Shown: positions 1 to 55,224 of the stretch, in pieces
How positions within the stretch are numbered: position 1 is the stretch's first letter
How the letters are laid out: every line of letters starts with the position of its first letter
Origin: Candidatus Woesearchaeota archaeon
GTDB taxonomy: Archaea > Nanobdellota > Nanobdellia > Woesearchaeales > UBA10216
Length of the DNA: 55,224 nt
Reading direction: 5' to 3'
Assembly (NCBI GenBank): GCA_016192945.1
Contig: JACPTE010000029.1
Span: 1-55,224, forward strand
Notes under the pieces: model-generated
Database searches by the model: none
Told to the model about the DNA's origin: nothing
The model's input: the letters and a program-made list of their open reading frames with translations, nothing else
Made by a program: the position numbers and the translations under genes

Positions 1-1
1 A

Positions 2-379
2 ACACAGGATGCAAGAAGGGTTGTCAGGAAACTCGGCGACATATGCAGAAGGGAGGCGCAGGCGCTAAGCACAACCCACAGGTACACGCCAATAGACGCG
101 TGGTGCAAGTCAGAGTTGCCTGCCATGCAAAAAACCATCAAAGGGCTTGTTTCCAACATAGGCCATAATGAGCGATGGAAAATGGCAATAAACAAGCGCC
201 ACTGGGACAAGATGCACAGCACTGAGCTGGTAGTCAAGCTTACAGATGTCATAGACAGACAGAAAGTAGACCTTGAACATCCAGAAAAGATAATCCAGGT
301 TGAAATAATCAGCAAGGAGGCAGGAATATCCCTGCTCAAGCCTGAAGAGTATCTGGATGTAGTGCTGGTGAAAGGATAA
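2..379 (+). CDS. THUMP domain RNA-binding protein (5' partial)
   Basis: Frame is open from the window edge; C-terminal KVDLEHPEKIIQVEI matches the THUMP signature. Confidence 0.75.
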   Translation, partial: TQDARRVVRKLGDICRREAQALSTTHRYTPIDAWCKSELPAMQKTIKGLVSNIGHNERWKMAINKRHWDKMHSTELVVKLTDVIDRQKVDLEHPEKIIQVEIISKEAGISLLKPEEYLDVVLVKG

Positions 380-420
380 AAACCTGAAAAAAGCAGGCGA
401 AAAGAAACAGTTTAAGGGAA

Positions 421-1647
421 TTAGAAAAACCTGCTTAGCCTGGCTTGCCTTGACTGGGCAAGAAGCCTGCTGGTGTTGACTATTTTTTGGACATTCTTGT
501 AGCCGAATTTCCTGCTGATAAGAGCATCAGCATACTTTAGCATGAGCTCACTGGATGAAAAAGCAACGGGTTTTGAAGCCAATGCCTTCCTGACAGCCTC
601 CCTGACTACCCAAACGCCCAAAGGCAAGAGATACTCATCAGTTATTATCCTGATAACAAGAACAGAAGACTGCCTTTTCATCTCAGAAAGCCTTTCAAGG
701 ACAGGCAGCCTTGAGGCATAATAACCGCCGACACAGTTCTCAGCATAGCCTTTCCTGCCTGAATAAGGCTCAAAATCAGTGGTAAAATCATCACCATTGG
801 CATAAGCCTCAAAAAGCTCAAAAGACCAGACATCAGGAAAAAACATTACCAGAAAATAATTGCCAAGATAACCTCCGAAAAAAGCAAAATGCTCATCAAT
901 CGGGTTCAATGAGCGCAAATCCTCAACAATCCGCCTGCCAACAATATCGTCAACAGCAGTGATTGAAAACCTTGTGGGAACAAGCCTCCTGTTTGGCTTC
1001 AATCCAACGACTGATGCAGACAGAAGCCTGCTGAGAAAATTAACATCATAACCGCTGTCATAAAGGTACGACAATGCATCAACAGCCTTAAGATCACTTT
1101 CTGAATATACCTTCTCCACCTTAGAATCTATTTTAGGATTTGAAGCCAAGCCAATCTTGCTGACATCAGCAACAGGGCCTGTCGGAGCATTGAAAGAGCT
1201 GAAATTAAGGCTGATAAAAGGCTTTCGCCTGAAAGAAGCCTCAACATCAACAGGCTTTGATGACATAGCAATCTCCTGAACAAGGCCAATAACCTTCTCC
1301 CCCGCCTTAATTGAAGCCTTGGAGCGCATATTCACAAGAGCAGCCCTGTAATCAACAACATCTGAAACAGAAAGCCCCTTTTCAGCCCAAAAAGAAGGAG
1401 CATCATACATCCAGGCATCAGGTGTTACCTCACCAGGGCTAAGGATGCCTACATTAACAACAGGATAGCCAAACCTTCCAATGAAGGGAGCTGGACTGGA
1501 GCCAAAAAAGCTTTCCCTGCCAAGCCTTTCCTTCAGCCTTGAAACAACAGCCTTCCTAGTGCAAACAGGGCATACAAACTCGGCATAATAGCTTGAGGGA
1601 AAGCTGTTCCTGCAAACCATGCACAAAACCACGCGGAAGGGGCTCAT
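421..1647 (-). CDS. nreA: Nre family archaeal DNA repair protein
   Basis: N-terminal Cys cluster, FIGRFGYP, LVPTRFSITAVDD, GGYYASRLPVLE, PLGVWVVRE and C-terminal PIP box QARLSRFF; start moved to ATG 1647 because the longer ORF overlaps the tRNA. Confidence 0.9.
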   Translation of the reverse strand: MSPFRVVLCMVCRNSFPSSYYAEFVCPVCTRKAVVSRLKERLGRESFFGSSPAPFIGRFGYPVVNVGILSPGEVTPDAWMYDAPSFWAEKGLSVSDVVDYRAALVNMRSKASIKAGEKVIGLVQEIAMSSKPVDVEASFRRKPFISLNFSSFNAPTGPVADVSKIGLASNPKIDSKVEKVYSESDLKAVDALSYLYDSGYDVNFLSRLLSASVVGLKPNRRLVPTRFSITAVDDIVGRRIVEDLRSLNPIDEHFAFFGGYLGNYFLVMFFPDVWSFELFEAYANGDDFTTDFEPYSGRKGYAENCVGGYYASRLPVLERLSEMKRQSSVLVIRIITDEYLLPLGVWVVREAVRKALASKPVAFSSSELMLKYADALISRKFGYKNVQKIVNTSRLLAQSRQARLSRFF

Positions 1648-1757
1648 GCACAATAAATAAGCTGCACGAATTAAAAAAGTTACGGCAGCAAGTCCAGTGG
1701 CCAGTGAGGGCAGGGCACGCAAACATTTAAAAAACTCCATGAGAACCTTCTGGATAC

Positions 1758-1871
1758 AGCCCCGTAGTGTAGCGGCCAATCATCCCGGCCTTTGGCAGTG
1801 CAAACATGGCATGCAGCCATCGCCTGCACAGAAGAAAGCCGGGGACGGCGGTTCGAATCCGCCCGGGGCTA
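1758..1871 (+). tRNA. tRNA-Gln(TTG) with 41-nt intron at canonical 37/38 (1796-1836)
   Basis: AGCCCCG/CGGGGCT acceptor stem, CCGGC-CTTTGG^A-GCCGG anticodon arm, GTTCGAATC T-loop; BHB helix CTTT/GAAG with GGC and AAA bulges. Confidence 0.95.
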
Positions 1872-1915
1872 CTTTTTAAATAAAGTTTTTATAGCTGTCT
1901 TCTGTTAAAGCTACA

Positions 1916-2176
1916 ATGAATAAAGAAGGGGATATTTTTGATAAGGCTGTCACGCTGTTGAAAGGGCTGATTCAAGCCCACCCGTTTGAAAGCGGCAACC
2001 GAAGAACAGCATATGTTGTTGCAGAAAGTTTTATCAAACTTAATGGGGGAAACTCAAAAAGTGACAATGGCAAAAACGCCCGCACATTGCAGGGAATACG
2101 GGAAGGTTATTATACCGATGCGGAAATAAGGAAATGGTTCATAAAAGGTGAGATTCGTGAATTTAAAAGAGCATAA
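1916..2176 (+). CDS. Fic/Doc family toxin (short, possibly 5' truncated)
   Basis: HPFESGNRRTA Fic motif. Confidence 0.85.
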   Translation: MNKEGDIFDKAVTLLKGLIQAHPFESGNRRTAYVVAESFIKLNGGNSKSDNGKNARTLQGIREGYYTDAEIRKWFIKGEIREFKRA

Positions 2177-2267
2177 GAAATCAAACCAGCAATCTGTTTT
2201 TTTAGAGCAAGCAGACTATGTAATACAAAAACACAAGGCTTTTTTGGAACAAAAAGGCAAACTGTAG
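2157..2267 (+). CDS. Small protein (36 aa), candidate Fic antitoxin
   Basis: GTG start after GGTGA; overlaps the Fic 3' end; not in ORF track; function inferred from position only. Confidence 0.4.
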   Translation: MNLKEHKKSNQQSVFLEQADYVIQKHKAFLEQKGKL

Positions 2268-2346
2268 AACAGAATCCCGCTTTTTAACAAAAACAATGAG
2301 TGCCCGCCCAGGCTACTTTTTCAGTTTAATATGAAACTTTGTTGGA

Positions 2347-2661
2347 TTAATCTCTTAATTCTATCAGAATGTGCCTTTTATCTGGAACTGAAACATAAAT
2401 CTCCTCTCCTTTTTTGATTTCCAGACTCCTAACTACGTTTTTATTAAAATAAATCCCAAGACGCTCTTGAGAAAGTTTCACTACCTTTTGTTTTATTTTC
2501 AGTGGCGTTTCTCTCAGTTCTTCGATAACCTTTTGAGCAGATTTTTGTTCAAATTCAAAATAATCGCATTTAGTGCATTGGTAGCTTACTGCCTTATTCT
2601 CAGCACCATGTACGTTAACTTCAACTTTCCTTAGTTTCGAATTGCAATTTGGGCAGTTCAT
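2347..2661 (-). CDS. Zinc-ribbon + AbrB-like protein, putative antitoxin
   Basis: CPNC...CTKC followed by LGIYFNKNVVRSLEIKKGEEIYV. Confidence 0.7.
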   Translation of the reverse strand: MNCPNCNSKLRKVEVNVHGAENKAVSYQCTKCDYFEFEQKSAQKVIEELRETPLKIKQKVVKLSQERLGIYFNKNVVRSLEIKKGEEIYVSVPDKRHILIELRD

Positions 2662-2695
2662 AAATGTAGTCACTTGTGTAGCTTTAAATCTCTTA

Positions 2696-2905
2696 TCAAG
2701 TTCTTTTTGCGTTGATTATCCACAATATCCTATCTTTTATTTCAAACAATATGTAGTATCCATCTCTTTCTATTTCAAATTTCGGCCCTTTCTTCCGCGG
2801 ATTTTTTGTAGTTATCACGATTTCCACTGCTTTGTCCCAAGGAACTTCAGACGCATGGTGCTCCAAGTAGTGAACTGTTGGCTTTATATCCGTAAAGTAT
2901 ACCAT
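2696..2905 (-). CDS. Small RelE/BrnT-like putative toxin
   Basis: 69 aa with HYLEHH and C-terminal WIINAKR; lies upstream of the putative antitoxin. Confidence 0.55.
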   Translation of the reverse strand: MVYFTDIKPTVHYLEHHASEVPWDKAVEIVITTKNPRKKGPKFEIERDGYYILFEIKDRILWIINAKRT

Positions 2906-2922
2906 ATTTTTCCATCTTATTT

Positions 2923-2940
2923 GACTACATTAATGTAGTC
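2923..2940. promoter_or_regulatory. Perfect 18-bp palindrome, probable operator
   Basis: GACTACATTAATGTAGTC lies between a minus-strand TATA box (~2949-2957) and the toxin start. Confidence 0.6.
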
Positions 2941-2970
2941 TTATTTACTATATAAATTTTGTCATTTTCA

Positions 2971-3083
2971 GTAAATAGTTAGTTGTTTGAAGTTAGTAGT
3001 TTGTGCATTTCTTCTAGTGGGTTTCTTTTTTGTAGTTTGATGGTTTCTATGATGCTGAGTAGTGTTTCTGTTATTTGTGCTCC
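2971..3083 (-). mobile_element. IS66-family remnant (transposase C-terminus and right end)
   Basis: Minus frame GAQITETLLSIIETIKLQKRNPLEEMHKLL resembles IS66 TnpC ends; terminus reads GTAAATAGTTAG. Confidence 0.6.
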
Positions 3084-3253
3084 TAAGAATTTTATTTCAA
3101 ATCACCTATAAATGATCTAAATGTTGTTTTTAACTTAGAAAAAGATAAGGATAAAATAATAATTGAAACAAGCAGTAACCCATTCAGCAAAAAAGAATTT
3201 AAAAACACCTGTAGAGATTATGAATTGTATACTGAAAGGATGCAATAAGGATT

Positions 3254-3439
3254 TTAGCAGATTATCCCATACTTCTTAAGCTCATCCTCAACCTCCTCCC
3301 TGAACTTATCCTTCTCCTCCTGCTTTTGGGCATCTGTGAGCTTCTTTGCCATAGAATTGGCTTGCTTTGGCCTAATGCCAGCCCTTCGTAGCTTGCTCAG
3401 GTTCTTCCAATAACGTCCCCTGTTAAATGGGTTTTTCAT
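3254..3439 (-). CDS. Hypothetical 61-aa protein, basic N-half and acidic C-half
   Basis: GAGGTGA ribosome site before ATG 3439. Confidence 0.65.
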   Translation of the reverse strand: MKNPFNRGRYWKNLSKLRRAGIRPKQANSMAKKLTDAQKQEEKDKFREEVEDELKKYGIIC

Positions 3440-3489
3440 TTGTTTCACCTCACATTAGTCCTGCGAATGCCCCGCCATATAGCTGTACG

Positions 3490-3700
3490 GGAATGGGGCG
3501 GTAAAACCGTTGGGGCGTCCATCGGCCAATCCATAAGCATAAACCGCTGGCGTGACTTTCGGCGTAGCCATACAAGGCAACCCTACGGCGCAACCATTTG
3601 AGGCAACCGTAAGGTGACCGTCAGGCATGACCTAAAGGCGCAACCATTCAGAGTGACCATTGGCCAACACAAATCAATAACCATATGGGGACACCAATTC
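3490..3700 (-). repeat. Array of short RCC-loop-GGY units, candidate structured RNA
   Basis: Minus strand reads gcc-ttta-ggt, gcc-tgac-ggt, acc-ttac-ggt, gcc-tcaaat-ggt, gcc-gtag-ggt, gcc-ttgtat-ggc, gcc-agc-ggt. Confidence 0.55.
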
Positions 3701-3926
3701 CCTATTCTTCATAGTAATTGAAGCTATCCATTTGGTCAACCTGAACCAACAACTATATCACAACACCAAAAACTTTTTCTACTATTTAAGCTTTGTAGCC
3801 ATATAAGTAAAAATTATACCCAAGAAGTTACAAAAAGAGGGTCTGTCCGCCTGGGGCTATTCTTACTTTCTTACAAATCGTAAAATTTATATATCTGACA
3901 ATAATCTGCCTATTTGGGTGATAATA

Positions 3927-4190
3927 ATGAGTAATGTTGAATTTGCAAAAGCCTCATCCAAAGGGCAGGTAGTGATTCCGCAATCAATCCGGGAAAAGCT
4001 GGGAATTGAAGAAGGCACTCCTTTTGCAGTTTGGTCTAGTGGGAACCAGATTCTCTTTAAGAAAATGGATCTCCCGCAAAAAAGCTGGGAAGAAGTAGCT
4101 GCTCCTTTCCGAAGGATTGCTAAAGAACGTAAACTAACCTTTGATGATGTTGAAATGGCCATTAGAAAAGTCAGGTCAGCCAAAAAATGA
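3927..4190 (+). CDS. AbrB/MazE/SpoVT family antitoxin
   Basis: SSKGQVVIPQSIREKLGIEEG; ATGA overlap with the PIN gene. Confidence 0.9.
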   Translation: MSNVEFAKASSKGQVVIPQSIREKLGIEEGTPFAVWSSGNQILFKKMDLPQKSWEEVAAPFRRIAKERKLTFDDVEMAIRKVRSAKK

Positions 4191-4603
4191 TATCAGTAAC
4201 TCTTGATTCTAATGTTTGGCTTTCCGGCCTTTTGTGGCATGGAGAAGCATCAAAGGTAATTGCACTTGCTGAGTCAAAGAAAATATTAGTGTTCACATCA
4301 AAAGATATCCTTATTGAAATCTTCCGGGTTCTTCAGGAAGAGGAAAAGTTCCAGCTGTTGCTTGATGAAGAAGGGATGTATCCTGTAAATGTAATTGAAA
4401 AAATCGGGAATTTGTCCAAAATAGTCAAAATAAAAGAGCGGCTTAATGCGGTAAAAGCAGACCCTGATGACAATAAAATTATTGAATGCGCACTAAGCTC
4501 CAAATCACTCTTCATAGTAACTTATGACAACCATCTGTTGAAAATTGGCAGATATGAGTGCATAAAAATAATGCATCCAACTGACTTCCTGAAGAAATTT
4601 TAG
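4187..4603 (+). CDS. PIN-domain toxin (VapC-like)
   Basis: LDSNVWLSG, DPDDNKIIECA, IVTYDNHLL. Confidence 0.9.
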   Translation: MISVTLDSNVWLSGLLWHGEASKVIALAESKKILVFTSKDILIEIFRVLQEEEKFQLLLDEEGMYPVNVIEKIGNLSKIVKIKERLNAVKADPDDNKIIECALSSKSLFIVTYDNHLLKIGRYECIKIMHPTDFLKKF

Positions 4604-4717
4604 AATCCCCCTTTTTAACAAAAATGTTCATACTTAAAAGTGCAATAGGATATTTCCGGAACTTTTCCTAAAAATCCGGACACAGTTTTATAAGCTCATT
4701 CTTTCAATAACCGTATT

Positions 4718-5347
4718 ATGATTTATGCAGATATTCATGAGCCTTCTGCCATTATAAGCATGCTAAAACAAAAAATAAGCGTGAAAATTATCAAAAATGA
4801 TGCTGGAGACTACACATTCAACAACATAGCAATTGAAAGAAAAAGCCTATCAGACTTCTTTTCATCCATTGCCTCGGGGAGATTGTACACTCAGCTTGAG
4901 AACATCATGAAATTTGACAAGCCGTACCTAATTGTTGAAGGCTTTTTTGATTTTTCTCATGTAAACAACCCTGATTATCTTTACAGTTCATTGCGGGCAA
5001 TCAGCATAGACATGGATATGAGAATCCTATTTACAAAAGACATGGCGGATACAGCCTATGCAATAAAAAAGATTTACTACAGGCAATTTTACCTCCCCGA
5101 ATGCAAAGTTCCGTGGAAAAGCAACTTCAGGCTTATGCACCTTAAGGCATTCTTCGGGACAAGCCCTGACAAGCTTACTAAATTATTCACTGAATTCAAG
5201 AGCATAAGACATCTGGCAAATGCTGACAAGAAAAACATGGCAAAAGTCAAAGGAATAGGCATCAAAACTGCATCGGTTGTTGAAAAGGCCCTTGACGAAG
5301 AGATTTTAAGCAGCAGGGAACAAACTGTTAATCAAAAATCGTTGTAA
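4718..5347 (+). CDS. ERCC4/XPF family nuclease with HhH repeats
   Basis: ADIHE, GDY, IERKSLSDFFSSIASGRLYTQ, VKGIGIKTA. Confidence 0.9.
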   Translation: MIYADIHEPSAIISMLKQKISVKIIKNDAGDYTFNNIAIERKSLSDFFSSIASGRLYTQLENIMKFDKPYLIVEGFFDFSHVNNPDYLYSSLRAISIDMDMRILFTKDMADTAYAIKKIYYRQFYLPECKVPWKSNFRLMHLKAFFGTSPDKLTKLFTEFKSIRHLANADKKNMAKVKGIGIKTASVVEKALDEEILSSREQTVNQKSL

Positions 5348-5354
5348 TCATATT

Positions 5355-5741
5355 CTAAGGCTCATTTCTGGGTATTTCTAACTTATTAAAGTCAGTGTCA
5401 TAACTCAATATCCCCTGACAGTCATTTAAGATGCATGTTGTGTAATGTATTAGGTCAAAAAGCTTTAAATCATATTTCTGAGCTCGCTTTACTGACTCAA
5501 ACAAAAGATTGCTGTCCAAATCAACAATTTTTACATTTCCATATTTAATAATGGCAATAAACACCTGTCTTGCCTGTTCTTTATCAGCTATTATGCCTAT
5601 TTGAGCAATTGACTCTGCAATCACCAAAGCATTTGTAATCAAATTTCTCTCCCTAAGCACCTTCCTGCACTTTTCCTTTCTTGGATTATTAGTGAAAGCA
5701 TATACAATAACATTGCTGTCTAGAAATTCAATAAAATCCAT
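5355..5741 (-). CDS. VapC PIN toxin
   Basis: FLDSNVIVY, FDLIHY, ILSYDTDF. Confidence 0.9.
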   Translation of the reverse strand: MDFIEFLDSNVIVYAFTNNPRKEKCRKVLRERNLITNALVIAESIAQIGIIADKEQARQVFIAIIKYGNVKIVDLDSNLLFESVKRAQKYDLKLFDLIHYTTCILNDCQGILSYDTDFNKLEIPRNEP

Positions 5742-5958
5742 CTTCCATCTTTTCCAAATCTTCGGGACTTAAATTATGCGGCTTGAACCTGTCGGCCCTG
5801 CGGTAAACAGCATCTATCTTCACATCTTCCAAAGGGGTTATAACTATTTCGTTCTTCTTGACGCTTATGCTCACATCTACTCCGGGCTTCAACCCGAATT
5901 TATTTCTTATTTCAGAGGGTATTGTCAACTGATAGCCTTTGCTTATTTTCACTAGCAT
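5728..5958 (-). CDS. AbrB/MazE family antitoxin
   Basis: KISKGYQLTIPSEIRNKFGLKPG; overlaps vapC. Confidence 0.9.
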   Translation of the reverse strand: MLVKISKGYQLTIPSEIRNKFGLKPGVDVSISVKKNEIVITPLEDVKIDAVYRRADRFKPHNLSPEDLEKMEDGFY

Positions 5959-6035
5959 TCCAGACCACCTAATTAATCATTAGCTAATTAACTATTTAAA
6001 ACTTTCCTTTTTCGCGCGGGGCTATTTTTTGGCAG

Positions 6036-6782
6036 CTATCTGATGGTCCCCTTCTGCCATTCCTGGAGAATTAACCGTGCCATCCGGCTGGAATCAGGCT
6101 CGCCTCCCTTTGCCAGGACCCTTTTTTTCAGGGCGATTCTTTCAAGCGTCTCTTCCTTGTCATCTGAAGCATCCACGCCATAAAACCGCTCTATGATGCC
6201 TGGGTGGGAGCCCATCAGCTCGAAAAAAACAGACTCAGGATCCCTGACTCTTGAAAAATCAACGCTGCCAATTGAGGCAAGCTTTGCCTCATCCTTCTCA
6301 TCTGATGGAATGACTCCGGGAGTGTCAATTAGCGTTATCCCCCCCTTGCTCCTCACAGCCCTAACAGACCTGGTTGTTCCAGCGACGTTGCTCGCAGGGG
6401 CTGCATTTCTTGTGCTGAGCGCGTTAATCAATGATGACTTTCCAACATTAGGATACCCAAGGACGCCGACAATGACATCCCTGCCCCTGACTTTCTGCTT
6501 GCTTGCCTCAATCAGAATCCTTTCACGAAGCAAACCAATGCCCCTCTTTTCTGAGGCAGAAATGAAGACGCAAGGAGAAAGAAGCCTTGAAATGCCTGCG
6601 AGAGATTTCTTGTCAACAAGGTCGCTCTTGTTAATTACAAAAATCAATCCCTTGCCGTTATCAGAGATTATGTGCTCTACCCTGGAATTGCGGGTTTCAC
6701 CAGGAGCCCTGGCATCAAGAACAAAAAGAAGGATATCTGCCTTGAGAATTACAGAAGTAACCTGCTTCACAAAACCTGCCAT
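6036..6782 (-). CDS. Circularly permuted GTPase, YlqF/RbgA family
   Basis: VLDARAP, NKSD (G4), GYPNVGKSS (G1), DTPG (G3) in permuted order. Confidence 0.92.
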   Translation of the reverse strand: MAGFVKQVTSVILKADILLFVLDARAPGETRNSRVEHIISDNGKGLIFVINKSDLVDKKSLAGISRLLSPCVFISASEKRGIGLLRERILIEASKQKVRGRDVIVGVLGYPNVGKSSLINALSTRNAAPASNVAGTTRSVRAVRSKGGITLIDTPGVIPSDEKDEAKLASIGSVDFSRVRDPESVFFELMGSHPGIIERFYGVDASDDKEETLERIALKKRVLAKGGEPDSSRMARLILQEWQKGTIR

Positions 6783-6830
6783 GGGAAAAATAACCTGTAT
6801 TACTATATAAGCTTTGCACAAATCCTCTGG

Positions 6831-8207
6831 CTAAATGCTTCTATACACATATGAGCAGCTGGACTTTTCGCAGAACTTTCTGTTAAGCGTGTATGATTGC
6901 AAGTCCAATGGGCTGAATGAAACCAGGACAGTCTCATTTGAGGATTTAAGGCGGGAAACATCAAAAAACATGGTCATGTCCTTGCCAGAATAATATGCAA
7001 CAGGAGGGCAGTTTCCAAGGCATGCAAAAGATTGAGTTGGATAATCCTTCAGGTAAAGCCCTGCCTCCTTTGTAGCATTCCTAAGCCCATTTTCAAATTC
7101 TATCTGAGGGGTATATGCCCGGGCGTATTGGGAATAAAGGGAAGCAAAAGAAATAACCAGGATTATGCAAAAAAAGGCAGTTCCAAACCTTTTCAAGGCC
7201 AGGGAGAATGAATGCGATGCGAATGCAACAACAAACGGGACCAGCAGAAGCATGAACCGCTCAGCCTCCCACTCTATTGACTGGGGTTTTGCAACTCCCT
7301 TTCCCATTATGAAAAAGTAGTAGAAAAGTATTATGGCGAAAAAAAAGGATGCTGGAAAAAGTCCTGGCGTAAATAATTTTTTCCTTAGGAGGAACAGGCC
7401 TGCCAGCGCGAAAGCAAGCATAAGCCCGAAGGCATCCAGGAAAGTATATAAAATAAATCCGATGCCAACAGGCAGTGGCTCTGCAACAGCTTCCCAGCCT
7501 TTGAAGAATGGCAAAAGCGGATTCCCGAAGGAGACAAGGCTGAATATCAGGAATGGGCCCAGGGTTATAAGCAAAATCACGAAATGGAAAATGAGCAGCC
7601 TGACATTTTTCCTGAATAGGACGAGGTATAATGGAGCAAAAGCAGCCAGAAGAATCAGGTTTGTGAATTTCATCAGGATTGATAGTCCAATGAGAATTGA
7701 GGAAAATCCTATTAAGGGCTTGTTCAGCCTTTTCATTGCATAAAATAAGCAGACAAACGAGGAAAGCGCAAGCAGGGCTCCAAGGTGGTCTGTAAGCACA
7801 TACCTGCTGTGGAGTATGCTGACTGGCAAAACAGCCATGATGACAGAAGAGATCAGGGCGGTCCTTTCAGAAATAATCCTCCCAAGGAAATAAACCGGAA
7901 TCACTATAAGGGAATTGATAAAAATGACTAAAATCCTTGTCATAACCTCGTGGCTTGAAAGTCCTGATATCAGGAATGGAAGGAGCGGAGGCCTTGAAAA
8001 GAGCTCATTGTATGGGGCATGATGCCCGGAAATTACTTGTCCATGCATCAAGTAGATTGTCTCATCCCATATGAAATAGGATGTGTCAAGGAAAATAAGC
8101 CGGGATGCCAATGCAAGGAAGAGGATTGCCACCAAATAATATGACTGCCTGCCCTTCAGCACATTAAGATAAGTTTCATATTTTACGAAACTCATCTTAA
8201 CTGTCAT
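6831..8207 (-). CDS. GT-C (ArnT/PMT-like) membrane glycosyltransferase
   Basis: WDETIY and RPPLLP motifs, many TM helices. Confidence 0.8.
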   Translation of the reverse strand: MTVKMSFVKYETYLNVLKGRQSYYLVAILFLALASRLIFLDTSYFIWDETIYLMHGQVISGHHAPYNELFSRPPLLPFLISGLSSHEVMTRILVIFINSLIVIPVYFLGRIISERTALISSVIMAVLPVSILHSRYVLTDHLGALLALSSFVCLFYAMKRLNKPLIGFSSILIGLSILMKFTNLILLAAFAPLYLVLFRKNVRLLIFHFVILLITLGPFLIFSLVSFGNPLLPFFKGWEAVAEPLPVGIGFILYTFLDAFGLMLAFALAGLFLLRKKLFTPGLFPASFFFAIILFYYFFIMGKGVAKPQSIEWEAERFMLLLVPFVVAFASHSFSLALKRFGTAFFCIILVISFASLYSQYARAYTPQIEFENGLRNATKEAGLYLKDYPTQSFACLGNCPPVAYYSGKDMTMFFDVSRLKSSNETVLVSFSPLDLQSYTLNRKFCEKSSCSYVYRSI

Positions 8208-8376
8208 TAATGCATTTTATCAGAGGCGGCTTATAATATTTTTCATTTTCATCATAGGCTGCATTTTTTACTGCGACAGATTGGTTCAATCAGCTAAAGG
8301 GTGTGCCATCATTTTCAGAGCACGGAACTTCGCAAAATTTATATAAGGGCTTCATCAAATCCTGCATTGAGAGCAT

Positions 8377-8925
8377 ATGTTTGAATCATTCTCAAGATTC
8401 CATTTGATTCTTGCGTGGGGGCTGATATCAGCCACGATAGGACTTATCCTGCACATACTGGACAATATCGCCGAGAAATCAGGGCTGCTTGGAAAGTTAA
8501 TCCTAAAAATAGTGATTGCGATGCTGGGGGCATCATGGAGTCTCCTGACAGTATTTGTAGTCCCTGGGATGGTTTACGACAACCTGGGCCCTTTTGCGGC
8601 AATCAGGAACTCAGTTGAGACCTTCAGGCGGACATGGGGCGAGAACCTGATAAGGCAATACGGGCTCGGGCTTGTAGAGCTGTTGTTCATAATATTAGGG
8701 GTAATAGCTGGTTTCGGGCTGCTCGCGCTTTCTGCAATGCTTAGCTGGATTGTGTTAGTCTTAATGATATTGGCAATTGGCCTGTACTTCCTTGGCGTAA
8801 TACTGTTCTTCAACCTCGCCAACGGGGTATTCAGCACAGCACTCTATGCGTACGCAAAGACCGGCAAAATACCTGAGGGGTATGACCAGGAGATTCTGGG
8901 AAACGCATTCAGGAAAGCGGCATAA
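8377..8925 (+). CDS. Membrane protein (DUF6159-like), probably N-terminally truncated
   Basis: WSLLTVFVVP, AIRNSVETFRRTWGE, ALYAYA. Confidence 0.6.
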   Translation: MFESFSRFHLILAWGLISATIGLILHILDNIAEKSGLLGKLILKIVIAMLGASWSLLTVFVVPGMVYDNLGPFAAIRNSVETFRRTWGENLIRQYGLGLVELLFIILGVIAGFGLLALSAMLSWIVLVLMILAIGLYFLGVILFFNLANGVFSTALYAYAKTGKIPEGYDQEILGNAFRKAA

Positions 8926-8934
8926 TCATAAATA

Positions 8935-9120
8935 GAGGGTTTTGAAAAACCCTCATTTCAAAAATCATTGCAGCAGGATTTGTGTTTTCCGCTCTCTTTC
9001 TTGCAGCGCAAATGATTTTTGAACTATAGACGACGAAGAAAGACTAACTGCGGACAGCAAAATAAGCAAGATGAAATGGGAGAAACCCCAGTTGAAAAAC
9101 GACCAAAGGGAGTTTTTCAA
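8935..9120. repeat. Cluster of inverted repeats (REP/MITE-like or bidirectional terminator)
   Basis: GAGGGTTT/AAACCCTC; 13-bp TTCAAAAATCATT/AATGATTTTTGAA; TTGAAAAAC/GTTTTTCAA. Confidence 0.55.
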
Positions 9121-9132
9121 AGTTCTCAATAA

Positions 9133-9843
9133 TCATTTAGGCCTCCAGCCACCGCTGACTTCTATGTTGGCCCCGCTGATGTGGGATGAGCTTTCAGAGA
9201 GCAGAAACCTCAGCGCATTTATCATGTCAGACTCCCTTGTCAGCCTGGCTTCAGGCATACCCTTTGGCACTGCAACACTAGTTTCCAGAACGCCTGGCGA
9301 AATCATGTTCACCCTAATCCCATTCTGCCACTCATCATCTGCAAGCTGCCTTGTGAGCATCAAAAGGCCTGACTTTGCGATGTAATAAGGCGTGGTCATA
9401 GGCCTTGGCAGAAGGCTGTCGCACCCTGCACAGCCGATATTGACAATGCTGCCTGCCTTTTGCCTCCTCATATGCTGGACAGCTTCCCTTGAGCAGAGAA
9501 AGGCTGAGATGAGGTTGCTGTCAATTACATTCCTGAACTCCTCCTCAGAGGTGTCTGCAAGGCTCTTGAAAATAAAGTCGCCTGCGTTGTTTACAAGAAG
9601 GCTTATTGAGCCGAATTTTTGAACTATCAGCCCAATTACCCTTTCAACGTCCTTAAACGAGCTCATATCGCCCTGGGCAAGAAAGGACTGCGGCGAATGC
9701 CCCCTGATGAGCCTTAATGTCTCCTCGGCAAATTTTTCGCTTTTCCTGTAATTAACGCAGACAGCGTAGCCTTCCATTGCAAGCTCAACGGCAATTGTCC
9801 TTCCAAGCCCCTTTGCAGAGCCTGTAACCAGCGCTGTTTTCAT
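9133..9843 (-). CDS. SDR oxidoreductase (FolM/FabG-like)
   Basis: TGSAKGLG, LVNNAG, YYIAK. Confidence 0.9.
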   Translation of the reverse strand: MKTALVTGSAKGLGRTIAVELAMEGYAVCVNYRKSEKFAEETLRLIRGHSPQSFLAQGDMSSFKDVERVIGLIVQKFGSISLLVNNAGDFIFKSLADTSEEEFRNVIDSNLISAFLCSREAVQHMRRQKAGSIVNIGCAGCDSLLPRPMTTPYYIAKSGLLMLTRQLADDEWQNGIRVNMISPGVLETSVAVPKGMPEARLTRESDMINALRFLLSESSSHISGANIEVSGGWRPK

Positions 9844-9894
9844 ATCTGCAGGGCAATGGAAAAATATTTAAATTGTTTTCTGTTTGCCCAGGCC

Positions 9895-10599
9895 ATGCCT
9901 GACGCCCAAACAAAAAAGAAGGCAGCTTTTTTCGCTATTTTCACATTGATGGTTCTCCTCCTGGGAAACATTAACTTTTCCCAGCTGGCTGGAGCAAAAA
10001 ACCAGTTTTTCACGCTCTTTCAGTTTTTCGGGCCGATTGCAGGCTCTTTCCTGGGACCTGCCATAGGAGCGGTTTCAGTAATGACAGCACAGCTTTCCAG
10101 CCTCATGCTTACAGGAAAGCAATTGGACCTGATAACAGCATTGAGATTCCTTCCGTTGATTCTTGCAGCTGCCTATTTCGGGCTAGCGCACAAGAACAGG
10201 GTTTATGCAGCATTAATCCCGATTGCGTGCATAGGGCTGTTCCTGATGAACCCTGTTGGACGGGAGGTATGGTTTTATGCGCTTTTCTGGACAATACCCC
10301 TGATTTGCGCCGTTCTCCCTGAAAGGATACTGCTCAAGAGCCTTGGAGCGACTTTCGCTGCGCATGCAGTCGGCGGGGCGATATGGATATGGGCTTTCCC
10401 AACAACACCTGACTTATGGATAAACTTAATTCCAGCGGTTATAAAGGAAAGGCTGCTTTTCGCACTAGGCATAGCAGCATCCTACATAGCAATAAACACC
10501 CTCATTGCAAGAATGCCCCTTAAGCTTTCCTCAATGATTCCCAAGGGGGCTGTTGACAGGAAAGCAGTCATTTCAAAATCAATACTTTCCAGCATCTGA
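9895..10599 (+). CDS. Polytopic membrane protein, ECF S-component-like
   Basis: 6-7 TM helices; FGPIAGSFLGP and TFAAHAVG; TATA box ~25 nt upstream of ATG 9895. Confidence 0.55.
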   Translation: MPDAQTKKKAAFFAIFTLMVLLLGNINFSQLAGAKNQFFTLFQFFGPIAGSFLGPAIGAVSVMTAQLSSLMLTGKQLDLITALRFLPLILAAAYFGLAHKNRVYAALIPIACIGLFLMNPVGREVWFYALFWTIPLICAVLPERILLKSLGATFAAHAVGGAIWIWAFPTTPDLWINLIPAVIKERLLFALGIAASYIAINTLIARMPLKLSSMIPKGAVDRKAVISKSILSSI

Positions 10600-10605
10600 G
10601 ACAAT

Positions 10606-11886
10606 CTAATCCTTCTCATTGCTCCAGAGAGTTCTTGCTTCGCCCACTACAAAAAGCGAGCCGCTCACTATTACAGCGCTTTCCTTTTCCTTAGCATCGC
10701 TGATTGCTGCCTTCACTGCCTGGACAACATCTTCTATTATCCGGGCCTTCACACCAGGAAAATGCCTTAAAATCATCCACGGGTCAGCACCCCTGTACCT
10801 TGCCCTGCAAAAGATAATCTCGTCTGCAAAGGCAACCTGCCCAGCCATTGACTCAATATCCTTATTCTCTGAAATTCCCAAAACCAGGATGATTTTGCTG
10901 CTGATGCTTTCCCTTGCAAAACCAGCAAGAGCGCTCATCCCGTCAGGATTATGTGCTCCATCAAGAATAACCAATGGCGCTCTTGAAATGACTTCAATCC
11001 TCCCAGGCCACCTTGCGCTCTCAATGCCATTCCTTATAGCATAGTTTGCCAACCCGAAACCCCTGGACTGAAGGGCATGAGCAATGCACAGGGCAACCAG
11101 AACATTTCTTGCCTGATGCCTTCCCAGGAGCCTGACCTTAAGATGATAATCATAATCACCTGACACCCTCATTTCAAGGCAGTCAATGCCTGAGCTGATA
11201 ATATCAGCCCTGAACATATTGTCAACCGGCAAAAGCTCAGAACTTTTGCTTTTGCATACGCTGCTAAACAGGTTCAATACATCCTGCCTTGTTTCAGCAG
11301 TAACAACAGGAATTCCTTTCTTAATTATGCCTGCCTTCTCGCCAGCTATGCTCAGCAGGTCATTTCCAAGATGCTCTGTGTGCTCCAAGGCAATATGGGT
11401 TATTGCACATACCTCTGGAACTATTACGTTAGTGGCATCAAGCCTTCCGCCAAGCCCAACCTCTACAACTGCGAAATCAACATTCCTGTCCCTGAAATGA
11501 AGGAAAGAAATGGCAGTTACAAACTCAAAGTAAGTCACCATCAACTCGCCCTTGAGCATTTCAGCCTTTTCAAAAACCCTGTTAAAGCAGTTTACAACTT
11601 CCTCCTCGCTTATAAGCTGCCCGTCAACCTGAATCCTCTCCCTGAATGTTGACAAGTGCGGAGAAGTGTACATTCCCACCCTGAATCCAGAGGAGCTGAG
11701 AATTGAGCTTGCAAATGCACATACAGAGCCCTTCCCGTTTGTTCCCCCTATGTGGACAGACCTGAAGCTCTTCTCAGGGCTCCCAAGCTCGGCAAGCAGC
11801 CTTGAAATGCTCCCAAGCCCCAGCTTCATCCCAAAAGACTCAAGATTATACAAATACTCCAGAACTTCCCTGTAGCTGCCTGCCAT
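10606..11886 (-). CDS. folC: Folylpolyglutamate synthase/dihydrofolate synthase
   Basis: HIGGTNGKGS, YTSPHL, EVGLGGRLDATN, LDGAHNP, GSLFVVG. Confidence 0.95.
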   Translation of the reverse strand: MAGSYREVLEYLYNLESFGMKLGLGSISRLLAELGSPEKSFRSVHIGGTNGKGSVCAFASSILSSSGFRVGMYTSPHLSTFRERIQVDGQLISEEEVVNCFNRVFEKAEMLKGELMVTYFEFVTAISFLHFRDRNVDFAVVEVGLGGRLDATNVIVPEVCAITHIALEHTEHLGNDLLSIAGEKAGIIKKGIPVVTAETRQDVLNLFSSVCKSKSSELLPVDNMFRADIISSGIDCLEMRVSGDYDYHLKVRLLGRHQARNVLVALCIAHALQSRGFGLANYAIRNGIESARWPGRIEVISRAPLVILDGAHNPDGMSALAGFARESISSKIILVLGISENKDIESMAGQVAFADEIIFCRARYRGADPWMILRHFPGVKARIIEDVVQAVKAAISDAKEKESAVIVSGSLFVVGEARTLWSNEKD

Positions 11887-11969
11887 GTTGAATGGGAGCG
11901 GCTTTGGCAATAAAAATCTATTCGTGCACAAAAAACTTTATAAACCGCCCTAAAAACCTCCAATACAGA

Positions 11970-12425
11970 ATGGCACGAATGCATTCCAGAAAGAAGGGAA
12001 AGGCAGGCTCCAAAAAGCCTCTGAACAACATAAAGCCCTCATGGATACGGTACAAGGACAGGGAGATAGAGCTCCTCATAGTCAAGCTGGCCAAAGATGG
12101 AAAGACACCAAGTGCCATCGGAATGCACCTGAGGGATACCTACGGGATACCAAGCGTGAAGGTAATTTCTGAAAAAAGCATAACAGGCATAATGAAGGAG
12201 AAGAAGCTCCTGTCAGCAATACCTGAAGACCTGATGTCAATAATCAAGAGAAACATCATTGTCAAGAAGCACCTTGAAGCCAACCACAAGGACATGACAG
12301 CAAAGCGGGGCATGCAGCTTGCAGACTCAAAGATAAGAAGGCTTGTAAAATACTACAAGAGAACCGGAAAGCTGGCAAAAAACTGGGAATACGACCCAGA
12401 AAAAATCAGGATGCTGATAGAGTAA
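11970..12425 (+). CDS. rps15: 30S ribosomal protein S15 (uS15, archaeal type)
   Basis: MARMHSRKKGKAGSKKP...LRDTYGIP...SKIRRLVKYYK. Confidence 0.97.
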   Translation: MARMHSRKKGKAGSKKPLNNIKPSWIRYKDREIELLIVKLAKDGKTPSAIGMHLRDTYGIPSVKVISEKSITGIMKEKKLLSAIPEDLMSIIKRNIIVKKHLEANHKDMTAKRGMQLADSKIRRLVKYYKRTGKLAKNWEYDPEKIRMLIE

Positions 12426-12507
12426 GGCTGCTTTTCCATATCGTTTTTTTCTTTTCACGTTCAGCAACTTTTAAATATGACATCAGCGAACCAGAAAATG
12501 AGCTAAA

Positions 12508-13914
12508 TTGGACAAATACGAAAAATTCTATTCATGTGCGCAGAGGGTTGCAGATGAATTCAGGAAGATTGATGCAGGCCATCCAATCAGGATAATATCC
12601 CATCTTGATGCTGACGGGCTCAGCTCATGCTCAATCCTTACAAAGGCAATGAAGAGGGCTGGCAGGCAATACACAGTGTCAATCGTCCAGAAGCTGGATG
12701 AGGCGCTGGCTGAAAGCCTTGCCAACGAGCCGTTCAGCTACATAGCATTCACAGACCTCGGCTCAGGGCAGTTCAACCTGCTCAAAAAAATCCCGGACAG
12801 CAAAACCATCTACATCTTTGACCACCACAAGCCTGAATCTTTTGAGGAGATTGGCAATATAGTCCACTTAAACCCGCACCTTTTTGAAATAGACGGCTCA
12901 AAAGAGGTTTCAGGGGCGGGGGTTGCCTACCTTTTTTCAAGGGCACTTGATGCAAGAAACAGGGATATGGCGCATATAGCCATAATAGGGGCTATCGGGG
13001 ATGTGCAGGAAAACAACGGCTTTGAAAGGGTCAACACAGACATACTGAAAGACGCTGTTGAGTCCGGAAAGATGAAAGTCATCCAGGGGCTCAAGCTGTT
13101 TGGGGCGCAGACAAAGCCGCTTCACAATGCACTCGCATACAGCACAGAGCACAACATCCCGGGGGTTACAGGCAGCGAAAGCGGGGCAATACAGTTCCTG
13201 CATCAGCTTGGCATAAGCCCAAAAAACGGCGATTCATGGAGAAGCCTTGTTGACCTGGATGACAGGGAGCTCAAAAACCTGGTAACTGGAATACTCATGA
13301 GAAGGCTTAACGAGAAAGAGCCTGAGGCGATAATAGGAAGGGTATACATACTTCTCGGGGAAGAAAAAAAATCCCCGCTGAGGGATGCCAAGGAGTTCTC
13401 AACACTCCTTAATGCCTGCGGAAGGATGGACAAGTCAGAGCTTGGCATAGGCGCCTGCCTGGGCGATGAAAAGCTCAAGGCACAGGCAATAGCCCATCTT
13501 GCCCTTTACAAGAAGGAGATTGTAAAAGGGCTCACATGGTTTGAGAAAAGTTACAGCTCAGGAGAAATAATCAGGGGCAGGAACTACATAATAATAAATG
13601 CAGGCAGGCAGATAATGCACACGATGATTGGAACCCTTGCGTCAATACTATCCAAGTCAAACTACCTTGGCGAGGGCACATTCATACTTTCAATGGCACA
13701 AATAGGGGACGGGAACACAAAGGTGAGCATCAGGCTCAGCGGCAGCTCAGCCACAACAGACCTGAGGGGTGTGATATCAGGAATAGTGGAAAAGGTGGAT
13801 GGCTCATTTGGAGGCCATATGGGGGCTGCAGGCGCAATAATAGCCACTGACAGGGAAGGCCAGTTCATAGAGGAGGCGAAAAGCCTATTTGAAAAAACAG
13901 CCATCACTCCCTAA
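12508..13914 (+). CDS. DHH/DHHA1 nuclease (RecJ/GAN-like)
   Basis: HLDADG, DLGSG, DHH, GGHMGAAG; archaeal rps15-recJ linkage. Confidence 0.9.
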   Translation: MDKYEKFYSCAQRVADEFRKIDAGHPIRIISHLDADGLSSCSILTKAMKRAGRQYTVSIVQKLDEALAESLANEPFSYIAFTDLGSGQFNLLKKIPDSKTIYIFDHHKPESFEEIGNIVHLNPHLFEIDGSKEVSGAGVAYLFSRALDARNRDMAHIAIIGAIGDVQENNGFERVNTDILKDAVESGKMKVIQGLKLFGAQTKPLHNALAYSTEHNIPGVTGSESGAIQFLHQLGISPKNGDSWRSLVDLDDRELKNLVTGILMRRLNEKEPEAIIGRVYILLGEEKKSPLRDAKEFSTLLNACGRMDKSELGIGACLGDEKLKAQAIAHLALYKKEIVKGLTWFEKSYSSGEIIRGRNYIIINAGRQIMHTMIGTLASILSKSNYLGEGTFILSMAQIGDGNTKVSIRLSGSSATTDLRGVISGIVEKVDGSFGGHMGAAGAIIATDREGQFIEEAKSLFEKTAITP

Positions 13915-14818
13915 ACTCAATATCATCAATAATCCCGTCAGAATCCAGATCTATGCCCTCCACAACCTTTGCATTAACAGCCCGGTCATGCATATTGCCT
14001 GAGCACACCCCGCTGAAATTCTTGATAAATGCTATGATTGCAGCCCTTGTCCCGGCGTGCCTCTTCCCAGCCACCAGAAGAATAAATTTTCCAGGTTCAA
14101 AAGGGCTTTTTGACTTCACAATAAGCCCTGACTCGTCATTCGGATATACATTCCCTGAAACAGATGACTTTATCCCCCAATGCGAATCCCTGTCAAACCT
14201 TACAGGAAGCTTTGAGTTCACCATTGCTGTTACCTTATTAACAACAGGCCCTCCAATCAGAATCAGGTTGTTCCTCAGGTCAGCATCTCTCACTTCAGTG
14301 TCAAGCTTCACATTGAAATTGCTGACATGGTTGAGAAATGAGCCCAAAAACAGGGCAAGGTCCATTCCATAATAGCCGTCCCTTGAGCGGGCCTTCTCAG
14401 GGCCGTGCGGGTCAGGGCTTCCAACTATGATGAGCGCGTCAAGCTTGCCGTCAACTATGAAAGGCTTCAGGAAGCTGACATCGCCCTTGCCAAGAAGCTT
14501 CTGGCTCTCCTCAAGCGGCTTGAACCTGATTATGAAAGCAGGCTTATCAGCTGCATAGAACTTTGCAACAGCGCCCTGCCGCTTGTCCTCCCTTACAACA
14601 CTTATTATGCCTGCCTTCTCAAGGTTCCTGACATGATAGTAAACCTTCTGCTCATGCACTTTTAACTCGCGGGCAATCTCAATAGGGTACATAGGCTTCT
14701 TTACAAGGAGATTGACTATCCTTATTGCAAGCCCAGAGCTGAAATTCCTCGCTTCCCCTGCAGAAATCTCCTTTGCAGGAAGCGAGAAAATCCCCTTCCC
14801 AAGGTCTACTACAAACAT
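13904..14818 (-). CDS. ArsR-type wHTH fused to a domain resembling S-layer C-termini
   Basis: YPIEIARELKVHEQKVYYH; NLILIGGPVVN. Confidence 0.7.
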   Translation of the reverse strand: MFVVDLGKGIFSLPAKEISAGEARNFSSGLAIRIVNLLVKKPMYPIEIARELKVHEQKVYYHVRNLEKAGIISVVREDKRQGAVAKFYAADKPAFIIRFKPLEESQKLLGKGDVSFLKPFIVDGKLDALIIVGSPDPHGPEKARSRDGYYGMDLALFLGSFLNHVSNFNVKLDTEVRDADLRNNLILIGGPVVNKVTAMVNSKLPVRFDRDSHWGIKSSVSGNVYPNDESGLIVKSKSPFEPGKFILLVAGKRHAGTRAAIIAFIKNFSGVCSGNMHDRAVNAKVVEGIDLDSDGIIDDIEFRE

Positions 14819-14868
14819 ATTTTTAACCCCATTAAAACAAGAATTATAAGGTTGTATTTAAATCTTGC

Positions 14869-15147
14869 CTAAAGAAGATTCATAATCCCGTTGATATGCT
14901 CTGCAACCTCATTGCCTGCCTTTGTGAGGGTCAGTATCTTGAGCCTTCCCTTCTTCTCAAAGTTTATCAGGCCTGACTTCTGCATATCCTGAAGGATTTT
15001 CACAACATGGGAGTATGTGCAGTCAACTGACTTTGCAAGGCTTGAGGCGTAAACCTCGCCCTTGGCGTTCTTCAGCCCTATCAGCATCATAGCAGGCTTT
15101 TCCCTGAAAAAAACATTGAAGATTTCCTTATTCTGCAAAAATCCCAC
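14869..15147 (-). CDS. Winged-helix DNA-binding protein
   Basis: YASSLAKSVDCTYSHVVKIL...KKGRLKILTLT. Confidence 0.8.
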   Translation of the reverse strand: MGFLQNKEIFNVFFREKPAMMLIGLKNAKGEVYASSLAKSVDCTYSHVVKILQDMQKSGLINFEKKGRLKILTLTKAGNEVAEHINGIMNLL

Positions 15148-15234
15148 CCCTTAGCTCAAATATGTAACATAATCTCTATTTTATAAGACATATTTAAATC
15201 TTTTGATAGCGCTGTTTTTACAGTCATAAACAGC

Positions 15235-15990
15235 TTATTTCCAGATGGAGATTGCCTCTTCCTCAACGAAATGGAGCTCACCAGGCACGACAAGGCAATG
15301 GGGAGCTGTTCCGAAATCAAAATTAAGCAGGTCCCTCGCCTTCCCAGCCTTCACAAGAAAGTCATCCCTTCCAATCCTCGCACACCCGATACACAAGCTG
15401 TCCTCGCTGAACAGCTGCTCCTTCCTCTTTTTCTCAATGTCAAGAAGAATCCTGATTGCCTCATTTACGCTCATAAACCTTTTTTTCTCAGGCTTCAGGT
15501 CAAGAATCAGGAGTGTATGCAGCCCCAGTATCCTGTTCTGCTTCAGGACTTCATAAGCGGTTACTGGCTGGAAGTTAGTCTCTGGGAAGGGGACGCTGGA
15601 TGTCTTCCCAAACTTGTAAATCTGGAGCCCTGTTATGCCTATTGATGTCATTATTGAGGCGTTGTTTATTATTGAGAACTTTATGCCCCTTCTGCGCACC
15701 CTCAGCATCAGGTCTATGTGGGTGGTTGCGGCAAAAGGGTCGCCTATTACCAGGAATGCCACATTGGAAAATGCAGCCTTGTCAACAATCTCATTGCTCT
15801 GCTCAACCAGCTCCCTGCTGGCAGGCACTACCTTCCTGCCGTAAAACCTTTCAAGGTCGGCAACAGAGCAGGCAAGGAGGCTGCTGTATGTTTCAAGGTA
15901 GACATAGTCGCAATTCCTCACTATTTCAAGACCCCTCACTGTGATGTCGGTCTCGTAATTCAGCCCGATGCCGATGAAATACAATGCCAT
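15235..15990 (-). CDS. dph5: Diphthine synthase
   Basis: LYFIGIGL, GDPFAATTH, GLQIYKFGKT, LHTLLILD. Confidence 0.96.
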   Translation of the reverse strand: MALYFIGIGLNYETDITVRGLEIVRNCDYVYLETYSSLLACSVADLERFYGRKVVPASRELVEQSNEIVDKAAFSNVAFLVIGDPFAATTHIDLMLRVRRRGIKFSIINNASIMTSIGITGLQIYKFGKTSSVPFPETNFQPVTAYEVLKQNRILGLHTLLILDLKPEKKRFMSVNEAIRILLDIEKKRKEQLFSEDSLCIGCARIGRDDFLVKAGKARDLLNFDFGTAPHCLVVPGELHFVEEEAISIWK

Positions 15991-16023
15991 GAAAAAAGAA
16001 ATTATGGCCCTGCTTAAAAAGGT

Positions 16024-16689
16024 TTACGCAATCGTCTCAAGAAACCTGGAAGCCATCTCAGCCACATTCCCCTCGCTTGATATCCCGGTCCAGGGGTCAG
16101 TTGGGCTGACAATGTTAACCACAACTATCTCTGCCCCATTGAAGATAGCGCTCCTCGCCTCCTTCAGGTCAACTCCCCCTGCTGCAGAGATGAGGACGTC
16201 ATACTTGCTCCTTATCTTGTTTATGTGCTTATACCTGATTACCTTGCCCCTGGTGCCTTCCTCATCCCTTCCCTTATGAATCACCACCACTGCCGGCGGA
16301 TGCTTAAGGCGCCTGATAACGCCCAACGGCTCCTCAACCCCAATCATGTCAATCATGGAGTCAATGCCCAGCTCATCACACCGCCTTATAAAAAGGTCAA
16401 TGGTTTCAACGCTTGCAGCGCCAAGCACAGTTGCAGCAGAGGCGCCAGCCCTGTAAGCAAGCTCAACCTCATCAACCGCGCCATCCATGGTCTTAAGGTC
16501 TGCAACCACCCTGCCCCTCCAAATCTGGGCAATCGTGCTTATGGCATTCATGCCCTCCCTCTTGATGAGCGGTGTGCCTGCCTCTACCAGAATCCTGTCG
16601 CTAAGTGGAATCCCTGGCAGAATCCGCTCCACCATTGATGAGTCATCATTGAATGCTATCTGCAGATAGCGCTTGTTGTGCTCCAGCAT
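16024..16689 (-). CDS. OMPDC/HUMPS family protein (hexulose-6-phosphate synthase-like)
   Basis: LQIAF, EAGTPLIKREG, VADLKTMDG, HKGRDEE, AAGG. Confidence 0.85.
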   Translation of the reverse strand: MLEHNKRYLQIAFNDDSSMVERILPGIPLSDRILVEAGTPLIKREGMNAISTIAQIWRGRVVADLKTMDGAVDEVELAYRAGASAATVLGAASVETIDLFIRRCDELGIDSMIDMIGVEEPLGVIRRLKHPPAVVVIHKGRDEEGTRGKVIRYKHINKIRSKYDVLISAAGGVDLKEARSAIFNGAEIVVVNIVSPTDPWTGISSEGNVAEMASRFLETIA

Positions 16690-16695
16690 AAGGCA

Positions 16696-17463
16696 TTACT
16701 TCTTCCTGACAAAGTGGCTTATGATATCCCCTGTATCTGATGGCAGGAAAAGGACAATCTTCTCAGATGGGTCTGCAGCAATGTCCCTTATCGTCTGGAG
16801 AGTCCTCAAATGAAGCGCGCCTGAACTCTTGGAAAGGTTCTCAGCAGCCTTTCTCAGGTTCTCTGATGCCTTCAGTTCGCCGTCTGAAGCGATAATTACA
16901 GCCCTCCTCTCCCTCTCAGCCTCTGCCTGCTTTGCCATCGCCCTCTTCATCTCAGCAGGAAGCTCCATCTCCTGAATCTTGATTGATTCAATGTCAACAC
17001 CCCACCCGCTGGTCTCAGCATCAACTATCTTCTTTATGTCAGTTGCAACCTTTTCCCTTTCAGTGAGAACAAAATCCATCTCAGAGTTACCAACAACATC
17101 CCTCAGGGCTGTCTGGGTGTACTGCTTGACTGCATACTCAAAATCCTCAATCTTAATAATTGCATTCTGAGGATTCTCAACCCTGAAATAAACAACAGTA
17201 TTGGCCAGGATGGGAATGTTATCCTTAGTCATTACCTCCTGCCTCGGAATGTCTGCAGTCTTAATCCTCATGTCAACAACCTTCATTCCCTCTATTAACG
17301 GGATAATAAATGCAACGCCCGGGCCAATCGTCCTTGAATACCTGCCCAGCCTGAACACTATTGCACGCTCATACTCCATCAGAATCCTGAATCCCATCAA
17401 AAAGAAAATCACAACCAGCACTGCCAGAGTTATAGCCAGCCAAAGCATATCAAACCACCTCAA
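16696..17463 (-). CDS. SPFH/band 7 (stomatin-like) protein
   Basis: EYERAIVFRLGR, QTALRDVVG, AMAKQAEAERERRA. Confidence 0.93.
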   Translation of the reverse strand: MRWFDMLWLAITLAVLVVIFFLMGFRILMEYERAIVFRLGRYSRTIGPGVAFIIPLIEGMKVVDMRIKTADIPRQEVMTKDNIPILANTVVYFRVENPQNAIIKIEDFEYAVKQYTQTALRDVVGNSEMDFVLTEREKVATDIKKIVDAETSGWGVDIESIKIQEMELPAEMKRAMAKQAEAERERRAVIIASDGELKASENLRKAAENLSKSSGALHLRTLQTIRDIAADPSEKIVLFLPSDTGDIISHFVRKK

Positions 17464-17497
17464 ATGAACCTAAACTTTCCCTGCTTTTTAAAGCTTG

Positions 17498-17848
17498 TTA
17501 CTGTTCGCCTTCAATAAGCAGGTCAATAGTCCTGTAAACCCTGCCCTGCGTGTCAGATACAGAATCCTCGTTCACAAGAACAGAGGCGCCATGGAACTGG
17601 CTGATGTAAAAAACCGAGACAACATCTCTCCCATAATGCTTTCCTGCAGCGTGCAGCCTTAGCACATCTCCGGCATTATGGGGCTTTGGCTCAATTGTGC
17701 CAAGGAGGCGGGCTATTTCAGGAGTGCCTATCCTCGGAACATCGCCTGGCAAAAAGCCCCTGGAAAACGTGCAGTGAATGAAATCATAGCTGTTTCTCAA
17801 ACTGCCTTTGACAACATCAACAAGGACTGAAATAGAATATTCACTCAT
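17498..17848 (-). CDS. Hypothetical protein
   Basis: ORF with an upstream TATA-like element; no recognised motif. Confidence 0.55.
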   Translation of the reverse strand: MSEYSISVLVDVVKGSLRNSYDFIHCTFSRGFLPGDVPRIGTPEIARLLGTIEPKPHNAGDVLRLHAAGKHYGRDVVSVFYISQFHGASVLVNEDSVSDTQGRVYRTIDLLIEGEQ

Positions 17849-17968
17849 GGGCAGGGTGTTTACAGGCTGCTATTTAAATATTGCTATTTTAATAACTTAA
17901 TAGTAGTGATTTTAGAAAGGTTTATATACTGCCGAATTCAGTATATGCATATATCCGAGGGGGTGTAA

Positions 17969-18967
17969 ATGATACAAAAAAGCATTCAGATACTGGAAAA
18001 GCTGCAGCACAAGACAGGGCTGTTCCCTGCTGCTGCAAGGGATGTGAAGACAGGCTACAACAGGGCATGGCTGAGGGATAATGTATATGCAGCCATAGGG
18101 CTGGAGGCTGCAAAGAACAAAAGGGCGCTAATCAGGACATACAGGGCGCTGCTTGACATATTCCTGAAGCACGAATACAAGATAGACTGGATGATAAGGC
18201 AGCCGTTCCCAAAGGAGGCATACAGGTATATCCACGCAAGATATGACCCCATAACAATGGCAGAAATCTATGAGGAATGGGGAAACAAGCAGAATGATGC
18301 AATAGGTGCAGTGCTTTTCAAAATAGGTGAACTTGAAAAAAAGGGCAACAGGATAATCCGCAACAGCAATGACCTGCGGATACTGCAAAAGCTTGTAGAT
18401 TACCTTGGGGCCATAGAATACTGGCATGACAGGGACAACGGAATATGGGAGGAGAACGAGGAAATCCACGCATCGTCAATAGGGGCGTGCGTTGCAGGGT
18501 TAAAGGCAATAAGCCACATTATAGAAGTGCCAGGGCAACTAATCCTGAAAGGGCAGGATGCGCTGAATGAGCTGCTGCCTCGCGAATCAGGAACAAAGGA
18601 AACAGACTTAGCGCTGCTTTCTCTTATATACCCTTATAATGCTGCCAATGAGCAGCAGAAATTCCAGATACTGAAAAATGTTGAATCAAGGCTGCTGAAA
18701 AGGCGCGGCGTAATCAGGTATGCAGGGGACAAATACTACAACAACGGAATTGGCGAGGCAGAATGGACATTCGGGCTGCCATGGCTTGCAATCATTTACA
18801 GGCAGATGAACAATCCTGAAAAGTATGCTTATTACATGAAGAAGACCTATGATGCCATGAACAAAAAGGGCGAGCTTCCTGAGCTGTATTACTCAGGCAC
18901 AAGCAGGCACAATGAGAACACTCCGCTTGCCTGGAGCCAGGCAATGTTCCTCGCAGCAAGGCTTTAA
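17969..18967 (+). CDS. GH15 glucoamylase-like hydrolase
   Basis: YNRAWLRD, QNDAIG, DNGIWEE, LPELY, PLAWSQA. Confidence 0.9.
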   Translation: MIQKSIQILEKLQHKTGLFPAAARDVKTGYNRAWLRDNVYAAIGLEAAKNKRALIRTYRALLDIFLKHEYKIDWMIRQPFPKEAYRYIHARYDPITMAEIYEEWGNKQNDAIGAVLFKIGELEKKGNRIIRNSNDLRILQKLVDYLGAIEYWHDRDNGIWEENEEIHASSIGACVAGLKAISHIIEVPGQLILKGQDALNELLPRESGTKETDLALLSLIYPYNAANEQQKFQILKNVESRLLKRRGVIRYAGDKYYNNGIGEAEWTFGLPWLAIIYRQMNNPEKYAYYMKKTYDAMNKKGELPELYYSGTSRHNENTPLAWSQAMFLAARL

Positions 18968-19104
18968 TAAGGATTCAGCCAGAACTCGTCTGCTCCTGTT
19001 TAAACTTAACTGGCAGCAAGGGCTATTATTATGCGAATTTCCACTCTCAAAGTGTAACAAATGTTTATATACATCAAGAAAGAACATGGTTCTGGGGTGG
19101 TAAG

Positions 19105-19224
19105 ATGAAGATAAACTTCAACAAGCCAGTTTTAGTTATAAATCCTAATGAGTTCAAGGTATACTGCAAGAAAAGGTACATCAAGCAGGTATTCAGTGCC
19201 TTGAAGGGGGATGTTGACTATTAG
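19105..19224 (+). CDS. Small hypothetical protein (39 aa)
   Basis: TTTATATA box, GGGGTGG ribosome site, MKINFNKPVLVINPNEFKVYCKK...; not in ORF track. Confidence 0.45.
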   Translation: MKINFNKPVLVINPNEFKVYCKKRYIKQVFSALKGDVDY

Positions 19225-19236
19225 CTTTATTTCCAA

Positions 19237-21033
19237 TCATTTCTTTTTCAGCTCATTGGCAAGCTCAATAAACATAGCGCTGCTCCATGCCTGGTTTGGG
19301 CAGCCCTCTGCGCTCTGCTCCCTGGCAGAGCTGAGCTCTGAATGGCAGCCAATAGCACCCTTCCACAGGATATCATGCGTGCTTGCATCGTAAATCCTCT
19401 TGACATAGCTGCCAAACAGCCTCTTGTCAGCCCTGTGCATCACAATGGCTGAAAGGTTGTTTATCCAGAACCACGAATCGCCGCGGTGATAGCTGTTCGG
19501 GGGCTCCCCTGAATGCCTATCCATGAAGAGGGGGCTGTTCTTGTCAATGCTTGAAAGCCCTCCCCAGTCAAGCCACAGGGAATCAAGCAGGCTCCCAAAG
19601 CAGGCAGCCCATTCATCCCTGCCCAGCAATCCGGGGTAAACATAGGCTGCAATAAACGCATTCGGCCTTGGCGTGAAATCCCTTAATCCGTCAGCAAGGA
19701 TTTTCCCATTCCAGAATTCAGCCCTCACATTTCCAAGAAGCTCCTTTTCCAGCCTAGCATAATCCCTTTTTCCTGTCAGCCTGTGCAAAAGGCTGTACAT
19801 TGAAAGCTGCAGAGCCTGTATCTCAATCCTGAAGCCCTCCCGGGTATCGCCTGCAACAGCAGTATCCATCCATGTTTCAAGCGCTCGGTTGAAGATAAAG
19901 CCATCCTGCTCATAATTCCTCCTGATATTCTCAGCTGATTTCCCAAGCAAGTCTGTAGCGTGCCTTTTTTCCACGGCTGAAAGCTTATTCATAAGAAGCA
20001 AGTCCCTAATCCTGACAGATGCCCAGCCTATGCCGTCGGCAGAGCCGGAAGGGGCGGGGCCTGTCCCGCTGGAATAATTCCTCCCAAAGACATTCTTTGT
20101 CCTTCCATCATCAAGAGCGCCTTCAAGCTGCCTGAACAGAATCTTTTTTGAAAAATCAGACTTTCCAAGAAGCATCAATGCCTTGCTGCTGACTGCCTCA
20201 TCCCTGCTCCACAACTGGAAAAACCAGGGGAGCCCGGCGAGCAATCCCTCTCCAGTGCACAGCCCAAGCAGTGAGCCTGCAGCACAATTGTATGCAGTGT
20301 TTTTTCCTGCAGGCACTTTTGCCCGCTTCACAGACCTGACAAGCTTATCAAAATTCGCAAATGCGGCGTTGGCATCCCTCAGGGCAGCATCCTTGTCAGC
20401 TGAAACAGAAATGGCAATCCTGCCTGCAAGAATATTCAGGGCGTCAAAGACAAACCTTGTGCACGGAAAGCTGCTTCTCAGCCGGTCATAGCTGTAATCC
20501 CTGTAAACCCACTTTTTTACGAGGCTGCTCCTGCCATCGTGCCGTATGGCAACGAAAAAATGGTATTCCTCGTTGTCATGCCTGATGTCCTCAAGCAGGT
20601 GGGTTTTCTTGATGAACTCAACAATTATAGCCCCCCTTTCGTAATAAACCTGGTAGTTCCTTCCCCACTGCCTTGAATCGTAAGCCTCCCTGATGTCAAA
20701 TGCCAGCGAGACCAGGTATGGCTCGCTCAGCTCATACAAAAGCAAGCTTTTGTTTTCAGGAACAAAAAAGCCCTCTGCAAGGCTTCCCCTTTCCCTTTCA
20801 AAATAGCTGGAATAATCCTTAATTGAGGTTATGCTGCGGCAGTTAACAGGGCTAATGTCATCAAGAATCCTGTACATCCTGCCCTCATGGCTGTAAAACC
20901 AGCCATTATACCTGCTAACAGGCTCTTTTGACAGGTGCAGGAAGCTCCCGTTCCTGTTCGTCAGGAAAAAGCCCACATTGTCAGATACATCCATGAAACT
21001 GGCGTGCTTTCCAGAAAAGTGGAATGCCTTCAT
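19237..21033 (-). CDS. Amylo-alpha-1,6-glucosidase (glycogen debranching enzyme)
   Basis: AGLPWFFQLWSRD, ETWMD, IEIQAL, SYHRGDSWFW, QAWS. Confidence 0.88.
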   Translation of the reverse strand: MKAFHFSGKHASFMDVSDNVGFFLTNRNGSFLHLSKEPVSRYNGWFYSHEGRMYRILDDISPVNCRSITSIKDYSSYFERERGSLAEGFFVPENKSLLLYELSEPYLVSLAFDIREAYDSRQWGRNYQVYYERGAIIVEFIKKTHLLEDIRHDNEEYHFFVAIRHDGRSSLVKKWVYRDYSYDRLRSSFPCTRFVFDALNILAGRIAISVSADKDAALRDANAAFANFDKLVRSVKRAKVPAGKNTAYNCAAGSLLGLCTGEGLLAGLPWFFQLWSRDEAVSSKALMLLGKSDFSKKILFRQLEGALDDGRTKNVFGRNYSSGTGPAPSGSADGIGWASVRIRDLLLMNKLSAVEKRHATDLLGKSAENIRRNYEQDGFIFNRALETWMDTAVAGDTREGFRIEIQALQLSMYSLLHRLTGKRDYARLEKELLGNVRAEFWNGKILADGLRDFTPRPNAFIAAYVYPGLLGRDEWAACFGSLLDSLWLDWGGLSSIDKNSPLFMDRHSGEPPNSYHRGDSWFWINNLSAIVMHRADKRLFGSYVKRIYDASTHDILWKGAIGCHSELSSAREQSAEGCPNQAWSSAMFIELANELKKK

Positions 21034-21043
21034 CCAGCCAGCC

Positions 21044-21982
21044 TCACAATTCTCCCCTGTAAAACGCAGCAGCATCCTCTGGCGTCACTGAATTTATTAT
21101 TGCGTCTGTTGAAATCTCAAAGCCAGCCCATGTAGCCATCCGGGGTGTAACTTCAATGTGGGGATGCAGGCTCTCCCTGGAAGAATAATGCAGGAAAAAG
21201 TTGTAAGGGGCGTTTACAGACCTTAACCTTGCAAGGACATGCCTGAGAATATCTGAAAGTTCGCCTGTCTCAGCTTCAGAAAGCTCCTGAAAACCGCTTA
21301 TGTGCCTCTTTGGGAAAATCCATATCTCATAATTAAACCTTGAGGCGTAAGGAGTGAAGGCTACGATTGAGCCGTTCTCAAAGCATCTCCTGAAGCTTCT
21401 CTTTTCTGAATCAATTATGCTGCAGTAAGGGCATGAGCTGAAATTCCTGGATGCTGATACCTCCTCCCTTATCAGCCTTGGCGCTATGCTTATTGCCGCA
21501 ACCTGGGAGTGGGAATGGACCAGTGAAGTGCCTGCCTCCCTGCCATGGTTCTTGAAAACGCTGACATGGCTGACATCCGGAACCTTCTCCAGCTCTGCAA
21601 TCCTGCCGAAATACACCTTAAGTAGCTCAGCAACATGCTCCTTTGGCAAGTCCCACAACTGCTTGCCGTGATCCGGGGTGTCAACAATTATCTCATGCCT
21701 CCCATAAGCTGATGAGAACGTGTAAAATGTGTTATCAGTCCTTACATGGGGATTTCCTTCCTGAATCACAGCAGGGAACTTATTGGGAAACCACCGTATC
21801 TGCCACTTGTCCCTTGAGCCAACCCTTCCAATCTCCCCTGGGGTCAGGGCCTCGTTTCCAGGGCAGAAAAAGCATTCATGCCCCTCAGCAGTCTCTTCAT
21901 GCCTGAACTCCCTTGGCCTTGCCTTCCTTTCAGAGGCAAAAAAGACCCACCTGTCCAGGATATAGTCCTTCCTCAGCTCCAT
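21044..21982 (-). CDS. galT: Galactose-1-phosphate uridylyltransferase family
   Basis: ELRKD, CFFCPGNE, NKFPA, AGTSLVHSHSQ. Confidence 0.9.
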   Translation of the reverse strand: MELRKDYILDRWVFFASERKARPREFRHEETAEGHECFFCPGNEALTPGEIGRVGSRDKWQIRWFPNKFPAVIQEGNPHVRTDNTFYTFSSAYGRHEIIVDTPDHGKQLWDLPKEHVAELLKVYFGRIAELEKVPDVSHVSVFKNHGREAGTSLVHSHSQVAAISIAPRLIREEVSASRNFSSCPYCSIIDSEKRSFRRCFENGSIVAFTPYASRFNYEIWIFPKRHISGFQELSEAETGELSDILRHVLARLRSVNAPYNFFLHYSSRESLHPHIEVTPRMATWAGFEISTDAIINSVTPEDAAAFYRGEL

Positions 21983-21986
21983 AGTA

Positions 21987-23771
21987 TCACTCTTTTCCCC
22001 ATTTCTTCCTGGCGGCAAGCTTGTGCGCCTCAACATAATTCTTTATGAAATATTTCCAGTCAGCATTGCTGACAATGCGCTTGGCCTCAATCTTGTTCCT
22101 TATCCTTTCCTCCTTGCCCATCCTCGCGAACCTGTGCATCACTTCAAGAAGCTCGTCTGAAACCTGCTCATCCGAGCGGTCCAGCCTCTTTATCACGAAG
22201 ATGCCGGGCTCCTTTTTATTGTTAGTCTCTCCTGATATGTACTTTCCGAAGCCGGCGAGGTCTGTTGTAACTGAAGACACGCCAAGTGCCCCGGCTTCCA
22301 TGGGCGTATATCCCCATGGCTCGTAGAAGCTTGGGAAAACACCAAGATGGGAGCCTGCCATGGCCTCATAATAATTCAGGTCAAGAAGCCGGTCAGCCCC
22401 GGTAAGGTATATAGGGTAAAAAACAACCTTAACCCTGTCTTCCTTTGCGTTTGACAGCCCAAGATTCCTGAACATGCCCATTATTTCATCAGACTCCTCG
22501 TTAGAGAGGTCGTGTGTTGACAGGCCAGGCGAGCCCTTCCTGAAGAGCCTCATTACCTTCCTCTTGATTTCCAGCATGAGGTCCTTTCCCAGCAGCTCAT
22601 CGTCAACTATCTTTTTCTGGGCAATGCTAAGATAAAGCAGCCTCTCCTTGATTTCAAGGGTTGAGTCCTCTATGGACTCCTTTATGTCCTCGTAAAAAGT
22701 CCTGTTCTCCAGAAGGTCTGGCTTGATTCCCTTTATGTTTCCAGGAATCCAGAAAAACGCGACAATAGCCGCATCAGACTTTTCCTGCTTCAGCCTTGAG
22801 TTCAGCTTAGCCAGGGACCTTATAAAGATGTCAACGCCCTTGTCGTGAAACTCGTACCTCCCGCTCAGGAAATAGATTAGCGTGTTATCCAAGTCAAAGG
22901 TGTAGTATGGGAAAAAATAATAGGTGATGAACTCCTTTATTTTCGCCTTGAAGTGGTTGTGCCTTACAGAGGCCTCGTCAAATGTCGGGAACTTATCAAG
23001 GTTCAGCCCATTTGGAAGAATCACGTCAGGCTTCCTTCCCAGAAGCCTCTCAGCCTCAATGGCTGTAACCTCACTGACTGTGGTGAACACATCAGCATTG
23101 GATGCAGCACACTTTTCAACCTGGTGCTTTGCATTTATCCCGAGCCTATAAGCATCCTCCTCAGGATTTACCTTTAAGGATGCGCCATAAATGTTTATCC
23201 TTGAAGATGCCATTGAGCGGCCAAGAACCGTGGCATGAGTGGTAAAAACTGTCGCGGCACCTGCCTTCCTGCCCTTAAGGTAAAGAATGCCAGCCCCTGA
23301 AAGCCACTCGTGGAAATGAGCAACAATCCTGTTCTCCCTTGAAAACTGCTCAATAAGCCTTCCAACAGAGTAAGCCCACACCACAGGCTCATCAAAATCA
23401 AAATAAGCTGTGTGAAGCGAGTCAATCTTGAAATTGTTCCAAAGCTCAGCCTTGACCTCATTTGTCCTGGCAGTGAAGCCGGTAAAATCTATAAGGATGG
23501 CGTTCGCTTCAGCCTCTATAAGCCATGAGCCGTAATGGCACACTATCCCCTCTTTTTTCAACGATTCAAAAATCCCCTTCAGGAAATCAGGAGCAGGCTT
23601 TTCCTCAAACTCTCCCAGCGCCTTCTTGATGAAATAAGGGCCTATGGCAAAATACCGCTCCCCATAAGTCTCTATCATCCTGCCAGCCTTGGACTTGACA
23701 ACAGTGTAAATCCCACCAACCTTGTTGCAAACCTCCCAGGACACCTCAAAACAAAACAAGGATTCAGCCAT
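21987..23771 (-). CDS. Glycogen synthase, GT3 (eukaryote-like) family
   Basis: FEVSWEVCNKVGGIYTV, HFHEW, GRYEF, FPSFYEPWGYTP. Confidence 0.93.
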   Translation of the reverse strand: MAESLFCFEVSWEVCNKVGGIYTVVKSKAGRMIETYGERYFAIGPYFIKKALGEFEEKPAPDFLKGIFESLKKEGIVCHYGSWLIEAEANAILIDFTGFTARTNEVKAELWNNFKIDSLHTAYFDFDEPVVWAYSVGRLIEQFSRENRIVAHFHEWLSGAGILYLKGRKAGAATVFTTHATVLGRSMASSRINIYGASLKVNPEEDAYRLGINAKHQVEKCAASNADVFTTVSEVTAIEAERLLGRKPDVILPNGLNLDKFPTFDEASVRHNHFKAKIKEFITYYFFPYYTFDLDNTLIYFLSGRYEFHDKGVDIFIRSLAKLNSRLKQEKSDAAIVAFFWIPGNIKGIKPDLLENRTFYEDIKESIEDSTLEIKERLLYLSIAQKKIVDDELLGKDLMLEIKRKVMRLFRKGSPGLSTHDLSNEESDEIMGMFRNLGLSNAKEDRVKVVFYPIYLTGADRLLDLNYYEAMAGSHLGVFPSFYEPWGYTPMEAGALGVSSVTTDLAGFGKYISGETNNKKEPGIFVIKRLDRSDEQVSDELLEVMHRFARMGKEERIRNKIEAKRIVSNADWKYFIKNYVEAHKLAARKKWGKE

Positions 23772-23964
23772 GCACACTGCTTTCCAAAACAACTTTATAA
23801 ACCTTTTATACTACTTTTAAGTAGATTAAGAGTTCAGGCACTTATGGTCATAACTTGATACCATTATAGTATGAAGCTCTTGATAAAAACAAGATTTAAA
23901 TAGTGAGGTTTCAAAAGGATAATGCACTACAGCCATTGGGAATAAAAAAAGCAGGTGCATCTTT

Positions 23965-24297
23965 TTGGTGAATGCTGACAGCTCTAAATTAAAAAGGACT
24001 TTCAGAGTAATAAGAATAGCAATTCTCAGGACACTCCTGGCTGGCCAGCAGACAATAAACCAGATAGCCACAAAGACAGGCATAAACTGGAGAACTGTTG
24101 AGCTTCATCTTACTTATCTTTCTGGAAAGGGCTTTTGCAGGGAAATATTCAGCTCCCAATACGTAAGGATTTTTGAAATAACAGGGAATGGGAGGGCAAC
24201 CATTGAGAACGAGCTGAAGCTGATAAGGGAGCGCACAGTCATAGAGACTGAACAATCAGAAAACGATGAAGAGGGCATTATAAGGATGGAGCAATAG
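23965..24297 (+). CDS. Winged-helix transcription regulator
   Basis: TINQIATKTGINWRTVELHLTYL; heads the divergent glycogen operon. Confidence 0.75.
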   Translation: MVNADSSKLKRTFRVIRIAILRTLLAGQQTINQIATKTGINWRTVELHLTYLSGKGFCREIFSSQYVRIFEITGNGRATIENELKLIRERTVIETEQSENDEEGIIRMEQ

Positions 24298-24298
24298 A

Positions 24299-25486
24299 AT
24301 GAAAGTATTGATGTTTGGCTGGGAATTCCCGCCGCAAAGCACAGGCGGGCTCGGGACAGCATGCTACGGGCTTACAAAAGCCATGAGCAGGCTTGGAGTG
24401 AACATAACACTGGTCCTGCCAACAACAGAAAACATCACCCACGACTTTGTAAGGATAATAGGCGCAAACGTGAGGCTCAAGGGAATAAAATCACCCATCA
24501 GGCCATACATGACAGAGACTCAATACTCCAGGCAATACAGGAAAAGCTCATTATACGGCCAAAGCCTGTTTGATGAGGTATACAGGTATTCCATGGCTGC
24601 CGAGCAGATAGCCCGCGAGGAGGACTTTGACGTGATACACTGCCATGACTGGCTGACCTTTGAGGCAGGCATAAGGGCTAAAAGCATTGCCAACAAGCCA
24701 TTAATAGTCCATGTGCACGCAACAGAATTTGACAGGACAGGAGGGCTCAGCCTGAACAGGCACGTGTACGATGCTGAAAAAAGGGGAATGCAGGCAGCAG
24801 ACAGGGTAATTGCAGTAAGCAACTACACAAAAAACAAGATAATCTCGCATTACGGCATAATGCCTGAAAAAGTAAGCGTAGTCCACAATGCTGTTGACCA
24901 TGACAGGAGCCAGCCATCTGAGGATTCAGGACTGAAAAAGCACAGCAAGATAGTCCTGTTCCTTGGAAGGATAACCCTCCAGAAGGGGCCTGACTATTTC
25001 CTCTATGCTGCAAGCAAAATACTCCAGATAGAGCCGAACGTGAGGTTCATAATAGCCGGTTCAGGGGACATGGAGCAGTCCATAATCCAGAAGTCAGCAG
25101 AACTGGGTATATCAGACAAGGTGCTTTTCACAGGCTTTGTGAGCGGGAATGATGTCAACAGGGCATACAGCATGGCAGACGTATATGTGATGCCCTCAGT
25201 AAGCGAGCCATTCGGGATAACAGCGCTTGAAGCAATGAAAAACAACACGCCTGTAATAATATCAAGGAACTCAGGAGTCTCTGAAGTGATATCCCACTGC
25301 CTTAAAGTTGACTTCTGGGACATAAACCAGCTGGCAAACAAGATAATAGGAGTCCTGAGATACAGGGAGCTGTCAGAAACCATGAAAAACCACGCTGCCG
25401 GAGAGGTCTCAAGAATAAGCTGGTCAAACTCTGCTGAGAAATGCATAACAGAATATAACAGGGCTTTGAGAGGCGAAAATGGTTAA
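24299..25486 (+). CDS. GT4 glycosyltransferase
   Basis: GWEFPPQSTGGLG, HCHDW, PSVSEPFGITALEA. Confidence 0.92.
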   Translation: MKVLMFGWEFPPQSTGGLGTACYGLTKAMSRLGVNITLVLPTTENITHDFVRIIGANVRLKGIKSPIRPYMTETQYSRQYRKSSLYGQSLFDEVYRYSMAAEQIAREEDFDVIHCHDWLTFEAGIRAKSIANKPLIVHVHATEFDRTGGLSLNRHVYDAEKRGMQAADRVIAVSNYTKNKIISHYGIMPEKVSVVHNAVDHDRSQPSEDSGLKKHSKIVLFLGRITLQKGPDYFLYAASKILQIEPNVRFIIAGSGDMEQSIIQKSAELGISDKVLFTGFVSGNDVNRAYSMADVYVMPSVSEPFGITALEAMKNNTPVIISRNSGVSEVISHCLKVDFWDINQLANKIIGVLRYRELSETMKNHAAGEVSRISWSNSAEKCITEYNRALRGENG

Positions 25487-26690
25487 GGTATGCCTATACT
25501 TCCAGGTCCACCAGCCATACAGGCTCAGGAACTACACTGTATTTGACATAGGCAACACAAGCAACTATTTTGATGACGAGAAAAACGCGAATGTGCTGAA
25601 AAGGGTTGCCAGAAAATGCTACCTTCCAGCCAACCAGGTCATCATGGAGCTCCTTGAAAAGCACCCTGAATTCAGGGCGAGCTTCTCAATGTCAGGAACA
25701 GTCCTTGAGCAGATGGAAAGGCACTCGCCAGAGGCACTGGAGTCATTCAAGAGCCTTGTAAGGACAAAACGAGTAGAGCTTCTTGATGAGACCTATTTCC
25801 ACTCGCTTGCATTCATATACTCAAAAAACGAGTTTAAGGAGCAAGTAAGGCTGCACAACCAGAAAATGCAGAAGCTATTCGGATACAAGCCAAGAGTCTT
25901 CAGGAACACTGAGCTGATATACAACAATGAGATGGCAGGCTTCATTGAAAAAATGGGGTATGATGGCGTGCTGGCAGAGGGTGCAGACCACATACTCGGA
26001 TGGAGAAGCCCCAACTTCGTGTACAAGCCCAAGTCAGCCAACAGGCTAAAGCTGCTGCTCAAGAACTACAAGCTTTCTGATGACATAGCATTCAGGTTCT
26101 CTGAAAGAAGCTGGCAGGAATGGCCCCTCACAGCAGACAAGTTCAGCTCGTGGATAAGCGCGGTGAATGGCAACGGGGTTTGCGTGAACCTGTTCATGGA
26201 CTATGAGACCTTCGGAGAGCACCAGTGGGATGAGACCGGGATATTTGAATTCCTCAGGCACATGCCCGGCGAAATCCTTAAGCACAAGGACAACTCATTC
26301 AGGACGCCCTCAGAGCTGGTGAAAGAGCACGAGCCAGCAGGGGAACTGGACATACACAACATGATTTCATGGGCTGATGTGGAGCGGGACATAAGCGCAT
26401 GGACAGGGAACAGCATGCAGCAGGCAGCCATAAGTGAGCTATACAGGCTGGAAAGCGAGATAAAAGCCAGCAAGGACAATTCTCTGCTGGAAGACTGGCG
26501 AAGGCTCCAGACAAGCGACAACTTCTACTACATGTGCACAAAATGGTTCTCTGACGGCGACGTGCACAAGTACTTCAACCCCTATGAAAGCCCTTATGAC
26601 GCTTTCATCTCCTTCATGAACATAATAAACGACATCAAGATAAGGGTGAAGAGGTGCCAAACCACAAAAAATAAAAACAAGGATGATTAA
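25479..26690 (+). CDS. GH57 alpha-amylase
   Basis: FQVHQP, FRNTELIY, MDYETFGEH, LQTSD. Confidence 0.93.
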   Translation: MVKVCLYFQVHQPYRLRNYTVFDIGNTSNYFDDEKNANVLKRVARKCYLPANQVIMELLEKHPEFRASFSMSGTVLEQMERHSPEALESFKSLVRTKRVELLDETYFHSLAFIYSKNEFKEQVRLHNQKMQKLFGYKPRVFRNTELIYNNEMAGFIEKMGYDGVLAEGADHILGWRSPNFVYKPKSANRLKLLLKNYKLSDDIAFRFSERSWQEWPLTADKFSSWISAVNGNGVCVNLFMDYETFGEHQWDETGIFEFLRHMPGEILKHKDNSFRTPSELVKEHEPAGELDIHNMISWADVERDISAWTGNSMQQAAISELYRLESEIKASKDNSLLEDWRRLQTSDNFYYMCTKWFSDGDVHKYFNPYESPYDAFISFMNIINDIKIRVKRCQTTKNKNKDD

Positions 26691-26710
26691 GACAAAAAAA
26701 GGTGATAGAA

Positions 26711-27019
26711 ATGCCAAAAAGAATCAATACTGAGGATGCAAAGCGAATACTTTCAGACTGCACACCAGACAAGTGCTTCTGGGTGAATCAGGGCCCAATA
26801 CTGAGAAACCTGAACGAGCTTTCTGATGCTCTTAAGGGAATAAACGACGAGCAGTTCACCCACCATCTCAACAAGGACAAAAACGACTTTTCAAAATGGG
26901 TAAATGACGTTTTCGGCGATGAGGAACTGGCAAAAGCCCTCTCAAGGGTGAGCACAAAGACAGCTGCAATCAAGAAAATCAACGAAAGGATAGAATCATT
27001 AAAAAAAGTAGCTGCATAA
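26711..27019 (+). CDS. DUF5752-like small protein of glycogen clusters
   Basis: FWVNQGPILRNLNEL, KNDFSKWV. Confidence 0.7.
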   Translation: MPKRINTEDAKRILSDCTPDKCFWVNQGPILRNLNELSDALKGINDEQFTHHLNKDKNDFSKWVNDVFGDEELAKALSRVSTKTAAIKKINERIESLKKVAA

Positions 27020-27057
27020 TGAGTCCTGAAGACAGCTGCAATCAAGAAAATCAACGA
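26957..27057 (+). repeat. 29-bp exact direct repeat
   Basis: AAGACAGCTGCAATCAAGAAAATCAACGA at 26957-26985 and 27029-27057. Confidence 0.9.
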
Positions 27058-27070
27058 CAGGAGACTAAAA

Positions 27071-27304
27071 ATGGATAAAATAAGCTTTAGGGATTTTTTA
27101 TTTAGATTTGCAAGTGAAGGGCAAAGAAGATATGAACTCACAACAGCCGCCATGAAATTTGGCTTGGTGAGGGCGCTTGAAGTAAGGGAAGCCTGCGAAA
27201 TTTCCAGCTCACAGCAGGTAGCAGAACTGATGGACAGAGGGGATTGGAAAACAATCAAGGAATGGTCCAACGCCCAGCGAAAAAAAGTCAGCGGCCTCAA
27301 ATAA
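27071..27304 (+). CDS. Hypothetical protein
   Basis: AGGAG ribosome site, 77-aa ORF. Confidence 0.5.
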   Translation: MDKISFRDFLFRFASEGQRRYELTTAAMKFGLVRALEVREACEISSSQQVAELMDRGDWKTIKEWSNAQRKKVSGLK

Positions 27305-27387
27305 ATATTGATATGATATTAGAAAGTTGCTGCTTAAAACAAAAATAAAAAAAGAAAAAGCTAAAAACCTAGAATAATGAAGCTCAA

Positions 27388-27552
27388 CTAGTAGTTTGAC
27401 TTCTTCTTCTGGTAGCAATCCCTGCAGTAAACCGGTCTGCCTTCTGAAGGCTTGAACGGAACCTGGGTGTCTGCACCGCAGTCAGAACACTTTGCTGGAT
27501 GCATTTCTCTCTGCTGGAAGCCTCCGCCTCCGCCTCTTCCACCGAATCCCAT
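27388..27552 (-). CDS. CxxC-x17-CxxC domain protein (54 aa)
   Basis: MGFGGRGGGGGFQQREMHPAKCSDCGADTQVPFKPSEGRPVYCRDCY; different frame from the listed ORF 27384..27653. Confidence 0.9.
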   Translation of the reverse strand: MGFGGRGGGGGFQQREMHPAKCSDCGADTQVPFKPSEGRPVYCRDCYQKKKSNY

Positions 27553-27776
27553 CTTACTTTCCTCCTAAATCTTTTATCACAGCACAACACAGTTAAACTG
27601 CGCTGCGCAATTGCTTTATAAGAACAAGCACTAAACTTCTGCTTATAAAACAACTATTTTTCAGGAGTTTTGCCCAATATATAAATTTTGTGAAATCAGG
27701 CTACATTTGCCGTAAATTCAGAAAAGCTTTATTAACCATCCAGACAAACAACAAAGAACCATCCCGGATTACTAAA

Positions 27777-28064
27777 ATGATTGAGAAGAAACAAGTAATA
27801 GAAGCCCTGAAGGCGTGCTTTGACCCCGAACTTCAGGTAGATGTATGGACACTGGGCCTGATTTATGATATAAGCCTGTCTGGTGGCAAGGTAAGCATCA
27901 AAATGACGCTTACAACACCATTCTGCCCCTATGGGCCCCAGCTGATTGAGGAGATTGAGCAAAAAGTGAAGGGAATAGATGGCGTAATAGAAGTCTCCAT
28001 AGAGCTTGTTTTTGAGCCTTCATGGCAGCCATCTGACGAGTTAAGGGCTATGCTCGGAGTATGA
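27777..28064 (+). CDS. Metal-sulfur cluster assembly factor (DUF59/SufT-like)
   Basis: DPELQVDVWTLGLIYDI, MTLTTPFCP. Confidence 0.92.
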   Translation: MIEKKQVIEALKACFDPELQVDVWTLGLIYDISLSGGKVSIKMTLTTPFCPYGPQLIEEIEQKVKGIDGVIEVSIELVFEPSWQPSDELRAMLGV

Positions 28065-28404
28065 TTCTATTCCACAGTAATTCATCTTTTATCAGACTAG
28101 TGTGGTAAAAAGTATATTTTCTAGTTTAGAAATGTTTAAATAGTTCATGCTTGATTATAAATGCAAATTTTAAAAAAATAGAAGTTGTTAGCACTAAAAT
28201 TGGTTAAAACCTGTTTTGTTGGCGCAAAACGGTTTTAGTTGTTTAGTTCATTGGAAACATATACACTTGTTGGCGCAAGTGACTTGTTCTGAAGGAAGTA
28301 TATGCAGTAGCACCTATTTAAACATTTCTATGTTTAAATGGTTGTTTGCTAAAATATACTTTAAAGAATATAAAAAACCTTTTCAAAAAAGGGGGTTGGG
28401 CAAA

Positions 28405-29469
28405 ATGGACTTTATCGTGGAAGATGCATTGAAGGCCGCTGAAGAGCACAAGTTTGGCGGTGGCGTGATAGGACAGGCAAACATAAAGGTGATGGGCGTT
28501 GGAGGAGGAGGCAACAACATGGTTTCCTGGCTCCACAGGAAGTCAGTCAAGGGAGCGGAAATACTCGCCTGCAACACAGACAAGCAGCACCTTGAAATTT
28601 CTTCTGCTGACAAAAAATTCCTTATAGGAAAAGACCTGACAAGAGGCTTGGGATGCGGCGGATTCCCTGAAAGAGGAGCTGAAGCTGCAAAAGAAGCGCT
28701 GCAGGACATAAAAGAGGCTCTCAGAGAGTCAGACATGGTATTCGTATGCGCAGGGCTGGGAGGCGGAACAGGAACAGGAGCTGCACCAGTCGTTGCAAAG
28801 GTAGCAAAAGAGACTGGCGCAATAGTAATAGGCACAGTCACAATGCCATTCAAGATTGAAAGGGCCAGGATTGACAAGGCAGAATTCGGACTAAGCCAGC
28901 TAAGGCAGGTATCTGACACTGTCATAGTCATAGACAACAACAGGCTGGTACAGATTGCAGGAAACCTGCAGGCATTTGCAGTTGCAAACGAGCTGGTCTC
29001 AACCATGATAAAGGGAATTGTGGAAACAATAGCTGTACCCTCCCTTGTCAACCTTGACTACGCAGACGTAAAGGCAATAATGACAAACGGAGGCGTAGCG
29101 GCAATAGGCGTCGGAAGCTCTGACACAAACAACAGAGTGGAAGAGGCAGTACAGGGAGCATTGAGCAACCCCCTGCTGGACATCAGCTACAAGGGAGCAA
29201 CAGGAGCCCTGATACACGTTTCCGGCGGGCCAGATATGACGCTTGACGAAATCAACAGGATAGGCGAACTCGTCACAGAAAGCCTTGACGACGATGCGAA
29301 CGTCATCTGGGGAGCGAGGGTATCCGAGAACATGAAGGGCAAGATAACAGTGATGACAATAATAACAGGCGTAAAGAGCCCGTGGATACTTGGAAAGCTT
29401 GACAGGAGGCAGCAGACAGTCAAGAACCGCGAATACGAGGACGAGCTCGGCATAGAGGTGATTAACTAA
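28405..29469 (+). CDS. ftsZ: Cell division protein FtsZ
   Basis: GVGGGGNN, GLGGGTGTG, NLDYADV, VIWGAR. Confidence 0.97.
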   Translation: MDFIVEDALKAAEEHKFGGGVIGQANIKVMGVGGGGNNMVSWLHRKSVKGAEILACNTDKQHLEISSADKKFLIGKDLTRGLGCGGFPERGAEAAKEALQDIKEALRESDMVFVCAGLGGGTGTGAAPVVAKVAKETGAIVIGTVTMPFKIERARIDKAEFGLSQLRQVSDTVIVIDNNRLVQIAGNLQAFAVANELVSTMIKGIVETIAVPSLVNLDYADVKAIMTNGGVAAIGVGSSDTNNRVEEAVQGALSNPLLDISYKGATGALIHVSGGPDMTLDEINRIGELVTESLDDDANVIWGARVSENMKGKITVMTIITGVKSPWILGKLDRRQQTVKNREYEDELGIEVIN

Positions 29470-29567
29470 TCACCCTTTTTTTTGTTTTTCATAATCACCG
29501 TTAGGTGTGTTTTCTTGCCTTCATTTTACCACCCCCAACACAATTTAATGAAGGCATGACAAACTGG

Positions 29568-29659
29568 TCTCCAATTGCATCTTAAAACGATGCAATTTGG
29601 AGATTTTTTTCTTCTCATAAGAGAACAAGAGATTTTTTTCTTCTCATAAGAGAACAAGA
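29568..29659. repeat. Long hairpin plus tandem 29-bp duplication
   Basis: TCTCCAATTGCATC/GATGCAATTTGGAGA; GATTTTTTTCTTCTCATAAGAGAACAAGA x2 (29602-29659). Confidence 0.85.
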
Positions 29660-29782
29660 CTGAGCGTCAAAAACTACATTACAATCAAAACACTAACAGT
29701 AGTATGCTACCAGTCTCTTACCTGTTGTTTTTGACATTCCCTGTCGCCGGTAACAAACTTCAGCTTCTTGCTCATGGAAGGT

Positions 29783-30493
29783 CTATTTTGTAATCTTCCT
29801 GAGCGTCTTTTCAGTATCCTGCTCAATTCCAAACTTAGAGAAAAAGTCAAGGACATTCTTCACATCCCTTCTCAATAAAGCTTCAGAATTGGGGTCTTTC
29901 AGGGGGGTTGCCTGGGAGAAGTCAATGAATACAGGGCTTTCCCTGTAATTCAGGATGTTGAACTTTGACAGGTCTCCATGGACAAAGCCAGCCTGGTAAT
30001 ACCTGCGCATAAGCTCAACAACAGAACCAAAGAACCTGTCAGGCTGCCTTGGCAATGCATCCTTGACCTTCTGTGCCGCATCATTGTTTCCAATGAACTC
30101 CATTATTATTATGTTCTTCAGGAATGCTATTGGGGAAGGAGCCCTGACACTGCATTCCCTCGCCACCATCAAATTCCTGAACTCACGCTGGGCCCAGGCG
30201 AAAATAACCTCACGCCTCCTCTTTTTAAGCCCGCTGAACCTGGGGTCAGCCCGGATATAGGAGTACATAGTGTTAAAGTCAGATGTCTCAAGCCTGTGAA
30301 TCTTAATCGCAACCTTCTCAGCATTGCCAACCCTGGCAACTGCAGAAAACACATTGCTCTCCTTTCCGATGCTTATTGGCGACAGGCTCTCAAAATCAAA
30401 ATACCTCTCCAGCTTAAAAAGGTTGGCAAAGGTAAACCTGTCAAAAACATCCTGAAATGTCTTGAACTTCTCCCTTGACATGGTGCGAGGCAT
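29783..30493 (-). CDS. rio1: RIO1 family kinase
   Basis: ISIGKESNVF, WAQREFRNL, HGDLSKFNIL, IDFSQ. Confidence 0.93.
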   Translation of the reverse strand: MPRTMSREKFKTFQDVFDRFTFANLFKLERYFDFESLSPISIGKESNVFSAVARVGNAEKVAIKIHRLETSDFNTMYSYIRADPRFSGLKKRRREVIFAWAQREFRNLMVARECSVRAPSPIAFLKNIIIMEFIGNNDAAQKVKDALPRQPDRFFGSVVELMRRYYQAGFVHGDLSKFNILNYRESPVFIDFSQATPLKDPNSEALLRRDVKNVLDFFSKFGIEQDTEKTLRKITK

Positions 30494-30572
30494 AGGAAGG
30501 GCTAATCACGCCGGATATATAAGCGTTTATAAACCAACCCAAAAATTTTTATAGTTGCACAGTTTACTAAGC

Positions 30573-30740
30573 CTGTTACGTCAGATAGCCAAATGGGTCC
30601 TTTCAGAGCATGCCTAAAAGGCTTGTGCAATGACAGGAAGACACTCTTGGCTATAACAGCCCGTCACGAGAGTACCCAATGGAGCATACGGGAATAATCA
30701 ACCCAAGCTATGAGCCTGGGGGTTAGTGTTACGGGCGACA
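30573..30740 (+). ncRNA. Candidate structured ncRNA or leader upstream of dnaG
   Basis: Two stem-closed domains (ATAGCCAA/TTGGCTAT; GCCCGT/ACGGGC) with internal hairpins; strand assumed from the TATA-like element at ~30547. Confidence 0.4.
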
Positions 30741-30921
30741 AACCTTTTATTATTATCATAAAAAAGGCAATAGAACAAGTCAATAATCATTTACATTCAC
30801 CAGATATATCGCATAAGACTGGATATATCCTGCAAGGGGAGTAACCCCCTTTAAGATAGGCGGACAGATTAGCGAAGTCTGAATGCTTGTTCTAATTGCT
30901 AAATCTACGAAGGTGGTTTGA

Positions 30922-32283
30922 ATGGGAAAAATAAGTCCGGTATCCGCGAAATATATAGTGCATTCTACAATAACGATAGAAGGCGTTGTTGACAGGCCCG
31001 ATGTAATAGGGGCTATCTTCGGGCAGACAGAGGGGCTTCTCGGGGCTGATTTGGAGCTCAGGGAGCTGCAAAGGTCAGGCAGGATAGGGAGAATAGAGGT
31101 CAATACAGAGACAAGAAACGGCAAGACAGGAGGCACGATAATAGTGCCCTCATCCCTTGACAAGGCTGAAACTTCAATAATAGCAGCTGCGCTGGAAATA
31201 ATCCAGAGAATAGGGCCCTGCAACGCAAAAATAAAGGTTGACAGGGTAGAGGATGTAAGAATCACAAAAAGAGGATTTGTAATAGAAAGGGCAAAAGAGC
31301 TTCTTAAGCAGCTGATGGACGATGTACTGCCTGATTCGCAGGAGCTCGCGGATGAAGTAATGTTCTCTGTCAGGGTGATGGAAGTCAGGGAATACGGCAA
31401 TGACAGGCTTCCGGCAGGCCCGATGATAGATGAGTCTGATGAAGTTGTTGTTGTGGAGGGAAGGGCAGATGTCCTCAACCTGCTCAAGCACGGTATAAAA
31501 AATTCCATAGCACTGAACGGGACTTCAGTGCCCCAGACCATAATAGACCTCTCAAAGAAAAAGGTAATCACTGCATTTGTTGACGGAGACAGGGGAGGTG
31601 ACCTGATAATAAAGGAGCTGCTGGAAGTGGCTGACATTGATTATGTCACAAAGGCCCCTGACGGCAAGGAGGTTGAGGAAATAACCAAAAAAGAGATACA
31701 CAAGGCCTTAAGAAGCAGAATCTCCGCAGAGCAGGCAAGGTTTGAAATAAGCCCCCGGGGAGACCAATCCAATGGAAGGCGGGGCGAGCAAAGGCAAGGC
31801 CAGTATCAAGAGAGAAGGCCCGAGCCGAGGCAAGAGGCAGGCCAGGAGAGAAATGAGCCGCTTGCCGCAAAGAGGCCTGACTTCAACCAGGAGAAAAAGC
31901 GGGAATTCCCCCCAGAAAGAAGGCCTGAGCCATTCCAAGACAAAAGGCCCACGCCACTGCCCATTCCCATGAGGAAAGACCAGAAACCAGCCATCTCCCC
32001 GAATGAAAGAAAAACATTTAAGGATATGTCAGAAGACCTTATCGGGACAAGGGGGGCATACATCCTTGATGAGAAGCTAAACATACTGGGAAAGGTCCCC
32101 ATGACAGAGCTCAATGTGACCATAACAGAGCTCAACTCTGCCTATGCAATAGTTTTTGACGGCTCAATAGACAAGGACCTGGTAAAAGTTGCAGAAAAGG
32201 CAAATGTGCAGTATCTTGTTGCAATGGATGCCAAGCAGAAGCCAGAAACGAGAATAAACCTTCTCACCATAGGCGAACTTTAG
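30922..32283 (+). CDS. dnaG: Archaeal DnaG (TOPRIM, exosome-associated)
   Basis: [28 protein letters not shown]. Confidence 0.95.
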
Positions 32284-32352
32284 TTTTTTCCTTTTTCTTC
32301 GGTTTTTTTCCTCTTCGCAACCTTTAAATAAGCAGCAGACAGAGGGGACTGC

Positions 32353-33624
32353 ATGAAAAAAGGGGCGAGGGCAATGTCGCAGGTTGACTGGATAGTCAGC
32401 CTCGGGATATTCCTGATATACCTCGCATGGTTCTTCCTCTATGTCAGGCCTCTCGTAAGCCCGCCGGTACAGATGGACTCGCTGGTAAGGCTGATGCAAG
32501 ACAAGTTCATTGCCAACACTACTTGGACAATAGACACAGTCCCGCTAATCATATACTCAAACATATCACAGGAATCCTACCCAATCATCGCAGACATGCC
32601 ATTCGGCTGGAACGACACGAGCTTTTCATTTACAGACAACACAACATTCCTTTTTGACAGCAACAAGATTCTGCTATTAAGGAATATGTCAAAGGGAAAG
32701 AATGTCATGATTGCAGCGCACTCAACAGAGAATTACGGCAGGCCCACACCACCCCAGCAGGAGATTTCAGCAGCACAGGACTCTGTGTCAACAGCCGGAA
32801 TAAGGGCTGACTTCAAGGATTCTGTGCTGAGCAGGATATCCTACAAGGACAGCTACATAATCCAGGATTTCAACCTCACAATTAACTCAATGCCAATACC
32901 TCCTGAAAATATCACGACCACCAGAACATCAGCAATCGCTGCATACGGGATTCAGGCGCAGCTCTTCAACCACTCATCATATGTGTTTGCAGGGAATCCT
33001 GCAGTCTACAGCATAATCCGGCTGAACAAGCCGCTTGAAACGCAGCAGAATCTCAGCATTAATGCAATAGCAGCAAACCTAACAAGCTACTACACAGACA
33101 TTTCAGGCGGACAGATTAATTTCAGCGGCGGATGCAGGGATTTTTCCACAAATTACCTGGACATATACGACCAGTCAAAGGGAATATCCCTCATATTCAG
33201 GGAAGAGGCAAACATCAGCCTCTGCCCGCAAAACTACACCCTTAGCGTAAAGGCGTCATTCACGCTGAAAGACGACATCCAATACCAGCTCATAATGCAC
33301 ACAGGAGACTACAACAGCACCCTGAAATACAGGGCAGCATACACATCCAGGTTCGGAATGATAGACAAGCAGGCAGGACTTTCAGCAAGGCTGATAAACA
33401 GGCTGAACTCAACAAACTATTCAGCCATAAAAACAAGCTGGGGATACCCCCCCACAAGGGAATTCAGCTATGCAGTCCTGAACTCAACAGACTCAACACT
33501 ATACAGCTATGAGCCTCTAAAGGCAGACCCAAACTCCAACGTGTTCGCCAGGCAGCAGGATGCAAACCTGCTTGACCAGTATGGAAACCTGCAAAGAGTG
33601 AGGATAAGGGTAAAGGGATGGTAG
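32353..33624 (+). CDS. Surface protein with class III-like signal peptide
   Basis: KKGARA then hydrophobic segment; many N-x-S/T sequons. Confidence 0.65.
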   Translation: MKKGARAMSQVDWIVSLGIFLIYLAWFFLYVRPLVSPPVQMDSLVRLMQDKFIANTTWTIDTVPLIIYSNISQESYPIIADMPFGWNDTSFSFTDNTTFLFDSNKILLLRNMSKGKNVMIAAHSTENYGRPTPPQQEISAAQDSVSTAGIRADFKDSVLSRISYKDSYIIQDFNLTINSMPIPPENITTTRTSAIAAYGIQAQLFNHSSYVFAGNPAVYSIIRLNKPLETQQNLSINAIAANLTSYYTDISGGQINFSGGCRDFSTNYLDIYDQSKGISLIFREEANISLCPQNYTLSVKASFTLKDDIQYQLIMHTGDYNSTLKYRAAYTSRFGMIDKQAGLSARLINRLNSTNYSAIKTSWGYPPTREFSYAVLNSTDSTLYSYEPLKADPNSNVFARQQDANLLDQYGNLQRVRIRVKGW

Positions 33625-33995
33625 GAAAAAAAGGGTTTTTGCGCACAGTAGAAGTCGTGATAGCAATAGCCATGACATTCATATTCCTGATAGTTTTCAT
33701 ACCTGAATATGCATCAACAAAGCCAGCCCTGAAAAACGAAAACGCTCTTGAAACCTTATACAAAAACCCTGATTTCAGGGCGTGCATCACATCAGAAAAC
33801 TCCACATGCATAAACCAGAGCCTCTCAAAAAGGCTTGAAAATTACGACTACGCATTCAACATCTCAAAAAGCCCGGATGAACGCTCAACAAACCTGCCCC
33901 AGAAAAGAATCTTCTCAGAATCAGCATTCATATCAGGAAACAATTCCGCATACGAGCCGAGGATAATGAGAATATACTACTGGGGCAGGGGATAA
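33618..33995 (+). CDS. Type IV pilin-like protein
   Basis: KKG^FLRTVEVVIAI followed by a hydrophobic helix. Confidence 0.65.
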   Translation: MVGKKGFLRTVEVVIAIAMTFIFLIVFIPEYASTKPALKNENALETLYKNPDFRACITSENSTCINQSLSKRLENYDYAFNISKSPDERSTNLPQKRIFSESAFISGNNSAYEPRIMRIYYWGRG

Positions 33996-34029
33996 AAATA
34001 TATATTCTGAAGGACAATTAGTGCTAAAA

Positions 34030-34356
34030 ATGAAAATAACCATAGACACTGAAAAAGACTCTGAGGAAGACATAAAAAGCGCTATACAGCTGCTTGAGAA
34101 GATAATAGGCGAAACTCCAATGCCCCCTGCTCCAGAGCCAGCCGAACCCCGGGAAACTGAGGAAGCCAAGCCAGCCACAATACAGGAACAGCCATCCGGC
34201 AAAGAGCAGGAAGAGGCAGAGCAGCTGCTGAACCAGATAATGAGAGGCAAAATAAAAAAGGGCGACAATGGCAAAAACAGGGAAGACAGCCTGCCAGGAA
34301 TCCCGAAATCAGTGAAGGAAGCCTACGAGCTGGCAGAAAATCTGGAAACATACTGA
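34030..34356 (+). CDS. Hypothetical acidic protein
   Basis: MKITIDTEKDSEEDIK...; stop is 1 nt from the archease start. Confidence 0.7.
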   Translation: MKITIDTEKDSEEDIKSAIQLLEKIIGETPMPPAPEPAEPRETEEAKPATIQEQPSGKEQEEAEQLLNQIMRGKIKKGDNGKNREDSLPGIPKSVKEAYELAENLETY

Positions 34357-34357
34357 A

Positions 34358-34789
34358 ATGGAAAAGAAATACGAATTCCTTGAGCACACAGCAGACGCCA
34401 AGTTCAGGGCATACGGAAAAAACCTCCAAGAGGCATTTGCCAATGCAGCCATAGCAATGACAAACATAATGTTTGATACGGAAAAAATAAAGCCGCTACT
34501 GAACAGGGCAGTGGATATAAAGGGAGATGACCTTAAGTCGCTGCTAGTGAATTTCCTCAGCGAATTCGTCTATCTGCTGGACGCAGAGGGATTCATACTG
34601 GGCAGGATAGCGAGCCTCACAATAAACAAGACAAGCCAGGGATACAGGCTGGCGGCAATAGCAAAGGGAGACAAATACTCAGACAAGTACGAAACAATGG
34701 GCGACGTCAAGGCAGTCACCTACGCAGAGATGGAGATAAGGGAGGAGGATAAGGGAAAGTGCTGGGTGCAGGTGGTTGTGGACATCTGA
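34358..34789 (+). CDS. Archease (RtcB cofactor)
   Basis: YEFLEHTAD, VKAVTY, VVVDI; directly upstream of rtcB. Confidence 0.95.
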   Translation: MEKKYEFLEHTADAKFRAYGKNLQEAFANAAIAMTNIMFDTEKIKPLLNRAVDIKGDDLKSLLVNFLSEFVYLLDAEGFILGRIASLTINKTSQGYRLAAIAKGDKYSDKYETMGDVKAVTYAEMEIREEDKGKCWVQVVVDI

Positions 34790-34840
34790 TTCTTCCTGGT
34801 TTGAATAACTTTTTAAAGAGAATTAGAAAACAACAATAAC

Positions 34841-36288
34841 ATGGAACTTAAGAAAATTTCAGACTATGAATGGGAGCTGCCTAAAAAAGAGGGCATGATT
34901 GTTCCTGCAAGGATTTTTGCAACAGAAAAGCTGATTGAGAAAATAAAGCTTGACAGGACATTGCTGCAATCTTCAAATGTAGCTCACCTAAAGGGAATCC
35001 AGAAATATTCTTATGTGATGCCTGACGCGCACGAGGGCTATGGTTTCCCGATTGGAGGCGTTGCGGCATTTGATGTGGAGCAAGGCATAATAAGCCCGGG
35101 TGGCATAGGATTGAACTGAAGGGCTCTTCAGTTCCCTAAGATGATGTCAACTGCGGGGTTCGCCTTGTTCACACAGACTTCACAATAGACCAAGTCATGC
35201 CAAAAAGAACAGAACTTCTCAAGGAGCTTTTTGAGGAAGTGCCTTCAGGGGTTGGAAAAGGAGGCATAACAAAGCTGACAAAAGAAGAGCTGCTTGACCT
35301 GCTTGAAAAAGGCTCTGAGTGGAGCCTTGAAAACGGATACGGGACAAAGGCAGACCTTGAAGCAACAGAAGAAAGCGGGAGAATGAAACAGGCAGACTCA
35401 AGGCAGGTTTCAGAAAGGGCGCTGGCAAGGGGAAAGCCGCAGCTCGGAACCTTGGGGGCTGGAAACCACTTCCTTGAAATACAAAGAATAGACGAGATAT
35501 ACGACGAGGAAGCGGCAGGCGTCCTGGGACTGGAAAAAGGAAAAATAACTGTCATGATTCACTGCGGCTCAAGGGGATTGGGCCACCAGATAGCTTCTGA
35601 TTACATTGAAAAAATGGAAAAGAAATACGGATACTCACACCTGCCTGACAGGGAGCTTGTGAATGCACCCTTGGACTCGGAGCTTGGCCAGCAATATTTC
35701 AAGGCAATGTGCGCAGGAATGAACTATGCGTTCGCAAACAGGCAGATGATAGTGCACTGGGTCAGGGAATCATTCAGGAAAGTCATGGGAACGAGCGAAG
35801 GCATGAGCCAGGTGTATGATGTCTGCCACAACATTGCAAAGATTGAGAATCACAAGGTAGATGGAGAGCCAAAGAAGCTATGCGTGCACAGGAAGGGCGC
35901 AACAAGGGCATTCGGCCCAGGGCACGAGGAGATGCCTGAGAAATACAGGAAAATAGGACAGCCAGTCCTGATACCCGGAAGCATGGGAACTGCAAGCTAC
36001 GTCCTGCTGGGAACAAGGAAAGCAGAGGAGCTGAGCTTCTCAAGCAGCGCACACGGCGCAGGAAGGGCATTAAGCAGGGCAGCTGCAATAAGGCAATTCA
36101 GGGGAGAGCAGGTTGCCAGGGAGCTGATGGCCCAGGGAATAGAGGTAAAGGCGGCAAGCTGGAAGGGAATAGCAGAAGAGGCAGTCCCAAGCTACAAGGA
36201 CATAGACGAGGTTATAAATACCACAGTAAAGTCAGGCATAGGAAAGGCAGTGGCAAGGCTCAAGCCGATCGGTGTTGTGAAGGGGTAA
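34841..36288 (+). CDS. rtcB: RtcB RNA ligase, join(34841..35111,35141..36288), 472 aa after intron removal
   Basis: [15 protein letters not shown], restored [50 protein letters not shown]. Confidence 0.93.
35112..35140 (+). other. Predicted 29-nt BHB mRNA intron in rtcB
   Basis: Helix TAGG/CCTA, bulges AT^T and AG^A, inner 9-bp stem GAACTGAAG/CTTCAGTTC; excision restores frame and motif. Confidence 0.88.
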
Positions 36289-36305
36289 AATTATACGCTT
36301 CCATT

Positions 36306-37292
36306 TTATTTGCAATTAACCTGTGCATACAGCTGCCTGGCAACTTCTGATGTTGCAGCAGGCAAATAAATGTAGAATGATGTGCCCTTTCCCAATTCTG
36401 ATTCTACTTCCATCCATCCCTTGTGCCCAATCACAGTCATCAGCACGCTCTCCACGCCAATCCCGTGGCCCTTAGAGCCCTTTGATGTGAAGTTCCTTTC
36501 CCCGAACACCTTCTCAAGGGTATCCTGGCTCATCCCAATGCCAGAATCTGAAACCCTGACTAAGACATATGATTCTCCGGAAATAGTAATTATATCCCTG
36601 GCTTCCATAGTTATCTCTCCACCACCGGGCATTGCGTCTATCGCGTTACCTATAAGATTCTTTAGTGCAGCCTTCAGCTTAAGCTCATCACCATACACGC
36701 TGAGAGCAGAATTATACAAGCCATTAACACGAACAGGAGCAGAATCTGGTGAATACCCTGCCAATTCATCAACAGCTTCCATGATTATCCTTTTCATAAA
36801 AAGCTCCTCAAATTTGTAATCCTCTGAAGGATTTTGGCCTGCCTGATCACCTGAATCGTCTTCAAGAGTCCTCAGAGATAACTCCAGAATCTCGTTGACT
36901 CGCCCATCAATAGTTTCCAGATAACCCAGGGCCTTTGCCTCGTCAAACCTGCCGCCCTTTATGTTCCTGATGAGCAGCTGTGCAAAGCCTTTTATTGGAG
37001 CAAGATAATTCTTGGCATCATGGGAGAAACGCCTCATCCTTTCCAATGCAGCTTCTGCCTTCCTTGCCCGCTTTTCTGACTCCCCTGCTGATATCCTCAG
37101 GCCTTCATAAGCTGCGTAAAGCCTCTGGTACTCACCCAGAAGCTGCCTGTAATCCTTATTATCCCGCACCAGGCCCTCATTTCCATTGAGCCCTGGCATT
37201 CGTGCAACTACTACATGCGCTGCACCCTGCGCATTAAGATGGGATGCCCTGCTGTACATTTCCTCTCTTACGACAATTCTTGCCAAACTCAT
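36306..37292 (-). CDS. Histidine kinase (HisKA + HATPase_c)
   Basis: SHDAKNYL, NLIGNAIDA, DSGIGM, GHGIG, GKGTSF. Confidence 0.92.
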   Translation of the reverse strand: MSLARIVVREEMYSRASHLNAQGAAHVVVARMPGLNGNEGLVRDNKDYRQLLGEYQRLYAAYEGLRISAGESEKRARKAEAALERMRRFSHDAKNYLAPIKGFAQLLIRNIKGGRFDEAKALGYLETIDGRVNEILELSLRTLEDDSGDQAGQNPSEDYKFEELFMKRIIMEAVDELAGYSPDSAPVRVNGLYNSALSVYGDELKLKAALKNLIGNAIDAMPGGGEITMEARDIITISGESYVLVRVSDSGIGMSQDTLEKVFGERNFTSKGSKGHGIGVESVLMTVIGHKGWMEVESELGKGTSFYIYLPAATSEVARQLYAQVNCK

Positions 37293-37414
37293 AAATATCC
37301 CTCTTCATTCGGCGAATTCAGGGCAATTTATAAAGTTTATATGCCGCGTTCACCATAGAGAATAGGCTGGAATAAAGAGATTAAAACTCATCATATAGAG
37401 AATTGAGCAGATTT

Positions 37415-38023
37415 TTAAGATATCTCAAAGATTTTTTCCTTTGTTGCTACATTAAACACCCTTGACCTGCCTATTAGCTCCTCAATCCCGCGAGCCTCAT
37501 GGATATGCCCGCACAGGACTATGTCAGGCCCCAGCTCATCAATCGCCCTCCTGACCCCGTCGCTTCCGCTTACGAAATCAGAAAGCCTCTCCATCATGCT
37601 TCCGCTTGGATGCACGTGGGTTACCATGACCCTCTTGCCGGAGTCCTTGACACCCTCATGTGCCTTGCTGAGCCTGTAGAAAATCTCACTCTCCTGAAGC
37701 ATATGAACAGGGCCGACATTAGCCCCGCCGCAGCCGAAAAAGCCCACATTCATGTGCTTCATGGAAGCGCCATGCAGGTTAATCACGCCATACTTCTGGG
37801 CCCAAAAGTCAGCAGTGGCAGCACTCTCATGATTTCCCGGTACAAACGCAACCTTTAGCTTGCGGTTGACAAAAGGGCCAAGGATGTAATCAAGCTTGGT
37901 CTCAGCATAAGTGAGGTCCCCGCACAATATGACAAGGTCTACCTTCTCCTCAAATGCCTTCTCAGCCATCCTCTTGGCCAGCCTTGAATCACCATGAATA
38001 TCTCCAACAGCAAGTATTTTCAT
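37415..38023 (-). CDS. Metallophosphoesterase
   Basis: GDIHG, CGD, PGNHE, CGHIHE. Confidence 0.9.
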   Translation of the reverse strand: MKILAVGDIHGDSRLAKRMAEKAFEEKVDLVILCGDLTYAETKLDYILGPFVNRKLKVAFVPGNHESAATADFWAQKYGVINLHGASMKHMNVGFFGCGGANVGPVHMLQESEIFYRLSKAHEGVKDSGKRVMVTHVHPSGSMMERLSDFVSGSDGVRRAIDELGPDIVLCGHIHEARGIEELIGRSRVFNVATKEKIFEIS

Positions 38024-38079
38024 AGCAGTAAAGCAGTGAAAAAGCATTTAAAAAGCTTTGCTTTTCAAAGAATGTAAAG

Positions 38080-38652
38080 CTACCTTTCTATAATCTCAAT
38101 CTTCTCTTCAGCAAGCTTCACTATTGCTGATGGCTTTCCCTTCTTCTCACCCTCGTAAATCGCAAAGTCCAGCCTGGAGGCAATCCTGCTGTCAACATTC
38201 TCTATGGATGTCATGAAATCCTGGCCTGAAACATTCGCGCTGGTAGTGACAACCGGAATGCCAATCTCCTCAACAACCTTGCTGAACCAATGCCTTGGAA
38301 TCCTGATGCCCAAAGTATCGCTTCCAAGGTTAACCTCCTTTGAAACTGCATTAAAGTTTGACAGCTTCAATATCAGCGTATAAGGGCCTGGAAGCCTCTC
38401 AACCCACTTCACAGCATCTGCTGAAACAATGCAGTTGTCATAAATCCACTTCTTTGAAGGCGCAATCACAGAAAAGGGCATGCTGGACCTCTGCTTTACA
38501 ACCCTAAGCTTCTCAACAGCAGCAGAATTGGTGGCATCGCAACCCAGGCCATAAATGGTATCAGTGGGATGAATAAAAATCCCGCCATTCAGAACCATGC
38601 CAAAATACTTATCCTTGCCCAGGGCAAGCTCCTGCCTGTTAATTACATCCAT
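38080..38652 (-). CDS. sua5: Threonylcarbamoyl-AMP synthase (TsaC/Sua5, YrdC domain only)
   Basis: PTDTIYGLGCDA, PGPYTLIL, TTSANVSG. Confidence 0.92.
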   Translation of the reverse strand: MDVINRQELALGKDKYFGMVLNGGIFIHPTDTIYGLGCDATNSAAVEKLRVVKQRSSMPFSVIAPSKKWIYDNCIVSADAVKWVERLPGPYTLILKLSNFNAVSKEVNLGSDTLGIRIPRHWFSKVVEEIGIPVVTTSANVSGQDFMTSIENVDSRIASRLDFAIYEGEKKGKPSAIVKLAEEKIEIIER

Positions 38653-38730
38653 GAGCAATGGCTAACCACGACTTTTTAAAAACTTTACTTTAAACAATAT
38701 TAAAAGTATATGCTTTGCAATAAAAATCAA

Positions 38731-39141
38731 TCAAAACTTTATAATCCTTATCTTGTCCTGCCTTGCAGGCAAAATAAAATGCTCATCAGATGTTAATATA
38801 TTGATATGCCCTGTAGAAATTGCTGTTGCCAAAATCACCGAATCTTCAGTAGGCATATTATAAGTGTGGCCTAACCTGCCAGCTAAAAAGGCAATCTTTG
38901 GCGTCAGGTCAACGGTAATTATTTTTTCAGATTTTTCCAAATCCTCCACGAAATTCTCAAATTCCCTGCTTAAATTTTTTCTTAAAAACCTCTTGCATAA
39001 TTCAGCAACTACGATTGTAGGAATAACTAATTTGCTTTTTCCTTCAGAAAACTCCCTCCAAATTTTCCCTGCTTTTTCTTCTTTCTCTTCCACCAACTGA
39101 ATAAAAAACCAGCTATCTGCCGTATAATCCATTTTTGTCAA
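38731..39141 (-). CDS. VapC PIN toxin
   Basis: ADSWF, VVAEL, DSVILATA, LTSDEHF. Confidence 0.88.
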   Translation of the reverse strand: MTKMDYTADSWFFIQLVEEKEEKAGKIWREFSEGKSKLVIPTIVVAELCKRFLRKNLSREFENFVEDLEKSEKIITVDLTPKIAFLAGRLGHTYNMPTEDSVILATAISTGHINILTSDEHFILPARQDKIRIIKF

Positions 39142-39395
39142 TCTTCCCGATTCTTATCATGCCTGTCTTTTTGAATCTCTTCCCAATCTTTTTCAGTAAA
39201 TTTTGCCTTTCGCAATGCATTCAGAATGCGGTCTTCCGGAGTTCCATTCATAGTTGGCATTCTTATTATCATTTCCCCTTCAGTGTGAATAATCCTCAAG
39301 GTTTGGTTTGGAACAAGGCCTTCCTTCTCCCTTATTTCCTTAGGTATCACTATCTGCCCTCTCTCTCCTATTTTTACATATTTGCTGATAATCAT
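39138..39395 (-). CDS. AbrB family antitoxin
   Basis: IGERGQIVIPKEIREKEGL; 4-nt overlap with the toxin. Confidence 0.9.
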   Translation of the reverse strand: MIISKYVKIGERGQIVIPKEIREKEGLVPNQTLRIIHTEGEMIIRMPTMNGTPEDRILNALRKAKFTEKDWEEIQKDRHDKNRED

Positions 39396-39430
39396 ACTAT
39401 ATGGAAATATGAATAAATATAAAAAGTTTT

Positions 39431-39622
39431 CTATCTGTAAACTGCGAATTTCTGCCTGTAAAGCCTGGATGATTCCGGGGCGTAAACCTCAAGTATCCTG
39501 CCAAGCTCATTCCTGTATGCGGAGTTTTTCTTTACAGTAGCCAATGTCACGTTCTTGAACTGGCTGAAAAACAGCCTGCCAACAGTTGCCGCGCTGGTAT
39601 CAGCGATTGTCATATTTACCAC
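39431..39622 (-). CDS. Hypothetical protein
   Basis: Short ORF with TATA-like element upstream. Confidence 0.4.
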   Translation of the reverse strand: MVNMTIADTSAATVGRLFFSQFKNVTLATVKKNSAYRNELGRILEVYAPESSRLYRQKFAVYR

Positions 39623-39719
39623 CTCATCTTATTCACAGAAAAAGAAGTGCCAGAGCTGTTTTAAATACCCTGCGTGCGTGGCTGTCCAGTGTCCAGTGGT
39701 TTGAAGCTTTATTCCCTGC

Positions 39720-40367
39720 TTAAGCCCAAAACTTCCTGTCAACACCCCTTTTCTTGCAAAGCCTGAACAGGAAGCACTTCCTGCACAATGGCTTCTTCGC
39801 CTGGCAAACAGCCCTGCCGTGAGAAATAATAAGATTGGTGATGTGAGGCCAGTCTTTTCTTGGATATAGATTCATCAGGTCCTGCTCAATCCTGTTCGGG
39901 TCTGTGTTGGATGTAAGCCCGAGCCTGTAAGCAACCCTCTTGACGTGCGTGTCAACAGCAATGCCGCTTATTATTCCATAGGAATTCCATAGAATGATGT
40001 TTGCGGTTTTCCTGCCGACTCCCGGGATGGTGACCAGCTCTTCCATCCTGTTTGGCACTTTGCCGTGAAATTTTTCACGAATCATTTTTGCAGCAGCGAT
40101 AATGTTTTTTGCCTTGTTGTGATAAAAGCCGGTTGAGCGGATGCCGTTTTCAAGCTCCTTGATGTCAGCATCAGCGTAATCACTGACAGACTGGTATTTG
40201 CTGAAAAGGCTTTTTGTAACGAGGTTTACACGGGCATCAGTGCACTGGGCAGAGAGGATTGTTGAGACAAGCATCTCAACAGGAGTGCGGAATTGAAGCG
40301 CAGTGGATGCAGAGGGATAGTTCTTTTTCAGGAGGGATAATGCCTGCCCAGATGATTTTTTTTCCAT
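39720..40367 (-). CDS. nth: Endonuclease III
   Basis: ILSAQCTD, IPGVGRKTAN, VDTHV, C-x6-C-x2-C-x5-C. Confidence 0.96.
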   Translation of the reverse strand: MEKKSSGQALSLLKKNYPSASTALQFRTPVEMLVSTILSAQCTDARVNLVTKSLFSKYQSVSDYADADIKELENGIRSTGFYHNKAKNIIAAAKMIREKFHGKVPNRMEELVTIPGVGRKTANIILWNSYGIISGIAVDTHVKRVAYRLGLTSNTDPNRIEQDLMNLYPRKDWPHITNLIISHGRAVCQAKKPLCRKCFLFRLCKKRGVDRKFWA

Positions 40368-40432
40368 GAGGATTAGCCAGGCAATCTGCTATTTAAAGCT
40401 TGCCAAACAGAATACTAATCCATATACCCCGC

Positions 40433-40618
40433 TTATGCCCTCAGCTTCTTCGGGCTGTCCAGGTATGAATAGGTGTCGCTGAAGTCAGTCTCAAGCTGGC
40501 ACCACCTGCAGAGATATGGGTTAATAAAGCTGCTCTTTACAATCAGATTCCCGCACCTTGTGCACTTAAGCCTGGTTCCCTTCATTTCCATCCCCTCATG
40601 CCAACATGGGATGCTCAC
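40433..40618 (-). CDS. Small zinc-finger protein
   Basis: CTRC...CRWC; true start is probably a downstream Met. Confidence 0.55.
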   Translation of the reverse strand: MSIPCWHEGMEMKGTRLKCTRCGNLIVKSSFINPYLCRWCQLETDFSDTYSYLDSPKKLRA

Positions 40619-40679
40619 TATTTATAATCTGCCTATATAGAACATATAATTTAAATAATTGCAGGGAAGGCACACCTGC

Positions 40680-40952
40680 ATGAAAAGGGTCAGCATCATC
40701 CTGTCAGGGAAAGTGCAGGGAGTGTTCTTCAGGGACTTTGTCAGAAAAGAGGCTGAGAAGCTTGGGATTGCAGGGTTCGTAAGAAACCTCCAGGACGGCA
40801 CTGTCCAGGTTGTCGGGGAGGGTGACGAGGACAAGCTGAACATTTTCATAAGGGAATGCAAAAGAGGCCCGCTTCTTGCCTTCATAAAAGGCGCTGAAGT
40901 CAAGCTTGAAAAGGCAACAGGCGAGTTTGAGGACTTTAGCATAAGATACTGA
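40680..40952 (+). CDS. acyP: Acylphosphatase
   Basis: GKVQGVFFR, GFVRNLQDGTV. Confidence 0.95.
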   Translation: MKRVSIILSGKVQGVFFRDFVRKEAEKLGIAGFVRNLQDGTVQVVGEGDEDKLNIFIRECKRGPLLAFIKGAEVKLEKATGEFEDFSIRY

Positions 40953-40960
40953 ATCTGTTG

Positions 40961-42034
40961 CTAAAATTCTGTGAGCTTCCTGTCATTGGCAAGATTCACA
41001 ATAGTCGTCTTGCCCTCTGTACCGCCGGCAATCCTCTTAAGCACAACAAACCTGTCCCCCTCAAACCTGTCAATCCTCCTCTGGAAAGTCCTGTAAACAG
41101 CCTTTCCCCCAGCGTCCTGGTATGCCTTGTAAACATCCCCTATCTTCCTGCCAGAGTTCTTCTTTATGATTTCCAGGATAAGCCTGCCCTCATCGTCAAG
41201 CTCAGACTCGTCTTTTATGCTGAAATCATCAAGAGCCTCAATTGAACTGAGAACATGCTCAGTGGTTATCCTCTTGGATGCCTTGCCCTCAGCAGCCAGG
41301 CCAGCCTGCCTCATAAGGAACAGCCCTCTCCTTATGTCATGCATCTCAAAAGCCTTGCCAGCCACCAAACCAAGTGCATCATCAGCCCATACCCCCTGGG
41401 AGAAGGCATGCTCCATCCTCTGCATGATAATCCCTTTTGTCTCTTCAAGACTGTAAGGCCTGAATTCCAATGGCTCTGGCATCAGCCTGCTCCTTATCCT
41501 TGAGTCAAGCGATGAAAGCCATCCCTTGTCGTTGGCTATAGCTATTACAGCCTTCCTGTAAACCTCCTCAAGGATGCTGTACAGGAAATCATAATCCTGG
41601 AGCTTGTCAATCTCGTCAAAAACGAAAACAGCAGATTTCTTGTTTATTATCTGCCTTGCAACCAGGAAAAGCTCATCAGAGCGCTTGTTCTGGGTGAACT
41701 TGTAGCCAACAGCATCGCACAGCTCAAGGAAAACCTTGAAGCTGGTGTTATGCTGCCAGCAGTTTATGTAGATTGGCAGGATATCATCAGTCTGCTCCTC
41801 AAGCTCATTAAGCACGTGCCTAACCGCAACAGTCTTCCCAATGCCCGGCTGGCCGAAAATAAACATGTTCCTGCCATTCCTCTGCTGGAACAAGGGCCTT
41901 ATGCAGCTGGCTACATTATGCTGCTCTGACTCGCGGTAAGGCACAAGCTTTGGCACAAATGAGTAGTCAAGCGCAATCTCATTCCTGAAAAGGCTCTCAT
42001 CAGCCCCCAAAACATCCCGAAAAAGAGACATCAT
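40961..42034 (-). CDS. cdc6: Orc1/Cdc6 replication initiator
   Basis: GQPGIGKT, YINC, FDEID, FRPY. Confidence 0.9.
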   Translation of the reverse strand: MMSLFRDVLGADESLFRNEIALDYSFVPKLVPYRESEQHNVASCIRPLFQQRNGRNMFIFGQPGIGKTVAVRHVLNELEEQTDDILPIYINCWQHNTSFKVFLELCDAVGYKFTQNKRSDELFLVARQIINKKSAVFVFDEIDKLQDYDFLYSILEEVYRKAVIAIANDKGWLSSLDSRIRSRLMPEPLEFRPYSLEETKGIIMQRMEHAFSQGVWADDALGLVAGKAFEMHDIRRGLFLMRQAGLAAEGKASKRITTEHVLSSIEALDDFSIKDESELDDEGRLILEIIKKNSGRKIGDVYKAYQDAGGKAVYRTFQRRIDRFEGDRFVVLKRIAGGTEGKTTIVNLANDRKLTEF

Positions 42035-42086
42035 GGAAATTAAGCAGAGTTATTTTATATAGTTTTCCACAAAAAGAACCAGAAAA

Positions 42087-43379
42087 CTAAGGATTTTTTG
42101 CCTTTCCAATGACCTTCACTCCCTTCATGTAAGGCACCAGAGCAGCCGGGACTTTTATTGAGCCATCCTTGTTCTGGCAGTTTTCAACAATAGCCCTTAA
42201 TGTCCTTGAAGTGGCAACAGCAGTGCTGTTAAGCGTGTGAACGTATTCCTTTTCATCGCTGCCTTTCTTCCTGTACCTTATGTTCATTGAAACTGACTGG
42301 TAACTGGTGCAGTTGCTGCAGCTTACCACTTCCCGGTACGCCTGCTCCCTCGGGAACCACGCCTCAATGTCATACTTCTTTGCAGCAACGCTCCCAATGT
42401 CGCCAGCGCATATGCTTACAACCCTGTATGGAATCTTCAGCTTTTGGAATATTGACTCCGCGTTCTTCAGGAGATCCTCAAAAATCCTCCACGAGTCAGA
42501 GGGCCTGCAGAAAACAAACTGCTCAACCTTGTTGAACTGGTGCACCCTGAATAATCCCCTTGTATCAACACCATGGCTTCCAATCTCGCGCCTGAAGCAG
42601 CTGCTGAACCCTGCCAGCCTGACAGGAAGCTCAAACTCGTCCAGGACCTCACCAGAATACATAGCGGCAATGGGATGCTCTGAAGTTGCTATCAGGTAAG
42701 AATCCTCTCCATCAATCTTATACATCACGTTTTCAAAATCCTGCAATGCAGTTACGCCCTCATAAACAGACCTGCCCATGATAAGCGGGGGCTCTACTGG
42801 CGTGAAGCCCTTGCCTGAAAGGAAATCAATAGCATAATTAACAAGGGCAAGCTCAAGCTTAAGCAGGTCGCCCTTCAGGAAGTAAAACCCTGAGCCGCTA
42901 ATCTTTGCAGCCCTCTTGAAGTCAGCCAAACCGAGCTCCTCCAGAAGCTCCCCATGAGGCTTCAGCTCAAACCCGGGCTTCCTTACTGCGCCCCACCTCT
43001 TAACCTCAACATTGCCCCTTTCGTCAGCACCTTCCGGAACAGACTCGTGCAGGACATTAGGAAGCCGCATAAGGATGTAGGAAACCCTTTCCTGAAGCTC
43101 CACAAGCCTTTTCTCAGAATCCCTTATCTTCCCAGGAAGCTCCTTTGCCTCACCTACCTTCCCAGAAATGTCCAAGCCCTCCTTTTTGAGCTCGTTTATT
43201 TCCCTGGTTATTATGTTCCTCCTGTTGCGGAGCCTGTCAACCTCTGCCTTAAGCTCCCAATACTGCCTGCTCTTCTCCACCACCTCGCCAACCAGCGGAA
43301 CCTTGCCCTCGTCGTTGCGCTTCTTCAAGTCCCCCCTTACAGCCTCCTGGTTTTCCCTGATGAACCTGATGTCAAGCAT
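42087..43379 (-). CDS. serS: Serine-tRNA ligase
   Basis: LIATSEHP, FRREIGSHG, RVHQFNKVEQF, EVVSCSNC, HTLNST. Confidence 0.97.
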   Translation of the reverse strand: MLDIRFIRENQEAVRGDLKKRNDEGKVPLVGEVVEKSRQYWELKAEVDRLRNRRNIITREINELKKEGLDISGKVGEAKELPGKIRDSEKRLVELQERVSYILMRLPNVLHESVPEGADERGNVEVKRWGAVRKPGFELKPHGELLEELGLADFKRAAKISGSGFYFLKGDLLKLELALVNYAIDFLSGKGFTPVEPPLIMGRSVYEGVTALQDFENVMYKIDGEDSYLIATSEHPIAAMYSGEVLDEFELPVRLAGFSSCFRREIGSHGVDTRGLFRVHQFNKVEQFVFCRPSDSWRIFEDLLKNAESIFQKLKIPYRVVSICAGDIGSVAAKKYDIEAWFPREQAYREVVSCSNCTSYQSVSMNIRYRKKGSDEKEYVHTLNSTAVATSRTLRAIVENCQNKDGSIKVPAALVPYMKGVKVIGKAKNP

Positions 43380-43538
43380 AAGCAGCAGTGCTGAATTTTG
43401 GTTTAAAAATGTTTCTTCAATTTTTCATATAAATATATTCGTATCCAGAACTACTTTCATCCTCTATCCCTCTTAATGGCACTTTTAATTTTACAGTAGT
43501 CGTATGCCTATGAATTCCAGAAATTTGAGAGACAGCTT

Positions 43539-43724
43539 TTGGCAATAACAGACAGCGTAGAAATGATGAAAGGCATAAGGCTTCATGTAAACTCGCTGAC
43601 AAATGCGATAAAGGCGCTTCAGGGAAATGACAGGAACGAGGCAATTAACAGCCTGGAAAAGGCAAAGCTATCACTCCAGGCAATAATTGAGACGCTAAAG
43701 ACCATTGAGGAAAAGGCAGCCTAA
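43539..43724 (+). CDS. Small helical hypothetical protein
   Basis: Frame extends upstream (AYEFQKFERQ) without an in-frame ATG; start uncertain. Confidence 0.5.
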   Translation: MAITDSVEMMKGIRLHVNSLTNAIKALQGNDRNEAINSLEKAKLSLQAIIETLKTIEEKAA

Positions 43725-45550
43725 GCAAGAACAATCTTAAGTTGCTCCCCACCATTCACTGCATCAGCAATCAGCTTGCCAATCTTGTTCTTCATGCTGA
43801 TTTTTACAATGCCGTCCTTCCCTACATTTGCAGTCATAAGGTAATCGCCGTCAACAAAAATGTTGACGTTCTTGTTGGCGAAAATCCTGTCAGCCTTGAG
43901 GATTACGTGCTTCTTGCTGAACTGGGAGTCAAATGAAATTTGCCTTTCCTCCCCTGACTCCCGCTTCTTTTCAAGGGGCTGGATGTCAATGGAAATGCCA
44001 AGCTTCTTCTCTATCTGCTCAATAGTCTTGCCCTGCTTTCCAATAACCCTCCCGATTTCCTCCTCAGGAATGTAAACAACAGCCTTGTGCTCGGACACCA
44101 AGTCAACCTTTGAATTGCCCACGTAATTCCTGAACTCAGCCTGCACAGACTTCTCAGCAAGGGCCTTTCCAGGAGTCTTTTCTGCACCCCTGACAGGAAT
44201 GACAACAGTCTCCTCTCCATAGCTGTAAAGCTCATACTCAAGCCTTTTAGTCTCAAAATCATACACCACAACAACAGGCCTTGCAAGGTCTGCCTCAGCC
44301 ATTCCCTCAGGAACCTTCACAGTCATGTTCAGGCTCAGGACCTTCCCCACGAATCCGTCCTTGATGAAAATGACCGTGTCAATAACCTGCGGGATGACGC
44401 CCAGCTCAATCCTGCCAACAAACCGCTGGATGGCGTCAATAGGATTGGTGGCGTGAACAACACCCGCCAGCCCGATGCCTGAAAGCCTCAGGTCAGCGAA
44501 CAGCTTGAAATCATCAGTGTTGCGCATCTCGTCAAAAACAGTGTAATCAGGCCTTGAAAGAAGCAGGATGTCATGGATTTCCTGCGAATCGCCATGGCTT
44601 ATCGCATACTGGGTTATGTTCTCAGGCAGAATCAGGTCACGGGGGGCCTCTATGGTCTTTACAATCTTGCTCTTTGAGGCGTAATACTCTGCAAGGGCCT
44701 GTGCAAAAGTGCTTTTCCCATGCCCAGGGGCGCCTGCAATAAGGATGCCCTCTGCCTGGACTGATATGCGCTCCATGAGCTTTTCAGAAAGCCTGTAGTC
44801 CTCAATAGACATCTTCTTAACAGGCCTTACAGCAGTGATTTCCCAGCCATCGCTGAAAGGAGGCTTGGTAATCACAATCCTGAAACTGCCTAATTGCACA
44901 ATAGTGCTTCCAGGCCTTTCAATCTCAATAAAGCCGTCCCTGCTGTAACCGGCGGTCTCTATAATTTCGCGGCTGATATCCTGAATCTCATCCCTTGACA
45001 GGGGCTTCTCGCCCACCTGGACAAACTTCCAATTCCCGGGCGCGCCCTTCTTGGCAAACGGGAGAACATTCTCGCGAAGGTGCACGCTCATTGTTGCGCT
45101 GTCAAAATAAGGCTCAAGCTTAAGCCTCCTCACAACCTTCTCAATGTGGAAAAAAATAGTCCTGATGCCCTTGGCTGTTGCAACCCTGTTCTGCACCTTG
45201 TCAGCTGTGAAAAGAACCCCGTCAACCTCATATGCCAGCTCCCTTATCATGGAATCAATCTCGCCAAGGCTCGCATACCTTATCTCAGCAGGCTTCGGCT
45301 TTGCCCCGGAAAACTCAAGCTTGAAGCCGTTCTTCTGTGAAAGCTCCCGAATCCTCACAAGCTCATCCAGCCCCAGAAAGCCAACGGCCTTGTTAAGGTT
45401 GGTCTGGTGCTCAAGCTCAGAAACAACAGCCTCATGGATGATGACAGCCTCAGGGGCAAACTCCCCCTCACGAATCTTCCTGCTGACCAGCCCCTCAATA
45501 ATAACAGAAGTGTCAGGCACAAGCTTCTCAATTTTTTCTGCAGTTTTCAT
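43721..45550 (-). CDS. PINc/VapC ATPase with KH domain (PINA family)
   Basis: VPDTSVII PIN domain, GAPGHGKST, FDEMR, IGKQGK. Confidence 0.93.
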   Translation of the reverse strand: MKTAEKIEKLVPDTSVIIEGLVSRKIREGEFAPEAVIIHEAVVSELEHQTNLNKAVGFLGLDELVRIRELSQKNGFKLEFSGAKPKPAEIRYASLGEIDSMIRELAYEVDGVLFTADKVQNRVATAKGIRTIFFHIEKVVRRLKLEPYFDSATMSVHLRENVLPFAKKGAPGNWKFVQVGEKPLSRDEIQDISREIIETAGYSRDGFIEIERPGSTIVQLGSFRIVITKPPFSDGWEITAVRPVKKMSIEDYRLSEKLMERISVQAEGILIAGAPGHGKSTFAQALAEYYASKSKIVKTIEAPRDLILPENITQYAISHGDSQEIHDILLLSRPDYTVFDEMRNTDDFKLFADLRLSGIGLAGVVHATNPIDAIQRFVGRIELGVIPQVIDTVIFIKDGFVGKVLSLNMTVKVPEGMAEADLARPVVVVYDFETKRLEYELYSYGEETVVIPVRGAEKTPGKALAEKSVQAEFRNYVGNSKVDLVSEHKAVVYIPEEEIGRVIGKQGKTIEQIEKKLGISIDIQPLEKKRESGEERQISFDSQFSKKHVILKADRIFANKNVNIFVDGDYLMTANVGKDGIVKISMKNKIGKLIADAVNGGEQLKIVLA

Positions 45551-45698
45551 TGAACAAGTAAAATCTGGAGATGTATTTAAAAGGTTTTCTTTAAACCCAA
45601 TTCCACAAGTTCTCTTACCAGTGGTTTTTTACAAGAAAATTTTATAAATGGATTGAATGTCCAGTTGTCTCAACTCTACAAGAGTTTGAGTCTTTAAT

Positions 45699-45794
45699 GC
45701 CCCAGTAGCTTAGACATGCCATTAAGCATGGAGCAACAGGTAGAGCGTGCGGCTGTTAACCGCAAGGTCGGCAGTTCGAGTCTGCCCTGGGGCG
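45699..45794 (+). tRNA. tRNA-Asn(GTT) with 23-nt D-loop intron (45714-45736)
   Basis: GCCCCAG/CTGGGGC acceptor; TGCGG-CTGTTAA-CCGCA anticodon arm; helix GCTT/GAGC, bulges AG^A and AA^C, inner stem CATGC/GCATG. Confidence 0.92.
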
Positions 45795-45846
45795 TGTTTT
45801 CTTTTCAAAAAGCTTTTTAAACAAAAACCTTGACACCAGGCCTATT

Positions 45847-45949
45847 GGGCCCGTAGCATAGCCTGGTTGGTGCGCCCGACTGATAATCGGGTGGTCCTGT
45901 GTTCAAAGAGGCTAGGCTTTAGCCTGCCCTGAAAGTCACAGCGGGCCCA
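45847..45949 (+). tRNA. tRNA-Ile(GAT) with 28-nt T-loop intron (45908-45935)
   Basis: GGGCCCG/CGGGCCC acceptor; CCCGA-CTGATAA-TCGGG anticodon arm; helix TTCA/TGAA, bulges AA^G and AG^T restore the TTCAAAT loop. Confidence 0.92.
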
Positions 45950-46011
45950 TTATATAATGTCAGACATAAATAACCCACAGATTTTTTAATGCATCAAATA
46001 AACCTGCATGC

Positions 46012-46545
46012 ATGAGCCTTGTTGAGCTTGTCAATCTTTATGCCGCCCCATTAATCCACCCGGAGCTGTGGAAGCCAAATGATACTTACCACAGCGTAGC
46101 TGGCATATACCTTGAGAACCTGTGGTCAATGGGAATAAGAGCGCTGATTTTTGATGTTGATGGGACACTGATGCCATATCACTCATATGTTGTCCCGAAG
46201 GAGATAACGAAAAAGCTTCGCCAAGCCGATGAGCTGGGTTTCCGCATGTGCGCTGTTACAAATACTTCAAGCACTGAAAGAGTAAATTCACTTGAGGCCA
46301 TCTTTTCAATGAATGTCTTCATGGCAAATCCCGGAAAACCACACACCAATTCCTTCACACCAGCCCTTGATTTTCTTCATCCACTGGAGCCATTCCAGAT
46401 TGCAGTGGTTGGCGACAGGAAGTGGACTGACATTTATGGAGGGAAGCTGATAGGAGCATACACAATCCTTATATCTCCCGGAGAATACACCCAAGACCCA
46501 ATCCATATAAGGGCAATAAAACTTGTTGAGGGCATCATAAGCTAG
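46012..46545 (+). CDS. HAD IIIA phosphatase (YqeG-like)
   Basis: FDVDGTL, VTN, KP, VGDRKWTDIYGG. Confidence 0.88.
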   Translation: MSLVELVNLYAAPLIHPELWKPNDTYHSVAGIYLENLWSMGIRALIFDVDGTLMPYHSYVVPKEITKKLRQADELGFRMCAVTNTSSTERVNSLEAIFSMNVFMANPGKPHTNSFTPALDFLHPLEPFQIAVVGDRKWTDIYGGKLIGAYTILISPGEYTQDPIHIRAIKLVEGIIS

Positions 46546-46546
46546 A

Positions 46547-48100
46547 ATGGAACGAATAAAAATCCAGCAGCCAACATCCAACGAGACAACAAACATAGCG
46601 CTGGACACCATAAGCTCAGGAAAGCAGGCGCTAATCTTCCTCGGGACAAAGCCAAGCGCTGAAAAGGCTGCAGAGGAGATATCAAAAAAAGCCAGGGCAG
46701 GCAGCCCGGAGCTGGAAAAGCTGTCGCTTGAACTCCTGCACTCACTAAGCAGGCCCACGAAGCAGTGCGAACGGCTTGCTTATTGCATAAAGAAAGGCAT
46801 AGCATTCCACCACAGCGGGCTTACACATGAGCAAAGAACTGCCATAGAGAACTCATTCAGGAGCGGGCTTATAAGGATAATCTGCTGCACCCCGACTCTT
46901 GCCTCAGGGTTAGATCTTCCAGCTTACAGGGCAATAATCAGGGATTTGAAAAGATACGGCAGGACAGGAATGAACTGGATACCGGTGCTTGAGTACCTTC
47001 AGATGTCAGGGCGCGCAGGAAGGCCTAAGTTTGACACTGAAGGCCAGGCAATCGCCGTAGCATCCACAGAGCCTGAAAAAAAGCAGATATACGAGAGATA
47101 CGTGCTCGGGCAGCCAGAGGATATATACTCAAAGCTTGCAGTAGAGCCTGCATTGAGGACTTATATCCTGTCCTTGATATCAACAAGGTTCGTTACAACA
47201 ATGACAGAAATCAACGAATTTTTCTCAAGGACATTCTGGGCGCACCAATACAAGGACACTGCCAAGCTGAAACAAATATTATTGAAGATGCTTGGGCTGC
47301 TGGCAGAATGGGGATTCATAAACGAGAAAGAGGAATTCACATCAGCCAGCGAGCTTGATAATGAAAACAGGATAGTGCCTACAATTACCGGAAGGAGAGT
47401 CGCAGAGCTTTACCTTGACCCGCTCACAGCACACCACATCATAACCTGCATGCAAAAGGCAGGGAAAGCGACAGAGGCATTCCCCTACCTTATCATGATA
47501 TCATCATGCCTTGAAATGAGGCCCCTGCTAAGGGTTGCTGCGAGGGATTATGAAGCAGTGCAGGAAACCCTCCTCCATGCAGAGGGCAAATTATTGCAGG
47601 AAGAGCCATCAATGTACGAGGAGGAGCATGAGGAATTCATCAATGCCGTGAAGACAGCAATGTTCCTGAATGAATGGATGGATGAAAAGGACGAGGAATA
47701 CCTGCTTCAAAAATACAATGTAAGGCCTGGCGAGATACACGCAAAGCTGAACATAGCAGACTGGCTGGTTTACTCATCCATGGAGCTTGGAAGGCTGCTT
47801 CAACTAACAAGCCAGTCCAGGGAGCTTGGCAGGATAAGGGTAAGAATAAAGCACGGAGTGAAGGAAGAGCTTCTTCCCCTGCTGAAACTAAAGGGAATAG
47901 GGCGGGTGAGGGCAAGAAAACTTTTCAATAGTGGGATAACAGACATAGGGGCTGTGAAAAAGGCAGACACTGCTGCATTAGCCATTATAATCGGGCCGGC
48001 AATTGCAGCAGACATAAAAGGGCAGGTCGGTCAGGAGGATAAAACAGAACAGCTGAAGCTTGATAATGGAACTATAATATCAGACAAAAATAAACAATAA
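46547..48100 (+). CDS. hel308: Hel308/Ski2-like helicase lacking the N-terminal RecA domain
   Basis: IAFHHSGL, TPTLASGLDLPA, QMSGRAGRP, GIGRVRARKLF present; no Walker A or DExH motif. Confidence 0.85.
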   Translation: MERIKIQQPTSNETTNIALDTISSGKQALIFLGTKPSAEKAAEEISKKARAGSPELEKLSLELLHSLSRPTKQCERLAYCIKKGIAFHHSGLTHEQRTAIENSFRSGLIRIICCTPTLASGLDLPAYRAIIRDLKRYGRTGMNWIPVLEYLQMSGRAGRPKFDTEGQAIAVASTEPEKKQIYERYVLGQPEDIYSKLAVEPALRTYILSLISTRFVTTMTEINEFFSRTFWAHQYKDTAKLKQILLKMLGLLAEWGFINEKEEFTSASELDNENRIVPTITGRRVAELYLDPLTAHHIITCMQKAGKATEAFPYLIMISSCLEMRPLLRVAARDYEAVQETLLHAEGKLLQEEPSMYEEEHEEFINAVKTAMFLNEWMDEKDEEYLLQKYNVRPGEIHAKLNIADWLVYSSMELGRLLQLTSQSRELGRIRVRIKHGVKEELLPLLKLKGIGRVRARKLFNSGITDIGAVKKADTAALAIIIGPAIAADIKGQVGQEDKTEQLKLDNGTIISDKNKQ

Positions 48101-48126
48101 TATTTGTGCCTTCTTCCAGCCACTTG

Positions 48127-48696
48127 TCAAAGCGCAACAATAAGCGCACTTTCTATTAGCCCGGCAGCAACAAGCAAGGGCACAACTATGAAGAAGTATG
48201 CCCTCACAGAATCCGTGAAGCTTCTCCTTATGAAAGCCCACTTCCTCTTTTCCTTAAACCAAAACCCGAACTTCAAGCCCAACCCAAACGCAACCGTGAA
48301 AGCAGGAATCTCAAAAATCCCGTGCGGAATGATAAACAGGAAGGCCTTGGAGCCGATGCTCTTCCATACACTGCCCATGACAGAGCCAAGAAAATAGCCG
48401 TTCATGGCAGCCACCAGCACTGGAATGACGCCAAAGCCAATGCCCAGGACCAGCCCAATCATGGAAGCGCGGAGGTTGTTGAGGATTATCACCAGGGCAA
48501 GCTCAATAAACCCCTTGCCTGCCGTGAGCTGCATTATGTCGCTTATAAGCTTCTGCTGCTGCTCAGCCAGGAAGCCCGGGAAATAAAACCCAACTATCCC
48601 GAAGACAATCTCAATAGCCAGGGCTGCAAGTATATAGGGCCTTGCCTTCCAGATAACCCTCCATGACTTATCCAGATTTTTCCCAACCCAGCTCAT
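48127..48696 (-). CDS. SpoIIM/DUF95 family membrane protein
   Basis: ILNN, NGYFLG, IPHGIFEIPA, AAGLIES. Confidence 0.88.
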   Translation of the reverse strand: MSWVGKNLDKSWRVIWKARPYILAALAIEIVFGIVGFYFPGFLAEQQQKLISDIMQLTAGKGFIELALVIILNNLRASMIGLVLGIGFGVIPVLVAAMNGYFLGSVMGSVWKSIGSKAFLFIIPHGIFEIPAFTVAFGLGLKFGFWFKEKRKWAFIRRSFTDSVRAYFFIVVPLLVAAGLIESALIVAL

Positions 48697-49391
48697 TCAG
48701 CCCTCAAACCGTTCACTTCCCTCTCTGTCAAATGCCTAAAGCTGCCTGGCTTCAGGCTTCCAAGGGAGACATTGCCAATCCTGACCCTGACCAGGGAAAC
48801 GACATAATTCCCAACCTCCCTGAACATCCTCTTCACAATCTTATGCCTTCCCTCATGAATCGTGATTTCCACCAGCCTCATGTCAGGGCTTAAATACCTT
48901 GCCTTTGCAGGCCAGGTCTTAATGCCATCAATAACAACGCCAGATTCAAGCTGCTTTAAGCACGACCTGCTTAGCACCCTTTCAAGCCTTATAACATAAA
49001 CCTTGTCAACATTATAGCTGGGATGCATCACCCTGTTTGCAAAGTCGCCATCATTAGTCATCAGAAGCAGGCCCTCAGCATCAGCATCAAGCCTGCCAAC
49101 AGGATAAACACGCTGTTTGATGTGAACAAGGTCTGTGACTATCCTCTTCGCGAACTTGTCAGCAGAGGTTGTCACATAGCCTTTAGGCTTGTAAAGGGCA
49201 ATGTAAACCTTCATTTCGCTGCCAATCAGCTTACCATCAACCTTGACATGGTCCTTATCCGGGTCAGCACTCTGCCCTATCCTGGCAACAGAGCCGTTAA
49301 CTGTGACACGCCCTGCGGCAATTATTTCCTCGCACTTCCTCCTGGAGGCAATGCCTGCTGAGGCCATTATCTTCTGGAGACGCTGGAGCAT
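48693..49391 (-). CDS. RsuA/RluB family pseudouridine synthase with S4 domain
   Basis: RLQKIMASAGIASRR, KPKG, PVGRLD, EGRHKIVKRM. Confidence 0.93.
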   Translation of the reverse strand: MLQRLQKIMASAGIASRRKCEEIIAAGRVTVNGSVARIGQSADPDKDHVKVDGKLIGSEMKVYIALYKPKGYVTTSADKFAKRIVTDLVHIKQRVYPVGRLDADAEGLLLMTNDGDFANRVMHPSYNVDKVYVIRLERVLSRSCLKQLESGVVIDGIKTWPAKARYLSPDMRLVEITIHEGRHKIVKRMFREVGNYVVSLVRVRIGNVSLGSLKPGSFRHLTEREVNGLRAE

Positions 49392-49494
49392 GGCAGTTGG
49401 AACAGATAAGCACTATTAAAAATATCTGATTGATATGGCTGATTATAGCAATATTTATATATAACAAAAATATTACAAATTGTAGTGATAATGT

Positions 49495-49737
49495 ATGGAC
49501 ATTTCGGATTACAGGGTGAGGCCCACAAAACACTTTACTCTGGATTATATGCGCAAGTGGGACTACGACATAGAACAGCTCAGGAAGGCCATAGAAACAG
49601 CATATAGAACAGAAAAAACCGGCAAAAACGAATATGAGGCATACGTTAGAGCAAAAACAGGAAGCAGGAAAATAATATACGCAAAGGATGAAGAATATAA
49701 GGAAATAATCGTGATATCCGGAGCTGAAGGAAAATGA
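49495..49737 (+). CDS. RelE/DUF4258-like putative toxin
   Basis: PTKHF and IIVIS; ATGA overlap with the zinc-finger gene. Confidence 0.6.
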   Translation: MDISDYRVRPTKHFTLDYMRKWDYDIEQLRKAIETAYRTEKTGKNEYEAYVRAKTGSRKIIYAKDEEYKEIIVISGAEGK

Positions 49738-50075
49738 GAAAATGCCCAATATGCGAGAGAGGGGAGCTTGTAAAAGCAGAAGACATAATACTTGAACTGG
49801 ACGGATATGTTTTCGTTGTGAAGGGGGAACGGTGCAATAGCTGCAATGAAGAAATACCCATGGAGGAAGAAACAAAACGCATAGTTATCGCATCAAAAAG
49901 ACTCGGAATCTGGCCAGAGCCACTGAAACTTTACAGGCAGCTGTCCAAAAGCGGAAACGGGCTGGTATTCAGGATACCTGCTGATATTGAAAAGCAATTA
50001 AAACTGGATGATGAAACAGAGATTTCTATAACCAAGATAGGGAATAAGATAGTCATATCACCTGAAAAAGCGTGA
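49734..50075 (+). CDS. YgiT-type zinc finger + AbrB domain, putative antitoxin
   Basis: CPIC...CNSCNEE; SKSGNGLVFRIPADIEKQL. Confidence 0.8.
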   Translation: MRKCPICERGELVKAEDIILELDGYVFVVKGERCNSCNEEIPMEEETKRIVIASKRLGIWPEPLKLYRQLSKSGNGLVFRIPADIEKQLKLDDETEISITKIGNKIVISPEKA

Positions 50076-50081
50076 TTGCAG

Positions 50082-50660
50082 TCACCTTCCCTGCTTCCTT
50101 AGCCTGGAAACCAGCCTTTCAAGGCTGTCAATCTGCCTCATCAGCCTCAGTTTTTCAGCATCATCAGCAGCAAGGCGCCTGGCATAGTCCGCCAATTCAA
50201 AATCAGCAGACTTTATAGAGCTGCTAATCCTGTTCAGCCTTTCAACCTCAGCTTTCAGCCTTGAGGCCTCAGAGGCAAAGCCAGCCATCTCAGCCTTCAT
50301 GCGCCCAATGGATTCAACATCTTTCTCAAATCTTGAAAGCAGCACCCTGAACTCTGACTCAATCTTCTCCGCAACCCTTGACTGGAGCTGGGACTTCAAT
50401 AGCTTTAGGTCAGTGACAGAATCCTCAAGCTCAGCATTAAGCTGGCGGACAGAATCAGCAGCTGCCTTAACACCATCAGAAAGCTCGTGATTGCTTTTCT
50501 TTAAAGACCCGATTTCAGAGCTTAGCCCTGAAACCTCCCTCCCAAGCGCCTCAATAGAGCTTTTTTGCTCATCAACCAGGCTGGCATTCTTCCTGATAAT
50601 CTCAAGAAGTTCAGTAATCTCCTTGGACTGCAAAGCCTCAACCAGGCGGCCAATTGGCAT
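50082..50660 (-). CDS. Coiled-coil hypothetical protein
   Basis: Heptad-rich 192-aa ORF. Confidence 0.7.
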   Translation of the reverse strand: MPIGRLVEALQSKEITELLEIIRKNASLVDEQKSSIEALGREVSGLSSEIGSLKKSNHELSDGVKAAADSVRQLNAELEDSVTDLKLLKSQLQSRVAEKIESEFRVLLSRFEKDVESIGRMKAEMAGFASEASRLKAEVERLNRISSSIKSADFELADYARRLAADDAEKLRLMRQIDSLERLVSRLRKQGR

Positions 50661-50778
50661 ATCAAGGGAGATAAAATGAAGATATAAAAGATTTTTGACA
50701 ACCGATGCATAGAATCGTTACTATTCTGTAATGGTAAAAATAATAAGTTTTTTAAACTTTTCAAGCTTATCTTAGCTT

Positions 50779-51669
50779 ATGGGACTGGCAGAACTGTTAA
50801 GGGATGAATACGAAAAAAAGCAAATCCCAAGAAAACAGGAATTCATAACGACCTTGGGAGAGGTAGTTGAAAAACTAAAGGCGAGTCTTCCTCCCCATCA
50901 AGCCTACGCCTATAGCCTGCTCCTATGGAGTGGAATCATCCAGGCAGCCAAAAATATTCAGGAAACAGCATCAAGCATGCTCTGCCTGCCGATTGAAACA
51001 GAGCTCAGAATACTGCATACAAACCCTGAAATATACTCCCTGCAAAAGGATGCGCTGCATTACCTGATGGGCATTTACTCACAGCAGGATGCACCGCTTC
51101 CAGAATCGTTAAAAAACCTTCCACATGAAATCATGGCAACTCCGATAGCCTACCCTATAAAATTCTACAAGATGATATATTCAAGGCCAACAGATGCAGG
51201 AGCCATGGCGCAAAAGATGCATCAAGCACTGGGAGGCTCAGACATACTGCTAATCCCAATAGGAAACAGCGGTCTTCACCCAGGCATAAGCGTATTCCAT
51301 CAATACATATCAGCAGGCTCCAGAAATAGCAGGCTGCATCCGGTAAGGATGTCCAGAAAAATGGGAGATGTATTCCCTGTGTTAAGCCAGACAGAGCTGG
51401 AAGAACTGAGGTCAGAGGCAGAGGGAAGGAAAGTCGTGATTCTGGATGACCTGTCACAGCTGAATACCACCCTGTCAAAATTCGGGACATTCATTACCCG
51501 CCTGCTGGAAACTGACATCTACCAGGCGATAATGGCGAGGAAAACATACGCCAACGAAGCATATGTGTTTGAGCCGTTCACACCACTGATGCCCGGAATC
51601 CTTGACAGGATAAGCAGCGACTCAGCCAGGAGAGGGCTCAAGCAACTCTTATTGAAATACCGCAGTTAA
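50779..51669 (+). CDS. Protein with divergent phosphoribosyltransferase-like C-domain
   Basis: LIPIGNSG and KVVILDDLSQLNTTL resemble PRT loops. Confidence 0.55.
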   Translation: MGLAELLRDEYEKKQIPRKQEFITTLGEVVEKLKASLPPHQAYAYSLLLWSGIIQAAKNIQETASSMLCLPIETELRILHTNPEIYSLQKDALHYLMGIYSQQDAPLPESLKNLPHEIMATPIAYPIKFYKMIYSRPTDAGAMAQKMHQALGGSDILLIPIGNSGLHPGISVFHQYISAGSRNSRLHPVRMSRKMGDVFPVLSQTELEELRSEAEGRKVVILDDLSQLNTTLSKFGTFITRLLETDIYQAIMARKTYANEAYVFEPFTPLMPGILDRISSDSARRGLKQLLLKYRS

Positions 51670-51758
51670 TGGAGCGTCTTGCATGCAATCTCGGGAATTT
51701 TCAATGCCAAACCCACTTCGCTAAACCTTTAAAAAGCAACCATAACCATCAGTGTTGT

Positions 51759-51831
51759 GCCCCTATGGTCTAGCTGGACATGATAGGACCCTGCGGAGGT
51801 CCTGACCCGGGTTCAAATCCCGGTAGGGGCA
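51759..51831 (+). tRNA. tRNA-Arg(GCG), intronless; probable attachment site
   Basis: GCCCCTA/TAGGGGC acceptor, GGACC-CTGCGGA-GGTCC anticodon arm, GTTCAAATC. Confidence 0.93.
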
Positions 51832-51910
51832 TCCTTTCTTTGTATGAGTTAGCCGGACTTTCTCGAATCTTTATATACTGATTCGGACACCAAAAGAAGA
51901 GGCTAACGAG

Positions 51911-53128
51911 ATGGGAAAAGACCTGAAACCAGAGATATACGACTTGGACAACGTTTTGGATAAAGCCTTGAGCATCCTTGAAAAGGATGAAGGGATTATT
52001 GAAGCTAACAAAAAGAACATCCTTAATTGCTTGGAAGAGGCCAAGGCCAGGGGCGTCTCAAAGCAGAGGCTATCGATATGCATATACCATCTAAGGAGGC
52101 TTGGAAAGCTGACCAAGAAGGATTTCAGGAAGCTCACCAAGGCAGACACAATAGAGCTTATGAAAGGGCTTGAAAGCTCGAAATATGCTGACTGGACAAA
52201 AATAATGTGCAAGAAGCTTTTCAAAGCCCTAATGAGAAGCTACAAGAAATCTTCTGAAATCTACAGTTGGATTAAGACACCGGAGCCACCTAATAAGCTG
52301 AAAAAAGAAAACTTGCTTACTCCTGATGAGGTTAGGCAGTTGATAGTTTGTGCCCCGAACAATATGTGGCGAGCACTCATTGGTATTTTATCTGAAAGCG
52401 GCTGCCGACCTGGAGAAGCTCTTAATCTTACAATAAGCAGCGTAAAACCTAATGGGGATCATGTTAAAATCTATACAGCTGGAAAGTTGGCAAGAAGTGC
52501 TGGCGAAAGACCAATATTTATACTCAAAAACAAGGATTTGGTCATGGCATGGTTAGCGGAGCATCCTTCTAAGGATTCTAAAGATGACCTTAATTCCCCT
52601 CTTTGGATTACCAAAAGGACATGCAAGCCCATTACATTGTCTATGCTTGGCACTATTCTAAAGCGGATAGCAAGGAACGCTGGCATAACTAAGCGAGTTT
52701 ATCCCTATATCCTTAGGCACACAGTAGCCACGGCAGCTTACTGCAAATTTGCTTGGCCATTGGCCCAGAAAATGATGGGTCATGCCAATCCAGATATGGC
52801 GAATACATATGTGCATTTGGCTGAAGATGACGTTCTTGAAGCACTACAACAAGAACAAGGAATAAAACCCAAAAAAGAAAAAACAGAAAATCCAGAATTA
52901 TGCCAACATTGCGGCTATGATAATCCGTATGGAAACATTCAATGCAATAAATGCAAGCAGGGGCTGGGAACTGCCGGAGCCATAGTCTTTGAGACCAATA
53001 AAGAAAAAGAAATGGCCGAGTTTAAAGAACTGAAGGGATTGCTTGCTGACCCAGAAATTGTCTCAATACTACACTCATTAAAGAATCCGAATATCATAGA
53101 GGCTATCAAGAAAGAAGTAAGGAAATGA
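51911..53128 (+). CDS. Tyrosine recombinase/integrase with C-terminal zinc ribbon
   Basis: ESGCRPGEAL, YPYILRHT, MGH...TYVH, CQHC...CNKC. Confidence 0.93.
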   Translation: MGKDLKPEIYDLDNVLDKALSILEKDEGIIEANKKNILNCLEEAKARGVSKQRLSICIYHLRRLGKLTKKDFRKLTKADTIELMKGLESSKYADWTKIMCKKLFKALMRSYKKSSEIYSWIKTPEPPNKLKKENLLTPDEVRQLIVCAPNNMWRALIGILSESGCRPGEALNLTISSVKPNGDHVKIYTAGKLARSAGERPIFILKNKDLVMAWLAEHPSKDSKDDLNSPLWITKRTCKPITLSMLGTILKRIARNAGITKRVYPYILRHTVATAAYCKFAWPLAQKMMGHANPDMANTYVHLAEDDVLEALQQEQGIKPKKEKTENPELCQHCGYDNPYGNIQCNKCKQGLGTAGAIVFETNKEKEMAEFKELKGLLADPEIVSILHSLKNPNIIEAIKKEVRK

Positions 53129-53136
53129 GCCGAAAT

Positions 53137-53676
53137 TTAATTTTCATCAGCATTATCTTCATCTTTTTTCTTGCTGATCTTTGCTGATGCAGAGATTTGA
53201 AATAAACCGATTTTAGGATTTTCTAATACTATCTGTTCCACTTCTCTTTTAATATTGCTCACATGTTGATTTAGCCGATCTTTCGCTTCCGCCGTATCAG
53301 GCATATACTTTACGGAAACGCTCCCAGGCATATCTAAAACCATATTGTTGGGAATTTCTCTATCTGAAGAAAGTAAGGAAGACAAAGTCATCGTCTGTGA
53401 AGTATTGACATGTGGGTTTAAAACTTTATTAATGTCCTTTTTAAGTTTTTCAATTTCGTCAAGACCAAGTTTAGTAGTTCGATAGCAACCTTTGGCATCT
53501 TTTTCCAAAAGTTTATCACTAATCAATTCTTTGCAATGTTTGATAATTATTGTCCTGGACAATTTTAATTTTTTTTCTATGTCAACGAGTCTGACGAGTT
53601 TGTTCAATTCAGCTGCGCACTCAAGAATTGCCAACCTGTTTTTTATATACGCTTGCTCATTCTGATTTGTGCTCAT
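53137..53676 (-). CDS. wHTH regulator
   Basis: LVDIEKKLKLSRTIIIKHCKEL...YRTTKLG. Confidence 0.7.
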   Translation of the reverse strand: MSTNQNEQAYIKNRLAILECAAELNKLVRLVDIEKKLKLSRTIIIKHCKELISDKLLEKDAKGCYRTTKLGLDEIEKLKKDINKVLNPHVNTSQTMTLSSLLSSDREIPNNMVLDMPGSVSVKYMPDTAEAKDRLNQHVSNIKREVEQIVLENPKIGLFQISASAKISKKKDEDNADEN

Positions 53677-53771
53677 AAGTATTGCCTCTAAACTGTATCA
53701 TGCAAAGGGGTGGACAACTTAGTTCACCCCTGAAGAATATATATACATCGAATATAAAATACTTTCTCGGT

Positions 53772-53906
53772 ATGACCCCCATTATTTTCAGAATTGATGA
53801 AATAACAAAATCAAATCTCATGAAGTATTGTCAAAGACATGGGAGAAGTATGTCCGGTGCTATTCGATATTCAATTATAAGATTACTGGAGCAAGAGTCA
53901 AAATGA
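53772..53906 (+). CDS. Ribbon-helix-helix (CopG-like) protein
   Basis: MTPIIFRIDEITKSNLMKYCQRHGRSMSGAIRYSI. Confidence 0.7.
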   Translation: MTPIIFRIDEITKSNLMKYCQRHGRSMSGAIRYSIIRLLEQESK

Positions 53907-54082
53907 ACGCTAAAATGAAGAAATTAGAATCCGGGACGGGAAAGGCCCCGGAAATGCGGGGTGAAAAGCTTCATTTTTCACCGGCGCAACTGGCTGATGA
54001 GAAGACGAGTTTAAAAGGATTCGACTTAAAGGAGCTGGTTGATACGCTGCGTGAGATAAAAGCACGCATAAATGAGCACTGA
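53903..54082 (+). CDS. Hypothetical protein
   Basis: ATGA-coupled to the RHH gene and overlapping the next gene. Confidence 0.5.
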   Translation: MNAKMKKLESGTGKAPEMRGEKLHFSPAQLADEKTSLKGFDLKELVDTLREIKARINEH

Positions 54083-55088
54083 TTTCTTTCTTGATATACT
54101 TTGGCCGGGGATTATTAAAAAATTTGGCAAGAAACCCCAAGCAGATTTTCAGAAAGTATTTATTAATTCTAAAACTTGGACACAATTTCTTGGGCTTCAT
54201 TACGGCCTGAAAAAAGAAGAAAGTGAACGGGCTGCAATTCGATTGGTTCAAAATGGTTATCCTATTGAGATTGTTAGTCGTGGCTATTTAATTAGAGCGT
54301 ATTCTATTGCTCCAAAAGTAAAAAATTTAGTAAAAAAGCGAAATCTTTACTTTACCATATTTGACACGATAAGAGCCGGCAAAGGCCCCATAAACATATG
54401 CAATAGGCTTGAAATCACGAAACAAACTCTAAACCCCTATATGAAAAATATCAAAAGATTGGGTATAGTTAAAAAAATAGGCCGTTCTGTATGGTGTCTT
54501 GAAGAATCATTTTCTAATAAGTCTAATGAAGAAATTTATCAGTATTTACAGGAGAAAATCCAAGAAAATAGCCTTAGTAAAAAAATTTTATCGGTAGGTG
54601 CGAGACGTGGTTTGAATAAAGCAAATTTGCATGCATTGCACATTAAGGCCCCTATTCTGGAGGGAGCTTCAAATTTTAAGGCAGGCTACGAATCAAAACT
54701 CAAAGGATGGAATAGGGGGTTCTTAAAATTCCCAGAGCTTGGCATAACACTAGCAAATAACAATGGTAAATCCATATCGATATACCTTTGGTCAAGAGAA
54801 ATCTACGACCCGCTAGAAGTCCCTGCTCTATGTAACAGGTGGGTTCATGCCGTTTGTTCATTACTTAAGAAAGAGGGAATAATCATTGATTATTTTGGAT
54901 GGCAGGTTAAAACACTTCATATTATGATTAGGCAAGAAGAGCTAGATAAAATACTAAGTAAAGGGCTGAAAATAGAAGTAGCCTTGGAAAGAACCACTCA
55001 AAAAATCTCTGAGAACGATGTTCCAAAAGAAGCAAAAGTTTGGGTAGATAGTTCGCCATACAAAGGAGTAGAAACAAATGATCTATAG
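54072..55088 (+). CDS. wHTH-containing element protein, possibly replication-related, probably truncated by an IS
   Basis: ICNRLEITKQTLNPYMKNIKRLG HTH; stop codon coincides with the apparent IS end. Confidence 0.6.
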   Translation: MSTDFFLDILWPGIIKKFGKKPQADFQKVFINSKTWTQFLGLHYGLKKEESERAAIRLVQNGYPIEIVSRGYLIRAYSIAPKVKNLVKKRNLYFTIFDTIRAGKGPINICNRLEITKQTLNPYMKNIKRLGIVKKIGRSVWCLEESFSNKSNEEIYQYLQEKIQENSLSKKILSVGARRGLNKANLHALHIKAPILEGASNFKAGYESKLKGWNRGFLKFPELGITLANNNGKSISIYLWSREIYDPLEVPALCNRWVHAVCSLLKKEGIIIDYFGWQVKTLHIMIRQEELDKILSKGLKIEVALERTTQKISENDVPKEAKVWVDSSPYKGVETNDL

Positions 55089-55224
55089 CATATAACATTA
55101 ATAATCGTATCTTTTGGGTATTAAAAAATTTCTTCTTAATGCCAAACATAGCTGTCTTTTCAGTTCATACAAGTTAAAAAAGATTCTTGTCGCCAACCAG
55201 ATCTTGATGTTTTTCCAATACTGC
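55084..55224 (-). mobile_element. IS630-family element end (transposase C-terminus 55223..55098)
   Basis: Minus frame QYWKNIKIWLATRIFFNLYELKRQL resembles the segment after the IS630 LNPIE motif; ends at TATAG (TA target). Confidence 0.65.

Follow-up and report, generated by a model that had tools for sequence, protein, structure and literature searches.

Why is rtcB, the gene for the RNA ligase of tRNA splicing, broken into two open reading frames at its catalytic motif in a stretch of DNA of 55,224 nt (the window) from a small, uncultured, Woesearchaeota-like DPANN archaeon, and how could an active ligase be made from such a gene? Our analysis strongly suggests that the interruption is a true BHB intron, that it would be cut by EndA and joined by RtcB, and that new RtcB would depend on inherited RtcB. 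The BHB reading is supported by the position of the insert, the restoration of the frame, compensatory base changes, purifying selection, precise intron-less alleles, and the presence of the enzyme genes.

Anatomy and reading frame of the rtcB locus

The gene for archease, the cofactor of RtcB, was found at 34358-34789 (Pfam PF01951, E 1.8e-42, profile positions 1-136 of 136), 51 nt upstream of rtcB and on the same, forward strand. Exon 1 of rtcB (34841-35111) extends from the ATG to the first base of a split Tyr codon, and it is followed by an intron of 29 nt at 35112-35140, for which excision by EndA is predicted. Exon 2 (35141-36288) opens with the other two bases of the Tyr codon, continues with the codon for the equivalent of Asp95, and runs through the stop codon. 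That is, the codon interrupted by the intron encodes the Tyr in front of the metal-binding Asp-x-x-Cys. The position of the 5' splice site, after 35111, was set by the BHB geometry together with the alignment to intron-less alleles. An earlier note on this DNA had described rtcB as two ORFs split by 29 nt, and every element that it listed was matched in the sequence.

The Pfam RtcB profile (PF01139, cut-off 27) gave 60.8 bits for exon 1 and 490.6 bits for exon 2 (E 6.7e-147), and it runs from positions 1-47 in exon 1 to 48-426 in exon 2 without gap or overlap. Exon 2 aligns to residues 95-481 of the solved structure of Pyrococcus horikoshii RtcB (1uc2_A), of which D95, C98, H203, H234, H329, and H404, which we take to be active-site residues with Asp-x-x-Cys as the metal-binding motif, all face identical residues. 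When 35112-35140 was removed in a script, the result was a frame of 472 aa with an intact GGIGYDVNCG motif, which reproduces the frame and the G-Y-D-V-N-C string claimed earlier.

The unspliced exon-1 frame is ended after 92 aa by the TGA at 35117-35119. The nearest downstream ORF that has its own start opens at 35197 (363 aa). This first in-frame start lies 3' of the codons for Asp and Cys (35143-35154), which follow the intron; none of ATG, GTG, and TTG was found in frame between the intron and 35197. The stop after 92 aa and the lack of the Asp and the Cys in the downstream ORF, both of which had been noted before, were confirmed. As both ORFs have an ATG start, RtcB might be a two-part enzyme assembled from polypeptides of 92 aa and 363 aa, in the style of the split genes of Nanoarchaeum. 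However, such an enzyme would be without the residues aligned to D95 and C98 of 1uc2_A because their codons precede the first in-frame start, and the conserved BHB would be left unexplained. We consider this arrangement very improbable.

The two ORFs and the in-frame stop could also mark rtcB as a pseudogene in decay, or an artefact of assembly or sequencing could have produced the 29 nt, and one relative (G002) has a frameshifted deletion in the same region. Against decay, the gene is free of frame defects other than the intron, it is the only rtcB locus of the window's genome (G000), and the dN/dS values between carriers in the spliced frame were 0.03-0.06 in both exons, including the comparison of G013 with G010 at a dS of 0.149. 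Judged from these comparisons, the spliced rtcB appears to be under strong purifying selection, with a dN/dS of about 0.05. A second rtcB together with relaxed selection, which the earlier note had named as a finding that would speak against the intron, was thus not what the genome holds. Furthermore, the same insert, with compensatory changes in its stem, recurs in many separate assemblies, and an assembly artefact is therefore excluded. Taken together, decay or artefact has very little probability. The spliced frames, also obtained in a script, were 472-474 aa in the carriers of the window's family and 481 aa in a more distant carrier (L093), and all spliced carriers keep GGIGYD[VI]NCG.

Structure and covariation of the BHB motif

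The complete motif occupies 35104-35143 of the forward strand, and it was read from the sequence, in part from the minimum free energy (MFE) fold, and from a covariance model (R1; 27.4 bits, E 6e-6). It consists of an outer helix of 2 bp (35104-35105 with 35142-35143; pairs C-G and A-U), a central helix of 4 bp (TAGG at 35106-35109 with CCTA at 35135-35138), two bulges of 3 nt each on opposite strands (5' at 35110-35112, 3' at 35139-35141), an inner stem of nine Watson-Crick pairs (35113-35121 with 35126-35134), and a loop at 35122-35125. The intron thus has the 4-bp central helix and the two opposed 3-nt bulges by which a BHB is recognized, and the helix, the bulges, and the perfect 9-bp inner stem claimed in the earlier note agree with it base for base.

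The MFE fold (-27.2 kcal/mol, z -1.20) reproduces the central helix, the 5' bulge, and the inner stem. The folding energy alone is unexceptional, as 22 of 200 shuffled sequences were equally stable. In the MFE fold, the outer helix has 5 bp and the 3' bulge 6 nt, in preference to 2 bp and 3 nt, and 2 bp is the minimum for the flanking helices of a BHB. We therefore place the rtcB motif at the minimal end of the strict BHB. The outer-helix pairs, of which G000 has 2 bp, were retained in 95.5% of the alignment cells of homologous introns and covary; for example, the outer pair A-U of G000 is replaced by G-C in G469.

When the cuts are placed after the second base of each bulge, the Pfam profile becomes seamless, the catalytic motif is intact, and the junction equals that of intron-less alleles. 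The same rule reproduces the 16-nt intron of the tRNA-Gly(CCC) that ARAGORN called at G000:C5:73740-73828. A search of 34700-35400 against Rfam gave no relevant match, and a search for RNA sequencing runs covering 34300-36300 listed none.

The model R1 was built from 14 introns at a second position, site A, which lies 24 codons upstream of the position of the window's intron, site B; none of the 14 came from G000 or from site B. R1 ranked 35104-35143 first among 18 matches in the window, with a runner-up of 17.9 bits, and it recovered eight of the nine site-B copies offered, missing that of L093. In 151 genomes of the phylum, all R1 matches below E 1e-3 fell in rtcB, and across the window's family the model found its training introns and otherwise only weak matches at E > 0.07. 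The runner-up (4110-4146, 17.9 bits with filters off) was taken as chance, lying inside an intact AbrB-like ORF and having no inner stem. The third match (24918-24969), inside an intact ORF of 395 aa, was also rejected as an intron.

At site A (MAFFT, 12 sequences), 94.3% of 192 cells were paired and 10 of 16 pairs had changed on both sides; none of 500 shuffles equalled this, and slid controls were 22-55% paired. When the 22 distinct introns of both sites were aligned together, 95.2% of the 352 cells were paired and the covariation was 0.721 against 0.225 in shuffled alignments (0 of 500), values from an alignment (A4) that was fitted to the model and is biased towards the structure. The central helix, in which exon bases are involved, was paired in 100% of these 22 introns by AU, UA, GC, and GU types. 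The signal of site B alone was weaker: among its seven sequences, two-sided changes were seen in 4 of 15 pairs, a count that 29 of 500 shuffles also reached. Inserts at the same codon with covarying stems, for which the earlier note had proposed to look in relatives, thus exist, and both their stems and the exon-intron pairs of the central helix covary.

A scan of the whole G000 genome for BHB motifs that join two ORFs gave 24 matches, with rtcB among them, against 25 in the reversed sequence; a looser version gave 196 candidates and was clearly noise. The rtcB match, with its 9-bp inner stem, was the only informative one of the stricter scan, which gives no indication of other interrupted genes either way.

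Distribution of rtcB introns among relatives

In the window's family, 26 genomes were searched and rtcB was found in 24. A BHB intron at site A, site B, or both was present in 13 of the 24, that is, at site A only in six, at site B only in three, and at both sites in four. Seven were interrupted at neither site, three carried an intein in rtcB, and one had a deletion. Beyond the family, site A was occupied in G357, G213, G317, and G279, and in G420 of another order, while G469, also of another order, L093 (a record labelled Aenigmatarchaeota), and the metagenome contig L135 had introns at both sites. The intron-less alleles agree with the predicted splice junctions. In an order-wide tally, rtcB was present in 388 of 401 genomes (15 of them flagged as unpublished, none being an example named here). 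The order-wide counts are lower bounds, drawn from the 150 matches listed of 461 and from the re-examination of 63 of the 401 genomes, apart from the unpublished G296, G337, and G358.

At least six insertion sites lie within 30 codons around the catalytic loop, adjoining an intein site, and the introns are only 12-34 nt long. At five of the six sites the 5' exon ends in AT, and the context GGA T|AY G is common to sites A and B. Site D has one mismatched central pair and the site-A insert of L129 has a poor central helix, and both were classed as relaxed. On a tree of 23 rows, at least eight gains or losses of rtcB introns were counted. We regard these introns as a family of small BHB introns that were gained and lost repeatedly in rtcB. 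Several other candidates were discarded: the apparent inserts in L120, L121, and L126 were runs of N, the removal of several long "introns" proposed by a BHB finder would delete conserved residues, as was seen by eye, and a pattern scan of metagenomes gave two stretches, one of which (L134) was not rtcB-like.

The variety of sites bears on another explanation, namely that the insert is not removed from the RNA but skipped in translation, by ribosomal bypass of the T4 gene 60 type or by frameshifting. A stem-loop directly 3' of the GGA codon, with a stop three codons on, would suit a bypass. However, the 29 nt do not offer a landing codon (GGA or GGN) at their 3' end, a jump from GGA would omit the conserved Tyr, and the insert has stops in all three frames. 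In addition, what is conserved is typical of a BHB (the 4-bp helix, the 3-nt bulges, and the exon-intron pairing), and the six sites, whose codon phases differ, all obey the BHB cut rule. Skipping in translation is thus extremely improbable.

The RtcB of P. horikoshii (PH1602) contains an intein. The RtcB inteins that we found in relatives of the window's genome are about 500 aa long, have a LAGLIDADG domain, and sit between Asn and Cys (GYD[VI]N|C), at a distance of three codons from site B. They resemble the BHB intron in interrupting the same catalytic motif and in being removed precisely after expression, but they are removed from the protein, independently of EndA and RtcB. The window's insert was rejected as an intein: it has 29 nt, is out of frame, and contains stops.

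Probable self-dependence of RtcB synthesis and its possible meaning

The cognate EndA, RtcB, and archease are all encoded in G000, and the one EndA (190 aa) is of the single-gene type with both Pfam domains present. Single-gene EndA is classically held to require strict BHB motifs, a point against the BHB reading. An alpha4-type EndA with an extra loop, along with many disrupted tRNAs, is described for DPANN archaea in a published study (PMC5829648).

From these components we infer cleavage, ligation, and RtcB as the only ligase, as follows. The primary transcript, probably archease-rtcB, would fold into the BHB at 35104-35143, and the single EndA would make one cut in each bulge, 3' of its second base (35111/35112 and 35140/35141). 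With archease as cofactor, RtcB would then join the 2',3'-cyclic-phosphate and 5'-OH ends, restoring T|AT and the open frame of 472 aa, and the 29-nt intron would be released, probably as a circle. Unspliced mRNA would yield only the stub of 92 aa. Because no start codon separates the intron from the codons for Asp and Cys, active ligase should come only from spliced mRNA, and new RtcB would therefore depend on inherited RtcB. Making new ligase thus probably needs pre-existing ligase, which fits the finding that G000 (92% complete) has no match to three other RNA-ligase families (PF09414, TIGR01209, and PF13563).

It is possible, though in our opinion rather unlikely, that the intron is also regulatory, with ligase synthesis set by the existing splicing capacity in a positive-feedback and possibly bistable circuit, along the lines of the coupling suggested in the earlier note. 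The evidence for the intron itself would serve this proposal equally, as would the lack of a match to the other ligase families searched. Furthermore, across the family the catalytic domains of endA and archease are uninterrupted, so that rtcB alone of the three splicing genes is affected, and the introns persist in many lineages. However, their presence is patchy, as seen from the gains and losses and the seven intron-less members of the family, and such ready loss would not be expected of a regulator that the cell needs. A positive-feedback circuit in which tRNA halves compete for the ligase would presumably not be homeostatic. In addition, inteins, which are unable to sense RNA ligation, occupy the same motif, and this points to a hot spot of parasitic elements. 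We consider tolerated selfish or neutral elements, placed where an imprecise loss is lethal, to be at least as probable as a dedicated regulator and on balance more so.

We also speculate, as a doubtful conjecture, that rtcB is a preferred landing site for mobile BHB mini-introns, perhaps because EndA and RtcB reverse-splice them into the mRNA of the ligase itself, with fixation afterwards, and that carriers form an autocatalytic loop. The carriers are scattered over several orders, and in their genomes neither endA nor archease is interrupted. If this were true, rtcB could be read only in a cell that has inherited the ligase as protein, and a cell whose genome has about 1 Mb would carry a heritable requirement based on protein.

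We place the rtcB intron among the BHB introns of archaeal mRNA. The earlier note knew of no description of such an intron in rtcB, and none was found in the literature searched, supplementary files aside; the earlier record there comprised one coding-region case, cbf5 of Crenarchaeota, and one UTR case. The rtcB gene would then be a second host that encodes a protein, in another archaeal phylum than cbf5, and, as the host is the ligase that completes the reaction, a natural example, other than the ribosome and polymerase, of expression that refers back to its own product. With so many independent sites, gains, and losses, this one gene is also a data set on how BHB introns spread. On the practical side, gene callers split or truncate rtcB in carrier genomes, and surveys of called proteins therefore undercount or mislabel the tRNA-splicing capacity of DPANN archaea.

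The BHB intron of the cbf5 pre-mRNA was reportedly described in Crenarchaeota by Watanabe in 2002. According to a later study (Yokobori 2009, PMC2738675), the cbf5 intron is BHB-like and patchy among relatives. Both it and the rtcB intron are short introns in the coding frame of a gene of RNA metabolism, must be removed for a functional protein, and show gain and loss; recognition by EndA, known for cbf5, is predicted for rtcB. In contrast, the rtcB host is the ligase of the same pathway and belongs to DPANN (Woesearchaeota-like) genomes with single-gene EndA, whereas Crenarchaeota have heteromeric EndA, and rtcB has up to two introns per gene at no fewer than six sites. Splicing of cbf5 was shown experimentally, whereas the rtcB intron is known here from sequence. 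The BHB intron in the 5' UTR of HVO_1309 of Haloferax volcanii, before which cbf5 was the only additional archaeal case on record according to the report on it (PMC7714728), is an EndA substrate in an mRNA, as is predicted for rtcB, but it lies in a UTR rather than a coding frame, in a euryarchaeon, and with no link to the ligase gene.

In the unconventional splicing of HAC1/XBP1, IRE1 cuts the mRNA and, in metazoa, RtcB ligates it. As in the scheme proposed for rtcB, a protein endonuclease excises a small frame-changing intron from an mRNA, and RtcB joins the exons. The HAC1/XBP1 system differs in that IRE1 acts on twin stem-loops instead of EndA on a BHB, that the gene encodes a transcription factor and not the ligase, and that it is a proven stress-regulated switch.

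In motif geometry, predicted cuts, and enzymes, the rtcB intron is like archaeal pre-tRNA introns, including that of the tRNA-Gly(CCC) of G000, but in rtcB the substrate is an mRNA whose BHB helices have exon portions that double as codons. Synonymous sites are therefore fixed: the 12 nt on each side of the intron are identical in the six woesearchaeal site-B carriers, although pS between the three site-B-only carriers is 0.64-0.74.

The split rtcB gene and its predicted intron

The rtcB gene of the window was found in two pieces by both the ORF listing and a Pfam search. The first ORF (34841-35119, 92 aa) covers positions 1-47 of the Pfam RtcB profile, and the second frame (35143-36285) covers positions 48-426. 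The archease gene (34358-34789) lies on the same strand, 51 nt upstream of rtcB. Between the two pieces, the 29 nt at 35112-35140 hold stop codons in all three reading frames, and the first in-frame start codon downstream of this insert is at 35197. In an alignment with the solved RtcB of P. horikoshii, exon 2 begins at Asp95, and D95, C98, H203, H234, H329 and H404 of that enzyme, which we take for its metal ligands and guanylylated histidine, are all kept in exon 2. A search of the genome holding the window (G000; 1.07 Mb in 41 contigs, estimated 92.4% complete) gave this copy as the single rtcB locus. A 328-aa ORF on the minus strand (36306-37292) converges on the rtcB stop codon, and its C-terminal part resembles, by eye only, a histidine-kinase ATPase domain.

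The earlier note had reported here a motif of the bulge-helix-bulge (BHB) type, and its letters between the two rtcB pieces match the window exactly. The motif consists of an outer helix of a C-G and an A-U pair (35104-35105 with 35142-35143), a central helix of TAGG paired with CCTA, the 5' bulge A-T-T, an inner stem of 9 bp with the loop GGCT, and the 3' bulge A-G-A. Cuts after the second base of each bulge are predicted to remove 35112-35140 and to rebuild a Tyr codon. The same cut rule, applied blindly to the tRNA genes of G000, recovers the 16-nt intron that ARAGORN called in tRNA-Gly(CCC); on ARAGORN's seven remaining intron calls in G000 the strict finder disagrees with it or finds nothing, which is uninformative either way. 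The folding energy at the locus is not exceptional (z -1.20; 22 of 200 shuffles fold equally well). The MFE fold has a 5-bp outer helix and a 6-nt bulge, and the cut lies two bases 3' of the central helix both in this register and in that with 3-nt bulges.

Distribution and covariation of the predicted introns in the family

The closest named records carry the label Candidatus Woesearchaeota archaeon. We searched 26 genomes of the family, found rtcB in 24, and read every rtcB locus; 13 of the 24 carry introns. The intron of the window (site B) recurs with a length of 29-34 nt and splits the same Tyr codon, and a second intron (site A), 29-32 nt long, occupies a different Gly-Tyr context 24 codons upstream. 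Site B alone is occupied in G000, G001 and G013, both sites in G010, G011, G014 and G023, and site A alone in G008, G012, G017, G020, G024 and G041. Neither intron is present in G003, G004, G005, G006, G015, G016 and G019, while G009, G018 and G021 have an intein and no intron. The predicted splice junctions are colinear with the intron-less alleles. Removing the introns in a script left each carrier with a single open frame that retains an intact catalytic motif; the RtcB predicted from it has 472-474 aa in family members, against 481 aa in L093, a record labelled Aenigmatarchaeota.

The remaining gene, that of G002, has a frameshifted deletion. About 30 codons across the intron-rich segment are missing, with the frameshift at the join (locus L029, about 1498, on G002:C61), and a search of the rest of that genome (85% complete) did not recover the missing segment. 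This gene is either a pseudogene or a misassembly.

A covariance model (R1) was trained on 14 site-A introns, with neither G000 nor site B contributing to the training set. Its top match in the window was 35104-35143, at 27.4 bits and E 6e-6. The model detected 8 of the 9 site-B copies offered, and missed the sites C, D and E described below and the insert of locus L129. An R1 match at window 4110-4146 (17.9 bits) was rejected as chance, with shared end sequences, no inner stem and an intact ORF. An AbrB-like ORF (3918-4190) is followed there by an overlapping 138-aa ORF (4187-4603), both named from sequence alone.

At site A (MAFFT, 12 sequences), 94.3% of 192 cells were paired and 10 of 16 pairs had changed on both sides, a count reached by none of 500 shuffles; slid controls gave 22-55%. 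At site B (MAFFT, 7 sequences), in an alignment where a one-base stem bulge misaligns three rows, 87.6% of cells were paired (slid controls 32-60%), 4 of 15 pairs had changed on both sides (29 of 500 shuffles reach this), and the covariation score was 0.187 against 0.119 (1 of 500 shuffles). For both sites together (22 distinct sequences), the values were 95.2% of 352 cells (slid controls 30-53%), 12 of 16 pairs (30 of 500 shuffles), and a score of 0.721 against 0.225 (0 of 500), on an alignment fitted to R1 and so biased towards structure. The central helix, in which an exon strand pairs with an intron strand, covaries: in G010 a change of GAA to GAG in the exon is accompanied by T to C in the intron. 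Where G000 has A-U as outer pair, G469, a genome of another order, has G-C.

Further insertion sites and history of the predicted introns

Outside the family, site A is occupied in G357, G213, G317 (with a poor helix) and G279. In a 151-genome sample of the phylum, R1 matches with E 1e-3 or better came from six genomes, and every such match falls in rtcB. Among the six are G420, with site A, and G469, with both A and B, which belong to other orders of the class. L093 and L135, a metagenome contig, also have sites A and B. Further inserts lie between the Asp and Ile codons (site C1; G213, G273), two bases beyond C1 (site C2; a second contig binned with G023), and between the His and Trp codons (site D; G093, G135, G194, G273, G399). 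The site D insert is 33 nt long and in frame, with TAG inside and one central pair mismatched. At site E, the Ile codon of GGIG is interrupted by a 12-nt mini-insert with TAA (L123 398-450, G135:C6). The BHB cut rule fits it, with a loop where the inner stem would be, and, should it be spliced, few introns of the BHB type would be shorter.

RtcB also holds inteins of about 500 aa with intein splicing and LAGLIDADG domains (L118, L119, L116/L117), in at least about 35 genomes of the order; order-level counts are lower bounds from 150 of 461 matches listed. The intein lies between Asn and Cys of GYD[VI]NC, three codons from site B. The catalytic motif of RtcB is thus a hot spot for RNA-level and protein-level inserts.

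The 12 exon bases on each flank of the site-B intron are identical in the six Woesearchaeal carriers despite whole-gene synonymous divergence near saturation among the three site-B-only carriers (pS 0.64-0.74), and the codons flanking site B vary freely in intron-less alleles. Seen against this divergence and variation, the identity is consistent with RNA structure constraining these bases, but a short co-conversion tract could also have produced identical flanks. The dN/dS between carriers was 0.03-0.06, also for G013 and G010 (dS 0.149), of which G010 alone has intron A.

On a 23-row RtcB tree with four states, at least 8 changes are needed, the minimum possible being 3; shuffled labels needed 11.6 on average, and 1 of 200 was as low as observed. 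This tree omits the intein-bearing genes, G002, the incomplete loci of G016 and G017, and carriers from outside the family except L093. These numbers indicate that gain and loss of the introns were frequent and that carriers are nonetheless clustered.

Splicing machinery and probable dependence on RtcB

G000 has one EndA gene (190 aa, both Pfam domains; best solved relative, chain 3iey_A), and no second EndA subunit was found in this 92.4%-complete assembly. PF09414, TIGR01209 and PF13563 had no match in G000 and matched in control genomes. The Cbf5 model TIGR00425 matched all 14 control genomes and had no match in G000. The assembly may lack cbf5, or the gene may be absent from the lineage or very divergent there. 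Of the 26 family genomes, 24 had a match to the EndA catalytic domain and all had one to archease. Neither is interrupted by internal stops or small splits, and in a single genome both genes are cut by contig breaks.

With introns allowed, ARAGORN gave only 16 tRNA genes in this 92%-complete genome, 8 of them intron-bearing. This suggests that the splicing pathway is heavily used, and numerous tRNA genes probably carry disruptions that ARAGORN does not detect. PMC5829648 describes DPANN genomes with many disrupted tRNA genes. One of the calls, at window 1758-1872, is an odd 'tRNA-Stop(tta)' whose intron measures 41 nt; it is absent from the default window scan.

The split rtcB with a BHB motif, as first observed in the earlier note, is confirmed, and comparison of the sequences strongly supports the view that the insert is a BHB intron. 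EndA would cleave the rtcB message, RtcB and archease would ligate the exons, and active ligase would arise solely from spliced mRNA. Readings of the gene as a pseudogene, an artefact, a bypassed frame or a split enzyme are each contradicted by a specific result. We think it a sound inference that RtcB synthesis is self-dependent, and a regulatory role of this loop is speculative. Since intron presence is patchy and the intein lies three codons away, a hot spot for tolerated parasitic elements is the simpler view.

We place the rtcB element among the archaeal BHB introns in protein-coding mRNA. A full-text literature search, with most subscription journals and the supplements outside its reach, found no description of an rtcB intron. 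According to PMC7714728, the cbf5 mRNA intron of Crenarchaeota had been the only additional BHB intron reported, to which that paper adds a 5'-UTR case; PMC2738675 describes gain and loss of the cbf5 intron, and passages of PMC12397907 and PMC13149111 hold nothing further on mRNA. The rtcB introns are unusual in having as host the gene for the ligase of their own pathway, in the clustering of several sites around the catalytic loop, and in their occurrence in DPANN.

A BHB-like rtcB insert was also observed outside DPANN, in a record labelled Hadarchaeota (L065 1380-1450). This insert, 30 nt long, in frame and with a TAA, directly follows the site-A Tyr codon; its 4-base central helix is self-complementary and its hairpin has 5 bp.
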